Shown here: piece after piece, positions 1 to 64,000 of the stretch
How positions within the stretch are numbered: position 1 is the stretch's first letter
How the letters are laid out: the number at the start of each line of letters is the position of its first letter
NCBI GenBank assembly: GCA_048013815.1
Contig: CM106585.1
Location: forward strand, 1,860,001-1,924,000
Reading direction: 5' to 3'
Origin: Setoptus koraiensis
Lineage: Eukaryota > Animalia > Arthropoda
Length of the DNA stretch: 64,000 nt
Notes under the pieces: model-generated
Databases searched by the model: none
Seen by the model: only the letters and a program-made list of their open reading frames with translations
Told to the model about the DNA's origin: nothing
Translations under genes and position numbers: made by a program

Positions 1-2191
1 GTGAGATGCTAATGATGGACGAAACTAGCCAACTTTGCACAAATTACTAATGACTTACCTGTGTGTAGCTCATTGATACTGTCTCACTGTTGCCTTGTGT
101 TGGCCACAATGCATAAATTGCAATTGAGGCATAAAGTTGGCACAAAGTGGCGCCCGCCACACACCTCACCGCGCTTACCTGACTCAGCTGACTCACCTGG
201 CTGCCCGACTGACCATTGTTATCGTGTTGGCGTCGCTCATGACGCAACCGTAATTGTTTATATACATACGTATGTATGTATATTTGTTGTCTTCTTTAGT
301 CGTTTGCATTGTTTCTGGCGCGTCTGTCGTGGTGATTTTTGTCAGTCAGTTGCGCTGATGTTGTTGGCTGTTGTTGGCTGCGGTTGCCTGCGGTTGGCTG
401 TGGCTGGCATCATCTCGCCGCAACTTGTTTGATCGCGCCATAATAAGCCTAATGAGTATGACCTCACAACTACTGACTGTGAGAAATGCGCTCTCACAAG
501 CGCAAACAATGCAACACTGCCAACTCTTGGCCAACAAAATCTAAATTGGCTTGCAATTCAAATTATATTACGCAATTCGCCATCCCATCGGCCATATAGA
601 GTAATGTGCGCTCGGCAGGACAGTCCTGCCCAGCGCACCATTATCGACACATCATCATCATGAGCGGTTTTTGTTTTCTCAGTTAGCTCTCCTCTATTCA
701 TTGGCCTGACTAACTAACTAACTAGTTAGTTAGTTAATTAGTTGGCTATTCACAAAATCAGTTTATTAGCCAGTTAGTCAGTCAGTCAGTTCTTTAGTCA
801 GCTGGGTGTATTGGCAGTTGAACAGAACAGGTGAGACAATAGGGAAACTGGTTGATTTATGTGGTCCGTGATTGTTTGTCTATCCCATTAGCAGTCGTTG
901 TCCTTGTTGTTGTTGCTGTTGTTGTTGTCGTGCAAATGGTCCCACTGAACGAATGAACGAATGTATGGCGACGGTGTCAAATGGCCAAACTAAACTAACA
1001 AGTGCCACAGACGCAACATTGTGCATTGTTGTTGAGTATTGGCCGCTTTGATAGTGGCAGTTGTAGGCAGTTAGTCGCAACAGTGGTAGGCAGTTAGCGA
1101 GAATATGTCAGATGTAAACAATGTTTGCGCACAAATGCAAATTAAGCGAATTCGGCCCATGCCAATGTTGCCAATTTAGTGGCGCTTTTGCCACTCGATA
1201 AGATCTGTTCGAGTGGCCAGCGCGATGATGATCACAAATGACACATTATTTGCGAGCACCATAATTGGCCCACACAACTGTTACGTAATTGTGTGCTACC
1301 TTGTTAGTTAGAATTGGCTGTTAGCCAGCCAGTCAGTCAGCCAGTTAGCCAGGCAGTGCGTTTATTCATTTGCATTTTATCAGTTCACTAGCAGTTCACT
1401 TTATATTTGGCAACTTAATTACCTGACGAAAAGCTTACATAAGCAGCAGCAGCACATGAGGCGTACATTAGTTGCTCTCTAATGCGCACTAATGATTAAC
1501 TATGACCAACGCCAACACTAACTAACTATTAACAGTGCAGCCAGTAGGAGCAGTCAATTAATCGAGGAAATTCTTTCATTAATCGTCGGCCAATGACGAC
1601 TGTACATAGTGAGAGGTAGTTGACAGTTGAACGTTGACAGTTGAATGCTGACAGTTGACAAGTCGCAATTTACCAGTCACAAGTCAACAGTCGACAGTCT
1701 GCCAGTGCAAACGACTCAACAATCAACAGCCTGTCCGGTGGTGAAGTCACAATGATGAGAGACAGACCAACCAGCTGACTAACTTTTCAATTCAATAATG
1801 ACACTTGTTGCAGCCTCTGGTTCAATTGTTATAATGCGACGCCAGTCGGCTAGCCGGCCGGCCGGTTGGTTGGTTGGTTGATCGTGCCAATTGCAAATGA
1901 GCAATTTGAATGAGCTTTGTTTGTTTGTTTGCCAATCAGTGATACAATGCGAAAACAGTTTTTAGTTGTTGGCACCACTTAAAAAATCAATTGTCCCACT
2001 GCGTCATCGATGGCGCGCAATACCCACCAAACTGTGCACTTTGCGCTCATTCCGTGCCAAGTAAGCGAGACTGCCAACCTTGTTCTGGGTTCCTTGCTCT
2101 GGGTTCCAGAGTTTGGTAAATTGGCCTATTATATCATATAATTTACATGCTGACAAATACGATTGGATAAGCCGACTGCCGCTGTGCGCCG

Positions 2192-2282
2192 ATCCAGCTC
2201 GCACTGCGCCCATCCAGCCCGGACTGTGCCCATCCAGCTCGGACTGTGCCCATTCAGCTCGGACTGTGCCGATACAGCTCGG
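2192..2282. repeat. Tandem repeat, 20-bp unit ATCCAGCTCGGACTGTGCCC, ~4.5 copies
   Basis: Units start at 2192, 2212, 2232, 2252 and 2272. Confidence 0.9.
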
Positions 2283-2809
2283 CACAGCGGCGCGACAGTG
2301 AATGCGTATGACAACAGCCACGGTGACAAGCTTGGCGAGCCGAGACAAGGTTGACAAACGGAGGCATCGAGGGTGACAATTTATTATTATTGCCAAGCCA
2401 TTATCGGCAATCCGTCCAGTGAACAGTGCGACAGAGTGCAAGGCGTTTAAACGGCTCAAGTGAGAACACCGAGGCCATTTAGACAGGCGCCATTTCGAGC
2501 GGATAGGCACAATTTATAGTAAAGTGTTTGTGTGTTTAGGCGTTTATGTGTTTTATGGATGGCGGTGGTATAATGGTTGTGCGATAAGGTGAGCACAACT
2601 AATTATAAATTATCTGCCTTATCAGCTTGTTTGTGTTGGTGTTGTCAAAGAGATTATCGCTTCGCAGGCGCTCCCATCTGAATCGGCCGGCGACTAGCCG
2701 ACGCTCGCTTGGCGCAGTGTGTGACTTGCGACAGTTGTCTGGCATTGTTGCGGGCGCCAGCGAACAGTGCGAAGGCCAAAACAAGTGGGCGAACGCTCGG
2801 TGGCTGGGC

Positions 2810-2892
2810 GAAGAATCGAGCGAAGAATCGAGCGAAGAACCGAGCGAAGAACCGAGCGAAGAACCGAGCGAACAACCGAGCGAACAATCGAG
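2810..2892. repeat. Tandem repeat, 12-bp unit GAAGAACCGAGC, ~7 copies
   Basis: Read directly; explains several spurious ORFs. Confidence 0.9.
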
Positions 2893-5800
2893 AGAATAAA
2901 CGAGCGAGGAACCGGGCGAAGACTGCGCAAAGAATCGGGCAATCGAAGGTGCCAATTTAAATTATGAGCGCATCATTGAGTCGACTCGGCCAATCATATC
3001 AGTCATAATTTGTGAAGCCGCTTGCCGTAATAAGCGACAATAAGTTAAAACAAAGACGCACAACCAGTGGTAGTCGCTGTTGTTGTTGTTGTTGTTGTTG
3101 TGAGTGGTAGTCGCTGTTGTTGTTGTTGCTGTGAGTGGCAGTGAGACCAAAACTGAAACAAACAACAACATTAACACACTCACCGCAAGCTGGCAAATGG
3201 ATGATATGACAGCCAGCGTAATAGCGAGCGACTTTGGCAAGCCAAACATGCCAATTGGCACCAATTATAATTGCATACCATTCTCACCTATTCAATCTGT
3301 GCAACGCCAACACAACAGTCGACAATTTTCAGTAATTTCCTGATTAAAACTATACCCACAGAGATGATTCTCAGTCGTCACGATCGTCGCTGCGAGCCGC
3401 CAGCCGATTGTTTATTGCCTGCCAGCCAGCCGCCATTGGGTAGCGCAAATAACTTATTTGAAATAAGTTTAGCTGCCAGTTTAGCCGGCGGTTTGTGTGC
3501 AAGCCGATAATTATCTCTCTCTCTCTCTCTCTCTCTCGGTCTCGTCGCACCGCCTAGCCACTTGTAGCCGGCGCGAGCGAAGCCAGTGTGATTATAGGCA
3601 AATGATAGCGGCGGCGGCGGCGGATAAATGAACGCTCGTCATGATCACTCGTGGGTAACTTTTATTTTATAAATAAAGCCAGCCAGTGCGCAGACATTTG
3701 TTTTGTCATCCATAACAACGACAGCAGCAACAACAGCAACAACAACAATGGGGCCAACTAAAACAATTTGATTATTGCTGAGCCAGCCACTCAATAAACT
3801 GACAACCGTTTGGAGCGCACTCCGGACTGGCCGCCGTCGACAGCATCGATTCAGCGGGCTCGATATCAACGATAATATGATAATAGACAGCGGATAAGGG
3901 AAGTGAGGGGCCCCTCTTATTATCCGCACACGGTGTGTGTGTGTGTGTGTGTCGGCCGACCTTTAATGCACTCAATGACAATATGTGGCTGCTCGCGCCA
4001 AATAAAGTGGCTCTGTGTTTGTTGCAATGCAACTAATGCATCGGTGCCCGCTAATTTGGGGGCCGCTCGCCCTCGCCGTAAGTAACGATTTATTGAATTT
4101 GCCCATCGCAAAGTGAGTGCAAGTTGGGGCTCCCTAAGTGAACGTGCGCTTCATTGAATTCGTTGAACCGGAGCCCGGTAGTGGGCACTAATCAACATTA
4201 GGCTCCATTATCTTGTAATGGCGGAATTATCTGATGAGTTGTAGGCGATTGTCGGCCAATTGTCGGGCACATTTGTCGGCAATCACCAGCTATTTTGTCT
4301 TATCGTCTGCGGGCTGCCCTTATCGGGTAACTGCGGCCCAGTTGTGTGCGAGCCACAAATGACTCAGCCGGCGCCTCTCGGGCGAAGTTTGCAATTCGCA
4401 AGCGCGCACACAGACAAACGAGGGATAAAACGGGAGATAGATAACGACGGAGCCACAACAACCGAGCCACAACAACCGAGCCACAACAACGGAGCAACGA
4501 CATAGCAACAACCGAGCAACAGTGGGAGAGGAGCCGGCCAGTCTGATCGGCAGGCACAAGCGAGTGCCACAATGATCGATTGGGGTCAGCACTGTCAAGT
4601 CAATTATGCTAACTCATTTTCACTAACTAATGCTCATCATCGATACTAGCCGCTGATTGCGGCCAATTGTGGCCACAGTGCACAGGTAATTACTGACCAC
4701 TTGTCAGACTGATTACTGTAATGTGAATATGCGCGCATCACGATTTAACACCATGCTTTTGCACCGACGGGCAACAATGAGCCGCGATTTCAATAATTGT
4801 TTGCGGCTTCTTATATGCTCATCATCGTATCGGCATAATTGCCAACTATAAGCTGACGGTCGAACGAAGAGCTGACGATCCAATGAAATTATTATAAATT
4901 ATTTATAAATGAGTCACTTGCTGCAGTTCATTGTGAGAAAAGAATTTCGCCAATTATGGTCAAGTATTCCGAGGATTTATTGCTAATCACGATTGTTTGT
5001 GATGGAGGCAAATTGCAAATTGAAGTATAATCACACAGACAGCGAGCCGCCTGCGACCAGACCACTGCTGCGGCTCTTTGGTTGACCTCTTTGGTGACCC
5101 CAAGGTGACCGCGACACCAGCGCCAACAACGACAACAACAACATCAGCGACAACGGCAACAACATCGACAACAACAGCAACAACAGCAGCAGCGATAACA
5201 GCAGCAACAACGGCGACAACAACAACGACAACAACAACGACAACAACGGCACACAAGGTGACGGCACCGCAACTTATAAATTGTGCGCTCGTTTGTCGCC
5301 CAAAGGAGCGCGACAAGCGCGCAGATTCATCAGCCAGACACACACCCTTGCGACGGGCGGCCTCATGCCGGCTCACAAGATGCGGGATTAAGAGGGCGTG
5401 CCGGCCGTGGTCGGGCGAGAGCGCGGCGCGGGGCGGCCAGAGGGCGCAAAGTGGCCGCAGTTTGGTTAGCAAAGCGGCTTCTGGCAAACGGGCGGACGCG
5501 CGCAAAGGCGACCGAAGCAAGGCGAGGACGGCCGCCGAGGTTAGGGCGAGCCGGATTGGTGTTTGATGGCGGCCGGATCGTTGGCATGAGCGAGCGGGCG
5601 CAAAAGCAGCGGCCAAAAGTGTATGGTCGAGTTAAGAGTCGATAGTCAAAAGTTGAGCTGAAAGTCGAGAGAGTCGAAAGTCAAAAGAATGTCCAGGTGA
5701 TCGATCGATCGCTTGTCTTTTATCGGCTGGCCAGATTGAAAACAATTCAGATCCGACGATTTGGTCGGCGCTGGGCCGGCATCACATGAAACGGACACGG

Positions 5801-6400
5801 CCCAGTTACCTTGTTAGCGGTGAGACGCTCACGCTGGCCATAACAGGTACTGATTAGTTACTTCCTCTTTGTTCAATTTTTCTAGGTTGTTTCGGTGTTG
5901 CGGTTGGAAACAATGGCACGAGAGCGCACCAGTCAAACAGTGACGGACTTACGTGCTTTAAATGATGGATTATTCAGAATTAGAAGAAGATATCGACAGC
6001 AGCAACAACAACAGCGGCAACAACGGCCATCGAGTGGGCCAAAAGTGACCACTGCTGCTAATCACTCTCTTTGAAACATAACGGTTTTGTTCGCTTCGGA
6101 CACTTGATCACTCTAGTGCAAGTTTGGTGTGTGCGACGACAACCAATTTGTTGCTGTTGTTGTTGTTGCCGCTGCCTGCCGAGTGGGGCGCTGAATGGCG
6201 CTCGCCACAAACAACAAACTGACCAATGGCTCTGATTTAATCCGAGCCACATCAATATCAATTTTCGGTCGCCTTGTCAGTGATAAGTTATCACAGATTT
6301 GTTGTTGTTGTTTCCACTTGAGTGTCGAGCAATAATTTCAATTGTATTATTACTTGAGAGTGAAGTGATTTAGTAGTGGACACAGGTAACAAACAACAAC

Positions 6401-6478
6401 TATATAAGTTGCTGCGACCCCCTCACAAATTGTTTGTTAGGGCGCGTGAGCATGCGCACTAGGGGCGGGGCCAATTGG
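6401..6478 (+). promoter_or_regulatory. Candidate BarH promoter elements: TATATAA (6401), GC box GGGGCGGGG (6462), adjacent CCAAT
   Basis: Motifs are seen about 500 bp upstream of the ATG. The TSS is unknown and short motifs occur by chance. Confidence 0.25.
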
Positions 6479-6945
6479 GACATTATGATACTCGCTCACT
6501 CACTCACTGGCTATAGTAACAACAGCAACAGCAACTGCCAACAACAACCACTGGCCATTTACTACTGTTGTTGGGCCACTACAACTATCGGCTTACAGAT
6601 TAACAGATACAAACATGATACCAATTTATCCAATTACAATCATTAACAAGTGCCAATAGACACACTATGACAGACGCCAAGTGCAAGTCGATCTATAACT
6701 GGCACTTGCGCAACAAAAGCCAATTGAATCGTACAAACAATTTGTAATAATCACTGCAAATATTACAAATTAATCCTAATCCTTGCGAGAACAAATAACC
6801 AATTGACGCCGATTGAGCAGACGCAATCAAATTGAATAATTAGCTAAATCAATCAGCTGTGTGAGCCTATAAACAGCCGAGAAACACAACGAACATTCAG
6901 CACTGAACACATCAATTAATTAATTAATCAAACGTCGAACATTGA

Positions 6946-9099
<2,154 letters not shown>

Positions 9100-9113
9100 C
9101 TGCTGAGAATGGC

Positions 9114-9409
9114 AATAAATGATTGAATCGGCTCGAGTTTGTAGCTGTTTGTCTGTGCTGGCACACATTAAGAATATACAGATATACGAATATCCAAATG
9201 TATAAGTGTATGAGTGCATGGATATGTCGATATGTAAATATGCGAATGGATATTGTTGTTTGTCGATTGTTTCTCAAGCAAATGTGTGTGTGTCGGTGTG
9301 TTGCGTGTGCCATAATGCGATCTTAGACGGATATTATTATTATTACTGTAACTATATGTATATAATGGGCATAATAGTAGCATATGCATGTATTGTGTAT
9401 TAAAATAAA
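9114..9409 (+). terminator. BarH polyadenylation signals, proximal AATAAA 9114-9119 and distal AATAAA 9404-9409
   Basis: Two canonical hexamers downstream of the stop at 9099. Confidence 0.5.
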
Positions 9410-9930
9410 CAGCTCAAAGTCACGGCGCTTGTCAGGCGAGCTGGGCCAATATTTGATATTAACTAAGCGGCGGCGATTGTTAGTTTCTTTTTGCCAGCAA
9501 CTTGGCGACAGATAATCGCTCTGGCTGGCAAACTTTTCTGGGCCTTTCTCTCTCATCTCTGGCCGAGTCTCCGGCCGAGTGTCCGGCCGAGTCTCTGGCC
9601 GAGTCTCTGGCCGAGTCTCTCTGGCCGAATCTCACAAACTTGCGGCTCACAAGCTGTGAGTGCGCTTGAACGTGCTGCTGTCGGTTGTTGGCCAAACTAT
9701 ATTATTAGTAGTTTAGCGTGTGTCAGACGGATACGGCCAGACAGATCGGTGCACAGGCACAGAGACAAACCGACAGACGGATAAACCGACAGACGGATAA
9801 ACCGACAACAAGCAGCGACACTGTCCAATCAGGAGTGCGCAATCATATAATTATTCAATCACCTGTAAACGTCGCGCATTTACCTGTGCAGTCCTCACTG
9901 CCTGGCACATATGCCAGCCTGCACAGGCAC

Positions 9931-10076
9931 ATGCACCAGACTGCGCGGGTACATGCACCAGACTGCGCGGGTACATGCACCAGACTGCGCGGGTATATGC
10001 ACCAGACTGCGCGGGTATATGCACCAGACTGCACAGGTATATAACAGGTATATAACAGGTATATGTATGACAGGTA
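9931..10076. repeat. Tandem repeat, 22-bp unit ATGCACCAGACTGCGCGGGTAC x5, grading into ~11-bp ACAGGTATATA units
   Basis: Units start at 9931, 9953, 9975, 9997 and 10019. Confidence 0.9.
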
Positions 10077-10947
10077 TATGGAGCGGGCGACAACTGGGCC
10101 AGACTGCGCCGCTTGTTTTGCGCCAATGTTGTCGCGAATTGTGCCGCTCTGGCCGCAATTGGCCCGCTCGATAACAAGTCGCGCCAGCCGAGACGGTAAA
10201 TGATCATTTAAATGTTGGCTGTGTGTTTGCATTTACTCACTTTGCCCACTTTATCACTTACTCGGCTCGCTTGCGTTACTATTTTGTGAAATGCGCGCCA
10301 CAGATCCCTCAAATGAGACCGTCCGGCACTCGAACACTATAATAACGCGGTCAGCGCGGACGGTGCGGATAATACGCATAACGCGGCCGGCACAACGCGG
10401 CCGGCAGAATACGGGATAATGACACTCACTCGACATCATTACTACCTGTGCCGCGTCGCATGCTGAGTGTGACGCCATTGCGCCCACAATATATGCCCGC
10501 ACTCTGCAAACAATCGCCCGACACCGACAAAAATATACCGACACGCCCTCTCACATCAAACTGACCGGCGGCCGGCCGGCCGATTCGATTTGAGTGGTCA
10601 GCTGAAAGTCGGTATATTTTTGTATATTTAAACGTTGTCGTCGCTCTCAAATTGAGCCAATTTGATGATACTGTTTGTACTTGCGCTGCCCTCTAATATT
10701 TGCTGCGGCCAACACTGGCGGCCAATACTGAATTATACACTCAGCTGACTTTGTCATTTCAATATATAATCTGGCATCGTAATGATGACCACATGCAACA
10801 TCTCTGCCGCATTTCTGTGCCCGTTTGTGTCCATTTTCGCCCGCTTTCGCCCGCTTTAGTCCATTGTCGCCCACTCTTGACCATTCGGGCAAAAGTGTGG
10901 GGCGGCACAGCTTGTCGGTTCACCTGTCAAGCTGTGCCGACTTGGCG

Positions 10948-11003
10948 AGTTTGCGCCGACTTGACAACTGGCCAGTTTGCGCCGACTTGACAACTGGCCA
11001 GTT
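10948..11003. repeat. Exact 26-bp tandem duplication AGTTTGCGCCGACTTGACAACTGGCC
   Basis: Copies start at 10948 and 10974. Confidence 0.85.
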
Positions 11004-11505
11004 GGTGCCTCCCCAAGCGACAGAGAAGAGAACAAATTTTGTAAATTGTAAATTGTCGCACACAGTGCACATTTACAGTATGCAAGTTGCATCTGACAGC
11101 CGCCTGATCTGCATAGCAATGCCATGGGGCTCGTTTGTCCACTGTGCGGTGTCGTGTGTGTGTGTGTAATCTGCAACAATGTCGCCATTGTTGCAGTTTT
11201 GGCCGAGTGGCGGCTTCTTTTTCTCTGTCTCGTTGTTCTCTGTTGTCTCTGATAACACAGTATGTGCCGGCAGCACCGACAAGTGCAACTGGATCAAAAA
11301 GGGCCGCTCATTTATGCGCAGATATGCCGGCAAGTGGCACACAAGTGCGGCACAGCACACTGTGACAGGTGCAATGCAGTCTCAACATTGGCATAGCGAG
11401 CGCACTAATTGAGAGAATAGCCACTAGAGTGCAACTAGCAATTGAGCTGACAGCGCACAGTTGCTCGATTGCCAACACTGACATATCGCACACTGCAATG
11501 CAATA

Positions 11506-11660
11506 CCTGATGATACCCTCACAGCACCCTTATGACACCCCGATGATACCCCGCTGAGACCCCGATGATACCCCGATGCGACCCTGATGACACGCCGATA
11601 ATGACTCGATAACAAACTGATGGCACCCTGATGATACCCTGATAACAGCCTGACAATACC
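11506..11660. repeat. Degenerate ~11-bp tandem repeat (GATGATACCCC-like)
   Basis: About 11-bp periodicity over ~150 bp. Confidence 0.75.
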
Positions 11661-11796
11661 AGGCAGTGGCCACAAATAAAGACTGGCTCACAGTGACTTT
11701 GTGCGGTAAGCTCGTGCATCCGGTAAAGCACAGACAATGCACACATTGTGTTGCACTCGATTGTGTATAAGGCACGGCCGGCACAGGAAGGGCGAC

Positions 11797-11862
11797 CAGG
11801 TGAGCAGAGGCGAGCACAGGTGAGCACAAGCGGGCACAGGTGAGCAGAGACGGGAACAGGTA
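11797..11862. repeat. 20-bp period repeat containing CAGGTGAG x3 and CAGGTAAC
   Basis: Cores at 11797, 11817, 11837 and 11857. Confidence 0.85.
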
Positions 11863-13080
11863 ACAGTGGCGGCCGGCGCGAAATTAGTCAAGTGCAGTGG
11901 CAGTTGTCAATTATTGTTGCAATGGTCCGATTGTTTGCTTCATTGTTTTAGCGGCACATGCGGGTGGACGCGCAAGACAATCGGAGACGATATAATTGCC
12001 AATTGATATAAATAGATAATTGCCGATTGAGCCCTAATCACAGGTATTGCTCATCCGACTTGTTACATGTAAGAATTCTATGGAATTCGCCAGAGGAATT
12101 GGCAAAGAATTGGCGACAATTGTATGGCTGTGGCTGTGGCTTAAACCGGCAACAAAGCGACCAGACTAAAAGCAGTTGCCACTAAAAGCAAGTGATTGCA
12201 GCCAATAACAAGGACGGGGGGAAACCAGTTTTAGCTCGTCACGCAAACCGACAGTATCGCACACTGTTCAACAGTGACTGTTGTGTGTGTGTGTGTGTGT
12301 CGGATAAAACGATTTGCATACCAGGCGCGCACAAGCAAGAGTGTCGCCAATTGTGCAAGGTGAAACAATCGAACGTCCAAGCAATCGCTCAACCAATAAT
12401 TAAACCCATCGGGCCGGTATCGGCGACACTATCACTGATACTATCACTGATACTCACTGATCACTGACAGTATATCCGCGGCATGTCGGCGGCATGTCGC
12501 TTACGTAACGTACGCAACCGATATGCCACACACACTCATTTATTTCACAAGTCACTTGTCGGATAAATTATCTGGCAGTGTCAGCGGTTGATTCACTACA
12601 GTTGGTGTGCGACCATCAATCGCGAGCAGTGTTTGGTTTGTTCGGAAGAGAGACAAGAGATTTTTTACTTTTATTTTTGCCTTTGTTTGCTCTGTCCACA
12701 ATGGCGCAACAAGATAAACAAGGCGACTTGTGCACTTGTCGGCGCTCTCGTCCAGCCACTGGCTCACTCAATGGATTCGCCGTCCGGTGCGTTGTTCGCG
12801 GCGGCCGTTGCGTAATGGCATCGTGTCGCGCCGGTGGCCGGCATTGTTGGCAACAGTGTCGCCAGGGCTTGTTTGCAAACTGTGTTGTCTGTCCGATGTT
12901 TGTTTTCAATGTGTTTATTCTCATGCTCTACGCTGCCACTGGCAACACTTGCGAGACTGCTCACCGCATACAGCAGTCAGCGCATGCAGTGGTCACTGCA
13001 TTGAGTGGTCAGCGCGTAAAGTGGTCAGTGGAGAGTGGGCAAAAAGAGGCTAGCTTTGCAGTGTCATCATGTCACATTGT

Positions 13081-13175
13081 CAGCTGATGTGGTCAGCTGA
13101 TGTGGTCAGCCGATGTGGTCGGCCGATGTGACCAGCCGATGTGGTGGTCAGCTGATGCGGTGGTCAGCTGATGCA
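13081..13175. repeat. Tandem repeat, 13-bp unit CAGCTGATGTGGT, ~7 degenerate copies
   Basis: Read directly. Confidence 0.85.
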
Positions 13176-13236
13176 GAGTGGTCAGAGGCCAATAAAGAAT
13201 GTGTCAATTGGCGATAAGCGACCCCAATTGTCGCCA

Positions 13237-13238
<2 letters not shown>

Positions 13239-13272
<34 letters not shown>

Positions 13273-13282
13273 GTGTGTGTGT
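13239..13282. repeat. (GT)n microsatellite
   Basis: About 20 GT units with one interruption. Confidence 0.95.
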
Positions 13283-15112
13283 GGTCAGTTAGTGGCCAGT
13301 TAATTACCTGTGGCCGTGTTGTGATTCACAAACAGTTGGCTGCAGCTTTGAGCTTCGTGGGGTGCAATGGTCATACTAGCTGTGTTAGCGTGCAGATAAT
13401 TGTAATTATGTGCTACACGCCTGATGGCGCCATTATGATTGCCTGGCGTTGAGACTTTCAATGAGTCAATTGGAATTGTCATAATAACTTGAGAAATCGC
13501 TCACACTGTGCTCACCGCGGGACACCCGGCCCGGCCGACAGTGTCGTTGCTCATCGCGGTGGCCGCCGCCGGTCGCAAACAAACAAGCGCAACAAACACA
13601 AAAACAAAGCCCAACATTCCACGCAATTTCGCTCAATGAAATGCCCGTCTTCAATGAATGCAAATGACTCGAACAACAAGTGACAAGTTGCACAATTCGC
13701 CGAATTCTTCATATTCTTTGCGCGACACATTGTCGCATACATTGTCGCATGCATTGTCGCACACATTGTCGCATACATTGGCGAGCGAGCGACACGGCGA
13801 GCACGAAGAACGCGAATAACGCGAATAACATAAAGAATATGAAGAACACGAAGAATATGAAGAGCACGCAGAATACGAAGAATGTCGCCTGGCCGTCGAA
13901 GCCGCACAGGCTGGCAACGCGAACGCCGAGACAAGAGGCGAAGATTGGAAGCCAGCAGCAGCAGCAGACAAACAGCGACGGCTTGTCATGAGCGGCGACA
14001 ATTATTAAATTTAAATATGAATAAATACCTGCGAATAACCGGCGATGCCAGCGAGATTAGATAGTGGCGATGAATGATGTCACCGGCTCACACAAGCGCT
14101 CGGCCGGCGTCAACATAACGCAAACATAACGCAAAAAACGCCAACATAATGGAGGCAAACGCATTATCAACATGCGAGCAGCATAATGCAAACTAATGTT
14201 AATTTGACAACATGCAAGCAGCGGAAGCTTAATTACATTAAGTCGGTTGTATTAATATTCGCCATTGTAATTACCAATGCAATTAATGTGTGCGTGCGTG
14301 TGTGTGTGAGAATATTCAGATAATGAGAATATTCAGATGAGTGACCGCTGTCCGATGCTAATTTATTGCCTGTGCCTAATTATGGTGTGTGCCAGTCAAT
14401 TAGCCGGCCGGCCTGCGCACTGTTGTTGTTTGTTTTAAATCTAATCGCAATGTTTATGTTTATCCGACTGACCGGTCTAAATGACAAACGGCCATTATGT
14501 CAACTGCCGATATGACGGCACCAACCGGCGCCTATAATCGGCAGCCTCGATCCATAATTGGGCTCGTTTCTATAGGGTCGGGCATTGAGTGGCGAGCGTT
14601 GAGCGGCGCAAATATCGCAATGTCTGCGCCAATGTCGTGTGGCCGGCATGCCGGAATAGTGGATCGCAACGCAGGATCGCAATGCCGGGTCGCAACGCCG
14701 GGTCGCAATGCCGGGTCGCAATGCCGGGGGCCGGCTGAGCGCGCTCTGTTTGTCCGTTTGCAAATTGACAATTTGAACCAATTTGAACATTGTGACACAA
14801 TTGGACACATTGCAATATTCGGTATTGGCCACCGTCCGCATGTGGCGCCACAACCGAACAATGGGCGCACAAACAATTTAATTTATGCGATATCTGCAAT
14901 TATAATAGAGACCTCGACGGGGCCGGCAGCAACGAGGGCAACGAGAGCAGCGAGGGCAACGACAGCGGCGAGAAGAACGCGAACACGGCGAAGAACGCGA
15001 AGAACGCGAAGAAGAAGGCGAAAAACGGGAAGCGACCGGACGGGCGCAAAAAGAGGCGCAGCACGCAGCGCTAATAGGCGATAATCGGGCCCCAGGTAGT
15101 GATAGCAGATAG

Positions 15113-15200
15113 GCAAATAGCGTGGCAAGCAGAGTGGCAAACAGTGTGGCAAACAGTGTGGCAAACAGTGTGGCAAACAGTGTGGCAAACAGTGTGGCAA
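15113..15200. repeat. Tandem repeat, 12-bp unit GCAAACAGTGTG, ~7 copies
   Basis: GCAAACA at 15137, 15149, 15161, 15173 and 15185. Confidence 0.9.
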
Positions 15201-17638
15201 AGCGCAAAGTCAAGTCAGAGGGAATAAAAAACACTCCACGGCCGCTTGTTAAACGATGGCCGAACAGATAAACGGATCAAATCGAGACAGATCAACAATC
15301 AAAATTGTTGTCCATTGTCACAACATCGCTCAAGTCGCCTCAAGTCGCTGATCCGGATAAGCGAGTTTAAACCAGTTGGGGCATTATTGTTTTTTGTCGT
15401 TGTAGCACCGTACACCGGACACTGTAGCGCTTTATGTGGCCAGCAGTAGAGTGAATAGTTTGCATGAATAGTGTCACTAAGTGACTTGTCAATCAAGATC
15501 AACATGGCTACACTTTTTTATTTGTGCCCAATTTCGCTGTAGCGGATTATTTCGCCAAAGTATTTTATTCATCGATGGCAAATAATGCCAAATAACGCCG
15601 TTTAATACGCGGCTGTATGATGCCATATAATGAATAGAGTGAGATATGCCGAATTAGCATATAGGTGGTCCCCGTGTTTCTTTTCTCTGTTGTAACTGTC
15701 CATTATTTCCATTGACATTTTTCATAACTCACAGCTGTTATTGTTATTTATATATTATAAGCTCAATACTTGACAATTCAAGAGCAACGCCTAATCTGAC
15801 CACTAATGGCGCTATTTTATTTTTGCTTTTGCATTTGACAGAATCTCCTCAGATGAGATCTCATCATATGAGATGAGAGCAGATTTCGTCTGCTGTTGCT
15901 CTCATTCTTGATATGGCACTTAGTAGTTACATAATGCGCGCATTACTGGTACCCCAACAATTATGCGCGTGCCCACTCTCGCTGTGTGTGTGCGACAATT
16001 TATTTCAATGACAATTCAATTGACACAAGAAACCAAACAAACAACAACAACAAGTACCGATTACTAGCAGCCTATCACGCTCCATTGGACGCTGGGAACC
16101 GGCCCACTGGCGGCGCTGATTTGGCCGATTTCGCATGCGATTCCTATGAGTTTCCTATCATGAAATGTTGCCGTTCGCTAAAAGGCTCATTTGGGGCCCC
16201 AATCAGCGGCCCAATCGAGGGCGCATCGAGGGCGCATCGGCGGCGCATCGACGGCACAATCGACGGCACGATCGACGTCGCAATCGATGGCGCAATCAAT
16301 GAGAATTCATTGTCATCGCGGCGGTTGTCGTGGTGGTCGTTGTTGTTGTTGTCGCTGTTGTCGCTGTTGTCGCTGTTGCTGTTGTCGCTGTTGCTGTTGT
16401 CGCTGTTGCTGTTGTCGCTGGCGTGGGCACAAGCTCATTACAGCGCAATTATAATAGTCGAATTGGTCTGAAACGAATCGGTTCGAGTGCCGAGGTATCG
16501 GCGAGAATTGCGCCACCGAGCAGCTGCCCTGGTGACACTACTCGAGGCTGGCGAATCAGCGAATCAGCGCATTGGCGAGTTTGCTCACAATTGTCAGATT
16601 CGAAAAGAACTCTCAAGGGAATATTGAGCTTGTCTAATTGAAGAGGTGCCCACTGGCCACTCTTTGGCCACCTCTCAACTCTTCAATGGAGCGCAACACA
16701 ATTGACACAGGCACACATTTAATGCACATTGTAATGATAACTGGCGACAAATCATACTGGCCGGCACGATTACGGCCACCATTGTGATGGCCGCTGCCGA
16801 TGAAATCACTGCAGTGAGAAGCAGTTTCATTTCATTTTATTTCGTTTCGTTTTATTTCATTTTATATTTGGCACGCAGGCCAACGCACTGCGAGAGAGGG
16901 GCTGCAAAAAGAAATTGTACTGATAAAAATAATAATGATCGCTATGGTTTATACAGCGATATGATAGTGGGCACGGTGCGAGTACGGGCACGGTGTGAGT
17001 CGAGAGCAAATGGATAATCTCATGAATATGCTGTTGGCGCACAACGGAGTTTCCCAGAATAAATAGAATCCGGGTAACGACAAACGCCAAGAATAAAGGG
17101 ACAAAAAACATGATATATATAATAGAATAGAATGCCACCAATGATGATATTATGATTGACATTTGTTTGTAAGATCATTTTAGTTGAATAGTTTGAATAG
17201 TTGTTGCACAGTGGCGACCATTGTAATTGTCGTCTGTTGGGCTGTGCGCCGGTGTCTGGTGACATGACAGTGTTTTGAAGAAAATCACAACGCACAACAG
17301 ATCAAAAATCAATGAACAACTATTAATATCATGACCGAGTCATGACAACGATGAGAGTGGCCGACAGTTCGCCTCGAAATGGAAAACGGCAAACGGCAAG
17401 CGGCGAATGACGAATGGCGAATGGAAATTGAAATGGCAAATGGAAATAATTATCGTGAGCGCCACCGAACACGATAATCAAATCAGATCATATCGAATCT
17501 GGTGCGAATGTGCATCGCGTTGGAACGGCAACAACTCACAGCAACTGCTCATATTTCAACTCAATCATCGCACCTCCTCTGCACCTTGTGCGAAGCCTCT
17601 CGCAAGTCAGCCCGAAACAGCGGCGACTCGGCGGCCAC

Positions 17639-17718
17639 TCGGGACCGGCTCGGGACTGGCGCGGGACTGGCTCGGGACTGGCGCGGGACTGGCTCGGGAA
17701 TGCGCGGGTCTGGCTCGG
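17639..17718. repeat. Tandem repeat, 11-bp unit CGGGACTGGC(T/G)
   Basis: Read directly. Confidence 0.85.
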
Positions 17719-19578
17719 GAGTGAGCGACTCGCTCAAGAGCCGGTCCGCCCGGCAACGGGCCGATTCGAAGCGCCAAAATAGCGACTTGCGAACCGATGC
17801 TTGCGACGCCGCCGACAGGAGCGACAAGCGACGAGAATTCCAGACGTCCACTGTCTCACTTCTCACTGTGTGATTCGCACACTGCGAAGGGGGCAGCTGA
17901 CAGCTGATGGCTGACAATGGCCAATGATGCACCCTCTTGTCACTGCAAACTTCATCACATGATCAATGATTAGCTGTGATTAGTTGCGTCGAGTTGCGCA
18001 ACAGCGCCGCTGCTGTCGCTGTGTCAAAAGTCATTGCGTCGGCCGAATGACGCGAATAGCGAACCAATAGCGACACTAACAAATTCTGACATAATATCGG
18101 CCTGGCAATTCTCACTGGCAGCCGGCGAGACGTCTCGACGGCTGATTGTGTTGCGTCACACAATGTGCGTTGTTGAAAATTTCAAATTGAAATCAATAGT
18201 GCGTCGTTTATACGCTGCACACCACAGACTGAATAGATGCTATAGACTGAACAGTGTGGAACATGCAGCGAGGGATATGAAATATAAACGCGAAATGTGA
18301 TCGTCGTCGGCGTGAGAATGTGCGTTTGTGCGTCTTCCGTGTGTCGTTCGAAACGCCAGGTAAATTGTGTTCGCTGGCGAGTAGCGAACGGGACATGAGA
18401 AACAATCACGACGGCCGCATCGAGCTGCCACGACAGTGTAAAATGATCATTATTGAGCGATGGGCACAATCTAAATTGCGACCAATATCCATCCATCCAG
18501 TGGCCGCAGATTCACAATGCTGGCTTCTGTTGGCCGGCAGAGAGGCCAATCAAATCGTGCCAATTGTTGCCAATTGAAATGGAAGCATTGTCAGTGATTT
18601 TTTGATTTTGTAGTGACCAGTGCGGCCATTATGGGAATTACGGGAATTAGCGCCGCCGCTGGCAAAATGGAGGCATTTTGTTTGCGTTAAACAATCACAC
18701 ACAATTGGCGCCGCACTGGCCCGATTGTGCCGGCCCGACCATCGGTCCGTTTGTCGGGTGTGTGCGAGCCGCCGGCCGCTGGACCCAACTGGCGATTTTG
18801 TCGACCATTTCGAGACTGTTTCGAGACTGTTTAGAGAGCGCTTAAATAGTGCGCGGCCGCGGGTTGCAGCTTGCGAGCGTCTCACACCGTCTGAGTGAGA
18901 CGCGATCAGACGGGATCAGACGGGATCGGATTGGTGGCACGCAACCGGCGCTCGAGTCAAAGCTCGAGTCAAAGCTCGAGGCAAAGCTCGAGTCAAAGCG
19001 CCAGGGCCCGACGCCTGACGGGCCGGCCGAGAGCGCGGCTTTGTTTGCGGTGCCCTGTTCAGCGGTCGGCGCTGCTGCGGCCCAAAACAAACTCGCCGGC
19101 CGGCACAATCGCTGCGCGCTGGGCTCTGACGGGCGCCTAAGAGCCCGGCAACGAGAGCGACTGCGGCCGAGCGATCGGGAGAGAGAGAGAGAGAGAGAAA
19201 TCAATTTGCCATCGACGATTGTGTGACAGCGACGCTCGAACTGGAGCGGCCGATCGGCAGCGAGTGCAGAGAACTGATCGATGGCGAAATATCATGTCAA
19301 CCTGTTCTGGCTCTGGCCACTTGTTGGCCGGCCGGCCGGCGTGTTGCGCCAAAAACAATCGGCAGCGCAACAATGTTTGCGGCCGATACGGCGCCGGTCA
19401 GTATTGTGTGGAGGCACAAACAAGAGAGATCAGCAAGAGTGGATAAAAAGAATCGATTAGCACAACAACAATGGACACGAAACAAATTGATATCGTTTTG
19501 AGATTATCATTATTATTGATAACACACACACACACACTCAAGCGGCTACCGTTTCCCGTGCGCCGACGGACCGACAGT

Positions 19579-19811
19579 GGCCACTCAGTGACTGGATAAA
19601 GCGACTGGATAAATCGGAGGCAGTATACGGGCGAGTTTGTTGCGGCGACCGGCAACCAATGACTTATGAGTGGCAAGTTGTGAGTAACTTGTAAGTTGTC
19701 AGTCATGGACGAGCACTGTTTTGGCGCCACTTTTGCCCGAGCGGCCGGCCGGCCCGAGCCCGTACAGCGGCCACTCAGTGACTGGATAAAGCGACTGGAT
19801 AAATCGGAGGC
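19579..19811. repeat. Spaced exact 43-bp direct repeat (19579-19621 and 19769-19811)
   Basis: GGCCACTCAGTGACTGGATAAAGCGACTGGATAAATCGGAGGC occurs twice, 190 bp apart. Confidence 0.9.
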
Positions 19812-22486
19812 GACCCAACAAACAAATCACGCAATGGTGCGCCGCACTTTGGAGGCTTCGCTCGCCAAACAATGAATAAACAATAAGCTGGCCCGAGTGG
19901 CCAAATAATGGCCGTCATAAGGCAACTGAGATGAGCCAAATGTTTGAGTCAAACGCTTCAAATCATGCCCGTCGCAAGCGCCACAAAGTAACAGACCCAT
20001 GATTAGTCTTTAGCACGTCTTTACCTGGCCAACTGCAACAATGCAGCGAGCGGCCACTTGTTGCCACTCTTGCTCACCTGTCTTCAATGGACAGTGTAAT
20101 AGTGTGAGAGTTTGCTGTGTGTCTCGTGTGAGACGCAGCAAACTGGTCGGCACACAAGCCAACAAATAATGATAATGGCGCCAATATTGGCACGCAAACA
20201 ACCATATCTAACTGGCCGCTTGCATAGTGGCTAAGTGGCCAAATAATACACACAACAACACACCGTCAAATACAACACTGGCAACAACGTGACAGTGCCA
20301 GCAAAAGGTGAGACGATTCACATCGTTTCATTAGCGCAGATTTGATTTGGCCAGACATTATAATTGCAATCGGCACACAATATTGAGCCAAAATTCTTGG
20401 CCCTTGCCCGCTCACCTGTTCACCTGTTCGCCTGTGTGTGCAAAGCGCAATGTTGTTTGGGGTTATTCGGGCTCGTTTGGGCTCGTTTGGGGATGTTCCA
20501 AGTTGCTTGGGGTTGCTTGAGCTTGTTCGGGCTCGTTTGGGCCTGTTCGGGCCGGCTCGCGTTTGCGAGTTGAGCGGGCAGCGGTGCCAAACGAGTGGCT
20601 ACCATCACAAATGTCAGTTGCAAACTCAATTAGAGAGTGACGACCGAACGCGACGGCAACGAGCGGCAAAAAGTGGTCGCTCTCTTGTCAGCCTCTCCTA
20701 TCGCACAAAGCCACTTCCTCCCGGCGACAACGGCGACAACAGCGACAACAACGACAGCAACGACAGCGACAACAACGACAACGGCGACTAACATTGCAAG
20801 GCGACTACAATGACAGCAACGGCGGACGGCAGCGACAACAAGTTGTCATGATGTCGTCAGCGGGCAACGGCGCAATTAAAGCGAAGCCAGGTAAAAAATA
20901 AATGAGACGACATGTTGTCATGTCCCATCTGTTGTTTGTTATGATTAAACTGTCGCTCTGTGGCTCGCTTATGTGGCGCCACAGAGCCGATCCATTCAAT
21001 ATCGGGCTATCCGGCCATCGGGGTATCACACACTCATGTGCTGGTACCTCGTCTGGGGTATCAATGTCAATCAATGACACTTGAAACATGAACACACAAT
21101 TAAATTTGCTTGCCCTAATTGCGGCCTTAATTTAACTTGCAGCTTGCCGCTGTGCCAGCTCAATTGGCTCCAATGCCGGCTATCCTATTATTAAATGTTG
21201 GGCCGTGTCACACTCGGCTAATTTTGTGCCGCCGTGTCGGTGTCGGTGTCGGTGTTGCGACGACAGTGTCAAGAGAAGCCTCTCATTGTTTGTCGCCTAT
21301 CGCAAACACGCCGCCTAATAGGCCTAATGGGCGACTTGATAGCCCACGCTGCAATCGCACCGTCCGACTATCCGAGCCGCCGAGTATCCGAGCCGCCGAG
21401 CATCCGAGCCGCCGAGCATCCGAGCGGCCGACCGGCCAAGCCGAGCAGCCCGACCATCGGCTGACGATATTGGCCGGGTAAATGACCTCCGATTTATATT
21501 ATTTTTTATTAAATTACCCGGATAATTACCTGTGTGTGTGTGTGTGTGCGTATCGAGCTGCCAGTTGTAAGGTTGCCGGTTCTAGGGTTGCCGGTTCTAG
21601 GGTTGCCGGCTCTAGGGTTGCCGGCGTCACCTCAGAAGTTGTGAGTCAGAACTTGTGACAAGAGCGAGTCACAAGTCGCAAAGAGCGGCGGAATCCGCCC
21701 CTCGTGGTCGGCGTGAATGATGACGACTCACTTTCGCGGCAAAATGACAGCCGCGGTGATACTGAGACGCCGCGGCCGTTTAAATGGCGTCGTCGTCGTC
21801 ATTCATGATACCATAACAATATCCATGTTATTAACTCAAAATACACACTCACCCCCGGATAATACGAACAATGTGAAGCTGCGAGCCGGCGATACAGTGA
21901 CAGTTATAGTTATAGTTTGTTTACTATTTGACTTTCACTCGACTGTCGAGTGTCGACTGTCGAGTCTCGGCTGCCACAATAATTGCACCTAATTCAATTG
22001 CAATCGATTCTAATTTAATATATATTTATATACAATACGTATATAATACACGAGCGAGTCGGCTGCAATCGGTAATTGTTGTCTGTAATGTGTAGCGGCC
22101 AACGAGAAAGAGATAGATGGTCGGACGTCAAAACTAAATGGACCGTTTCAATGGGAACGACAGCAGCCAGATAAGCCCACTGGCTGTGAGATGAGCTGCC
22201 AATTGAGCAAACCGGCCAAAGCCAAAAGCGACCAAACACAACAACATATAGGCTGCCCACTCACCTGGTGTGTCGGTGTTGTTGTTGTCGCCGAGCGTAT
22301 GTCACTTTGCTGTGTGCAGGCTGCGCGCACAATTAGATCGGCATCAGCAACAACCGAACCAACCAGCGCCACAAGCCAGGTAATTACGGCTGATAATATA
22401 ATAGTAAGTGACAAATTCATTACACTGTTGCGCTGCTTTGACGGCTCACGGCTCCACTTTTGACGTTTGGTATACGTTTGGATGTC

Positions 22487-22640
22487 GGGACGTTCGGACG
22501 TTCGGACGCTCGGACGTTCGCGGGTTCGGATGTTCGGACGTTCGAACGTTCGGACGTTGCGCGTTCGGATGCTCGGACGTTCGAACGTTCGGACGTTGCG
22601 CGTTCGGATGCTCGGACGGCGCGCGTTCGAGCGCTCGGAT
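22487..22640. repeat. 8-bp CGGACGTT array with a 39-bp higher-order unit
   Basis: Higher-order copies start at 22535 and 22574. Confidence 0.85.
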
Positions 22641-25600
22641 AGTCGGACAGCAGCCGTGGAAGGTCAAACCATGATTGCGATCGACGCACAAGTCGAGCTG
22701 AAACAGCGCAAACAGTATGTTGCAGCTTAGCGAGTATCAAGTGTCTAATTCCAATCATTGTTGTATATTAATTTTAAAATGGTCCAATGTTGTCCGTTTA
22801 TTCATAATAGCGCATGATGGCAATATCATGGCAATATCAGGGCAATATCATGGCAATATCATGGCAGCTCCGAAAAGTCACTCTAAACAAACACATCATG
22901 ACTTTGTATATTTATAAATTTCACTTTAACGTATAAGTGCAGAGTGTGCATTGAATGGCGGCCGGCATAACAGCGGCCAATTGGTTGAGCCAATTATAGG
23001 TGGATTGATTGGCGTAGCCTATAACAAGATAATTGGAGCGATTGTTTGCCTCTCTCTCTCTCTCTTAATATCGTGACTAAAACTAACTATTTGGCTCTAA
23101 TCTATAGGACAAACAACAAATCGATTTAGTGAGTGGATCGACAAAGTGAAGCAATCAAATCAAATTATTATACCAAACAACAGCAGCCGATATCTATTTC
23201 CATAATTCAACCGACCCGACAATGCAAGCCAGCCAGCCGGCCGGCGATAACGACAATGCAAGTTAGCCGGCCGACAACAGCCTGAGATATCAAGAGCCTG
23301 AGATGTCGAGAGCCCGAGATATCGAGAGCCGGCGATAACGAGAGCCAGCGCTAACTCTCGTTAAGAGAGCCAGAGGGCAAAAGCCGGCTAAAAGCGGCCA
23401 ATTTAAGTTATCTGGTGCCTGCAGGGATAATTGAAGCCACAATTGAACACTATTTAAATACATGATACATGAGTGTCGGCTCGGTTAAAGGACACAATTG
23501 ACTGGGCGCCAATTCAATTAAGTCAACTCTTGATCCATCTATTCGGCTACCGTCGGGCCCGGCTTGATATCACCTGTCGTCTGTGTGTGACTCTCACTGT
23601 AGATACTGACAACAACAACAACAGCATTGTGTATTTGCACTTGTTTATAATGTAAAGTGCTCGTATGTGTTGTTATTTGTTTTCTGTTATCTGTTACGAT
23701 GATGATGATGATGATGTAATATATATACACACTGCAACATGGCTATGTTTGGTACAAACTACCGGTTGTGCGCTGTTGCGACCAATCGACCGATTGTTGG
23801 TGGTTGTAGTCGCGTAAGTGCAGAGAGACAACTGGTCAAGCAATTCAGTTCAATAGTGAAGAAAATTGCTTAATAGTTGCTAGTTGCAAACAACAACAGA
23901 GACAGATGTAATGCGACAGCAAAGTGCAGCCACGATGAGAGAGAAGAAGCGCCGGCGCTTCTTCTTCTCATTCGTTCTTATGAATATTTCTTTATTTCGT
24001 GCGTTTTATACGTGCACTGTGAATTTGAAATTGTGAATTCTGAATTAAAACAAACAATAAACACTCTACTATTTGATGGTCAGCACCAACAACAAGCAGT
24101 TTTGTGCTACGCCATCTATTATAATATGTTGGCTCTCTGTTGAGTGAGCGCACAGTCGCTGCAAGTCTGGTCCAAGTTGGCGTGGAAATTTGATACAAAC
24201 AAAAAGAACTCATTATCAGGGTCATTATTCGATAGCATCGAAATGAAATTTTGATCAGATGCTGATGAGATCAGCTCGAATCAGATCAGCTTTTTTCTCA
24301 GTTTAGCCAACAGTAGTGGCAACATTATGAGATATGAGTGCCAGTCGCACACTTGAGCGCAACTACAGAGGAAGTAAAACTACCATTGCTCTAATGTTGT
24401 GTGTAGAGGATAATTACGTTCAATCATTTTCAATTTTCCACCATCACAGTGGCCGTCGTCGTCGTCGTGATTATTTGATTGCATGATATAATATTAATTG
24501 CTAGCCGCTTCTCTCGCTCCTTCTCTCTCTCTCGCTCTGACTCTAATTTATCTCGCGCTCTTTCTCTCCGCTCTCCGCTCGATACTCTCCACTCTAATAC
24601 TCTCTAATATTGGCCCTTAATATTCGCCTTTATTGGTTGATGGCTGAAAATAATGGATTAGACTTAGTCGTCTGTCTGCAGTTGTTGTGTATTGTGTTGG
24701 AGCTGGGAAAATTGATTCATCTCGTCTCATTATAAAAATCGTTTTATTTGCGGCCAATCAAATCATTGCCGACACACACACACACACAGGCGAGCTGAAG
24801 ATTATTATTTAGCCATTATTTAAATAGTTGTTACAGATCTTTAGTTGGGATTTAGTTTTCGGCCGACAACAACCACCAGTTTGTTAGCTGGAATAGTGGT
24901 AGCAATAGTGAGTCAGTATAGTATATATAGTTTAGCAATTGATCCGACACTCAAATTGGCCAGTCCGACAATTTTACAAGTAAACGAGTACAAGTAAGCG
25001 ACCAACCAACCGACTGACCAGTGGAAATGAGAATTGGTTTGAATTTGGCGCTAGAAACAGGTTGCAACTGGGTCAAAAACTACAGGGTGTTTAAGCTGGC
25101 ATGGCTATTGATCGGCGCTAAGTTGAACGTCAATTAAGTTGCCTTTGTTATGGGACAACCTAGTTTAACTGGCAGTTGTCGGTGGTAGCGTTTGACCCAG
25201 ATGATTTGGATTTAGCCACACAGTCAAAAATGGATGATTTACATAACATTTCATTACATAACATTACAATAGATTGTTATAATAGATGGACATAATGAAT
25301 AGATTTTGCCATCAAAAGTGCAGCTTCTTATTTTTCCTTGTCGCTTGCATAGCTATAGAAGTCGCTATAGAAATGCTAAACAACACTCAAGTCTAAACAA
25401 TTTAAATTCACTGAATGGGCCTTTTGTATGTACAAATAGCGATAAAAATAGTAGCGAATTAAAAGTTAAAAGTCGAGAGACTTGCCAACGAACACGGACA
25501 ACGGCACAACAAACGGACATTGGAATGGGGAGCGGAGAAATGGAAGCAATGACATTAAACATGCATAATATCATGTTGTTATTGTTGTCCGTTTTTCATG

Positions 25601-28600
25601 CGACCGGCAGAGCAAGAGCAAGAGAGATATAAAATTGACAATAATCATGATTGTTGTTGTGTTGTGTTGTGCTGCTGTTTATGGAAAGCACCAGTATATA
25701 GTTTAGGAAACTAAACTAGTCACACTAAAATGTATATATGGGAATAATGGGAGATAAAAGGCCAAATAACTGGTGTACACGACAAGAGTGTAGCGACACG
25801 CAACAATATCATTGCTAGTTGTCATCATCGTCACAGCGAAGCCAATAACATGTAATGGCCACAAGCATGCTCGCAATAGTGCTCGACGACGGTGTTGATG
25901 GTGCTGGCGGAAGTGGCCACAACAAAAAGTGAGAGTAACCGCAACAACAATAACAACAATGATAAAATATTGACGCCAACAACAACGGATAAACAACGAC
26001 ATTATACCATTATTGCCAGCTGAGCGTTATACAAAAGGATCACGCTCTATTATTGTAAATCGTGAACAACAACAACAGCAGCAGCAACAACAGCAACAAC
26101 GACAGTGCAAGTGACAACAAAACAACTGGACTTTGTTGTGCACACTTGAGAGTCACACAAATGTCCGGACGGACCCCAAATGTGCCAAATCGAAACGGCC
26201 GTCTCGAGGCAAGTGTCTCTTGTTAATACTTAATCTATGTTGTCGTTGCAATAAAAATGTATAGAGGTGTATTAGAATGAATGATACACTCACTAGGTGG
26301 CTGCTGTTCATTGTTGCCCAAGAAGTGAGTGGCCATTATGGTGGCAACAACAACGACAACAACAGCAACAACAGCAACAACAGCAACAACAGCAACAACA
26401 AATGATGATGATGATAAATAAATTGAATTTAAACCACGCAATAAAGGAGTCGCACACAATCGGAGGCCCGCCTTGGGACCATTCTCTCCAATTGCGACAA
26501 AGTCTAGGCAAAATAGAGGCTGGGCAAAACCGAGAATCGGCTGAGGCCAAGGCGATTGAGGCTAGGCGAGTTGGCCCCCTTGTACAAACTTTTGGCACTT
26601 GAAGAATGAAAATGGTGTCGATTTGGCGGGCGAGTTCAAACCGATCGAGCGCCACACTATAGGACTTGGGGCGACACTTGTGAGTGAACTATTAGGTGGA
26701 ACTATTAGGTGGAATAGGGCCGAAATGGGGGCACGCTCTTATGAGAGGCCGACTGGCACGAAATAGATTGAGAGGATGGAAAAAACGAGTGGAGCCAATT
26801 TACTAACTGGGCAAATTATCACCGATAGGCCACACAAATTAGCGACACCAAGCAGTTGTAACGGATAAGTGGTGTCCTATAAATGTTGTGTTTGCAAGTG
26901 CTGCCAACAGTGTTGTAGCGGCTCAATTTATAGGGCTCATTAGCCTTGGCAAGCGGGCACAATATTGTCATTGAATCATGATGTTTTTCCTCATAGCTGG
27001 CACTTAGACAGGCTCAAATTTATACTTGAACAATATAGGAAGGACACACTGGGGTACATGTAGGAGAACATATAATAAGCACGTATAAGCATGTATTAAA
27101 GTTTGTATAAAGTCAGCTGAGAGCTGTCTTATCAATAGATTGAGATGTTTTGTCCGCGAGAGAAGATATGTGTGTATCGAGTAAGTGAATGTGTATTCGA
27201 AGTTAAGTGTGAGTGACCGCCATGCAAATGAGCAAGGCAGTGCACTACTTAAATAGTGATACACATTTGGCTGGTTTATTTGGCGCTGGTGTCACTGTCA
27301 AGATGAGACAACAGGGCGATAGCACCAACATAAAACTGCTGCTTGTGCCGGTCGTCACATTGAATGTGTGGACCACAAACTATTATGTAATCCACTAGCT
27401 GACATTAGTATTAACTCGTGGTATTAAGCAGCTTGTTATTGTATAGAAGTTGCTTGCAGTTGTGCCAAGAAGACACTTGTTAAATGGCTTGTGTGTCACT
27501 TAAGGCAAGCGGATATTTGCGTGCCACTGCTGTGATGATATAATAGTTATATAATAGTAATAGTAGTTGTGGTGGTGGTGGCAATGGTAGTGGCAGTAGT
27601 GAAAGTAGCCTGCCGCTTATAGCCAAAATCTAAACAAGTTGCCATTGGCGAGTTGTTGCCTGGGAGCAAACTTGAAGCACCAATAACAAGTTCAAGTAAC
27701 TTGAGTGGTTGCAATGAGCCAAACTGGCTGCTCACTGGACTGGCTCAACGCAATGCGAGCTAGAGCGAGAGGGAAAGCCAACAAACACACTTAGACAAAC
27801 CGTAAGAAGGTTACATAAGAGATAAGAGAGCGACAACAAATCACAAGAGCGCGACCAAATCACTTTCACCATGTCTCGCCTCTAATGGCCATCGCCAAGT
27901 AATTCATTGATCGTGTGCGCTAATAATCGTCACCGGTCATCATTGTGACCAGAGCCAAAGGGACTATTGCGACTGTTGCGACCATTGAGACTATTGAGAC
28001 TGTCGAGAGACTCAATAGTGTTGTTGTTGTTGTTGTTGTGTAATTCTAATGAGGGAGCCCCAACTCAATCGCAATATATCAAGCAGAAGAAGTGGGCCAC
28101 CATTAAAAAGTATCCATTCTGTCTGAATGGTTGCTAATGGCGCTCTTATTACTTATTGCACGGTGAGCCGATATGAGCGATAATGTAATGTGAGAGTTAC
28201 ATTGCTTGTTGTGTCCAGTGCGCCTATTGGTTTGGCCAGTGTACGAGACTAGCGCTGCCAGCGGTAATCGATTATGTTAATCAATATCATCGAGCCTCAA
28301 CTGTTATACCAGGCTGGTTGTTGTATCATTTTTGCACCACCAACGTCAAGCACGTGCAAGCCAAAAGTACTTTACTTATATCTGACGCAGCGCGCGTGTT
28401 GACTAAATTTGCGCGCTGCCTCAATTGAGACGAGATTTGCCCTTGTTGGCTTGTTGTTGGCTTGTTGTTGGTGTCAGTGTCGGTGTTGTTGCGCTGGGGT
28501 CACGCTGTTCACGCTGCCGACGATGACACACAAGCGGCTATTGCGTCAGTGCTGCAAATCAAATGTAACAGTCGATGGTTGTTGATGGCTGGCTTAAATT

Positions 28601-29448
28601 GATTCACTGGCAAACTAAATGTCGTTGCATTAGCGTATCGTTTTGACGCTTGCTGCATCGTGTGCCGAGCATGATGCAATCCAATTCACGTCGTCATGTT
28701 GTGTGAATAGTGCCGTTGTTGTTGTTGTCGTCGTTGTTGTTGTTGTTGTTGTTGTTGTCGCTGTTGTTGTTTGTGGCCCGCGGACGCTGATGAGCGCGCA
28801 TCAATTAACATTGCCGTTTGTCAACAATGACAACACCACCAACGGCAACTGCAACAACTGCGACGACTGCGACATTTGCAACAACTGCAACAACCGACTG
28901 ATGGCGGCAACTGGACGCGACGTAACGGGCACGCCGGTTGCGAGCACTTTTCAGCGTCGCTCGGTCGCTGCCGAGTGAGAGCGGGCCAATTTGTTGTCGG
29001 GTTGTCCATTGTGGCTCTATTCTGGCCAGAGGTTGGGCCTATTTTCGGTTCGAGCGGACACCGCGGTCGGATTTGCGGATATACACAAATACACATAGAA
29101 ATATAATATATAAACACACGCAAACACAAGCAGCGGGGCGCACCTAGCGCGCCGGCAAACCGGCAAACCAGCGCGCCAGCACGCCGCATACGGGCCAGGC
29201 TCGGGCGAGCTGGTAATCCTTTGGCGAGAGAATCCCTGGCGAGAATCGTCTGCCTCTGAGAATCGTTGCCCGATCGGGCCACTTTGGTGTTTGCGCGGCG
29301 CTTGTTGTGGTCACGCTTCTTACTTGTCGGACAGGAACGCGGGGGTGGACAGGAACATTATTTGCGGTTTCGCGCACCCAATCAAACAACAATGGCCATT
29401 ATCGTGATTATCGTCGCGGTCATAATCACCCGCTGCCAGGACGGGCAA

Positions 29449-29466
29449 GCTGCAACCGGTTGCAGC
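29449..29466. repeat. Perfect 18-bp palindrome GCTGCAACCGGTTGCAGC
   Basis: Read directly. Confidence 0.9.
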
Positions 29467-31590
29467 CCTAAATGAAGCGTTGAAACAGATAATCGACGAC
29501 AATTGTGGTTATGCTTGCCCACAATCATCGTCCCCATAAACACACAGCAAAATACACAAAAGTGAACACATACACACAATTAACTCCAGGCCCAGAAGCC
29601 AATCGTCGGGCTGACATTGTGGACATTGGGCACATTGTGGCCGCAACCCGACGGCACAACTAAATTTGCGTTAAACGAATCGATGAATGGTCACTTTGGT
29701 GCGTCGGCCAACGAGCTACCACGGCCAACCTGATTGAGACATGCACGCCGTGTGTCACACACACAACAAGTAAAATATTCTAATTTTAATTAATTGAATT
29801 TTGCATACCGACCGTATCATCGCCACCAGCGATCGCCACCAGCCACCAGCCATCGCTAGCAGCCATCGCCACCAGCCATCGCTAGCAGCGTAAAGTTCGC
29901 TTCAGTGCGATTGTTTGCGAGTCGAATGACTCGCAAATGAGTTTCAATTTCGCATTCGAACGAGCGTTCCATTCAATTCGTTTCGAGTTTGCGACGCCAA
30001 TTCAGCAATTGGCACTTGCAAACTGCGCGGCTTTCTATGGCAGCCTGGAAAATTGAATTGAATGCATGCAGTTGCAAATGATAATCAAACAATTCCGTTG
30101 TGCCATTTAATCAGGCGAGCACGCTGACAGTTTTGTCGTCATCATCATTATCATGCCGATTTAGAGAAGCTCCAGCTACCGGGCTAGCTACCGAAAAATG
30201 TCTGACAATTATGGTTGTGTGCACGAGCTATTTGAGCTATTTTAATTTATCTCGTACGCAAATGACATCTCGACAGTGGCCCATTGAAACTGTTGAACTG
30301 GACAGTGCAATATTCAAATAAGCTCGCGTTGTTGCAAACGCTGCCCAATGATTAATGACCAATGATTAATGGATGCAAAACCACACAGCGATATTCATAT
30401 ATTTATTATTATTTATTTATCTCTTTATCTAGATTCCTTTCCTGTGCGCCAGCGGTCACAGTGCGCGCCGAACGCTGCGCCATTTTGGCCGCGCTCATTT
30501 ATTGCGCCCATTTATTGCGCCCACTGGCGACCAAAACTCTCACCTATACACAACACACATAATAATATCGCAACATTTGAATAGCATTACAATATACTCA
30601 TTATGTGTTATTATCGTGTTGCTGGCGATTACAAGCACGTAATAGCGCGATATAGGTTGCAAACACCGTTACTCGGCTCTTATAGGCTCTTTCGGGCTCT
30701 TTCACTGTGTGTGTCTTATCAGAATTGTGGTCATTAGCGGAATTATGCGCGCGTTTTCAGCACACTGCGCACTGATATTCTTATACGCACACTGTAAAAT
30801 GGTGGGTGCGGTAAAGCCTCTAGCGGACAAAACAAGATTTGCCAAGTTTGTGTTGGACAAAGGACAACACGCGGCCGCAGACAGGTGAGCTAGCCTGACA
30901 AGCGAGCGCAAACTTTTGTCTTTGGATTTCACCGTTAGTTTGTTTGTTTGTTTGGCTCTGTGTGTCTTTGTGTTGTGTGAGCAGCGATATGGCAAACACG
31001 AGACCATTGGCGCACAAACCATTGGCCAGAGCAGCCCGAGGCGCTGCTCTGGCCCGACAATAATCCCCAACAATCCAGTCGGTTGGCTACACTGCTTGTA
31101 ATACACTGACGCCGCCATTGTAGATGATTTGATTTGACACACAAATGACAGCCGACCGCTGTCTTGTCATTTGTGCGTGCGTGTGCGTGTACGTGTGCGT
31201 GGGTGCACAGGATCGGGATGAACAGGATCGGATAAACAGGGTCGGATAAACAGGCTTGGGCCAGCGACCATTGGCACAAACTTTGTGCCACAAAGAGCCA
31301 AATGACAAATGACAACAGTCGGCTCGCTCTTAAATTAATGGTCACGTGTTTATGACAGATATCTGACGCGAGAGGCGCCACGAGGCAGCGCAACCGCGCC
31401 ACTCTGACAAGCGCTCAAACGCTCCACGGCTGACAGGCGCTGAAGGGTTGTATCTTGACAGTTGTGCCAGCTGATTCTTGTTGTTGTTGCTGGTGCGTTT
31501 GACGGCCATCACCATGGTGACAGTTAACGTGTGCGTGCGTGTCCATTAGCGGTGGTCACTCGCCACTTTCGCCTTGTTATTTGGCCACTC

Positions 31591-31650
31591 GGCCATTCGG
31601 CCATTTCGCCATTTCGCCATTTGGCCATTTGGCCATTTCGTCATTTCGAC
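31591..31650. repeat. 8-bp period GCCATT(T/C) array x6
   Basis: GCCAT at 31592, 31600, 31608, 31616, 31624 and 31632. Confidence 0.9.
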
Positions 31651-34600
31651 TCTCGCTCGATGTATAATTCATAATCATCGCACCGTCGACTTGGTGCCGT
31701 GTCGATGAAATGCGATATCTCGATGACATCTCGCTGATACATCGACGATATCGCGATGATGTCGCGATGATACCTCGATCATGTCGCGATCATGTCGATG
31801 TGATCGTATCGAGATATCGAGATATCGAGATATTGAGATATCACCGAGAGATGATATCGCGGATTCGAGTTTGATTTATTGTCTTGAGCGAGCGGCAACA
31901 TGTCGCCACCGGCAGCCTCATCTGGCGACCAGTATGCGAAGCTCCGATTGTCCGGCGAGAACGCACACTTATAGGTAAGACTTGTTGTGCCCAGTGGCTG
32001 TCGATTTGAAAGTCGTGATTTCATTTTATTTTACATTTTGCTCGCTGTATCATGTTTTTGCGGCCCTCGTTTTCGGGCATCTCGTCGGGCCGGCAAACAC
32101 AGCGAGATGCAAGAGCGAAATGCAAGAGCAGAAATGGAATGAATTGTAATTGTTGTGCATTGTAATGACGGCCGGGCCGGGCCGGACCGGACCGGCGAGG
32201 TGTGCGGTGTCGTGTGTGTTGTCGGCGTTATCATCGTGCGCGCCGTATTCATCGTTTGTTTCAATTATGTGCAAATTGTTTCAGCAAACAACGGTAGCAT
32301 TTGCACGGCCAATTATTCCATCCATTATTATATCTGGCCAGAGTTTGCGTGCTCTCGTTTCATCTTCTTTTTGTCCAACAAACAGCGGATTGGATTGTGA
32401 GTTTTGCCGGCGAAACTCTTTGCTTTTCTGTGCGATGGCTCTCATAATACATGATATATCTATTGCGCGAAGAGAGTTTGCTATTATTAAATTGTATTTA
32501 TTGTGTGTCACGCCGGCCGACGGCAGCGAATTACACGATCTCTTCACACACTTGTTTGCCACTGTCTAGAGCTTGTGCGCCATCTAGCGCCGCTCTGGAC
32601 TCTAGACTGTTGCCTGTAGACTGCGGGGTCTGCACGCCAGACTGCAGAGTCGAGAATCGAGGCTCGCGAGAAATCCGCCCAATGAATAATGCCGCCGACG
32701 CAAACAGTCCCAGGAATGCAAATGCGGCGGACGCGCCAAATGCGACAAGTGCGACAAGTGCCCGACTGCCGGCCCAACGGCAGCCCGGCTCGGCCCGGCA
32801 GAATTGCTGCCGTTGTTGTTGTTGTTGTTGTTGTTTTCGCTGTTGTTGTTGTTGTCGCTGTTGTTGTCGCTGCTGTTGTTGCGAAGAGATTTGACACTTT
32901 GTTCGGGTTCAAATAATGGCCAGGCAAGCGTGTTCCCACTGCGAGCGATTAAGGCAGCAAAAAGTTGTCTTGATAACGTGTACGACGAGACGGCAGCAAA
33001 ATTTAAATGTGACAAGCGAAGATGGACAACGGCAGAGACACACAGACTGGCCAACTGACAGAGAATTGATTGGTGTTGGACAGGTGGCAGTGGCACTGGT
33101 TGCGTACAACGACATTGCAGTTGGCATTGTTGTTGCCATTGTCGTTGTAGTGCAGCGAAAAGTTAACAGCAATTATAAACAACAACAGAAGCAATAACAA
33201 GTCAAATTGTTGTAGTCACTAAGCATTCAATTATTGGTCATCGTCGTGAAATCGCGACTGGTTACGCAACCGGTCGCCACTGGCACTGCTCATGATCGCG
33301 GTGCATCCTCTTCTCTGCTTCGCTGCTCCGATGCTGACCGATCCAGAGCCCGATCCAGAGCCCAATCCAGCGCCGAGTCCGGTGCCAAATCCAAAGCCAA
33401 ATCCAAAGCCAAATCCAGAGTGCAGAGCCGAGTGCAGTGGCGAATCCAATGCGAAAATGTTTTGTAAAAATGTTGCTCACAACATGTTGAGAATATACGA
33501 AATAAAATTGATAATAATAATAAAAATAATCGTGAGCATTGTCTGACTGCTTGCAGCGCCAGCAATTCGCAATTGGCTGCGGATGGCACTGTTGCGTTGG
33601 TCACAAGCGTTCACTTGTTTTGCATCCACGTTTGCCGGGACGTTTCACCAGGTTACTTCCTATTGCTTGCAAGGTATTGGTTGTAATTATTCAGGCAATT
33701 ATAATCACGAGTTGCGCCTGAAATGTGTGATTGACGGGCGCAACATGTTTTGGGTTAACTCCTCCAATTAGATGCTCTGTTGCTTGGCCATTTTGCTCTC
33801 TGTTGCTGGCACGAATGTTGATTTTGATTTGTATTATCATTTTGTTATGTAACGGTTGCAGCATAACATTCAGTGTATTGCGCGTCTTAGTCGCATTCGA
33901 GCCTTCAATTGACTTGTGAATCGACTTGTGAGCGTGCTAATAATAGCAAACAAAATGTTGTTAGCACAACATTGTTTGTCGGACAACATGCCGGGATTGT
34001 GTTGGAACATTGTATAGATTTATAGGCTCGATATCGAACGTTGATTGCGATCAAATTGCGTTCGAACAACTCTCACAAATCAAACACAACTCAAACCAAT
34101 GCAAAACTCCATTTGTTGCCACCTACAACTGCATTTAACTGACCATTTGTAGAGACATAGACAAAATGATGACAGACAACTGATGAGACGGGAACGTGAT
34201 TGATTCGAGAAACGGATTTGCATAAGTTTTGCACAGTTGATAGAGACACACACACAAGCATGGAAACAATTAGTTGCATAATGGCATGCAGCCAGTTATT
34301 CAACATTTTAACTTGCTGTAAATTTGAGCGAGAGATTAAATCAAAATCGGAATCAATCATCATGACTTATCATGTCAACAATACTAATACAACTAATAGT
34401 AACTAATAATAGCTAATAGTTGTTGTGTCATCACCTCGCCCAACACAAAAGCATGACACATTAGCGAGCCGATGCAATGTCCACCACATACTACACACTA
34501 CATACTATGTACAGCAAATCCGAGTCCATGTACACAACACATCGAGTCGCATTTTTTGCTGCTGTTGTTCAGTTGTCCATCTGAATGCTTTGTCCAGACC

Positions 34601-34994
34601 AACAATAAGTTGCTCCGGACAAAGCTGTGCATTGTGTTCCATTCATTCAGCTGCTTGTGCTTTTTTTTAATCTCTCTAGTTATATAACATGGTAGTACCA
34701 AACCAGTGGCCAGATAACAAATTAGATAGACATGAAGAAGGAGTCTTTGTTTGAGCCATCATACACGACAAATCACTGCACTGCCGGCCAATCTATCTCT
34801 GTTGGTCAGCTGTTCATCATAGATAAATCATATAATGTGTCAGCATTACATCATACTACAACAATTACATTATAATGGACAATACCTGTCTCATGGTTAG
34901 CACTGGCGCCGTCGTTAGGCCACAATTATGTAATCAACAGTTGATGCGGTTGCTATGAGCACAAACACACTGATACTCTGAGTTTACATATAAT

Positions 34995-35060
34995 ATCAGT
35001 GTTTATAGTATCAGTGTTTGTAGTATCGGTGTTTGCAGTGTCAGTGTTTGCAGTGTCAGT
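34995..35060. repeat. Tandem repeat, 15-bp unit (A/G)TCAGTGTTTGCAGT, ~4.5 copies
   Basis: TGTTT cores at 35000, 35015, 35030 and 35045. Confidence 0.85.
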
Positions 35061-37476
35061 GGGCCTCACAAGTCTAAATACAATTACACGATAATAATGT
35101 AGCCACTGTGTATTAATAAGTCAATTAGCCTCTTGCTGACCAGCATTATTTACATTGACTTACTTTACAAGTTGTGGGTAGCAGTTCATTATAGATTTGC
35201 TGCAAACCTCGCTGGATACATTGCAATACAAGACCATTATATATTATTATAATATTATATATAATATTATGTATAAGGCCAAATGATGGTGCGCAACAAA
35301 AAGTACACATTGCATGCTAGTAATGGTAGTAATAATATGGCACTAATAATAGCAATGCTAATGTTAGTTAGACTGATGATGCAACAATGACTCAAATGAA
35401 ATGTCCACTGTCCACTGTGTGTCTGTCATTAGAGCAAATCCATTGGCAATCTCTCTCTCTCGCTCTCTGTATACTATCGCGTTATAACAACTGTGATAGA
35501 TGATATATATTTAATCCAATTGAACCACTCAGTCGAAATGAATTCAGATGAAACGAGTCGAAACGAGACGAAATGAAACGAATCCAATCGAATCGAATCG
35601 AGACCAAACGAAATGGAACGAAACGAAATGTAAAGAATATCGATGTGTCAATCAAATGCACTTACTCAACAATAACACTATAGCCGTAACTATACCAACA
35701 TGCTAAATAATCTATCTACAACAAGATTAGTCAATGAAATAAGCTGCTGCATTGCATAATAGCTTTGGGCAGTGGTCGTAATCATGAAATCATGTAGTAA
35801 AGGGGGGCCATATGTTAGTACATGTAGATGTGTCGCGAGATTGTTCACTTGATATCAATTCGTAGTGTTCAATGCACATTAATGATAATGTGTATGTCGC
35901 CCGTACATTGGTGAGTGTGCCAATTCATGCATAAGAAATTACAATATCTTGACATTAAATTGCTTTATCCACTCAGCAAACACTAGCAAATATAACTATG
36001 CAAACACATCTCACACTCCATCGGACATGTCCAGCATATATCGCCTACATCTAACAGATATATACCGTATATATGCGACTGTGCCACCGATGACATTGTG
36101 CGAACCGAGACATTAACGTATGTGACAAATTTTGCAAACATGACATGATTATGACCCGATTATTGCCTGATTGTTACATGATTATTGCATGATTATTACA
36201 TGATTATTACAAATTCATATTGGCCAAGATTCCAGTTTGATCATCTTTGCGCAAAACCGCTACATTTGTTGCTGTAATGTTTGTTTTCGTGTGGCAAAAT
36301 CTGTCAAATGGGCATTGTTATATAATGCTAACAAGCTGACATGAATATGAATGTGTCAACTTGTCAGTGCTCACGAAGCGTGCGATGTCATCCTTTTGTG
36401 TGTCTCTTCTCGGTCTATTTGTGCTATTTGTTTACTGATCAAATGCGAACCAAATATTGGCTCACAGCAGCACACATATCCCGGCATATATGGCCTAGCT
36501 AGCCCACCACTGGCTAGCCTAGATAATAATGAGAATATAATTGCAGATTGTTGGGTAATGGCGTTGCCATTAGTGGTGGCCATTTCATTAGTTTCGATTG
36601 TCTTGTTCTATACTAATTCTGTTGTAGTTTATGTTGTGTTCGAGATACAGTAAACAACAGATTCGCGTCTCATGTGATCCATTTACAAGTTTACAGGTTA
36701 GCTGCCAACTGACAAAACAAATCTAGCAAGAGCAACAAAAACTCTTACCTAACTGGATAATCTTTGAGCTTGGCGCCAACAAACAAACTTGCAGACAATG
36801 TATCAAATCTACTTTCATACTGCTGCCATCTATATATTGTTGTGTATACAAAGTAATATCCAATAGATCACCATACTTGATCGCACCATGAATGAACTTA
36901 GTTTGTCACACACGAGATACAGTATGTAAGCGATGAACAACGGTGCGTTTGTTACAACAATGTTAGCGATGACTTGTACAGATGACGATGAATCATAAAT
37001 TGTTGGAAACATTGTTGCCGTTGGTTATGTCTGTGGACTAGACGGCCAGAATCATGTGATATCTGTCTTACAGGAGTGGTATGCAGTTGTCTCCATAGAT
37101 GCAGATAGTGGCTGGCTAGATAATTCCGCTTACAATGCAGTGATGGTGACAAGGTCAGGCTATATAAGGCCAATATCTCATAGGCAATTGTGAATGTATG
37201 AGCGAAACTAGTTTACTTTTCATATCATCACTATCATTATATAGGTGTTGTTGTTTTTCACTGAAAATTTCTATCACTTTGCATCGCCCAACAACAGTTG
37301 ACGCCATCGCCGAGCCAGTATAGTTATAAACAACTTCAGTAACCATTGACGCTGATTGTGTTACCTTGATACAGGGGCCTGATTGAAGCGATTGCTTAAT
37401 TAGAAGAAAAAAAATAACTAACTTGTAAATTGAGTACACTTGAACATTCTTGTAACATCATTTTAATGCGCTCAAC

Positions 37477-38133
37477 ATGACTGAACAAGACCAAGATGTC
37501 ATAGAGTTGATACCCGAACTATGCAGACAATTTTACCACTTGGGATGGGTCACGGGAACGGGCGGCGGTTTATCAATTAGGGCAAACAATAAGATTTTTG
37601 TCGCTCCATCGGGCGTGCAAAAGGAACGCATAAAACCGGACGATTTATTTATTTACGACAATCAAGGCGACAACATCTTGCATACTCCCAGTAATAAACA
37701 ATTGAAACCAAGCGAATGTTTGCCTCTTTTCATGGTGGCCTACCAAGATAGGGATGCCAATTGTGTAATTCATAGCCATTCGCACTGGGCAAATCTTGCT
37801 ACCTCGATGGGTAGTGGACAAAAGGAGTTTGTGATCAAAGATCAAGAGATGATTAAGGGAATCAAGAGAGGCTCCACCAATACGAATCACACATATCACG
37901 ACGAACTGGTTGTGCCCATCATAGAAAATACGGCATTTGAAAAAGATTTACAATTGTCGCTAAAAAAAGCAATAGCTGATTACCCCCACACAAATGCCGT
38001 GTTAGTTCGCAATCATGGCGTATATGTTTGGGGTAAATCGTGGCAAAATGCCAAAACTATGGCCGAATGCTACGATTATCTGTTTAGATTACAAGTTACC
38101 AAAAAGTGCCTAATGGGCAATGTGTTTAATTAA
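37477..38133 (+). CDS. APIP: Methylthioribulose-1-phosphate dehydratase (APIP/MtnB), single exon, 218 aa
   Basis: LIPELCRQFYHLGWVTGTGGGLSI, SGVQKERI, SECLPLF, HSH Zn ligands, QEMIKGI, PIIENT, VLVRNHGVYVWG and ECYDYLF match the animal APIP class II aldolase fold. Confidence 0.97.
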   Translation: MTEQDQDVIELIPELCRQFYHLGWVTGTGGGLSIRANNKIFVAPSGVQKERIKPDDLFIYDNQGDNILHTPSNKQLKPSECLPLFMVAYQDRDANCVIHSHSHWANLATSMGSGQKEFVIKDQEMIKGIKRGSTNTNHTYHDELVVPIIENTAFEKDLQLSLKKAIADYPHTNAVLVRNHGVYVWGKSWQNAKTMAECYDYLFRLQVTKKCLMGNVFN

Positions 38134-38478
38134 TAAGATGAAACTCTTATACCTCTGATATCTCGATCGAAAACTTCGTTACAGACTATTCGTGTACATG
38201 CTGATTTAGATATTACTTGTTCACTCAATTTTGACGTGCAAACTTTTTAAAAAACGCGCCCAAGAATATACAAAATAAAAACAAACCCCGATTGACCTTG
38301 CAGTAGAATAGATTTATATCAACCTGGTACGCTTAGCTAGTCTCATTTAAACTTGATTATTTATTATTAACTTGGTAGTTATATTACAATCACTACAACT
38401 GGCAATTAATTCATTCTTACATACCCTTTCCTAACACAACACCGGATTCAATAGCCCGTATCTGGCGAGCCTGCAAAC

Positions 38479-38994
38479 ATGTCTAAACTGGTGTTTAGTA
38501 ATCTTAAACTGTTGACCACTCGTCCCATGCTCACTCAAACTGTGGCCAACATATCAGACTATTATCCACAATATCCCATGCAGAAGCCCACGGAGAAAAC
38601 CGTCGAGCCCCAGAGAAAGTTAGACGAAAGTCCCATGTTGCCTGATCTAGCAGTTACTACAGGTGTACCTCACGAGCATATTCATACCAGACGAGTCAGA
38701 ATATCAAAGCCATCTAAAAATGTCATGCAATCGGGCACAAACTATATGAATAAATGGAAAATTGAGTTTGAGACACGTGAACGATACGAAAATTGGCTCA
38801 TGGGATGGACCTCAACTAGAGACCCTCTATCCAACATGTCTGTGACTTTTACCAACAAAGAGGATGCCATTGCATTTTGTGAGAAAAACAATTGGTATTG
38901 GTTCGTCGAAGAACAACCAGAGAGAAAAATTAGAAGGAAAAATTATGGAGACAACTTTGCTTGGAATAGAAGAACAAGATTAGGAAACAAATAG
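38479..38994 (+). CDS. NDUFS4: NADH:ubiquinone oxidoreductase subunit S4 (18 kDa), single exon, 171 aa
   Basis: RRVRISKPSKNVMQSG, KWKIEFETRERYENWLMGWTSTRDPLSN, EDAIAFCEKN and NYGDNFAWNRRTR, preceded by a basic/hydroxylated presequence-like N-terminus. Confidence 0.97.
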   Translation: MSKLVFSNLKLLTTRPMLTQTVANISDYYPQYPMQKPTEKTVEPQRKLDESPMLPDLAVTTGVPHEHIHTRRVRISKPSKNVMQSGTNYMNKWKIEFETRERYENWLMGWTSTRDPLSNMSVTFTNKEDAIAFCEKNNWYWFVEEQPERKIRRKNYGDNFAWNRRTRLGNK

Positions 38995-39300
38995 TTCATC
39001 TTTGTTATGTTATGCAATCTAGTGAATGAATAAGAATATATACACCACATGTTAATAGTTGTAGATAAAATTCGCTACTGCTTGCCTGAAATTAATTGAG
39101 AGATGCTGAATTGTTGTTTCTAGATTCAATTATTCTTTTAACAATCTTGATTCTAACTACAATTTTATTATGTGATCAAAATATTTTCTGCTGGTCCTGC
39201 CGTGCGTGGCCGCTCTTTATACCTCATAGGTCACTCGAAAAGAGCCGATTATACATGTTGACAGTGTGAGCATATGCAATTAAAATCCTTGTTCTTTCTA

Positions 39301-40992
39301 TCAACAAGCATGTTTGTTATTAATGTTCAAATACTCTCTTCCAGCCTCAGAGCTTTTTTGTTCGGCCAATAATCTTTGTTTAAAAGTTTCTATATGACTG
39401 AGAACTGCTAGGTAGATAAACTTGTATTGCGCTTCTGTCTGTACCAAACCCGAACGTTGTTCTCTCAACATCCCGAGAGTTCTTTGTATATCTATCTCAC
39501 ATTCAAGTCCTTTACGTTCCAACTGATCAATTATTATATCTATTACTATTAAGGTTCCACTTCTACCTATTCCGGCGCTACAATGCACAACCATTGGTCC
39601 AACGTTGGGTGACTGGGAATTTCTAACTTCGTAGAGGAAATTGAGTACGCTAGCAGGGTCAGATGGTATATGCTGATCAGGCCATGATGTAAATTGAAAT
39701 TGAGTGACCTTTCTTGGTGCCGCCTGGCTATCAGTCAAGCTTAACTCAAATTCTCTATAAATATAATCCGTGTATGCCCTTTCTGCTAGATTTACTACCG
39801 AGAGTTGTCCAAATTTCCTAGCTGGTTTGTCAACATCAGGCCAGTAGCGAAAGCATTTGCTCTTTGTTCTTTCAAACTCTTTAGTCATCATCACAATAAC
39901 ATGCGTTTTATGTTGCCATATCATCCACCAGAATTCATTGACTGAAGCTTGTAGGGGTCCCTGTGCCGCAATATAGGTTTTGTATGGTTGTTTAGAATAC
40001 CTACTTGATTCCTCTATTGGTGGGTCTTCTTCATATTTTAGATAATTGGCATTTATGTAATCCGAGTCTGGTAAATCAAGCTTCACCCTGGTATAATCAA
40101 ATGGAAGTATATTCTTGTAACGATTCTTGGACTCGTTGCAAGATTTTTGTCCCTCTCTTTTATCGTATAACAATCGACATTCTTGTTGTTGGAGGTGCTC
40201 AAATTCTTCCCAGAAACCTTCTTTGCCTGTGTCTTTGTCCTCCTTCGATAATTCTTTAACACGTGCAGCTATAGTTAAGGCAGATATACGTGTAGCATTG
40301 AAAGGATGCTTAAGATTTAGCACAATTCCTGAAGTTTCAACCATTGGATTACGTTTATAAAATTCTATTAGATCATTCAGGCTGTCAAATTTGTCACCTC
40401 CTCCAACGTCAAACTTGTTGTCTTGGGATCTTATGATAACATGCGTGACCTTATCAGAACCACTAGATTCATCTTTGCTCTTAACAGTCAAAACATAATC
40501 GCCGGGTTTACTTTGGCTCTCGCGCACTAGAAAGCTACCATTAACACCCATGGTCATGATTAATTTCTCTGCATCTTGTCCACTAATGGATACATGGAAC
40601 CAACGTTCTGTAGTGGCGTCACAGGAAAATAATGGCATCTTAAGCTCTATAATATCACCATTCTGTTCTTTAATACCTTTTCTATCTGCATAATATTGTA
40701 CAAGCTCGGCTAGCGAGCCAAATTTTTCGCCCCCATAGAGATCATAATAGTCACCGGTGTATTGTACTTTGATATGTTTCACTTCATTTTTTCGCCTAAC
40801 AGATAGAGTGAAATCTCCGACATTTGATTTGCTTGGCCTAGTCAAATAACTACCATCCATTCCGCGTTCTAAAAGTAATTTCTCTGCTTCGATGCCACTA
40901 AGATTAGGATGATACCATCTCCCGTAGCTTTGTCTTCCTCCGGCTGGCGACGATCTAGCCCTGGCATGAAACATGTTGCTGGTTTTGAGCAT
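39301..40992 (-). CDS. csw: Tyrosine-protein phosphatase corkscrew / SHP2 (SH2-SH2-PTP), single coding exon, 563 aa
   Basis: N-SH2 [15 protein letters not shown]...[12 protein letters not shown]2 WFH...[47 protein letters not shown] and QTEAQY. Confidence 0.97.
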
Positions 40993-41722
40993 TCCTAATG
41001 GCTAATATCTCTGACATTCATATCATTATTATCTTGTTCTCTTGTTGTGTCTGTGATCAATCCGCTAACTACATTATAATCTTGCATGTGATTGAATCCA
41101 GATTACAACATCATTGAGGTATTACAGTGGCTAAAAATGCGTTACGTGAAAATGTAAATAAAAAACAACAATAATAGTCAATAATACTACTATCTAATTA
41201 AATGCTTATCCTCAGGCAGCTTGACGAATTCAACGTTACGAGTATATATCGATGTTTCACAAGAATTTGAATGGATACAATGTAACAACAAAAACTAATA
41301 ACTGTTCATAAATAATTGATATATCTGGCTAGCTAATGGCATTTGTATTGTTTGGATCCAGCGAGCCATATGATGATAGTGATGTTGATAATAATAATAT
41401 TGCGTATTGGGCATTCACTTCATTTTTAACCAACAACAACAACAAGTATTTACTTGCTCTCCTCTGCTTATGAGCTGTATGGCCTTCGCATCGAACACAT
41501 GTTACTACTACCATCATCTGCATTAATGTGTGTGAGTGTGTTGCACTTTTCGGTTGGCACTCGTTATTTGCGATATCTTCTCTATTTTTTTTCCTTTCTT
41601 TGTCTTTCACAATTATCCATCGAACAACAAACATACCAAATATAACAAATTCATGTTTGAGCTTGTTGGCCAGTCTTTCGGAACGTTGGATTCACGTCCG
41701 CCTTCGCGTCCAGCAAACACTT

Positions 41723-42367
41723 ATGGGGCTGTTGATCTCGATGTGTCTGCTGGTAGGGAACATCTTTGTGCGGGTTTATGAGCAAAACTTGATTAATATC
41801 ATGCTCGGTCCCTCTGTCGGTGCACTGATTGGCGATGATCCAATGATAAGATTTTCAATTGAAATATCCAGCTTCTGGTGGACTTTTCGGGGGGTGGCCA
41901 CCAACAGAATCGATAGCAGGGGTTCCCGCAACCAAACACTTAACGGAACTTTTGATAGCATCGATAACCGATTTCATACTGTTGTGTTTCCTACTGTTTA
42001 TAGTTGGAGGACAGCGGCAAGTTGCCGGCTGTGCGATAAAAGAAAAGCGGAAGACCGTTGGAGGAACAGTTGTGGGGCGCTCCATGACCATTATTGCATC
42101 ATCGTGCTGTCGAAACTCGGGATTGAATCTGGCGCCACTACTCGTATGGGCAAAGGCTATCTCCTCTTATGTAACTTGATCAAAACGAGAGAGCGAGCAA
42201 ACGAGCCAACGAACGGGCGAACGGGCGAACGGGCGAACGGGCGAACGGGCGAACGAGCGAACGAGCGAACGAACAAACGAACGGACGAACAACAGACCCT
42301 GTTGAACAGAGTCAGTGGTTGTGCTAAAGAAGCCACGGGATCGGTACAGCACCATCGTCACCAGTAG
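41723..42367 (+). CDS. Hypothetical ORF (214 aa from first ATG; frame open from 41528 or earlier), unrecognised
   Basis: Unusually long open frame in AT-rich spacer DNA with a hydrophobic start (MGLLISMCLLVGNIFV). No known motif, and the 3' end runs through an 8-bp repeat. Confidence 0.2.
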   Translation: MGLLISMCLLVGNIFVRVYEQNLINIMLGPSVGALIGDDPMIRFSIEISSFWWTFRGVATNRIDSRGSRNQTLNGTFDSIDNRFHTVVFPTVYSWRTAASCRLCDKRKAEDRWRNSCGALHDHYCIIVLSKLGIESGATTRMGKGYLLLCNLIKTRERANEPTNGRTGERANGRTGERANERTNKRTDEQQTLLNRVSGCAKEATGSVQHHRHQ

Positions 42368-43565
42368 TAGTGATGACGGCAACGCGAACGTGCGAACGCT
42401 ATTGCGCAAGCTGTTCTACGCGTGCCACCAACAAAATCAACTGTGTGTGCTCGTGGTGACTTCGCTGATTCGACTGCTACTGCGCTAGGTTCACTCACTT
42501 ATAAGTTAGTACTCAACTCAAGATTCACTGTTACTTCTGCTGCTGCTCGTAACGCCAGGCTTACGCAATAGTAGCTCGAACACGAGCACACTCTGTGTGA
42601 ACTTGTTCTGACCATGGGAGCCCCAGTTGTGGTGGTTTGTTTTGAAAATGATACGAGGTATTCGTATTGCAAAAGTATTGCATAACTGTCCGTGCACATT
42701 CTCAAGTGTGTGTGTGTGTATAAAATGAACAAAAGTGCCATATTAATTTTTGTCTTGGTTGCGTCATATTCATTTTAATCTCAGGACACGACAACGACAA
42801 CAACAACAACTTACTACTATAGCAATAACTTACAGCTACTTCCTTCCTGTAAATAAATGCGGGCAACCGTCGGAATCAAAGCGTTACCTTTAATATCATC
42901 GGCAGCAGATTACTATCACGAGATATTCGGGAAAACATTGGTTCTAGAGTGTAAACATAGTAATTATTTGCTCATTTAATAAATTCAAACGGAACCAAAT
43001 CTCAAGCTTTTATTGTCGAAATTAGACCTATTCTAGAGCTGCCAACAACTATGAAGACACCTAGATGACCAGTCGTCGTTGTAGAGTATGGTCATCTCTA
43101 AAAACATAGCACAAGATTACTATGTCTGCTGATGATATCAATGATAACAAACTTGGGGTATTTTTTGTAACATCTACATTCAACCTCTCATCGCACAGCA
43201 GGGTCCAAACATTAAACTGCTTCAACAGATTAATCACATCTAGTCTAATTGCAATAAAAACCGTCCAGAATAATGCGGCAACAAACAAATGCCAAATAGT
43301 GGAAGCCATCCCGAAAAGTTACCAACTACTGAGAAGACAGATAACATTTTTTACACTGGACACATTGAGAACCTTGAATTTACAACGTCATAGACTACAA
43401 ACTTTCTAAATCGTATATACAAATTATATATATATATATTTATTTATATTCATACAAAATTTATCCAAATTGTACAAATTAAAACTTGTACATATTATAT
43501 TTTACGTAACGACAATTATTATAACACAGCAAGTATATTATATATTCACAATTAACTAGACCAAG

Positions 43566-44417
43566 ATGCCTCGATTCGTAACGTGTGGCCCCAATGAGGC
43601 GATAATAGTATCGGGATGTTGTCACTCAAATCCACTCATGGTTCCAGGTGGACGGGTATTTGTCTGGCCTTTATTCCATAAAATACAAAGGATTAGTCTG
43701 AACACCATGACCTTGAATGTTGAATCGCCGAAAGTATATTCCGAAGGTGGTGTCCCAGTGACGGTAAAGGGCGTTGCACAAGTCAAGATACAAGGCAAAG
43801 ACTTGGCCGGACTCAGAGCGGCAATAGAGATGTTTTTGGACAAAACAGAGGACGAAATAATGGATATAGCCAAAGCAACATTGGAGGGTCACCAACGTTC
43901 AATAATAGCCAGTATGGAAATTAAAAATATTTATAAAGATCGCAAAAAGTTCTCGAAGGATGTACAGCAAAGTGCTCAAACTGACCTTATTGATATGGGA
44001 CTAACTTTGATATCATACACCGTACAAGACATATCCGATGACGATGGATATCTAGCTGCCATTGGAGAAGAACAGACTATTGGTGTTAAAACTGACGCCC
44101 GTAAAGAGATGGCTAGAACTAAAAAACAATCAGAATGTAGCAAGATTGATGGCGAAAGATTAAAGAAGGAACATGAGGCGACCAACAATCTTGCAATAGA
44201 ATCGGCAAAGAGGGATTTTGAAATGAAGAAGGCAGAATTTGAATGTGAAGTTTCCACGAAGAAAGCAGAGTCTGATTTGGCTGCGAATTTACAATCGGCC
44301 CAGACAGAACAGAAAATAGTTGGGCAGCAAATGAATGTTAAATTAATGGAGAAAAAATTAGAATCTCAGATACTTCTCAAGAAAATAGAGCAGAGGAAAC
44401 ACGAGTTGAAGGCACAG
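43566..44417 (+). CDS. FLOT1: Flotillin-1, exon 1
   Basis: FVTCGPNEAIIVSGCC...GGRVFVWP...IQRISLNTMTL, TLEGHQRSI (SPFH domain). Donor CAG|GTGAGT at 44418, phase 0. Confidence 0.93.
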
Positions 44418-44527
44418 GTGAGTAAATGCGTAACTAGCTTTATAACTAACTCTTTGAAAGTATTTTTTTTTTCATCTTGTACTAATGGTCGATGATGACT
44501 CCTTTCGTGAATTTGTTCATTTATTAG

Positions 44528-45001
44528 ATCGAACAACAAGCTGACGCAGATTATGAGCGATCCTCAACGCTAGCCGAAGCTTATAAAAAGAAGACAATGC
44601 TAGAGGCAGAAGCAGAGGCCAATGCCATTAGGATAAAATCCGAAGCTGAGGCAGAAGTAATTAAGTTAAAAGCCGAGGCGGATGCAAAACAGCTAGAGGG
44701 AAGAGCTGCGGCGTTCATGGAGTATCAAAGAGCTGCCAAGTTAGATATGGTTCTAAGTATGTTACCTAAGGTGATTGCAGAAATTGCAGAACCACTTTCA
44801 AATTGTAAGGTGACAGTAGTTTCGCAAGATAGTAGCGTTGGACTTTGCAAAATTTCTAGCGAGATATTTTCTATGGTGGATCAAATCACTGAGGCGTGTG
44901 GCGTTGCAAATGTCGGACAACTATCTGCCATCAATAACTCAAATGACAACAATGATCATCGCGGTGGTGGCAGTAGCAGCAGTCATAGTGGCGATAAAAG
45001 A
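44528..45001 (+). CDS. FLOT1: Flotillin-1, exon 2
   Basis: Acceptor TTATTAG at 44527, in frame with exon 1 (ELKAQ|IEQQADA). AEAEA flotillin repeats and KLDMVLSMLPKVIAEIAEPL. Donor AGA|GTAAGT at 45002. Confidence 0.9.
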
Positions 45002-45151
45002 GTAAGTACTTTTTGCTTTATTATTATATATATTTATAAGATACGAAATGTTTACAGCCTGTTAGACTATGATAGAGTAACAAATATATTACCATCTTCT
45101 CAATACTATTCTCAATACTAAAATACCATTCTCAATACTACAATACTGTAG

Positions 45152-45238
45152 AGCCCCCTGGAAACCGAAGCCCCAACAAAATTACAACGTCCATCCACCT
45201 CAAGCTTGTTTAGTGAACGATTCAAGCCGAAGTCGTAG
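45152..45238 (+). CDS. FLOT1: Flotillin-1, probable terminal exon 3 (SPLETEAP...RFKPKS*)
   Basis: Acceptor CTGTAG at 45151, phase 0, 28 codons then TAG. Alternative acceptors exist at 45040 and 45057. Confidence 0.55.
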   Translation, partial: SPLETEAPTKLQRPSTSSLFSERFKPKS

Positions 45239-45253
45239 ACAATAACACCCTAG

Positions 45254-46003
45254 CTAACTTCTGTCCGGTGCAGGAGAATTAACTTTGTACAAAGCTTGGA
45301 AACTAGTGAGAAGCTTCACGTGTTTCTGATTCGACAATGGTGCATCATTAAAATGAGGTCCAATCAACAAAGGTTTTAAGTCCAGCCGAGGCGTCTTCTT
45401 TTCGTCCGAGGGCCTCTCGTCGTCGGCCATTAATTCTTCAGTTTCTTTTGAATCATTTTCTCCCTCTTGGTCGCTGTCATGGTGTTTCTCATCGTCAGAA
45501 ACGTATCCGTGTGGTACAAAGAAGCTCATATCAATCTCGTAGTCTTCTTGCTCTCCTTCGCCCTCGTCCGAGCTGCCATGAAGGCTTTCGCCTGGCCCAC
45601 CAACGTCCCATTCGGCCTCAGAGTCGCACTCGTAATCAAGTAATTCATTGTCTTGATGGAATGGGCGCCGACCCGTTACCTTATTGCTTTTTTTCTGCCA
45701 CGTTCCCCAATAAGGTGGCCTGACATCAACATGAAATTGTAATAATCGAGCCCTCAGTGGACCCCTTGTTTTTCTTCTCAATCTGAATGGTTCATGCGCC
45801 TTGCTTTTTATTTGCTCTAGATATGATTGTGAGGAATTTTGGCTGAGAATAGTTGAATCAAATGTATCCTTGTGATTAATATTAAACTTTTCAACGTGTT
45901 GCTCATTATATTTTGGTGCTAATTTACGATATCTGTCGCACAAGAATTTCTCCTCTTGCTTGGCAGGCGTAATCTTGGTAAAATAGTTAAGAACGGAGGC
46001 CAT
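45254..46003 (-). CDS. CHAF1A: Chromatin assembly factor 1 subunit A (p150/Cac1), highly reduced, 249 aa
   Basis: RLLQFHVDVRPPYWGTWQKKS, LLDYECDSEAEW, GESL, acidic ED stretch, FFVPHGYVSDDE and LKPLLIGP match the CAF1A core. The N-terminal SVLNYF is PIP-like. Confidence 0.93.
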   Translation of the reverse strand: MASVLNYFTKITPAKQEEKFLCDRYRKLAPKYNEQHVEKFNINHKDTFDSTILSQNSSQSYLEQIKSKAHEPFRLRRKTRGPLRARLLQFHVDVRPPYWGTWQKKSNKVTGRRPFHQDNELLDYECDSEAEWDVGGPGESLHGSSDEGEGEQEDYEIDMSFFVPHGYVSDDEKHHDSDQEGENDSKETEELMADDERPSDEKKTPRLDLKPLLIGPHFNDAPLSNQKHVKLLTSFQALYKVNSPAPDRS

Positions 46004-46140
46004 CTTGGTAATTATTTAAGATAATAGAGTACGATTAAAAACAACAATCATGCCAATTCATCTCTAATTCATAATACCGATGCGTAATAGTAAAATAGAT
46101 ACATGTAAATAAAACTGTCCACCTGAGGAATCATCTGTGT

Positions 46141-46270
46141 CGCGGTAAAAAAGGTTTTCACACGTGCCTTCCACAGCGCTTATGGACATTATTAGAGAAA
46201 AAATAATGCGCGCCGCGCGTCAAACAGTCAACTCAACAGCCACAATGGATACAGCGACATTTTTTGGCGT
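46141..46270. promoter_or_regulatory. E2F-like sites upstream of CHAF1A (TTTACCGCG, TTTGACGCGC, TTTGGCG)
   Basis: Three near-TTTSSCGC motifs 140-270 bp upstream of an S-phase gene. None is a perfect match. Confidence 0.3.
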
Positions 46271-46548
46271 AGTTTATGAGGATGGGATCCAAGTGTATCA
46301 GATCTGAAAGCAGAATTAATGGGAAAAAACACGCATTAAAAAATAATCTGGGAGCTTCTAGTATCAAGAACGTCGTAGCGAACAATTGAATGCGACTTTA
46401 TTTGTATGTTTTATTCAAAAGAAGCCACGCATCTCCCACAATAATTAATTATTACATTCTATAGAAACTTGTTTGTGTTGTTGCTGTTGTGTTATTTCAC
46501 TAAATCATATAATGTGATAATAATAAATTTTTGCAATTAATTGCTTAA

Positions 46549-48252
46549 CTAGGCTTGAAATGTAGCAGAAAAGTCTGTTACAATCTTCTTGAGTTTAGCA
46601 TCGGTATCCTCGGTGATCTTGCTTTCCTTGGCGATGCTCTCTAAGATATAAGAATGAGACGCTTTAACGTGAGCCAAAAACTCCTTCTCGAACTTGTTAA
46701 TCTTAGATGGCTCCAGCTTGTCCAAGTAGCCACGGACACCGGTGTACACAACAACAACTTGATCCTCGATTGGCATAGGTACATACTGACCTTGCTTGAG
46801 CAACTCGGTTAGACGAACACCACGATTCAAGAGCTGCTGGGTTGCGGCATCTAAATCGGAACCGAATTGGGCGAAGGCGGCAACCTCACGGTATTGGGCC
46901 AATTCCAATTTCATGGAACCAGCTACTTGTTTCATAGCACGAGTTTGAGCGGCCGAACCGACACGGGACACTGACAAACCGACGTTAATAGCTGGCCTAA
47001 TACCCTTGTAGAAGAGCTCAGTTTCCAAGAAAATCTGACCATCGGTAATAGAAATGACATTGGTTGGGATATAAGCGGACACATCACCGGCTTGTGTCTC
47101 AATAACGGGCAAAGCTGTCAATGAGCCACCACCAAATGACTCGTTCATCTTGGCCGCTCTCTCAAGAAGACGAGAATGGAGGTAAAAGACGTCTCCTGGG
47201 TAAGCCTCACGACCTGGAGGTCTACGCAACAAAAGTGACATTTGACGGTAGGCAACGGCTTGTTTTGATAAATCGTCGTAGATAATAAGGGCATGACGTC
47301 CAGAGTCTCTGAAAGCCTCGCCCATAGCACATCCTGAGTAGGGGGCCAGGTATTGCAGGGGTGCGGCGTCGGAGGCAGTTGCGGCGACGACAATGGTGTA
47401 TTTCATGGCATCAGTGTCTGTTAGCCTTTTAACAATTTGTGCCACAGTGGATCGTTTTTGACCAATGGCGACATATATACAGTACAGTTTTTTCTTTTCA
47501 TCAGTTGAATCGTTGAATCTCTTTTGATTGATAATAGTGTCTACGGCAATAGCTGTCTTACCAGTTTGACGATCGCCAATAATCAATTCACGCTGACCAC
47601 GACCAATGGGCACAAGACTGTCTACAGCCTTGACACCAGTTAACATGGGCTCTCTAACACTTACACGAGGTATGATACCTGGAGCTTTCACGCCCACTCT
47701 GGCTCTTTTGGTAGATTTAATTGGTCCTTTGCCGTCAATTGGGTTACCTAAAGCGTCTACAACACGACCTAACATTTCATCACCAACTGGCACATCGACA
47801 ATGGCACCTGTCCTTTTTACAATGTCGTCTTGTTTGATGAGCTTGTCGTTACCGAAAACGACAATACCCACATTGTCGGGCTCTAAATTAAGTGCCATAC
47901 CCTTTAGACCGGACGAGAATTCAACCATCTCCTCTGCTTGAATGTTCCTAAGTCCGTAAACACGAGCAATACCGTCACCAATAGATAGTACGCGACCAGT
48001 TTCTTCTAAGTTAACGGAACCAGTTTGTGCCAAAATTCTCTCCTCTAGAATGGATGCTACCTCGCCAGAGCCCATCGCTGCTTGTCTGGGTTGCGAAGTG
48101 GACAATTCTCGTTGTTGCTGTTGGTTACCATTGACCATGAAACGAGAATTTCCATTTAGTGAGGCCTGTGTACTCCTAGCCGCCAATTGGGCCAAGCTAG
48201 AGGTCCTGTGATTGTAGAGCCTAAGGGCCGAATTTAGGTGCCTGATCATCAT
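46549..48252 (-). CDS. ATP5F1A: ATP synthase F1 subunit alpha, mitochondrial precursor, single exon, 567 aa
   Basis: [18 protein letters not shown], Walker [32 protein letters not shown] and [19 protein letters not shown], with an Arg/Ser-rich mitochondrial presequence. Confidence 0.99.
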
Positions 48253-49210
48253 TATGTTATTTTAAATAATCGGGTGACGATGAATAGACAAACTTGAGGT
48301 TATCAACGAAGTTGTGTTCGTTAGTTGTGACAACAAATGGCTCAGGTGAATGATAAAATGATATCTAAATGTTAATTATTATTGTGTATCAGCCAGTATG
48401 GGAGCTCTATGCACTTTATAGTGAAGGTCGAAGGATAAAAAGGCGAGCTATCACATCATGCGGAATGTATGGCATCAATACAATCGCGGACACAACTAAG
48501 ATAGGGGGGTAAGTGCGGAGCTTTTTCCCTTGCGCACAACTGAGCGCTCAATTTGAACTTTTCCACACGTTCTGCCAGCCAATAACATGTGTGCGCAGGC
48601 CTGGGGCGAAAACTAAGTGCAGTCCCCCTGACTGCCTCTGCAGTGCATGGCCGTTGAAGGTTGGCGTTGCCAAACTGGGCAAGCGCACGAGTTTTCTCAA
48701 TAAAATGGCGCCACATTCAAGCAACAAGATTGCGTAACGTCCCAATCAGAGGCACCAAATCAACAAACCCAGATATACCCTTCAATGCACTATGCCGATA
48801 CAAACAACGGAATCCATGCGAAATTGTTACGCAACCGATGAACATGTCAAATGAGCATCTCAACATGTGAGCATGCGCCACTCTTTAGAATGTGTTTCAT
48901 CGCGCGATCGCCGAGCCACGAGCCGTACAGCAAACGGATCTGGTCAGTTCGCTACGTACAAAGTGTCAGTCAAAGAGGAAAGCAAATCAACCCTCAGATA
49001 TGCGTTGCTTTTAAGTGTACTAACCGAATGTAAATCGGTCCTCCTCCAGATATGACTACAACTAGAAGAGTTTGCAAAAGAAAAAAATAAGCAAAATGAC
49101 GATCCTAGATGAACGGTCAAAAGTCAAATCAAGTGTCATTTGATTAAAACCGATTAGATCGCCGGTTCCAAAAGTATGTGTCAAGTTTGTCTCAATGAGA
49201 ACAGATACTC

Positions 49211-49697
49211 ATGGGTCTAGTCAAGATGAAAAAGCTAGATCCAACTATCAGAATAAACACAACAACTCTACTGTGCCTTGCTTTGAATTACATCATAGTA
49301 CCGATAGCGGTTTTTAGTAAACTTGATGAAGTGATACCAAATTATGAGGCAGTGAAAAACGAAATAGTTGTGCTACCCAATGAAACTTCTAAAGTTTCCA
49401 ATTCACTAGTTGATAATCGGTCTACCAATTATGAGAGACTTGCCAGCTCAACAGTAAAGTTTCACGAAAAGAATAGGACGAGACAGCAACCGAAGGATAG
49501 GTTACACAGGGTAGCTGTAGCTAAACGAAGATCAAGCAGAGAAGCCCAATTAACGAAATATGTTAGCTCGAGCCTTATGATGGATGCAACAAATCGTGTT
49601 ATGTTACAACCAGACGAACATCATGTACTCGAGGGTGTCACAACAATGTTAGATTGCAAATTAGTCAACATATCTAATGTTTATTGGACAAAAAATG
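49211..49697 (+). CDS. Nephrin (Sns/Hibris)-like Ig superfamily protein, exon 1 (signal peptide, spacer, start of Ig1)
   Basis: Hydrophobic TLLCLALNYIIVPIAVFS, then VLEGVTTMLDCKL...VYWTKN (Ig B-strand Cys and C-strand Trp). Donor AAT G|GTAAGC at 49698, phase 1. Confidence 0.8.
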
Positions 49698-49879
49698 GTA
49701 AGCGAAATGATTGATATGAGTGATACTACCCGCCAGCCTATGCATTTGTACTGACTGCAACTATCTGGATCAAGTGTCTGGTGTAACTGCTGACAAATGT
49801 TTGTTTTTAGGTGTACATTTAAGTGAGATATACGTTTAAAATGCATGTAGAGAATTCTCGAAAGCCACTTTACAGTTAG

Positions 49880-50234
49880 CTAAGGTTCCAGTTCGGGGTC
49901 TTCATCGGCAGGTTCATCCGGGATTCCGGTGTCATCGCCGTCCGCATTATTTCCCCTTCCAAACAGAATGCCGCCAATACCTTTCGGGCCCAATATGCCG
50001 GCAATATCAATACCACCAAAGAGGCCACTTCCATCGCTTGGCGAGCCCCGATCAAAATTACCATTTCCTCTTTGGTATACAGGTATGCCGAGCACTGAAA
50101 CTTGCATTGGCCGTCTAAATGGCCATCTACTGGTGTTGTTAGTTTGGCCCTCGCGTTGCACTTTGACAAGTCCCGACAGAACGCTCACATCTAGATGACC
50201 ATCGCGGCGAGCTTTTTCCATGTTGAAAAATATC
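49880..50234 (-). CDS. Nested small secreted protein, exon 2 (spliced product 154 aa)
   Basis: Acceptor TATGAAG| at 50235 restores the frame of the 49880..50221 ORF (RRVNV-P-IFFNMEK). Non-repetitive, protein-like sequence with an internally repeated VSVL motif. The acceptor is weak. Confidence 0.6.
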
Positions 50235-50344
50235 CTTCATATTAACAATTACAATATTAATGACGAGATAGTGTGAAGGGTTGAGTTGGTTTATTCATGC
50301 AGAGAATATTCACTTTGAGTGTTTTATTTATTCAAGTTACTTAC

Positions 50345-50454
50345 GGTACGTTCACGCGGCGCGTATTATCTTCTCTCTCAACTTGGCTCATTATTTCGGC
50401 CACGCCAACAGTGGCCACAATTAAAACTATCACAACATGGGTAGAATTGAGCAT
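50345..50454 (-). CDS. Nested small secreted protein, exon 1 (signal peptide MLNSTHVVIVLIVATVGVA)
   Basis: GCAGCCATG start at 50454 and a hydrophobic signal-like stretch. Strong donor CC|GTAAGT at 50344, phase 2. Not in the ORF track. Confidence 0.6.
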
Positions 50455-51627
50455 GGCTGCGAATGAGTTAATTTGACTTCTTTCATGACAATTTTACAAA
50501 CCAATTTCATCTATTTATTTATGGAGATATTGTTTTTCTGGTATAACAAACCGAGAATCGACCAGCGAATTTTGCAACGAGTTTGATAATGGCCGATGAA
50601 AGAGAGAAATTATTCCTTTAATGAGGGTTGCACAACGCTGAAATTCACTGTAGCCGGGCACCTAATCAAGCGAATACTCTCTAAACAGACAAACAAGCTC
50701 GATCAAAGAAGGAGTCTAGTAGACAACGTCAATTTATGTGTCGAAATGCAATATATTCAGGTATTGAGAGCGCCAGTTTAGCGAGATTTACTTTTCATTA
50801 GCATTGACTGTTAGGGGTTGTTTCAACTTGCGACACACGCGTATCTATGGTTGATGGAAAGAGTTTGATTTATTGGAACTAGACAAAGTCTTCGCTGAAA
50901 TAACTCGCCACACCAGTTGTTGTTGACAACAATGTGAGCTAAACAATTGCCAGCCAACAACAGCAACAGCAACAGCAACAACTCATCATAATTGACAGTG
51001 CGTGTTTGCACTAACAAACAACCATTAGTCTAATAATGACGAAACGAGTCACAGCAAGTATAAATAAATTTTTCGACTGGATGTCTGTTTGAATGTCTCA
51101 ATTATCTTTGGGCAATGTTTATGTATGTTGGCTTGCTGATGGTGTTGTCGCTGCAGCTAACACTTTATGCTCCATTGGATATCCAATCTGCTAACGAGGT
51201 GTGAGCAAGCCGAATGGGTAAATAAAGTGATAAAGTGGGAATTTTTCACTTTATCGCCACCACTCACACACTGCCACGGAGTGTTTTCGTTGACTCGTTG
51301 GCTCCCTTTTTGTCGCTGGCATCGGGCCCCACTTGCTGGCCCGCTGGCAATGTAATCAATATATTACGAGATATTGGGAGTTGTTGTGTGTCATTTGAGA
51401 TGATGATCACAACAATCAATTGTGCCCACTGTCGCCATAATAACACGAAAACTATATTAGCAATAATAGCAAATACAATAATAGGTTGGTGTTATACGAG
51501 TAAATGATTTAATACGGCCCAGACAGCGTTTGAGTGATTGTGACCAGCGTGTTATGTAACGACGCTCGTTTTATGTCCCTCGCTCACTCAGCACCGTCAC
51601 ACCGCCACTACGCCACTACGCTCGACT

Positions 51628-51686
51628 GGCGTCTCGGCGTCTCGGCGTCTCGGCGTCTCGGCGTCTCGGCGTCTCGGCGTCTTGGC
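51628..51686. repeat. (GGCGTCTC)6 octamer array
   Basis: Six perfect copies plus one variant. Confidence 0.9.
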
Positions 51687-53105
51687 GCGTGCAACTCGTC
51701 CACAGTGCGCTGTCACTTGTTAGCAAACTTTTGTTGTTATGTAACGGCCATACACACATATATTTACAAGTGGGGGCGTATGTATGTATATCTAACGGTA
51801 GTTGTTTGGCGCAATAAATAGTCACATAAAAAAGTTACAACGGCGCTAGCTGATGTTAATTGAATGTGAGCAAGCAAAAAGAATTGATTCTTAGCTGCCA
51901 GCGGGCTCCATCTTTTACAACTCAGCAGCTATTACTCATTAGTGTAGGCGGCCATTAAGTGTGGTCAGTACTCTCGGCACGTACACGTTGCGCGCTTGGC
52001 AAGCGAAAAGTTGAAATTGGCCACTTGGGGGCCACACAAACAGCCAACACAATGTCGGTGTTGGCGTCGGTATTGACACCAATACGTCACAGTTGTTGTC
52101 GCCGTTGTTGTTGTTGTTCTAGTCGAATGAGTTGATGCATCGCAAATTCAATGTCACCATCACTCGCGAAATGAGTGAAAAGGCCAGCAATTGGATGGCT
52201 ATGTTTACACACACCGAGCAGTGCGATATTGGCGTTTTCAAATACATACTGACTCGTCACATACATGCGTAATGTTTCATGATAAATGGGCAAAATGACA
52301 GCCATTATCACTCGCCATTCTGCACTCGCCGTTTGGTGTGCCAGTCGACTAGTCTATCACATCATGGCGGCAGTATCATCGCGGCGGTATCATCGCGGCG
52401 GTATCATCGCGGCGGTATCGTCACGCTGGTTCCATCTCGGTGCACGGGGACGATTCAGATAATCATGGCGACATTAACATATGATCATGTGACAAAATAC
52501 CAAATGATGCCAAAGATTCAGTCGGTTAGATTAATTTTTTTGTTTGTTTTTGTTCTTGTTGTGGCGAGAATTGGTGCGTCAATGAAGAGTCTGTTGGAAT
52601 CGTTCGGAACGAGTCAATTGCGGCAACTTTTACAAGGTTATGTCAAATGGTGAAAAATGTATCGACGCGTCTGTTGCATGCGACACACAATGCACAATGG
52701 GGTCACCATTGCCTGTCATCGTCTATTCTAAATATATCCTCGCCACCACTGGCGAGCCCAAGCTGACGGAAAATACTCTCAGATGAAGCTGACAGATGAA
52801 GCTGACGACGAGCCCATTGTTGCGACAACGACGAGCCGATTGTTGCGACAGCAACGCGGTGAGGCGCTCACGTTATTGTTTTGGCAGCATTGATCAATAT
52901 TGAAAAGTGAGCTTTAAACTGCTGAAACAAACAACAAAATTGTGCAACAACAAATCCCTTGACAGTGTTACACAAAAGCATACAGGTGTGCTGGCATGTG
53001 AGAGATATTGTGACAGATCTGACTGATTGTGACTGACATGACACTATATAAGCAGCCACTCAAACGATTCCATCAATTGAGCTAGTGATACAACCAACAC
53101 ACATA

Positions 53106-56100
53106 ATGAGGTGCCTACTAAAATTTGCCAGCGCGCCGGAAATTGAGCCTCTAATGTCCATACAGCGTTTGGTGGGCGCCACTCACGACAACATTAATAC
53201 CGGCTACCATTCGAGTGAACGCGTCAGAGAGTTGCACGCGAGCCACATGCATTCGGATAATCAAGTGGCGGCCCCATCGTCGGCCACTTGTGCGGCTGAC
53301 ATGAGCGCCGCATCAATGAGCGAATCGCCAAATCGCGCCAACGACACCAGCAACGACACCAGCAATGCCGACAGGGCTCGAGAAACGGAGCCAGATTGTC
53401 AAAAGTCGGCACAAGCTCGAGGCAAATCGCCAGTTGCGCCAGCAGCAGACGAGACGAGCAAAGACAAAGACAAAGACAAAGACAAAGACCACGTTGCGAC
53501 CACAAAATCATACGATCGTGAGCCGTTGAGCGATGACGCAAGCAGCCAGCTAGAGCAGGCCGGCCATCAGCTCGATCTGTCGGACACTTCACCTGTTGGC
53601 CACCGCGACGACATGTACGACGTTGAAAGGTGCAACGCGAGACTGTATTTAGAGTCATTCACTGCCAATTTAAGCTCTCAAATGTCCACAAATTGCGAGG
53701 AGGCTTTCATGGACGAATTCAGCATACCAATTAAGTCGCACGATTACAACAATCACGTCACCAGCAGCTCAAATCACAGCTTCACAAGCGCAGACAGAGT
53801 TGATTTGATAGAGACCAGTGACAGTGATCAGTATCAGCACGAGTACCAGCGCGAGCATCAACAGCAACAACAACAAGCGGACAAGAACAATAATAGCTAT
53901 CTGTTGATAGATGGCGACGACGACATCGACGGAGTCATAACCAATCAAGACAGACTAATTAGCGCCGCGGCCGCGCCTTCCAGTCCGGCCATCGACGCCG
54001 ACCCGACTGGCGCCCACGCCGGGCTCATGATGGGCGGCTACACGTCGGGCGGCCGCTCGACGGCAGAGCCCGCCGCAACGGCGCTGGCGGCAGCAGCAGC
54101 AGCGGCCACAAATCATAGCAATTTGCTATCGACTTCCGGTCAAGTTTTGCTGGGCTCCTTCGGCCAGCAGCAGCATCATCATCATCTGTTTCATAATCAG
54201 TGTCAGCAGCAGCAGCAAACGATTCATCACCAGCAAATGGGTCGCACCATCTACTACCAGCCCATGCTGCAGCAGCAACAGCAGCAGCAGCAACAATTGT
54301 ATAACTGTCGCGGCAGCGATCCGTTGGCAAACGTTGCGCGTGCCGCATCGTTTGCCGGCTGCAACGAATTCTTAGACATCAACAACAACAACATCATCGG
54401 CAGCGCCAACAACAACAGCAGCAACACCGACAACAACAACGACAACAACAACGACTTCAACGACAACAGCGGCAGCAACAACAACGACAACAACGACAAC
54501 AACTTCATCGACGGCGACAAAGACATGGGCATTGTTGCTCAGTATCACATCGAAAATCAAGTCACTTCCGACGATTTGGCCAGCGACCGGTTGGCGCGCC
54601 AGGCGCAGTGTCGCCTTGAGCAGGGCAGCGGATGCAGCCGATGCTCGTCGCCCATTCGGGCCCCGTTGTGTGTGTATCAAGAGCAAAGCGATTTGGCGCA
54701 AAGTCATCACAGTGACACCAACAACAACAACAACAACAACAGCAACAATGAAAACGACAATGACAACGATGGCCCCAAACAACAGGCGTCACCGCAAGAC
54801 CAATCAGCGTTGTCAGTGACCAATCAGCAGCAGCAGCAGCAATATCTCGACAATGTCGACCAATACAACAGCCAACACGGGCAAGCGGCCCGTTTAGTGC
54901 CGGCGCGAATATTCGCAGTTGCGGCAGCGGCAGCAGCAGCATCGGCCGCCGAGCTGCCCCAACAACAGTCGCCATTTCACATGGACCTGTCAGGCCATGG
55001 CTGTGTGACGCAACATCACCATCAGCACCAATTATTGGCGCTCGAGCCCAACGGAACAAGCCAAGTCAACAAAGATTATTTTGCTCTCGGTGATTCGGTG
55101 CAGCATTCGAACGGTCAGCAGATGGACAGGTATGCGTCGTATGCAAATGGGGCGTTCATTGGGTCGCAGCAGCAACTGGCCGCCGCCACCAACAGTCACA
55201 ACAACCATGCACAGGCAGATATGACGCTGGGCCAAACAGGTAGACAGGTGATGCTGCTAGATGGTAACAGCACGGCGAACAGCATGGTAAATGGCGAGCA
55301 CGTGCATGCGGCCGGATGCCCGCAAAAAGAGCAAACAAAAAGAAATCACGAGCAGACGAGCGAGGCCGAAATGAACAAGCGACGCATATCGAGCTACGAG
55401 AGTCACACGCGCGCCGAGCTGTCAAATTTTTACCTGAGCCAACTAATAACGGAGCGAACGTGTCCAGAGCAGCAGCCACAACCGCAAGACCACTTGCTGT
55501 ATAATTATGGCCAAGACAACAATCAAACCAGCGACCAATCGATACAGTATTACAGCAGCAGTAGCAACAGCAACAGAGACGACAATTACAATTTCCAATT
55601 GGGCGACCACGCAACCAGAAACTGTTCGGTGAGGCCAGTGTACAGATCGCTGACAGATCAACGCGCCGGCCAGCAACAAGAGCAGCAACTAGACGAATGG
55701 GGCCCGCACGAGCAAGAGGAAAAAGAAGGAGAGAACAGTCAATACTCGTTGACGCAATTAACGTGTGCCAATTTGAGCGGCGGCGGACAGCGTTACACTA
55801 ATCAGATTAGCGGTCAGTTGATGCAGTGCAACAATGCAACCATGCAGCAGCAGCAACAGAGCAACAACAACATCAATCAGTCAGTTCAATGTTTTGAATT
55901 TATACCACTGAGCGGCGATTGTCACGACACTTCGTCGTCGTCGTTGCACCTCGAGGCTCTGGCCAACTATTGCTCTGGCGATATCAATCATCATCACATG
56001 ACCGCCGTGGAATATCGGCCCGCCGCAATGGACACCGCCGACATGGCGGTCAGTGTTAACGGCCAAGGCATTGCGTCACATTTAAACGCTCGGTCATCCG

Positions 56101-57437
56101 CTTCTCACGGCCATCACAATCAACAGAAACATCAGCAGCAGCAACAACAACAACAACAACAACAACAATGGTGCTGCTACAATTCGTTTAACGGCACTAA
56201 TTGCATGCACATGTCAGCAGCGGCCTTTAATCACTGTCATCAAACATCCGGCCACAACAACAGCAACAGCAACAACAACGCCAATCACGTGCACGAGCAC
56301 TACGACCATCATCTTATGCAACAGCAACAACAGTACTGCGACATTAGCAACAACACTGTTGAACAGCAACAGCAGCACAACAACGGCGACCAATTCAACA
56401 ATATTAATGCCAATTCGTCCAATGCCATTGAGCAGCAACGCGACGACATTATTGAGCTGCCAGTGGCAGTGATACAAAAGGAATCGCGACAACAACAAAA
56501 CAACAACAGCCTCAAAAACAACAAATATCTCACTGTTTCCAGTGGCAGCTCCATGGCAGTTAGACAAAAATTGCGCTCTGTCATATTGATGAGAATGGCC
56601 GACAAGAAACGCTTGTCAATGTCGGATATTGGCAACAATATTGATTTAACTCGTCCCGTTGCCGCTGCAACAACCGTTAGCGGGCAAGCCGAGCTAAAGT
56701 CAAGCAAACAACAACAATATCGCCAGACTGACCAGACCAGGCCAACGACACCGACTTCATCAGTGCATCACAACACGACGCCGCAGCAAGACAAGCAAGC
56801 CAGCAAAACGAACGCAACAACAACAACAACAACAACGACAGCCAAACATCATCGGCAGACATTATCAGCAAATAAATCGACGCCGGCGCCAAGACAGCGC
56901 CGAGACAGACGAGACTCGAAGCGACGGCGAACATCGGAAACATCGGCGGCCAATTGTTCCGAGGGCGAGGACGTTGCAGCGTGCAGTGAACAAACAAAAG
57001 ACATTGGCACAATTGCGAGAGCAACCAGAAAAGATTTGAATATCTCGTCGCCAGAGTGTGCGCCCGTCGACAGTGTTCGCTCAACGAGACAATCCGCGAG
57101 CAAACAGCAACAGCAACAACAACAGCAAACTTCTCTGAGACGCCACTCGGCCTCGAACGAGGCCGACGATGATGCAATGGACACCAACAAAATAAGACAA
57201 CAACAGCAACAACAACAGCAACATTTCAGACAAACACGAGCCACAAACAGGGCGCAGCAACAGCAACAACTACTGAGACAATCTTGCACTTTTGAGCAAA
57301 CTGACCGCTCGCACGATTGCAGGGGCCCCTCTAATGAGACGAATCAGATTAGCGGCGGCGGTGGCGGCGCCGCCAGTTGTGCAAATAGTGGCACCAGAAG
57401 AACAACGCGAACGCGTGCAGCAGAACGGGTCATCTAA
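53106..57437 (+). CDS. Large Q/N/H-rich intrinsically disordered protein (~1440 aa), nested in the nephrin-like intron; probable nuclear co-regulator
   Basis: Uninterrupted frame of more than 4.3 kb with non-repetitive islands, NLS-like KRRRTS and RQRRDRRDSKRRR, and a QKLRSVIL helix. AATAAA lies 43 nt after the stop. The 5' end is uncertain (first ATG 53106; acceptor-like AGs at 53085, 53131 and 53165). Confidence 0.75.
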   Translation: MRCLLKFASAPEIEPLMSIQRLVGATHDNINTGYHSSERVRELHASHMHSDNQVAAPSSATCAADMSAASMSESPNRANDTSNDTSNADRARETEPDCQKSAQARGKSPVAPAADETSKDKDKDKDKDHVATTKSYDREPLSDDASSQLEQAGHQLDLSDTSPVGHRDDMYDVERCNARLYLESFTANLSSQMSTNCEEAFMDEFSIPIKSHDYNNHVTSSSNHSFTSADRVDLIETSDSDQYQHEYQREHQQQQQQADKNNNSYLLIDGDDDIDGVITNQDRLISAAAAPSSPAIDADPTGAHAGLMMGGYTSGGRSTAEPAATALAAAAAAATNHSNLLSTSGQVLLGSFGQQQHHHHLFHNQCQQQQQTIHHQQMGRTIYYQPMLQQQQQQQQQLYNCRGSDPLANVARAASFAGCNEFLDINNNNIIGSANNNSSNTDNNNDNNNDFNDNSGSNNNDNNDNNFIDGDKDMGIVAQYHIENQVTSDDLASDRLARQAQCRLEQGSGCSRCSSPIRAPLCVYQEQSDLAQSHHSDTNNNNNNNSNNENDNDNDGPKQQASPQDQSALSVTNQQQQQQYLDNVDQYNSQHGQAARLVPARIFAVAAAAAAASAAELPQQQSPFHMDLSGHGCVTQHHHQHQLLALEPNGTSQVNKDYFALGDSVQHSNGQQMDRYASYANGAFIGSQQQLAAATNSHNNHAQADMTLGQTGRQVMLLDGNSTANSMVNGEHVHAAGCPQKEQTKRNHEQTSEAEMNKRRISSYESHTRAELSNFYLSQLITERTCPEQQPQPQDHLLYNYGQDNNQTSDQSIQYYSSSSNSNRDDNYNFQLGDHATRNCSVRPVYRSLTDQRAGQQQEQQLDEWGPHEQEEKEGENSQYSLTQLTCANLSGGGQRYTNQISGQLMQCNNATMQQQQQSNNNINQSVQCFEFIPLSGDCHDTSSSSLHLEALANYCSGDINHHHMTAVEYRPAAMDTADMAVSVNGQGIASHLNARSSASHGHHNQQKHQQQQQQQQQQQQWCCYNSFNGTNCMHMSAAAFNHCHQTSGHNNSNSNNNANHVHEHYDHHLMQQQQQYCDISNNTVEQQQQHNNGDQFNNINANSSNAIEQQRDDIIELPVAVIQKESRQQQNNNSLKNNKYLTVSSGSSMAVRQKLRSVILMRMADKKRLSMSDIGNNIDLTRPVAAATTVSGQAELKSSKQQQYRQTDQTRPTTPTSSVHHNTTPQQDKQASKTNATTTTTTTTAKHHRQTLSANKSTPAPRQRRDRRDSKRRRTSETSAANCSEGEDVAACSEQTKDIGTIARATRKDLNISSPECAPVDSVRSTRQSASKQQQQQQQQTSLRRHSASNEADDDAMDTNKIRQQQQQQQQHFRQTRATNRAQQQQQLLRQSCTFEQTDRSHDCRGPSNETNQISGGGGGAASCANSGTRRTTRTRAAERVI

Positions 57438-57479
57438 TTAACTAGATGGCACGTACTCTGCACTCTTTCATTAGTTGTG

Positions 57480-57485
57480 AATAAA
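57480..57485 (+). terminator. AATAAA polyadenylation signal after the 1450-codon ORF
   Basis: Canonical hexamer 43 nt downstream of TAA at 57437. Confidence 0.5.
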
Positions 57486-59786
57486 GAGATTGTTTCATTG
57501 AGATAGTTGACAGATCACAGACGAGCCGGGCCAGAGCTGCATCACCTGAGCCCAATCTGGCGCCCACATCACACCCGATCGCTGGCCAGAAACAGGTAGA
57601 GGGCGCAGATTGTCGTTGCGCCACACCGGTATGTGTGTTTGCCGCCAACACCGGTATGTGTGTTTTGCCGCTAACACCGGTATGTGAGGCCCGGTCGGGC
57701 CTCAAATACCGCCCGGGTCATGGGCACCATCGGTAATAATGCGTTTGCTGTAAATAAGAGTGAACTCTAATTAGCTCGCCCTTGGTCTCTTGGTGTCGCT
57801 GTCGGCGTCGGTCTTGGTCTTGGTGTCGGAGTTGGTGTCGGTGTTGGTGTTGGTGCTGGTCTCAGTGTCGGTGTCGGTGTGGGTAGCATCAAGCATATGT
57901 CTATGAGATGGCAATATCAACAACGGCGAGCGAGCAAATAAGCTAATAAGCGATAAGAACACGACATCTAGAATGGATCCAAATGGGACAACGAGCAGCA
58001 GCCAGTTGGCACAAAACAAGTTGGCACAAAACAACCGACTCGCCAACTGGAAATCGGCATTGGTCTTATTTGCAAGTTTGTTCGCAAGAAACGCCAGCCG
58101 ACAGGCGCAAATAATCTTGGCAAGACATTATTGGCTAGCTGGCGCAGTTTGGGCTCGCAAGGGAGCCAGCGACAGAAGGCAGCATCGAAACTGAAACCAA
58201 TGAACCATAAAACGTCCACTGTCGTCCATATGTCGTTTCTTTATGGGACCCCGTCACATGTTTATGGGCCCATCCGTGCCGCTGTTATTACGCAATGGCG
58301 CACCAGCGCCAGACAACTACAACTACAACTGCACCAGCAACTACAACTGCAACTGCAGCTACAAACACGACGAGCATGTATATAAATAGATAAACAGATC
58401 CAACAAAACCAATGTCCAGCGCTGGTCTGGTTGTGTCAAGTGAGCAATGATTACATTAACTAGCCGGCTCGCTAGCTGGCTGGTTCGCGCGCTCCCATCT
58501 GGACCAACTAGACCGTTCTCGTCGGTCTCGCCGGCCTCGTCGGTCTCGCCGGCCTCGTCGGCCTCGCTGGCGTCGGCGGTCGAGATGGTCGTGATTAGAT
58601 AACTGTTTGTCGCGGAGCTGATAGTATCACAATTAGTTTCGTGATTGCGTGTGTGTGTGTGTGTGTGTGTTGATGCGGCCAACGGGGGCAACACACAAAA
58701 AACAAACTTTATTATGTACTGTCAATATCTGGCTATCCGCTATATATTCGGGGCCCCATGGCCCAATTTAATAACTGCTGTTATTGTGCTTGTTTTCTTC
58801 TTATCTTGGCTCGTTATCCAATTTCTGGTGCAATGCCAATCTTGCACTGTCAATTGTGTAATAACTTATACAAGACTTTGCGAGCGCTAATAAGACGATC
58901 GGCGATCCTTGCGCGCATAGTGTCAAACCTTTGGCCCAATTACACCCACATGTGAATATTGTGTGGCCAATTGTGGCCGAATATCCACACATCCACGGGG
59001 CCCCCGCAAACCAGAACCCTTTGGCGACTCGTGTGTCCACATACGAGCGCCGGTGCATCGACGGGTCACATCCATTGTGATTGTCGATTTGTGACACTCG
59101 CAAATTGTGGCCCGTCCAACGAACGGCGAAACGTGAAACTATCTCTGTACTGTGTACGCACACAAATATAAAGTCTCACGACGAAAATAACGGTCGCGTT
59201 CATTTGCACAACTAACTTTGGCTATTCAAATAGCCAGCCAGCCAGCCAGCTATTTGAATGAATGGCATTATATTGTTGCTGTTATTATCGTTGCGTAATC
59301 ACAATGCTCGCATTGCTGCAACTGCTGTCACACTGCTATTAACTGTAAATATAACTGTAAATAGTAATAATAGCGACACAATTAGTGTTGCCTAGCTTGC
59401 CCGCTAGTGTGCGCAGTGTGCAGACGGACCTTAGTTACTAAGGTTTAGTAGTGCCCTGAGGACGGGGCATTGATCTGATTGGGCCCTGATTGAGAATTCT
59501 TGAATTGAGACACGCTTTGCAATTTGTTGTTGGTCGGCAATGGCGCGCTCTGCGTGTCACATGTCGTTGCTTGCGACGACGCGATACTTGTGGGGCCTCC
59601 ATTGTCACTGGCCTCTGGCTATAAAGCGATTTGGGGCCCATTCTCTCTTTATTCTCTGGTGGGCCCCATTCTTCTTTTGGCCTGCAGCCGGCAGCCTACA
59701 GCCTACAGCCAAAGAGCCAGCGAGCCCCCTCAACACGCCACAACCGGTTGCTCTGGCCAAGTACCCTAAACGCCAGTCGGGACGAT

Positions 59787-59896
59787 TATCCACCATAGAC
59801 TCGAATATCCACCACCGACTCGAATATCCACCATAGACTCGAATATCCGCCATAGACTCAACTATCCACCGTAGACTCGAATATCCGCCACCGACT
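59787..59896. repeat. Tandem repeat, 19-bp unit TATCCACCATAGACTCGAA, ~6 copies
   Basis: Read directly. Confidence 0.9.
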
Positions 59897-61262
59897 GTCC
59901 GCAATCGAACGAGCGACCCTGGCGAGCGCGACGACAAACAGGCAGGCGCCAATTCATTCGGTTCGTTTGTCGCCGTTGGTCAGGCCGCTAACAATCGAGA
60001 CAGCGACAATTGTTTATTCTAATCTGGTGCGCACGCTTCTAATTGAACCAGCCAAACACAATTTATTGGCGGATAAATGCATTGGCCGATAAGTAGTATT
60101 TTGAGGCCGGCACTGTGTCACTTTGGCACTGTGACAACCGCTCACACTCTCGACTGGCCCCATCGCCGGCCACAACTGCAACCTCCAGTCTGGACTCCAG
60201 ACTCTGGAGGCGACAAACGACATGCGCACGAAATTATGTTAATGAAGGCTCCTCATTCTCGTCGCTTGCATCATCGTCGTTGTCGTCGTCGTCGTCGTCG
60301 TCGTCGCACAATTCAATTCGCCGCTGATTTGATGTGTGTATGTATTGTCGGCACTGATGGGCAAGTAATGCAAACGCCAGCAACAAACAAATCGACGAGC
60401 GCCCAATCCAATTAATTCTTTTCTACAATTCGACAATTGGCAGTCATTACATAACACGAGTTGGCAGCACTGCCAAATGTTTGTGCAATTTATAAATAAC
60501 AGCAGCCAGCCTGTAATAATAACTAGACGTCGACAATTGGCTTGTGTGTGTGTGTGTGAGTGCGTCTAGACGGGAACTTCCTTTTAGGCGAATATCCGCT
60601 TGGTAGAACCCGGTAGCGCCGTCTGTCATGATGTGACACAATTACTTGTGTGCCTAAACAAACGACAACAAGCGTGCGCTGATTGGGTGTTTCGGTAGCA
60701 CTAATCAGTTTTGCCGGTAATATCATTTAGCGGAGATTATTTATTTTGCTGACTGCCAGCCAGCAATGGTGATTTGTGAATTGGCACAGCCTGAGAGTCA
60801 TTGCTGACAATGTCAGTGTGAGCCCACTTGAGTATTCAAGTGAAATTGTCACCTTTTCCGCTCTGGCTTGCACCGAAAATTGGCGACACTTTTCGAGGAA
60901 AACACTCGCAACAGCCACGCTGACACCTGTCTGACTGATCACTAAACTGGCTGCACATAATCAGCAGGCTAACATGATACAAAAAAGCAAATTGTTTGGG
61001 CCCCAACGCGAGCCAACCAATCAACTGTATAATGAACGGGTGCTCAAGCGAGCAGCAGCCGTCGCAAAACGATTAACGCAACGATTGTTTGTGTGAAATG
61101 TCAGCAAATCGACGGGCCAGAGTTGACACGAGCAAGTCATGTCCAATGTCGACGCGGAGCAACCTTCAGATTCAATCTGACAGATTGAATACGTTTGAAT
61201 CGCTGCCGAGACGAGCGGCATTTTGCTTCGATTGGCCTCGTTGTCGTCCAATCGAAGCAACG

Positions 61263-61340
61263 TTCTGTCCGAGCCTCTGTGACAGAGGCGACGCTCCGAT
61301 CGGACGCGAGCATCGCCTCTGTCACAGAGGCTCGGCAGAG
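61263..61340. repeat. Inverted repeat/hairpin with perfect 23-bp arms (61269-61291 and 61313-61335)
   Basis: CCGAGCCTCTGTGACAGAGGCGA and its exact reverse complement TCGCCTCTGTCACAGAGGCTCGG, separated by 21 nt. Confidence 0.95.
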
Positions 61341-61840
61341 AATTTGTGGCTATTGTTGGCCGGCAATCGGTTGTATCATAGATCGCATAGAGGGCGAGTT
61401 TGATTGGAACAATGTGACTGCTAACGACCAAGTTATACGACAACGACTAATGGGCCGGAAAGATGCCTCAAAGGCCGGCTAAAAATAGCACTGAATCGAG
61501 GTGACCAATTCAAAGTTTGAGCGAACCCTTTCGACAGAATCCATTTCTCTTGCAACTCGCAATTTGTGGCCGCCGCACAAATGAGCCACTCGCAAAGGCG
61601 AGAGGCCTCGTGACGCAACCAGAGATATCGTGATCGACTCGGCATTCTTCTGTGTCTGGCCAGCTACTAAATCTAAAATCTAAAATCTCTCGTCTCATTT
61701 TTCCCCCCAACCGCAACAACCGTTCGCAACATTGAACATTCATTCATGAATTCGGACAACACTGCAACGACATCGGAACAACATTTGAACAACGTTGAAC
61801 GGCATTCGAACGGCTCCTCCGGTTTAAACCCTTTAAATAG

Positions 61841-62131
61841 GCCAAATAATCAGCCTGCCAAGTTTTGCCCATAGGAGCCCTGTCGGCGGCCAGCCGAAAC
61901 TGTGGTCCACGGTGAGGCGACTAGATAATGCCATTTTGCACACACTTATAATAGACAGGGCCAGCGTTGAGGACGAGGCCCACTACGAGTGCCTACAGAA
62001 TGTTTCCCAGCAACAGCAAGCTTCTTCTCAGCAGTTCGAGAGGCCCCAGCATCATCGTCAATCGGCCGGCTCGCTGGCCGCTAATAATCCGTTCCACACG
62101 CAAAAGGCCTCCATTCAGTTGCTGGTGATAG
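61841..62131 (+). CDS. Nephrin-like gene, exon 2 (second half of Ig1)
   Basis: Acceptor CTTTAAATAG at 61840 is phase-1 compatible, giving WTKN-G-QIISLP. HTLIIDRASVEDEAHYEC is the Ig E/F-strand DxAxYxC motif, followed by IQLLVI. Donor G|GTGAGT at 62132. Confidence 0.82.
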
Positions 62132-62685
62132 GTGAGTATGCAATGCAAATTCAAGTGCAAATAATGTCAGCGCCGCACAACTTTATCAATCATCGCTGGC
62201 AATATCAATTTGAGTTTTGTGAACTCACTTATATTTATGTTTATACGTATATTATTCATGGCCGGGCCTCAACTAAACTGCCACCACTTGCCACTAAAAC
62301 TGGGGCACTGGGGCCAGTTACTGCGAGCGCCGGCTCTATTATTTTACTGAGTTTTGAGTTTTATTTTTCGTCGCAAAACGATGACAGTCACGAAATGATA
62401 AAGACAAAGATAGCGCCTCAAGAGTGTCATGCAATGTGTATAGATAAACAGCAGCACTCACCACGACGCACTGTCATGCATAGTCGATAGATGCTCGGCC
62501 ATGATATTAAAACACGGAGGCGCTTGCCAGACAAGACCCGGCGAGCCGCTTGAGATGCTCGCGTTGGCCCATTTTGCCCATTTTGCGATGCCCAGATGAT
62601 CCTCGATGATCTAGACGGGCGATTCGGGCGATTCCGGCGATGATGACGTGACGTGACGCGCAGCAACTGTGCCGCTCGCGATGGC

Positions 62686-62741
62686 TCGCAAAGTGTGCGG
62701 ATCGCCCTTGAGGCCTCAAGGGCGATCCGCACACTTTGCGA
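62686..62741. repeat. Perfect 56-bp palindrome with no spacer
   Basis: TCGCAAAGTGTGCGGATCGCCCTTGAGG|CCTCAAGGGCGATCCGCACACTTTGCGA. Confidence 0.97.
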
Positions 62742-63117
62742 CCATTTTGCACCACGAGAGATCACACACTTTGCGCCGCGAGAGATCTCGCACTTTGCAC
62801 TTTCGCGCACCATGAGAGTTCGCGCACTACGAGAGGCCCCAACTCTGAGGGGCCCCGCGCACGCTCGCGTGACACGAGCGACAACAATTGGGCGCGTAAC
62901 GGATCGGCGAGCGGCGCTCTGGCGAGCAAATTTAAACCGCCGACTCAAGTGACGCGGATATTGCCAACGTCACTTGATACTGACCGATTGTTTGTGTTGA
63001 TTCATCATCTAATGACTCAATCTGTTTGCTCTTTGTATATTTTTTGCGCATTCCGTTTACCTGCCGCCGCTGCTGCTGCTATGACTGGCATAACTACAAA
63101 TACATATCTATATATAG

Positions 63118-63615
63118 TGCCACCCAGGGATATTCACATTGATTGTGCTCAAATAGGAAATAATAATGGCAAGTTCAACAGAGGCAGCCAGCACCAATTG
63201 AGAAAGCAGACGGTGCAACATCAATTGATGGGCCAGCAGCAACATTACACTGGCGCTGCAGCGACCAAAAATAATGCCAGAAATGATCGATGGCCCGGCA
63301 ACGGCAAAGGGGTCCAGTTGAGAAAAATAGATACAAACAGCGATGACTATCAGCGTTTATTGCGCACTAGCCTCACTCTAATGCAACATGTCAAGCAACA
63401 ACAACAACAACAACAACAACAACATGGCGCTGATGCATTGTCTCCGAATGCAACAGACAGTGTCCAAGCGGGCGCATTGGCGGGCCAAAACAGGATGAAA
63501 TTGTATCTATTGGAGGCCGGCGAGGGACAAAAATTGAACATCTCCTGTCAAGTGGGCCCATCGAGGCCGGCAAGCGACGTAGTTTGGTACAAGCGTCACA
63601 TACAACTGTTACCAG
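63118..63615 (+). CDS. Nephrin-like gene, exon 3 (start of Ig2); gene continues beyond the window
   Basis: Acceptor TATATAG at 63117, phase 1, giving VI-V-PPRDIHI. EGQKLNISCQVGPSRPASDVVWYK is a nephrin/Kirre-type C2 domain. Donor G|GTGAGT at 63616. Length is 498 nt, frame-preserving. Confidence 0.8.
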
Positions 63616-63639
63616 GTGAGTGGGGTCTCTATTGGTATT

Positions 63640-63727
63640 TATATCCCTGTTATATCGCTGTTATATCGCTGTTATATCGCTGTTATATCGCTGTTATATC
63701 GCTGTTATATCGCTGTTATATCGCTCT
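63640..63727. repeat. Tandem repeat, 11-bp unit TTATATCGCTG, ~7-8 copies, at the start of nephrin-like intron 3
   Basis: Read directly; produces the YIAVISLL repeats in ORF-track translations. Confidence 0.9.
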
Positions 63728-64000
63728 TACCGTGGCGTAACAAGCGGGCAAATATTGTCATGTCGTCGCTGGCGAGCTCGCGATATTTTCGCTGTGATTT
63801 CTGGTATTTGGTTGCACGGCAGCCAGACGCGGCGCATTGTGTCGTGTTTGTTTCTTTGCTTGGCTTCATTTCAATGGCTGCTGCTAAACAAGCAAAAACT
63901 TGCACCGATTGAATTCTCGCTCGTCACTGGCCCGATGACCAAACAAATTAATCTTGCCACACTGGTCACGCTGCCGTCCACGCCGCAGCCATTTGGCGAG

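What the first reader, a model, noticed from the sequence alone, without database searches (positions are those of the whole stretch)
45254..46003. Minimal CAF-1 p150 that appears to lack both DNA-binding domains (KER and winged helix)
Seen: 249 aa starting at a PIP-like SVLNYF motif, containing the p48/histone-binding core, ED stretch and p60-binding segment, then stopping. The 545 bp up to the ATP5F1A stop contain no K/E/R-rich coding sequence, and FLOT1 occupies the space downstream. Known: p150/Cac1 (human ~950 aa) uses the KER helix and C-terminal WHD to bind DNA during H3-H4 deposition, and its N-terminus binds HP1 and SUMO. Inference: CAF-1 reduced to a PCNA-tethered histone-binding core, or a split gene, or a subfunctionalised paralogue.
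Basis: partly seen in the sequence, partly recalled or inferred. Interest (0 to 1): 0.72.

Follow-up and report, generated by a model that had tools for sequence, protein, structure and literature searches.

The report
Mite CAF-1 subunit without DNA-binding domains
This gall-mite-type genome encodes a working-looking, 249-residue version of the large subunit of the histone-depositing factor CAF-1 that keeps only the clamp-docking motif and the histone/partner-binding core. It has lost both DNA-binding domains that yeast and human CAF-1 depend on, and about 50 related mite sequences share this short form.

Summary
Window 45254-46003(-) is an intact 249-aa ORF with the CAF-1 large-subunit core (Pfam PF12253, E 6e-23). 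It aligns to human CHAF1A residues 492-709 of 956.

It consists of a PIP-like PCNA motif at residue 1, a p48-side segment, the acidic histone-binding ED region and a p60-side segment, then stops. It has no K/E/R helix and no winged-helix domain (WHD).

It is not a mis-called fragment:
- 52 homologues of 223-383 aa share the same start and end and form one clade (support 99). That clade includes the Aceria tosichella protein, which points to eriophyoid mites.
- ATP5F1A-CHAF1A synteny is kept, with a gap of only 173 bp in one relative.
- dN/dS against a 91%-identical orthologue is 0.09.
- RNA-like contigs run colinear over both the ATG and the stop.

The loss was stepwise. Oribatid and astigmatid-type mites keep the KER but also end right after the p60-side segment, while spiders and scorpions have KER plus WHD.

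No long paralogue or stand-alone WHD was found, but the whole genome could not be scanned. This is a natural equivalent of yeast tCAF-1-deltaWHD, which is defective in vitro. I class it as a new variant of a known kind. How it deposits histones is inferred, not shown.

The parts
45254..46003 (-). Complete single-exon CDS of the short CHAF1A orthologue (249 aa plus stop at 45254-45256)
   Evidence: ORF list and sequence; PF12253 E 6e-23; dN/dS 0.09 against L001
45974..46003 (-). PIP-like PCNA-interaction motif at the very N-terminus (residues 1-10). It has hydrophobic V4 and aromatic Y7 F8, followed by TK
   Evidence: Y7 nearly invariant, F8 and K10 invariant in alignment A1. The motif sits at residue 1-65 in 44 of 52 clade members. 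It aligns with the PIP that follows the KER in oribatid, spider and scorpion proteins. PCNA binding itself was not tested
45788..45964 (-). Post-PIP segment (residues 14-72) with predicted helices and the conserved LAP..N.QH...F...FD motif. Probably the p48-side (SSI) region
   Evidence: Conserved columns. AF2 helices at 14-43 and 45-53 with pLDDT 50-69. The assignment to p48 binding is inferred from domain order in PMC13604520
45653..45787 (-). Basic segment (residues 73-117, net charge +12) holding the invariant RPPY.GTW...S...GRRP motif
   Evidence: Charge count; invariant columns; aligns to human CHAF1A around residues 560-590
45404..45652 (-). Acidic ED histone-binding region (residues 118-200, net charge -29) with Y124 and W132
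   Evidence: The Y-x7-W spacing equals that of S. pombe Y340/W348, which are needed for assembly (PMC10942606)
45257..45403 (-). C-terminal segment (residues 201-249) aligned to human 682-709. Probably the p60-side (MSI) region; the protein ends here, where other species continue into the WHD
   Evidence: The stop codon is covered by a colinear contig at 45096-45310 in run X5
46117..46226 (-). Putative promoter: three blocks identical to the 91% relative. They are a GC-rich palindrome at 46207-46226, a block with an E-box at 46155-46181, and a block at 46117-46138
   Evidence: Alignment A2; motif scan. The RNA-like contig begins at 46109, and depth is zero at 46156-46362. The promoter role is inferred
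46397..46415 (-). Two AATAAA signals that end the upstream ATP5F1A transcript. They bound the CHAF1A 5' region
   Evidence: The X5 contig at depth 72 stops at 46408

Best explanation
[quoted passage not shown] It has been trimmed by evolution to four consecutive modules: a PIP-like PCNA motif at the N-terminus, the p48-side segment, the acidic ED histone-binding region and the p60-side segment. The N-terminal region and the K/E/R single-helix DNA-binding domain were lost in the ancestor of this mite clade. The C-terminal winged-helix domain had already been lost in an earlier acariform ancestor. The following steps are shown here: the architecture, its conservation across the clade, purifying selection, conserved synteny, and a self-contained transcription unit. 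The mechanism is inferred. The protein would still scaffold p60 and p48 and hold an H3-H4 dimer. It would be brought to new DNA solely by PCNA. The trimeric PCNA ring, the histones' own affinity for DNA and perhaps the +12 basic segment would replace the KER and WHD in placing two loaded complexes on DNA.
For: Domain content: PF12253 only, aligned to human 492-709 of 956. Clade-wide architecture: 52 homologues of 223-383 aa, most aligning from the PIP-like start to within 4-8 residues of a shared C-terminal F..FQG motif. The clade is monophyletic with SH-aLRT 99, sister to KER-bearing mites and nested among chelicerate CHAF1A. Selection: dN/dS 0.09 at dS 0.60 against L001. Synteny: ATP5F1A then CHAF1A in L001, L002 and L006. 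The gap is 173 bp in L002/L006, and the stop is a plain TAG with no splice donor. Transcription unit: X5 contigs are colinear over the ATG (45901-46109) and the stop (45096-45310), with none in the intergenic 46156-46362. Promoter blocks are conserved. An exact TTTGGCGC E2F-type site lies 112-172 bp upstream of the ATG in three other mite loci. Paralogues: none found that is both long and close. The top five representative clusters are all short, and the next hits are a spider (770 aa) and a scorpion (810 aa) protein, each with KER + core + C2/WHD. Stepwise loss: Oppia nitens RefSeq (554 aa), Oppiella nova (528 aa), P0215, P0058 and the L004 gene have KER + PIP + core and stop right after the core. 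No WHD-like frame lies within 10 kb of the Oppia gene.
Against: The rest of this genome was not scanned, so a divergent second copy or a separately encoded KER or WHD protein cannot be excluded. The RNA nature of run X5 is inferred from its uneven depth and is not on record. No full-length cDNA was seen. PCNA, p60, p48 and histone binding are inferred from homology only. The AF2 monomer model is low-confidence (mean pLDDT 49), so it neither supports nor excludes small folded elements. In yeast the engineered equivalent (tCAF-1 without WHD) assembles nucleosomes poorly and deposits single H3-H4 dimers (PMC5404915). The proposed mechanism therefore needs a compensation that has not been identified.
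Confidence: 0.8

Rival explanations
1. Subfunctionalised paralogue: a full-length CHAF1A with KER and/or WHD exists elsewhere in the genome, and this short gene does only part of the job.
For: The genome outside the 64-kb window could not be searched. The branch leading to the short clade is long (1.19 changes per column). That would also fit a fast-evolving duplicate.
Against: An exhaustive HMMER search of 1.84 billion representatives gave only short proteins among the five closest clusters. The next hits were non-mite chelicerates. The 53 short sequences (the window's protein and 52 homologues) form one clade sister to other mites' single KER-bearing gene, as expected for orthologues. Synteny with ATP5F1A is conserved across the clade.
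Confidence: 0.08
2. Split gene: the KER and/or WHD modules are still present but encoded by separate genes that join the complex in trans.
For: Nothing direct. The word-based search has limited sensitivity for a weakly conserved WHD, and KER-like sequence is low-complexity and hard to detect.
Against: A profile of chelicerate WHDs searched against 5.8 billion proteins for short stand-alone ORFs found six. The two whose contigs I opened lie in intron-rich genomes, and one has a CAF1A KER exon upstream on the same strand. No WHD-like or KER-like frame occurs in the window or in the mite loci L001, L002, L006 and L007, nor a WHD-like frame around the Oppia gene in L011. Controls scored E 1e-23 to 1e-26.
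Confidence: 0.05
3. Mis-annotated fragment: the ORF is one exon of a longer gene whose other exons lie further away.
Against: An in-frame stop lies five codons upstream. The RNA-like contig 45901-46109 crosses the ATG without a joint, and 45096-45310 crosses the stop. The same AAG-ATG-GC context occurs in L001 and L002, where only 173 bp separate it from ATP5F1A. The UniRef Aceria tosichella protein (367 aa) has the same architecture.
Confidence: 0.04
4. Decaying relic: a remnant of CHAF1A no longer used for chromatin assembly.
For: Loss of two modules that are functionally important in yeasts.
Against: dN/dS is 0.09. There are 43 invariant columns across 16 sequences that are only 35-53% identical, apart from one 91% relative. 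The ORF is intact in 52 homologues. RNA-like coverage is present.
Confidence: 0.02

Closest known systems
Human CHAF1A (p150), 956 aa, and the 273-residue fragment used for structures 7y5k/7y5l/7y5o
   Same: The mite family profile aligns to human residues 492-709 with E 1.9e-35. This includes the RPxYWGTW motif, the acidic ED region with its Y and W, the FVPHGY motif and the C-terminal p60-side strand. The non-canonical PIP resembles human PIP2, which has K rather than Q at position 1. That detail is from my own knowledge; the review PMC13604520 names PIP2 as the critical motif.
   Different: Human p150 has about 440 residues before the core (PIP1, HP1 and SUMO-binding parts, KER 331-441 per PMC10335832). 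It also has about 240 residues after it, including the WHD. The mite protein has none of these.
Yeast tCAF-1 delta-WHD, an engineered Cac1 lacking residues 1-233 and the WHD (PMC5404915)
   Same: Same module content as the natural mite protein: subunit-binding and histone-binding parts only, with no KER and no WHD.
   Different: The yeast construct is an artificial mutant. It has reduced nucleosome assembly and deposits single H3-H4 dimers. The mite protein is a naturally selected form, and it keeps a PIP motif, which the Cac1 deletion of residues 1-233 probably removes. I did not check this against the Cac1 sequence.
CHAF1A of oribatid mites (Oppia nitens XP model 554 aa; Oppiella nova 528 aa)
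   Same: These belong to the sister mite group, with the same core and the same abrupt end after the p60-side segment, so they also lack the WHD.
   Different: They retain an N-terminal region and a K/E/R domain of about 150 residues (PF11600) in front of the PIP.
S. pombe Pcf1 (PMC10942606)
   Same: It shows that the WHD need not bind DNA, and that the KER-PIP-ED logic is conserved. Its ED residues Y340/W348 correspond to Y124/W132 here.
   Different: Pcf1 keeps both the KER and the WHD. KER mutation or WHD deletion makes it deficient for assembly in vitro.

Membership tests
CAF-1 large subunit (CHAF1A / p150 / Cac1 / Pcf1) | Conserved core, Pfam PF12253, including the acidic ED histone-binding stretch with its Y and W | tested here: met
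   PF12253 E 6.3e-23, above the curated cut-off. The profile aligns to human 492-709, E 1.9e-35. Y124 and W132 are invariant.
CAF-1 large subunit (CHAF1A / p150 / Cac1 / Pcf1) | Orthology: the protein groups with CHAF1A of related animals | tested here: met
   In the tree the short clade (support 99) is sister to KER-bearing mite CHAF1A (support 90) and sits among chelicerate and arthropod CHAF1A. The nearest named long hits are spider and scorpion CHAF1A.
CAF-1 large subunit (CHAF1A / p150 / Cac1 / Pcf1) | PIP box for PCNA just upstream of the subunit-binding region | tested here: inconclusive
   The motif is present and conserved (h4, Y7, F8), but it is non-canonical with no Q at position 1. 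Binding cannot be tested with these tools.
CAF-1 large subunit (CHAF1A / p150 / Cac1 / Pcf1) | K/E/R single-alpha-helix DNA-binding domain (PF11600) before the PIP | tested here: not met
   No residues precede the PIP. There is no PF11600 hit here, while P0058, spider, scorpion and oribatid proteins do hit it. No K/E/R-rich frame lies in the 545-bp upstream gap.
CAF-1 large subunit (CHAF1A / p150 / Cac1 / Pcf1) | C-terminal winged-helix domain (PF15539 / PF21796 region) | tested here: not met
   The protein ends at the position of human residue ~709. Alignment A3 shows 150-190 further residues only in spider and scorpion. The WHD profile finds nothing in the window, with controls at E 1e-23.
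CAF-1 large subunit (CHAF1A / p150 / Cac1 / Pcf1) | Binding of the p60 and p48 WD40 subunits | not testable with these tools
   Segments homologous to the human regions are present. The mite p60 and p48 genes were not located, and no complex prediction was available.

The most novel reading that the evidence does not exclude
In a whole superfamily of animals, the eriophyoid mites, replication-coupled H3-H4 deposition would run on a CAF-1 whose large subunit has no DNA-binding domain at all. The PCNA ring and the histones themselves would supply every DNA contact. Acariform mites in general would do without the winged helix. The KER 'DNA ruler' and the WHD-mediated pairing of two CAF-1 complexes would then be dispensable add-ons rather than core parts of the mechanism.
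Probability: 0.45. Interest if true: 0.75.

Novelty: new variant of a known kind. Interest (0 to 1): 0.6.

Why it matters
Current models of CAF-1, from budding yeast, fission yeast and human, give the KER helix and the winged helix central roles. They measure tetrasome-length DNA, release autoinhibition, bring two histone-loaded complexes together and stimulate PCNA binding. Removing both cripples yeast CAF-1 (PMC10335832, PMC5404915, PMC10942606). Here nature has done that double deletion and kept the gene under strong purifying selection in a large animal clade, with an intermediate WHD-less state in other mites. That gives a ready-made minimal complex of about 29 kDa for the large subunit. 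It can be used for structural and biochemical work on which parts of the mechanism are essential and what can compensate. It also adds a concrete case of protein-level streamlining to the genome streamlining known for these mites (PMC7738191). No paper in the searchable library mentions CHAF1A together with mites.

Tried and rejected
1. The AF2 model from alignment A1 came out largely disordered (mean pLDDT 49). I ran no fold search because matches to such a model would be meaningless.
2. The KER profile built from A3 detected the Oppia and L003 KER regions but missed the obvious KER exon of L004, probably because of composition correction. Absence of KER therefore rests mainly on the composition scan, on Pfam and on the lack of any residues before the PIP.
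3. The human CAF-1 structure paper (PMC11186048) is not held. Residue-level roles in p60/p48 binding are taken from a review, not from the structure paper.
4. Scan notes of this genome hold nothing on a second CHAF1A, on p60 or on p48. This is not evidence of absence.
5. No run is on record as RNA. Expression rests on the RNA-like depth profile of run X5.
6. I considered that the conserved 'GVSC' ending of relatives might be a read-through GTAAGT splice donor. The codons in L002 are GGA GTT TCA TGC GGC TAG, so I rejected this.
7. I considered trans-splicing or an operon with ATP5F1A because of the AG before the ATG and the shared strand. There is no support: ATP5F1A has its own AATAAA signals, and the CHAF1A upstream region has conserved promoter-like blocks.

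Full report
**1. What is there**

Window 45254-46003 on the minus strand is an uninterrupted 249-codon ORF that begins MASVLNYF. An in-frame TAA lies five codons upstream of the ATG, so the frame cannot be extended without splicing.

Pfam finds one domain, PF12253 (CAF1A_dimeriz), at residues 86-154 with E 6.3e-23. Upstream on the same strand is a single-exon ATP synthase alpha gene (46549-48252, 567 aa). Downstream and convergent is flotillin (Band_7 plus Flot, 43566-45121).

**2. Which parts of CAF-1 p150 it holds**

A profile of the protein and 15 relatives matches human CHAF1A at residues 492-709 of 956 (E 1.9e-35). That stretch lies within a 273-residue human CHAF1A fragment used for crystal structures (7y5k and related entries).

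A recent review gives the order of modules in the conserved half of the large subunit as K/E/R domain, PIP2, small-subunit-interacting domain, E/D domain, middle-subunit-interacting domain, WHD (PMC13604520). The window's protein breaks down as follows:

| Residues | Content | Net charge |
|---|---|---|
| 1-10 | PIP-like motif | n/a |
| 14-72 | helical segment with a conserved LAP..N.QH...F...FD motif | +1 |
| 73-117 | basic stretch around the invariant RPPY.GTW motif | +12 |
| 118-200 | acidic ED stretch with Y124 and W132 | -29 |
| 201-249 | tail aligned to human 682-709 | +4 |

The Y-x7-W spacing equals that of S. pombe Y340/W348, whose mutation abolishes assembly (PMC10942606).

Nothing precedes the PIP and nothing follows the p60-side tail. 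A composition scan of all six frames of the 64-kb window found no K/E/R-rich coding stretch near the gene. A WHD profile built from spider and scorpion proteins found nothing in the window, while it scored E 1e-23 on control loci.

**3. Is the gene model complete?**

Five lines of evidence say yes.

- **Shared ends.** A word-based search found 60 relatives. Of these, 52 (223-383 aa) share the architecture: a PIP-like motif at residue 1-65 with no K/E/R-rich leader, and for most an end 4-8 residues after a conserved F..FQG motif. One of them is the UniRef protein of Aceria tosichella, an eriophyid mite (367 aa).
- **Synteny.** ATP5F1A followed by the short CHAF1A is kept in a 91%-identical relative (L001). 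It is also kept in a 49%-identical one (L002/L006), where only 173 bp separate the ATP5F1A stop from the CHAF1A ATG. There the ORF ends in a plain TAG without a splice donor.
- **Selection.** Against L001 the gene shows dN 0.055 and dS 0.60, so dN/dS is 0.09.
- **Transcripts.** Run X5 has depth 72 over the ATP5F1A 3' end, stopping at 46408 between two AATAAA signals. It has depth 0 over 46156-46362 and depth 3-7 in patches over CHAF1A. This is an RNA-like profile, although the run is not on record as RNA. Its contigs run colinear over the ATG (45901-46109) and over the stop (45096-45310), with no joint at the AG before the ATG.
- **Promoter.** The window and L001 share three perfectly conserved upstream blocks at 46117-46226, including a GC-rich palindrome and an E-box. 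Three other mite loci (L002/L006, Oppia L011, L004) carry an exact TTTGGCGC E2F-type site 112-172 bp before the ATG. That fits an S-phase gene with its own promoter. The promoter role is inferred.

**4. Paralogue or split gene?**

An exhaustive HMMER search of 1.84 billion cluster representatives gave 1556 hits. The five best (E below 1e-42) are all short, at 236-361 aa. The next hits (E about 1e-32) are long proteins of 765-1053 aa. Those I looked up by name are CHAF1A of the spiders Larinioides and Parasteatoda and of the scorpion Centruroides. The three I named carry KER (PF11600), the core and the C-terminal C2/WHD region (PF15539).

In a maximum-likelihood tree, the window's protein and its 52 short relatives form one clade (SH-aLRT 99). 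This clade is sister (support 90) to a group of KER-bearing mite proteins, and the window's protein plus L001 are the earliest branch within it.

A profile of chelicerate WHDs searched for short stand-alone ORFs returned six hits. The two whose contigs I opened lie in intron-rich genomes. In one, a KER-coding exon sits about 8 kb upstream on the same strand.

I therefore find no support for a paralogue or a split gene. I could not scan the rest of this genome, so neither is excluded.

**5. A stepwise loss**

Oppia nitens (RefSeq model, 554 aa), Oppiella nova (528 aa), P0215, P0058 and the two-exon gene in L004 all have an N-terminal region, a K/E/R domain of about 150 residues, the PIP and the core. 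All stop right after the p60-side segment. In L004 the stop is followed by an AT-rich tail with AATAAA. In Oppia the next gene (NCBP3) starts about 700 bp downstream, and no WHD-like frame lies within 10 kb. Spider and scorpion proteins continue for 150-190 residues into the WHD.

The simplest reading is that the WHD was lost in an acariform ancestor, and the N-terminus plus KER were lost later in the eriophyoid ancestor. The direction of these changes and the taxon sampling (no Trombidiformes seen) make this an inference.

**6. Which organism**

Four observations point to an eriophyoid mite:
- named hits in the short clade (Aceria);
- chelicerates as the nearest long hits;
- an intron-poor, compact locus;
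- earlier scan notes that call this genome an eriophoid mite.

The scan index lists the genome as two pieces with 775 windows. Together with the basal tree position, that is compatible with a phytoptid-type eriophyoid like the 47-Mb, two-chromosome assembly described in PMC11920263. I did not establish the species.

**7. How it probably works**

Shown here: the protein keeps the parts that in human and yeast hold p48, p60 and H3-H4, and a PCNA-type motif. It lacks both known DNA-binding modules.

Known from experiment:
- Yeast CAF-1 lacking the KER and with a DNA-binding-dead WHD is severely impaired in vivo (PMC10335832).
- Yeast tCAF-1 without the WHD assembles nucleosomes poorly and deposits single H3-H4 dimers (PMC5404915).
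- S. pombe KER and WHD mutants fail in assembly in vitro (PMC10942606).

Inferred: in these mites recruitment and DNA proximity come from PCNA alone. The trimeric ring could bring two loaded complexes together. The histones' own DNA affinity, the +12 basic segment, or changes in p60 or p48 could provide what the KER and WHD do elsewhere. None of this was testable here.

**8. Verdict**

The protein is a CHAF1A orthologue by descent but fails two features of the canonical architecture, so I class it as a new variant of a known kind. No paper in the library links CHAF1A and mites.

Interest is moderate to high. It is a natural, selected version of a double deletion that is deleterious in model organisms, and it comes with a natural intermediate.

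Noticed in passing
L011:10001-11745 (Oppia nitens), L004:3716-5272, L003:578-1837: CHAF1A of oribatid and astigmatid-type mites keeps the KER but ends right after the p60-side segment. The winged-helix domain therefore seems to be missing from acariform mites in general, not only from this genome.
   Followed up: partly
window 46207-46226, 46155-46181, 46117-46138; L002:7806-7813; L011 and L004 upstream regions: The window and its 91% relative share perfectly conserved upstream blocks: a GC-rich palindrome, an E-box CACGTG block and a third block. Three other mite loci have an exact E2F-type TTTGGCGC 112-172 bp before the CHAF1A ATG. In L002 that site sits inside the 3' UTR of ATP5F1A, before its AATAAA.
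   Followed up: partly
window 45095-45124: Assembly graphs of two runs (X3, X5) break at the same place between the convergent 3' ends of FLOT1 and CHAF1A. X3 carries a 22-nt loose end there. This is probably an indel or structural polymorphism in the shared 3' region.
   Followed up: no
window 45269: A T>A difference appears in runs X3 and X5. It is synonymous (Ala codon GCA to GCT on the minus strand).
   Followed up: yes
window 45003-45121: The flotillin second ORF contains a GTAAGT-type donor near 45005, followed by a low-complexity tail up to the stop at 45121. Whether the last ~38 codons are coding or intronic is open. Either way FLOT1 and CHAF1A end within about 130-250 bp of each other.
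   Followed up: no
window 46549-48252: ATP synthase alpha (567 aa) is intronless. Its adjacency to CHAF1A is conserved in relatives only 49% identical in CHAF1A, an unusually stable micro-synteny.
   Followed up: partly
window residues 73-87 of the protein (45743-45787): Oribatid, spider and scorpion proteins have a variable insert with acidic residues (15-45 residues, IIIES-type) before the LLQF motif. The short clade has none, which leaves a compact run of basic residues. This could be a small compensatory DNA-contact patch, but that is speculation.
   Followed up: no
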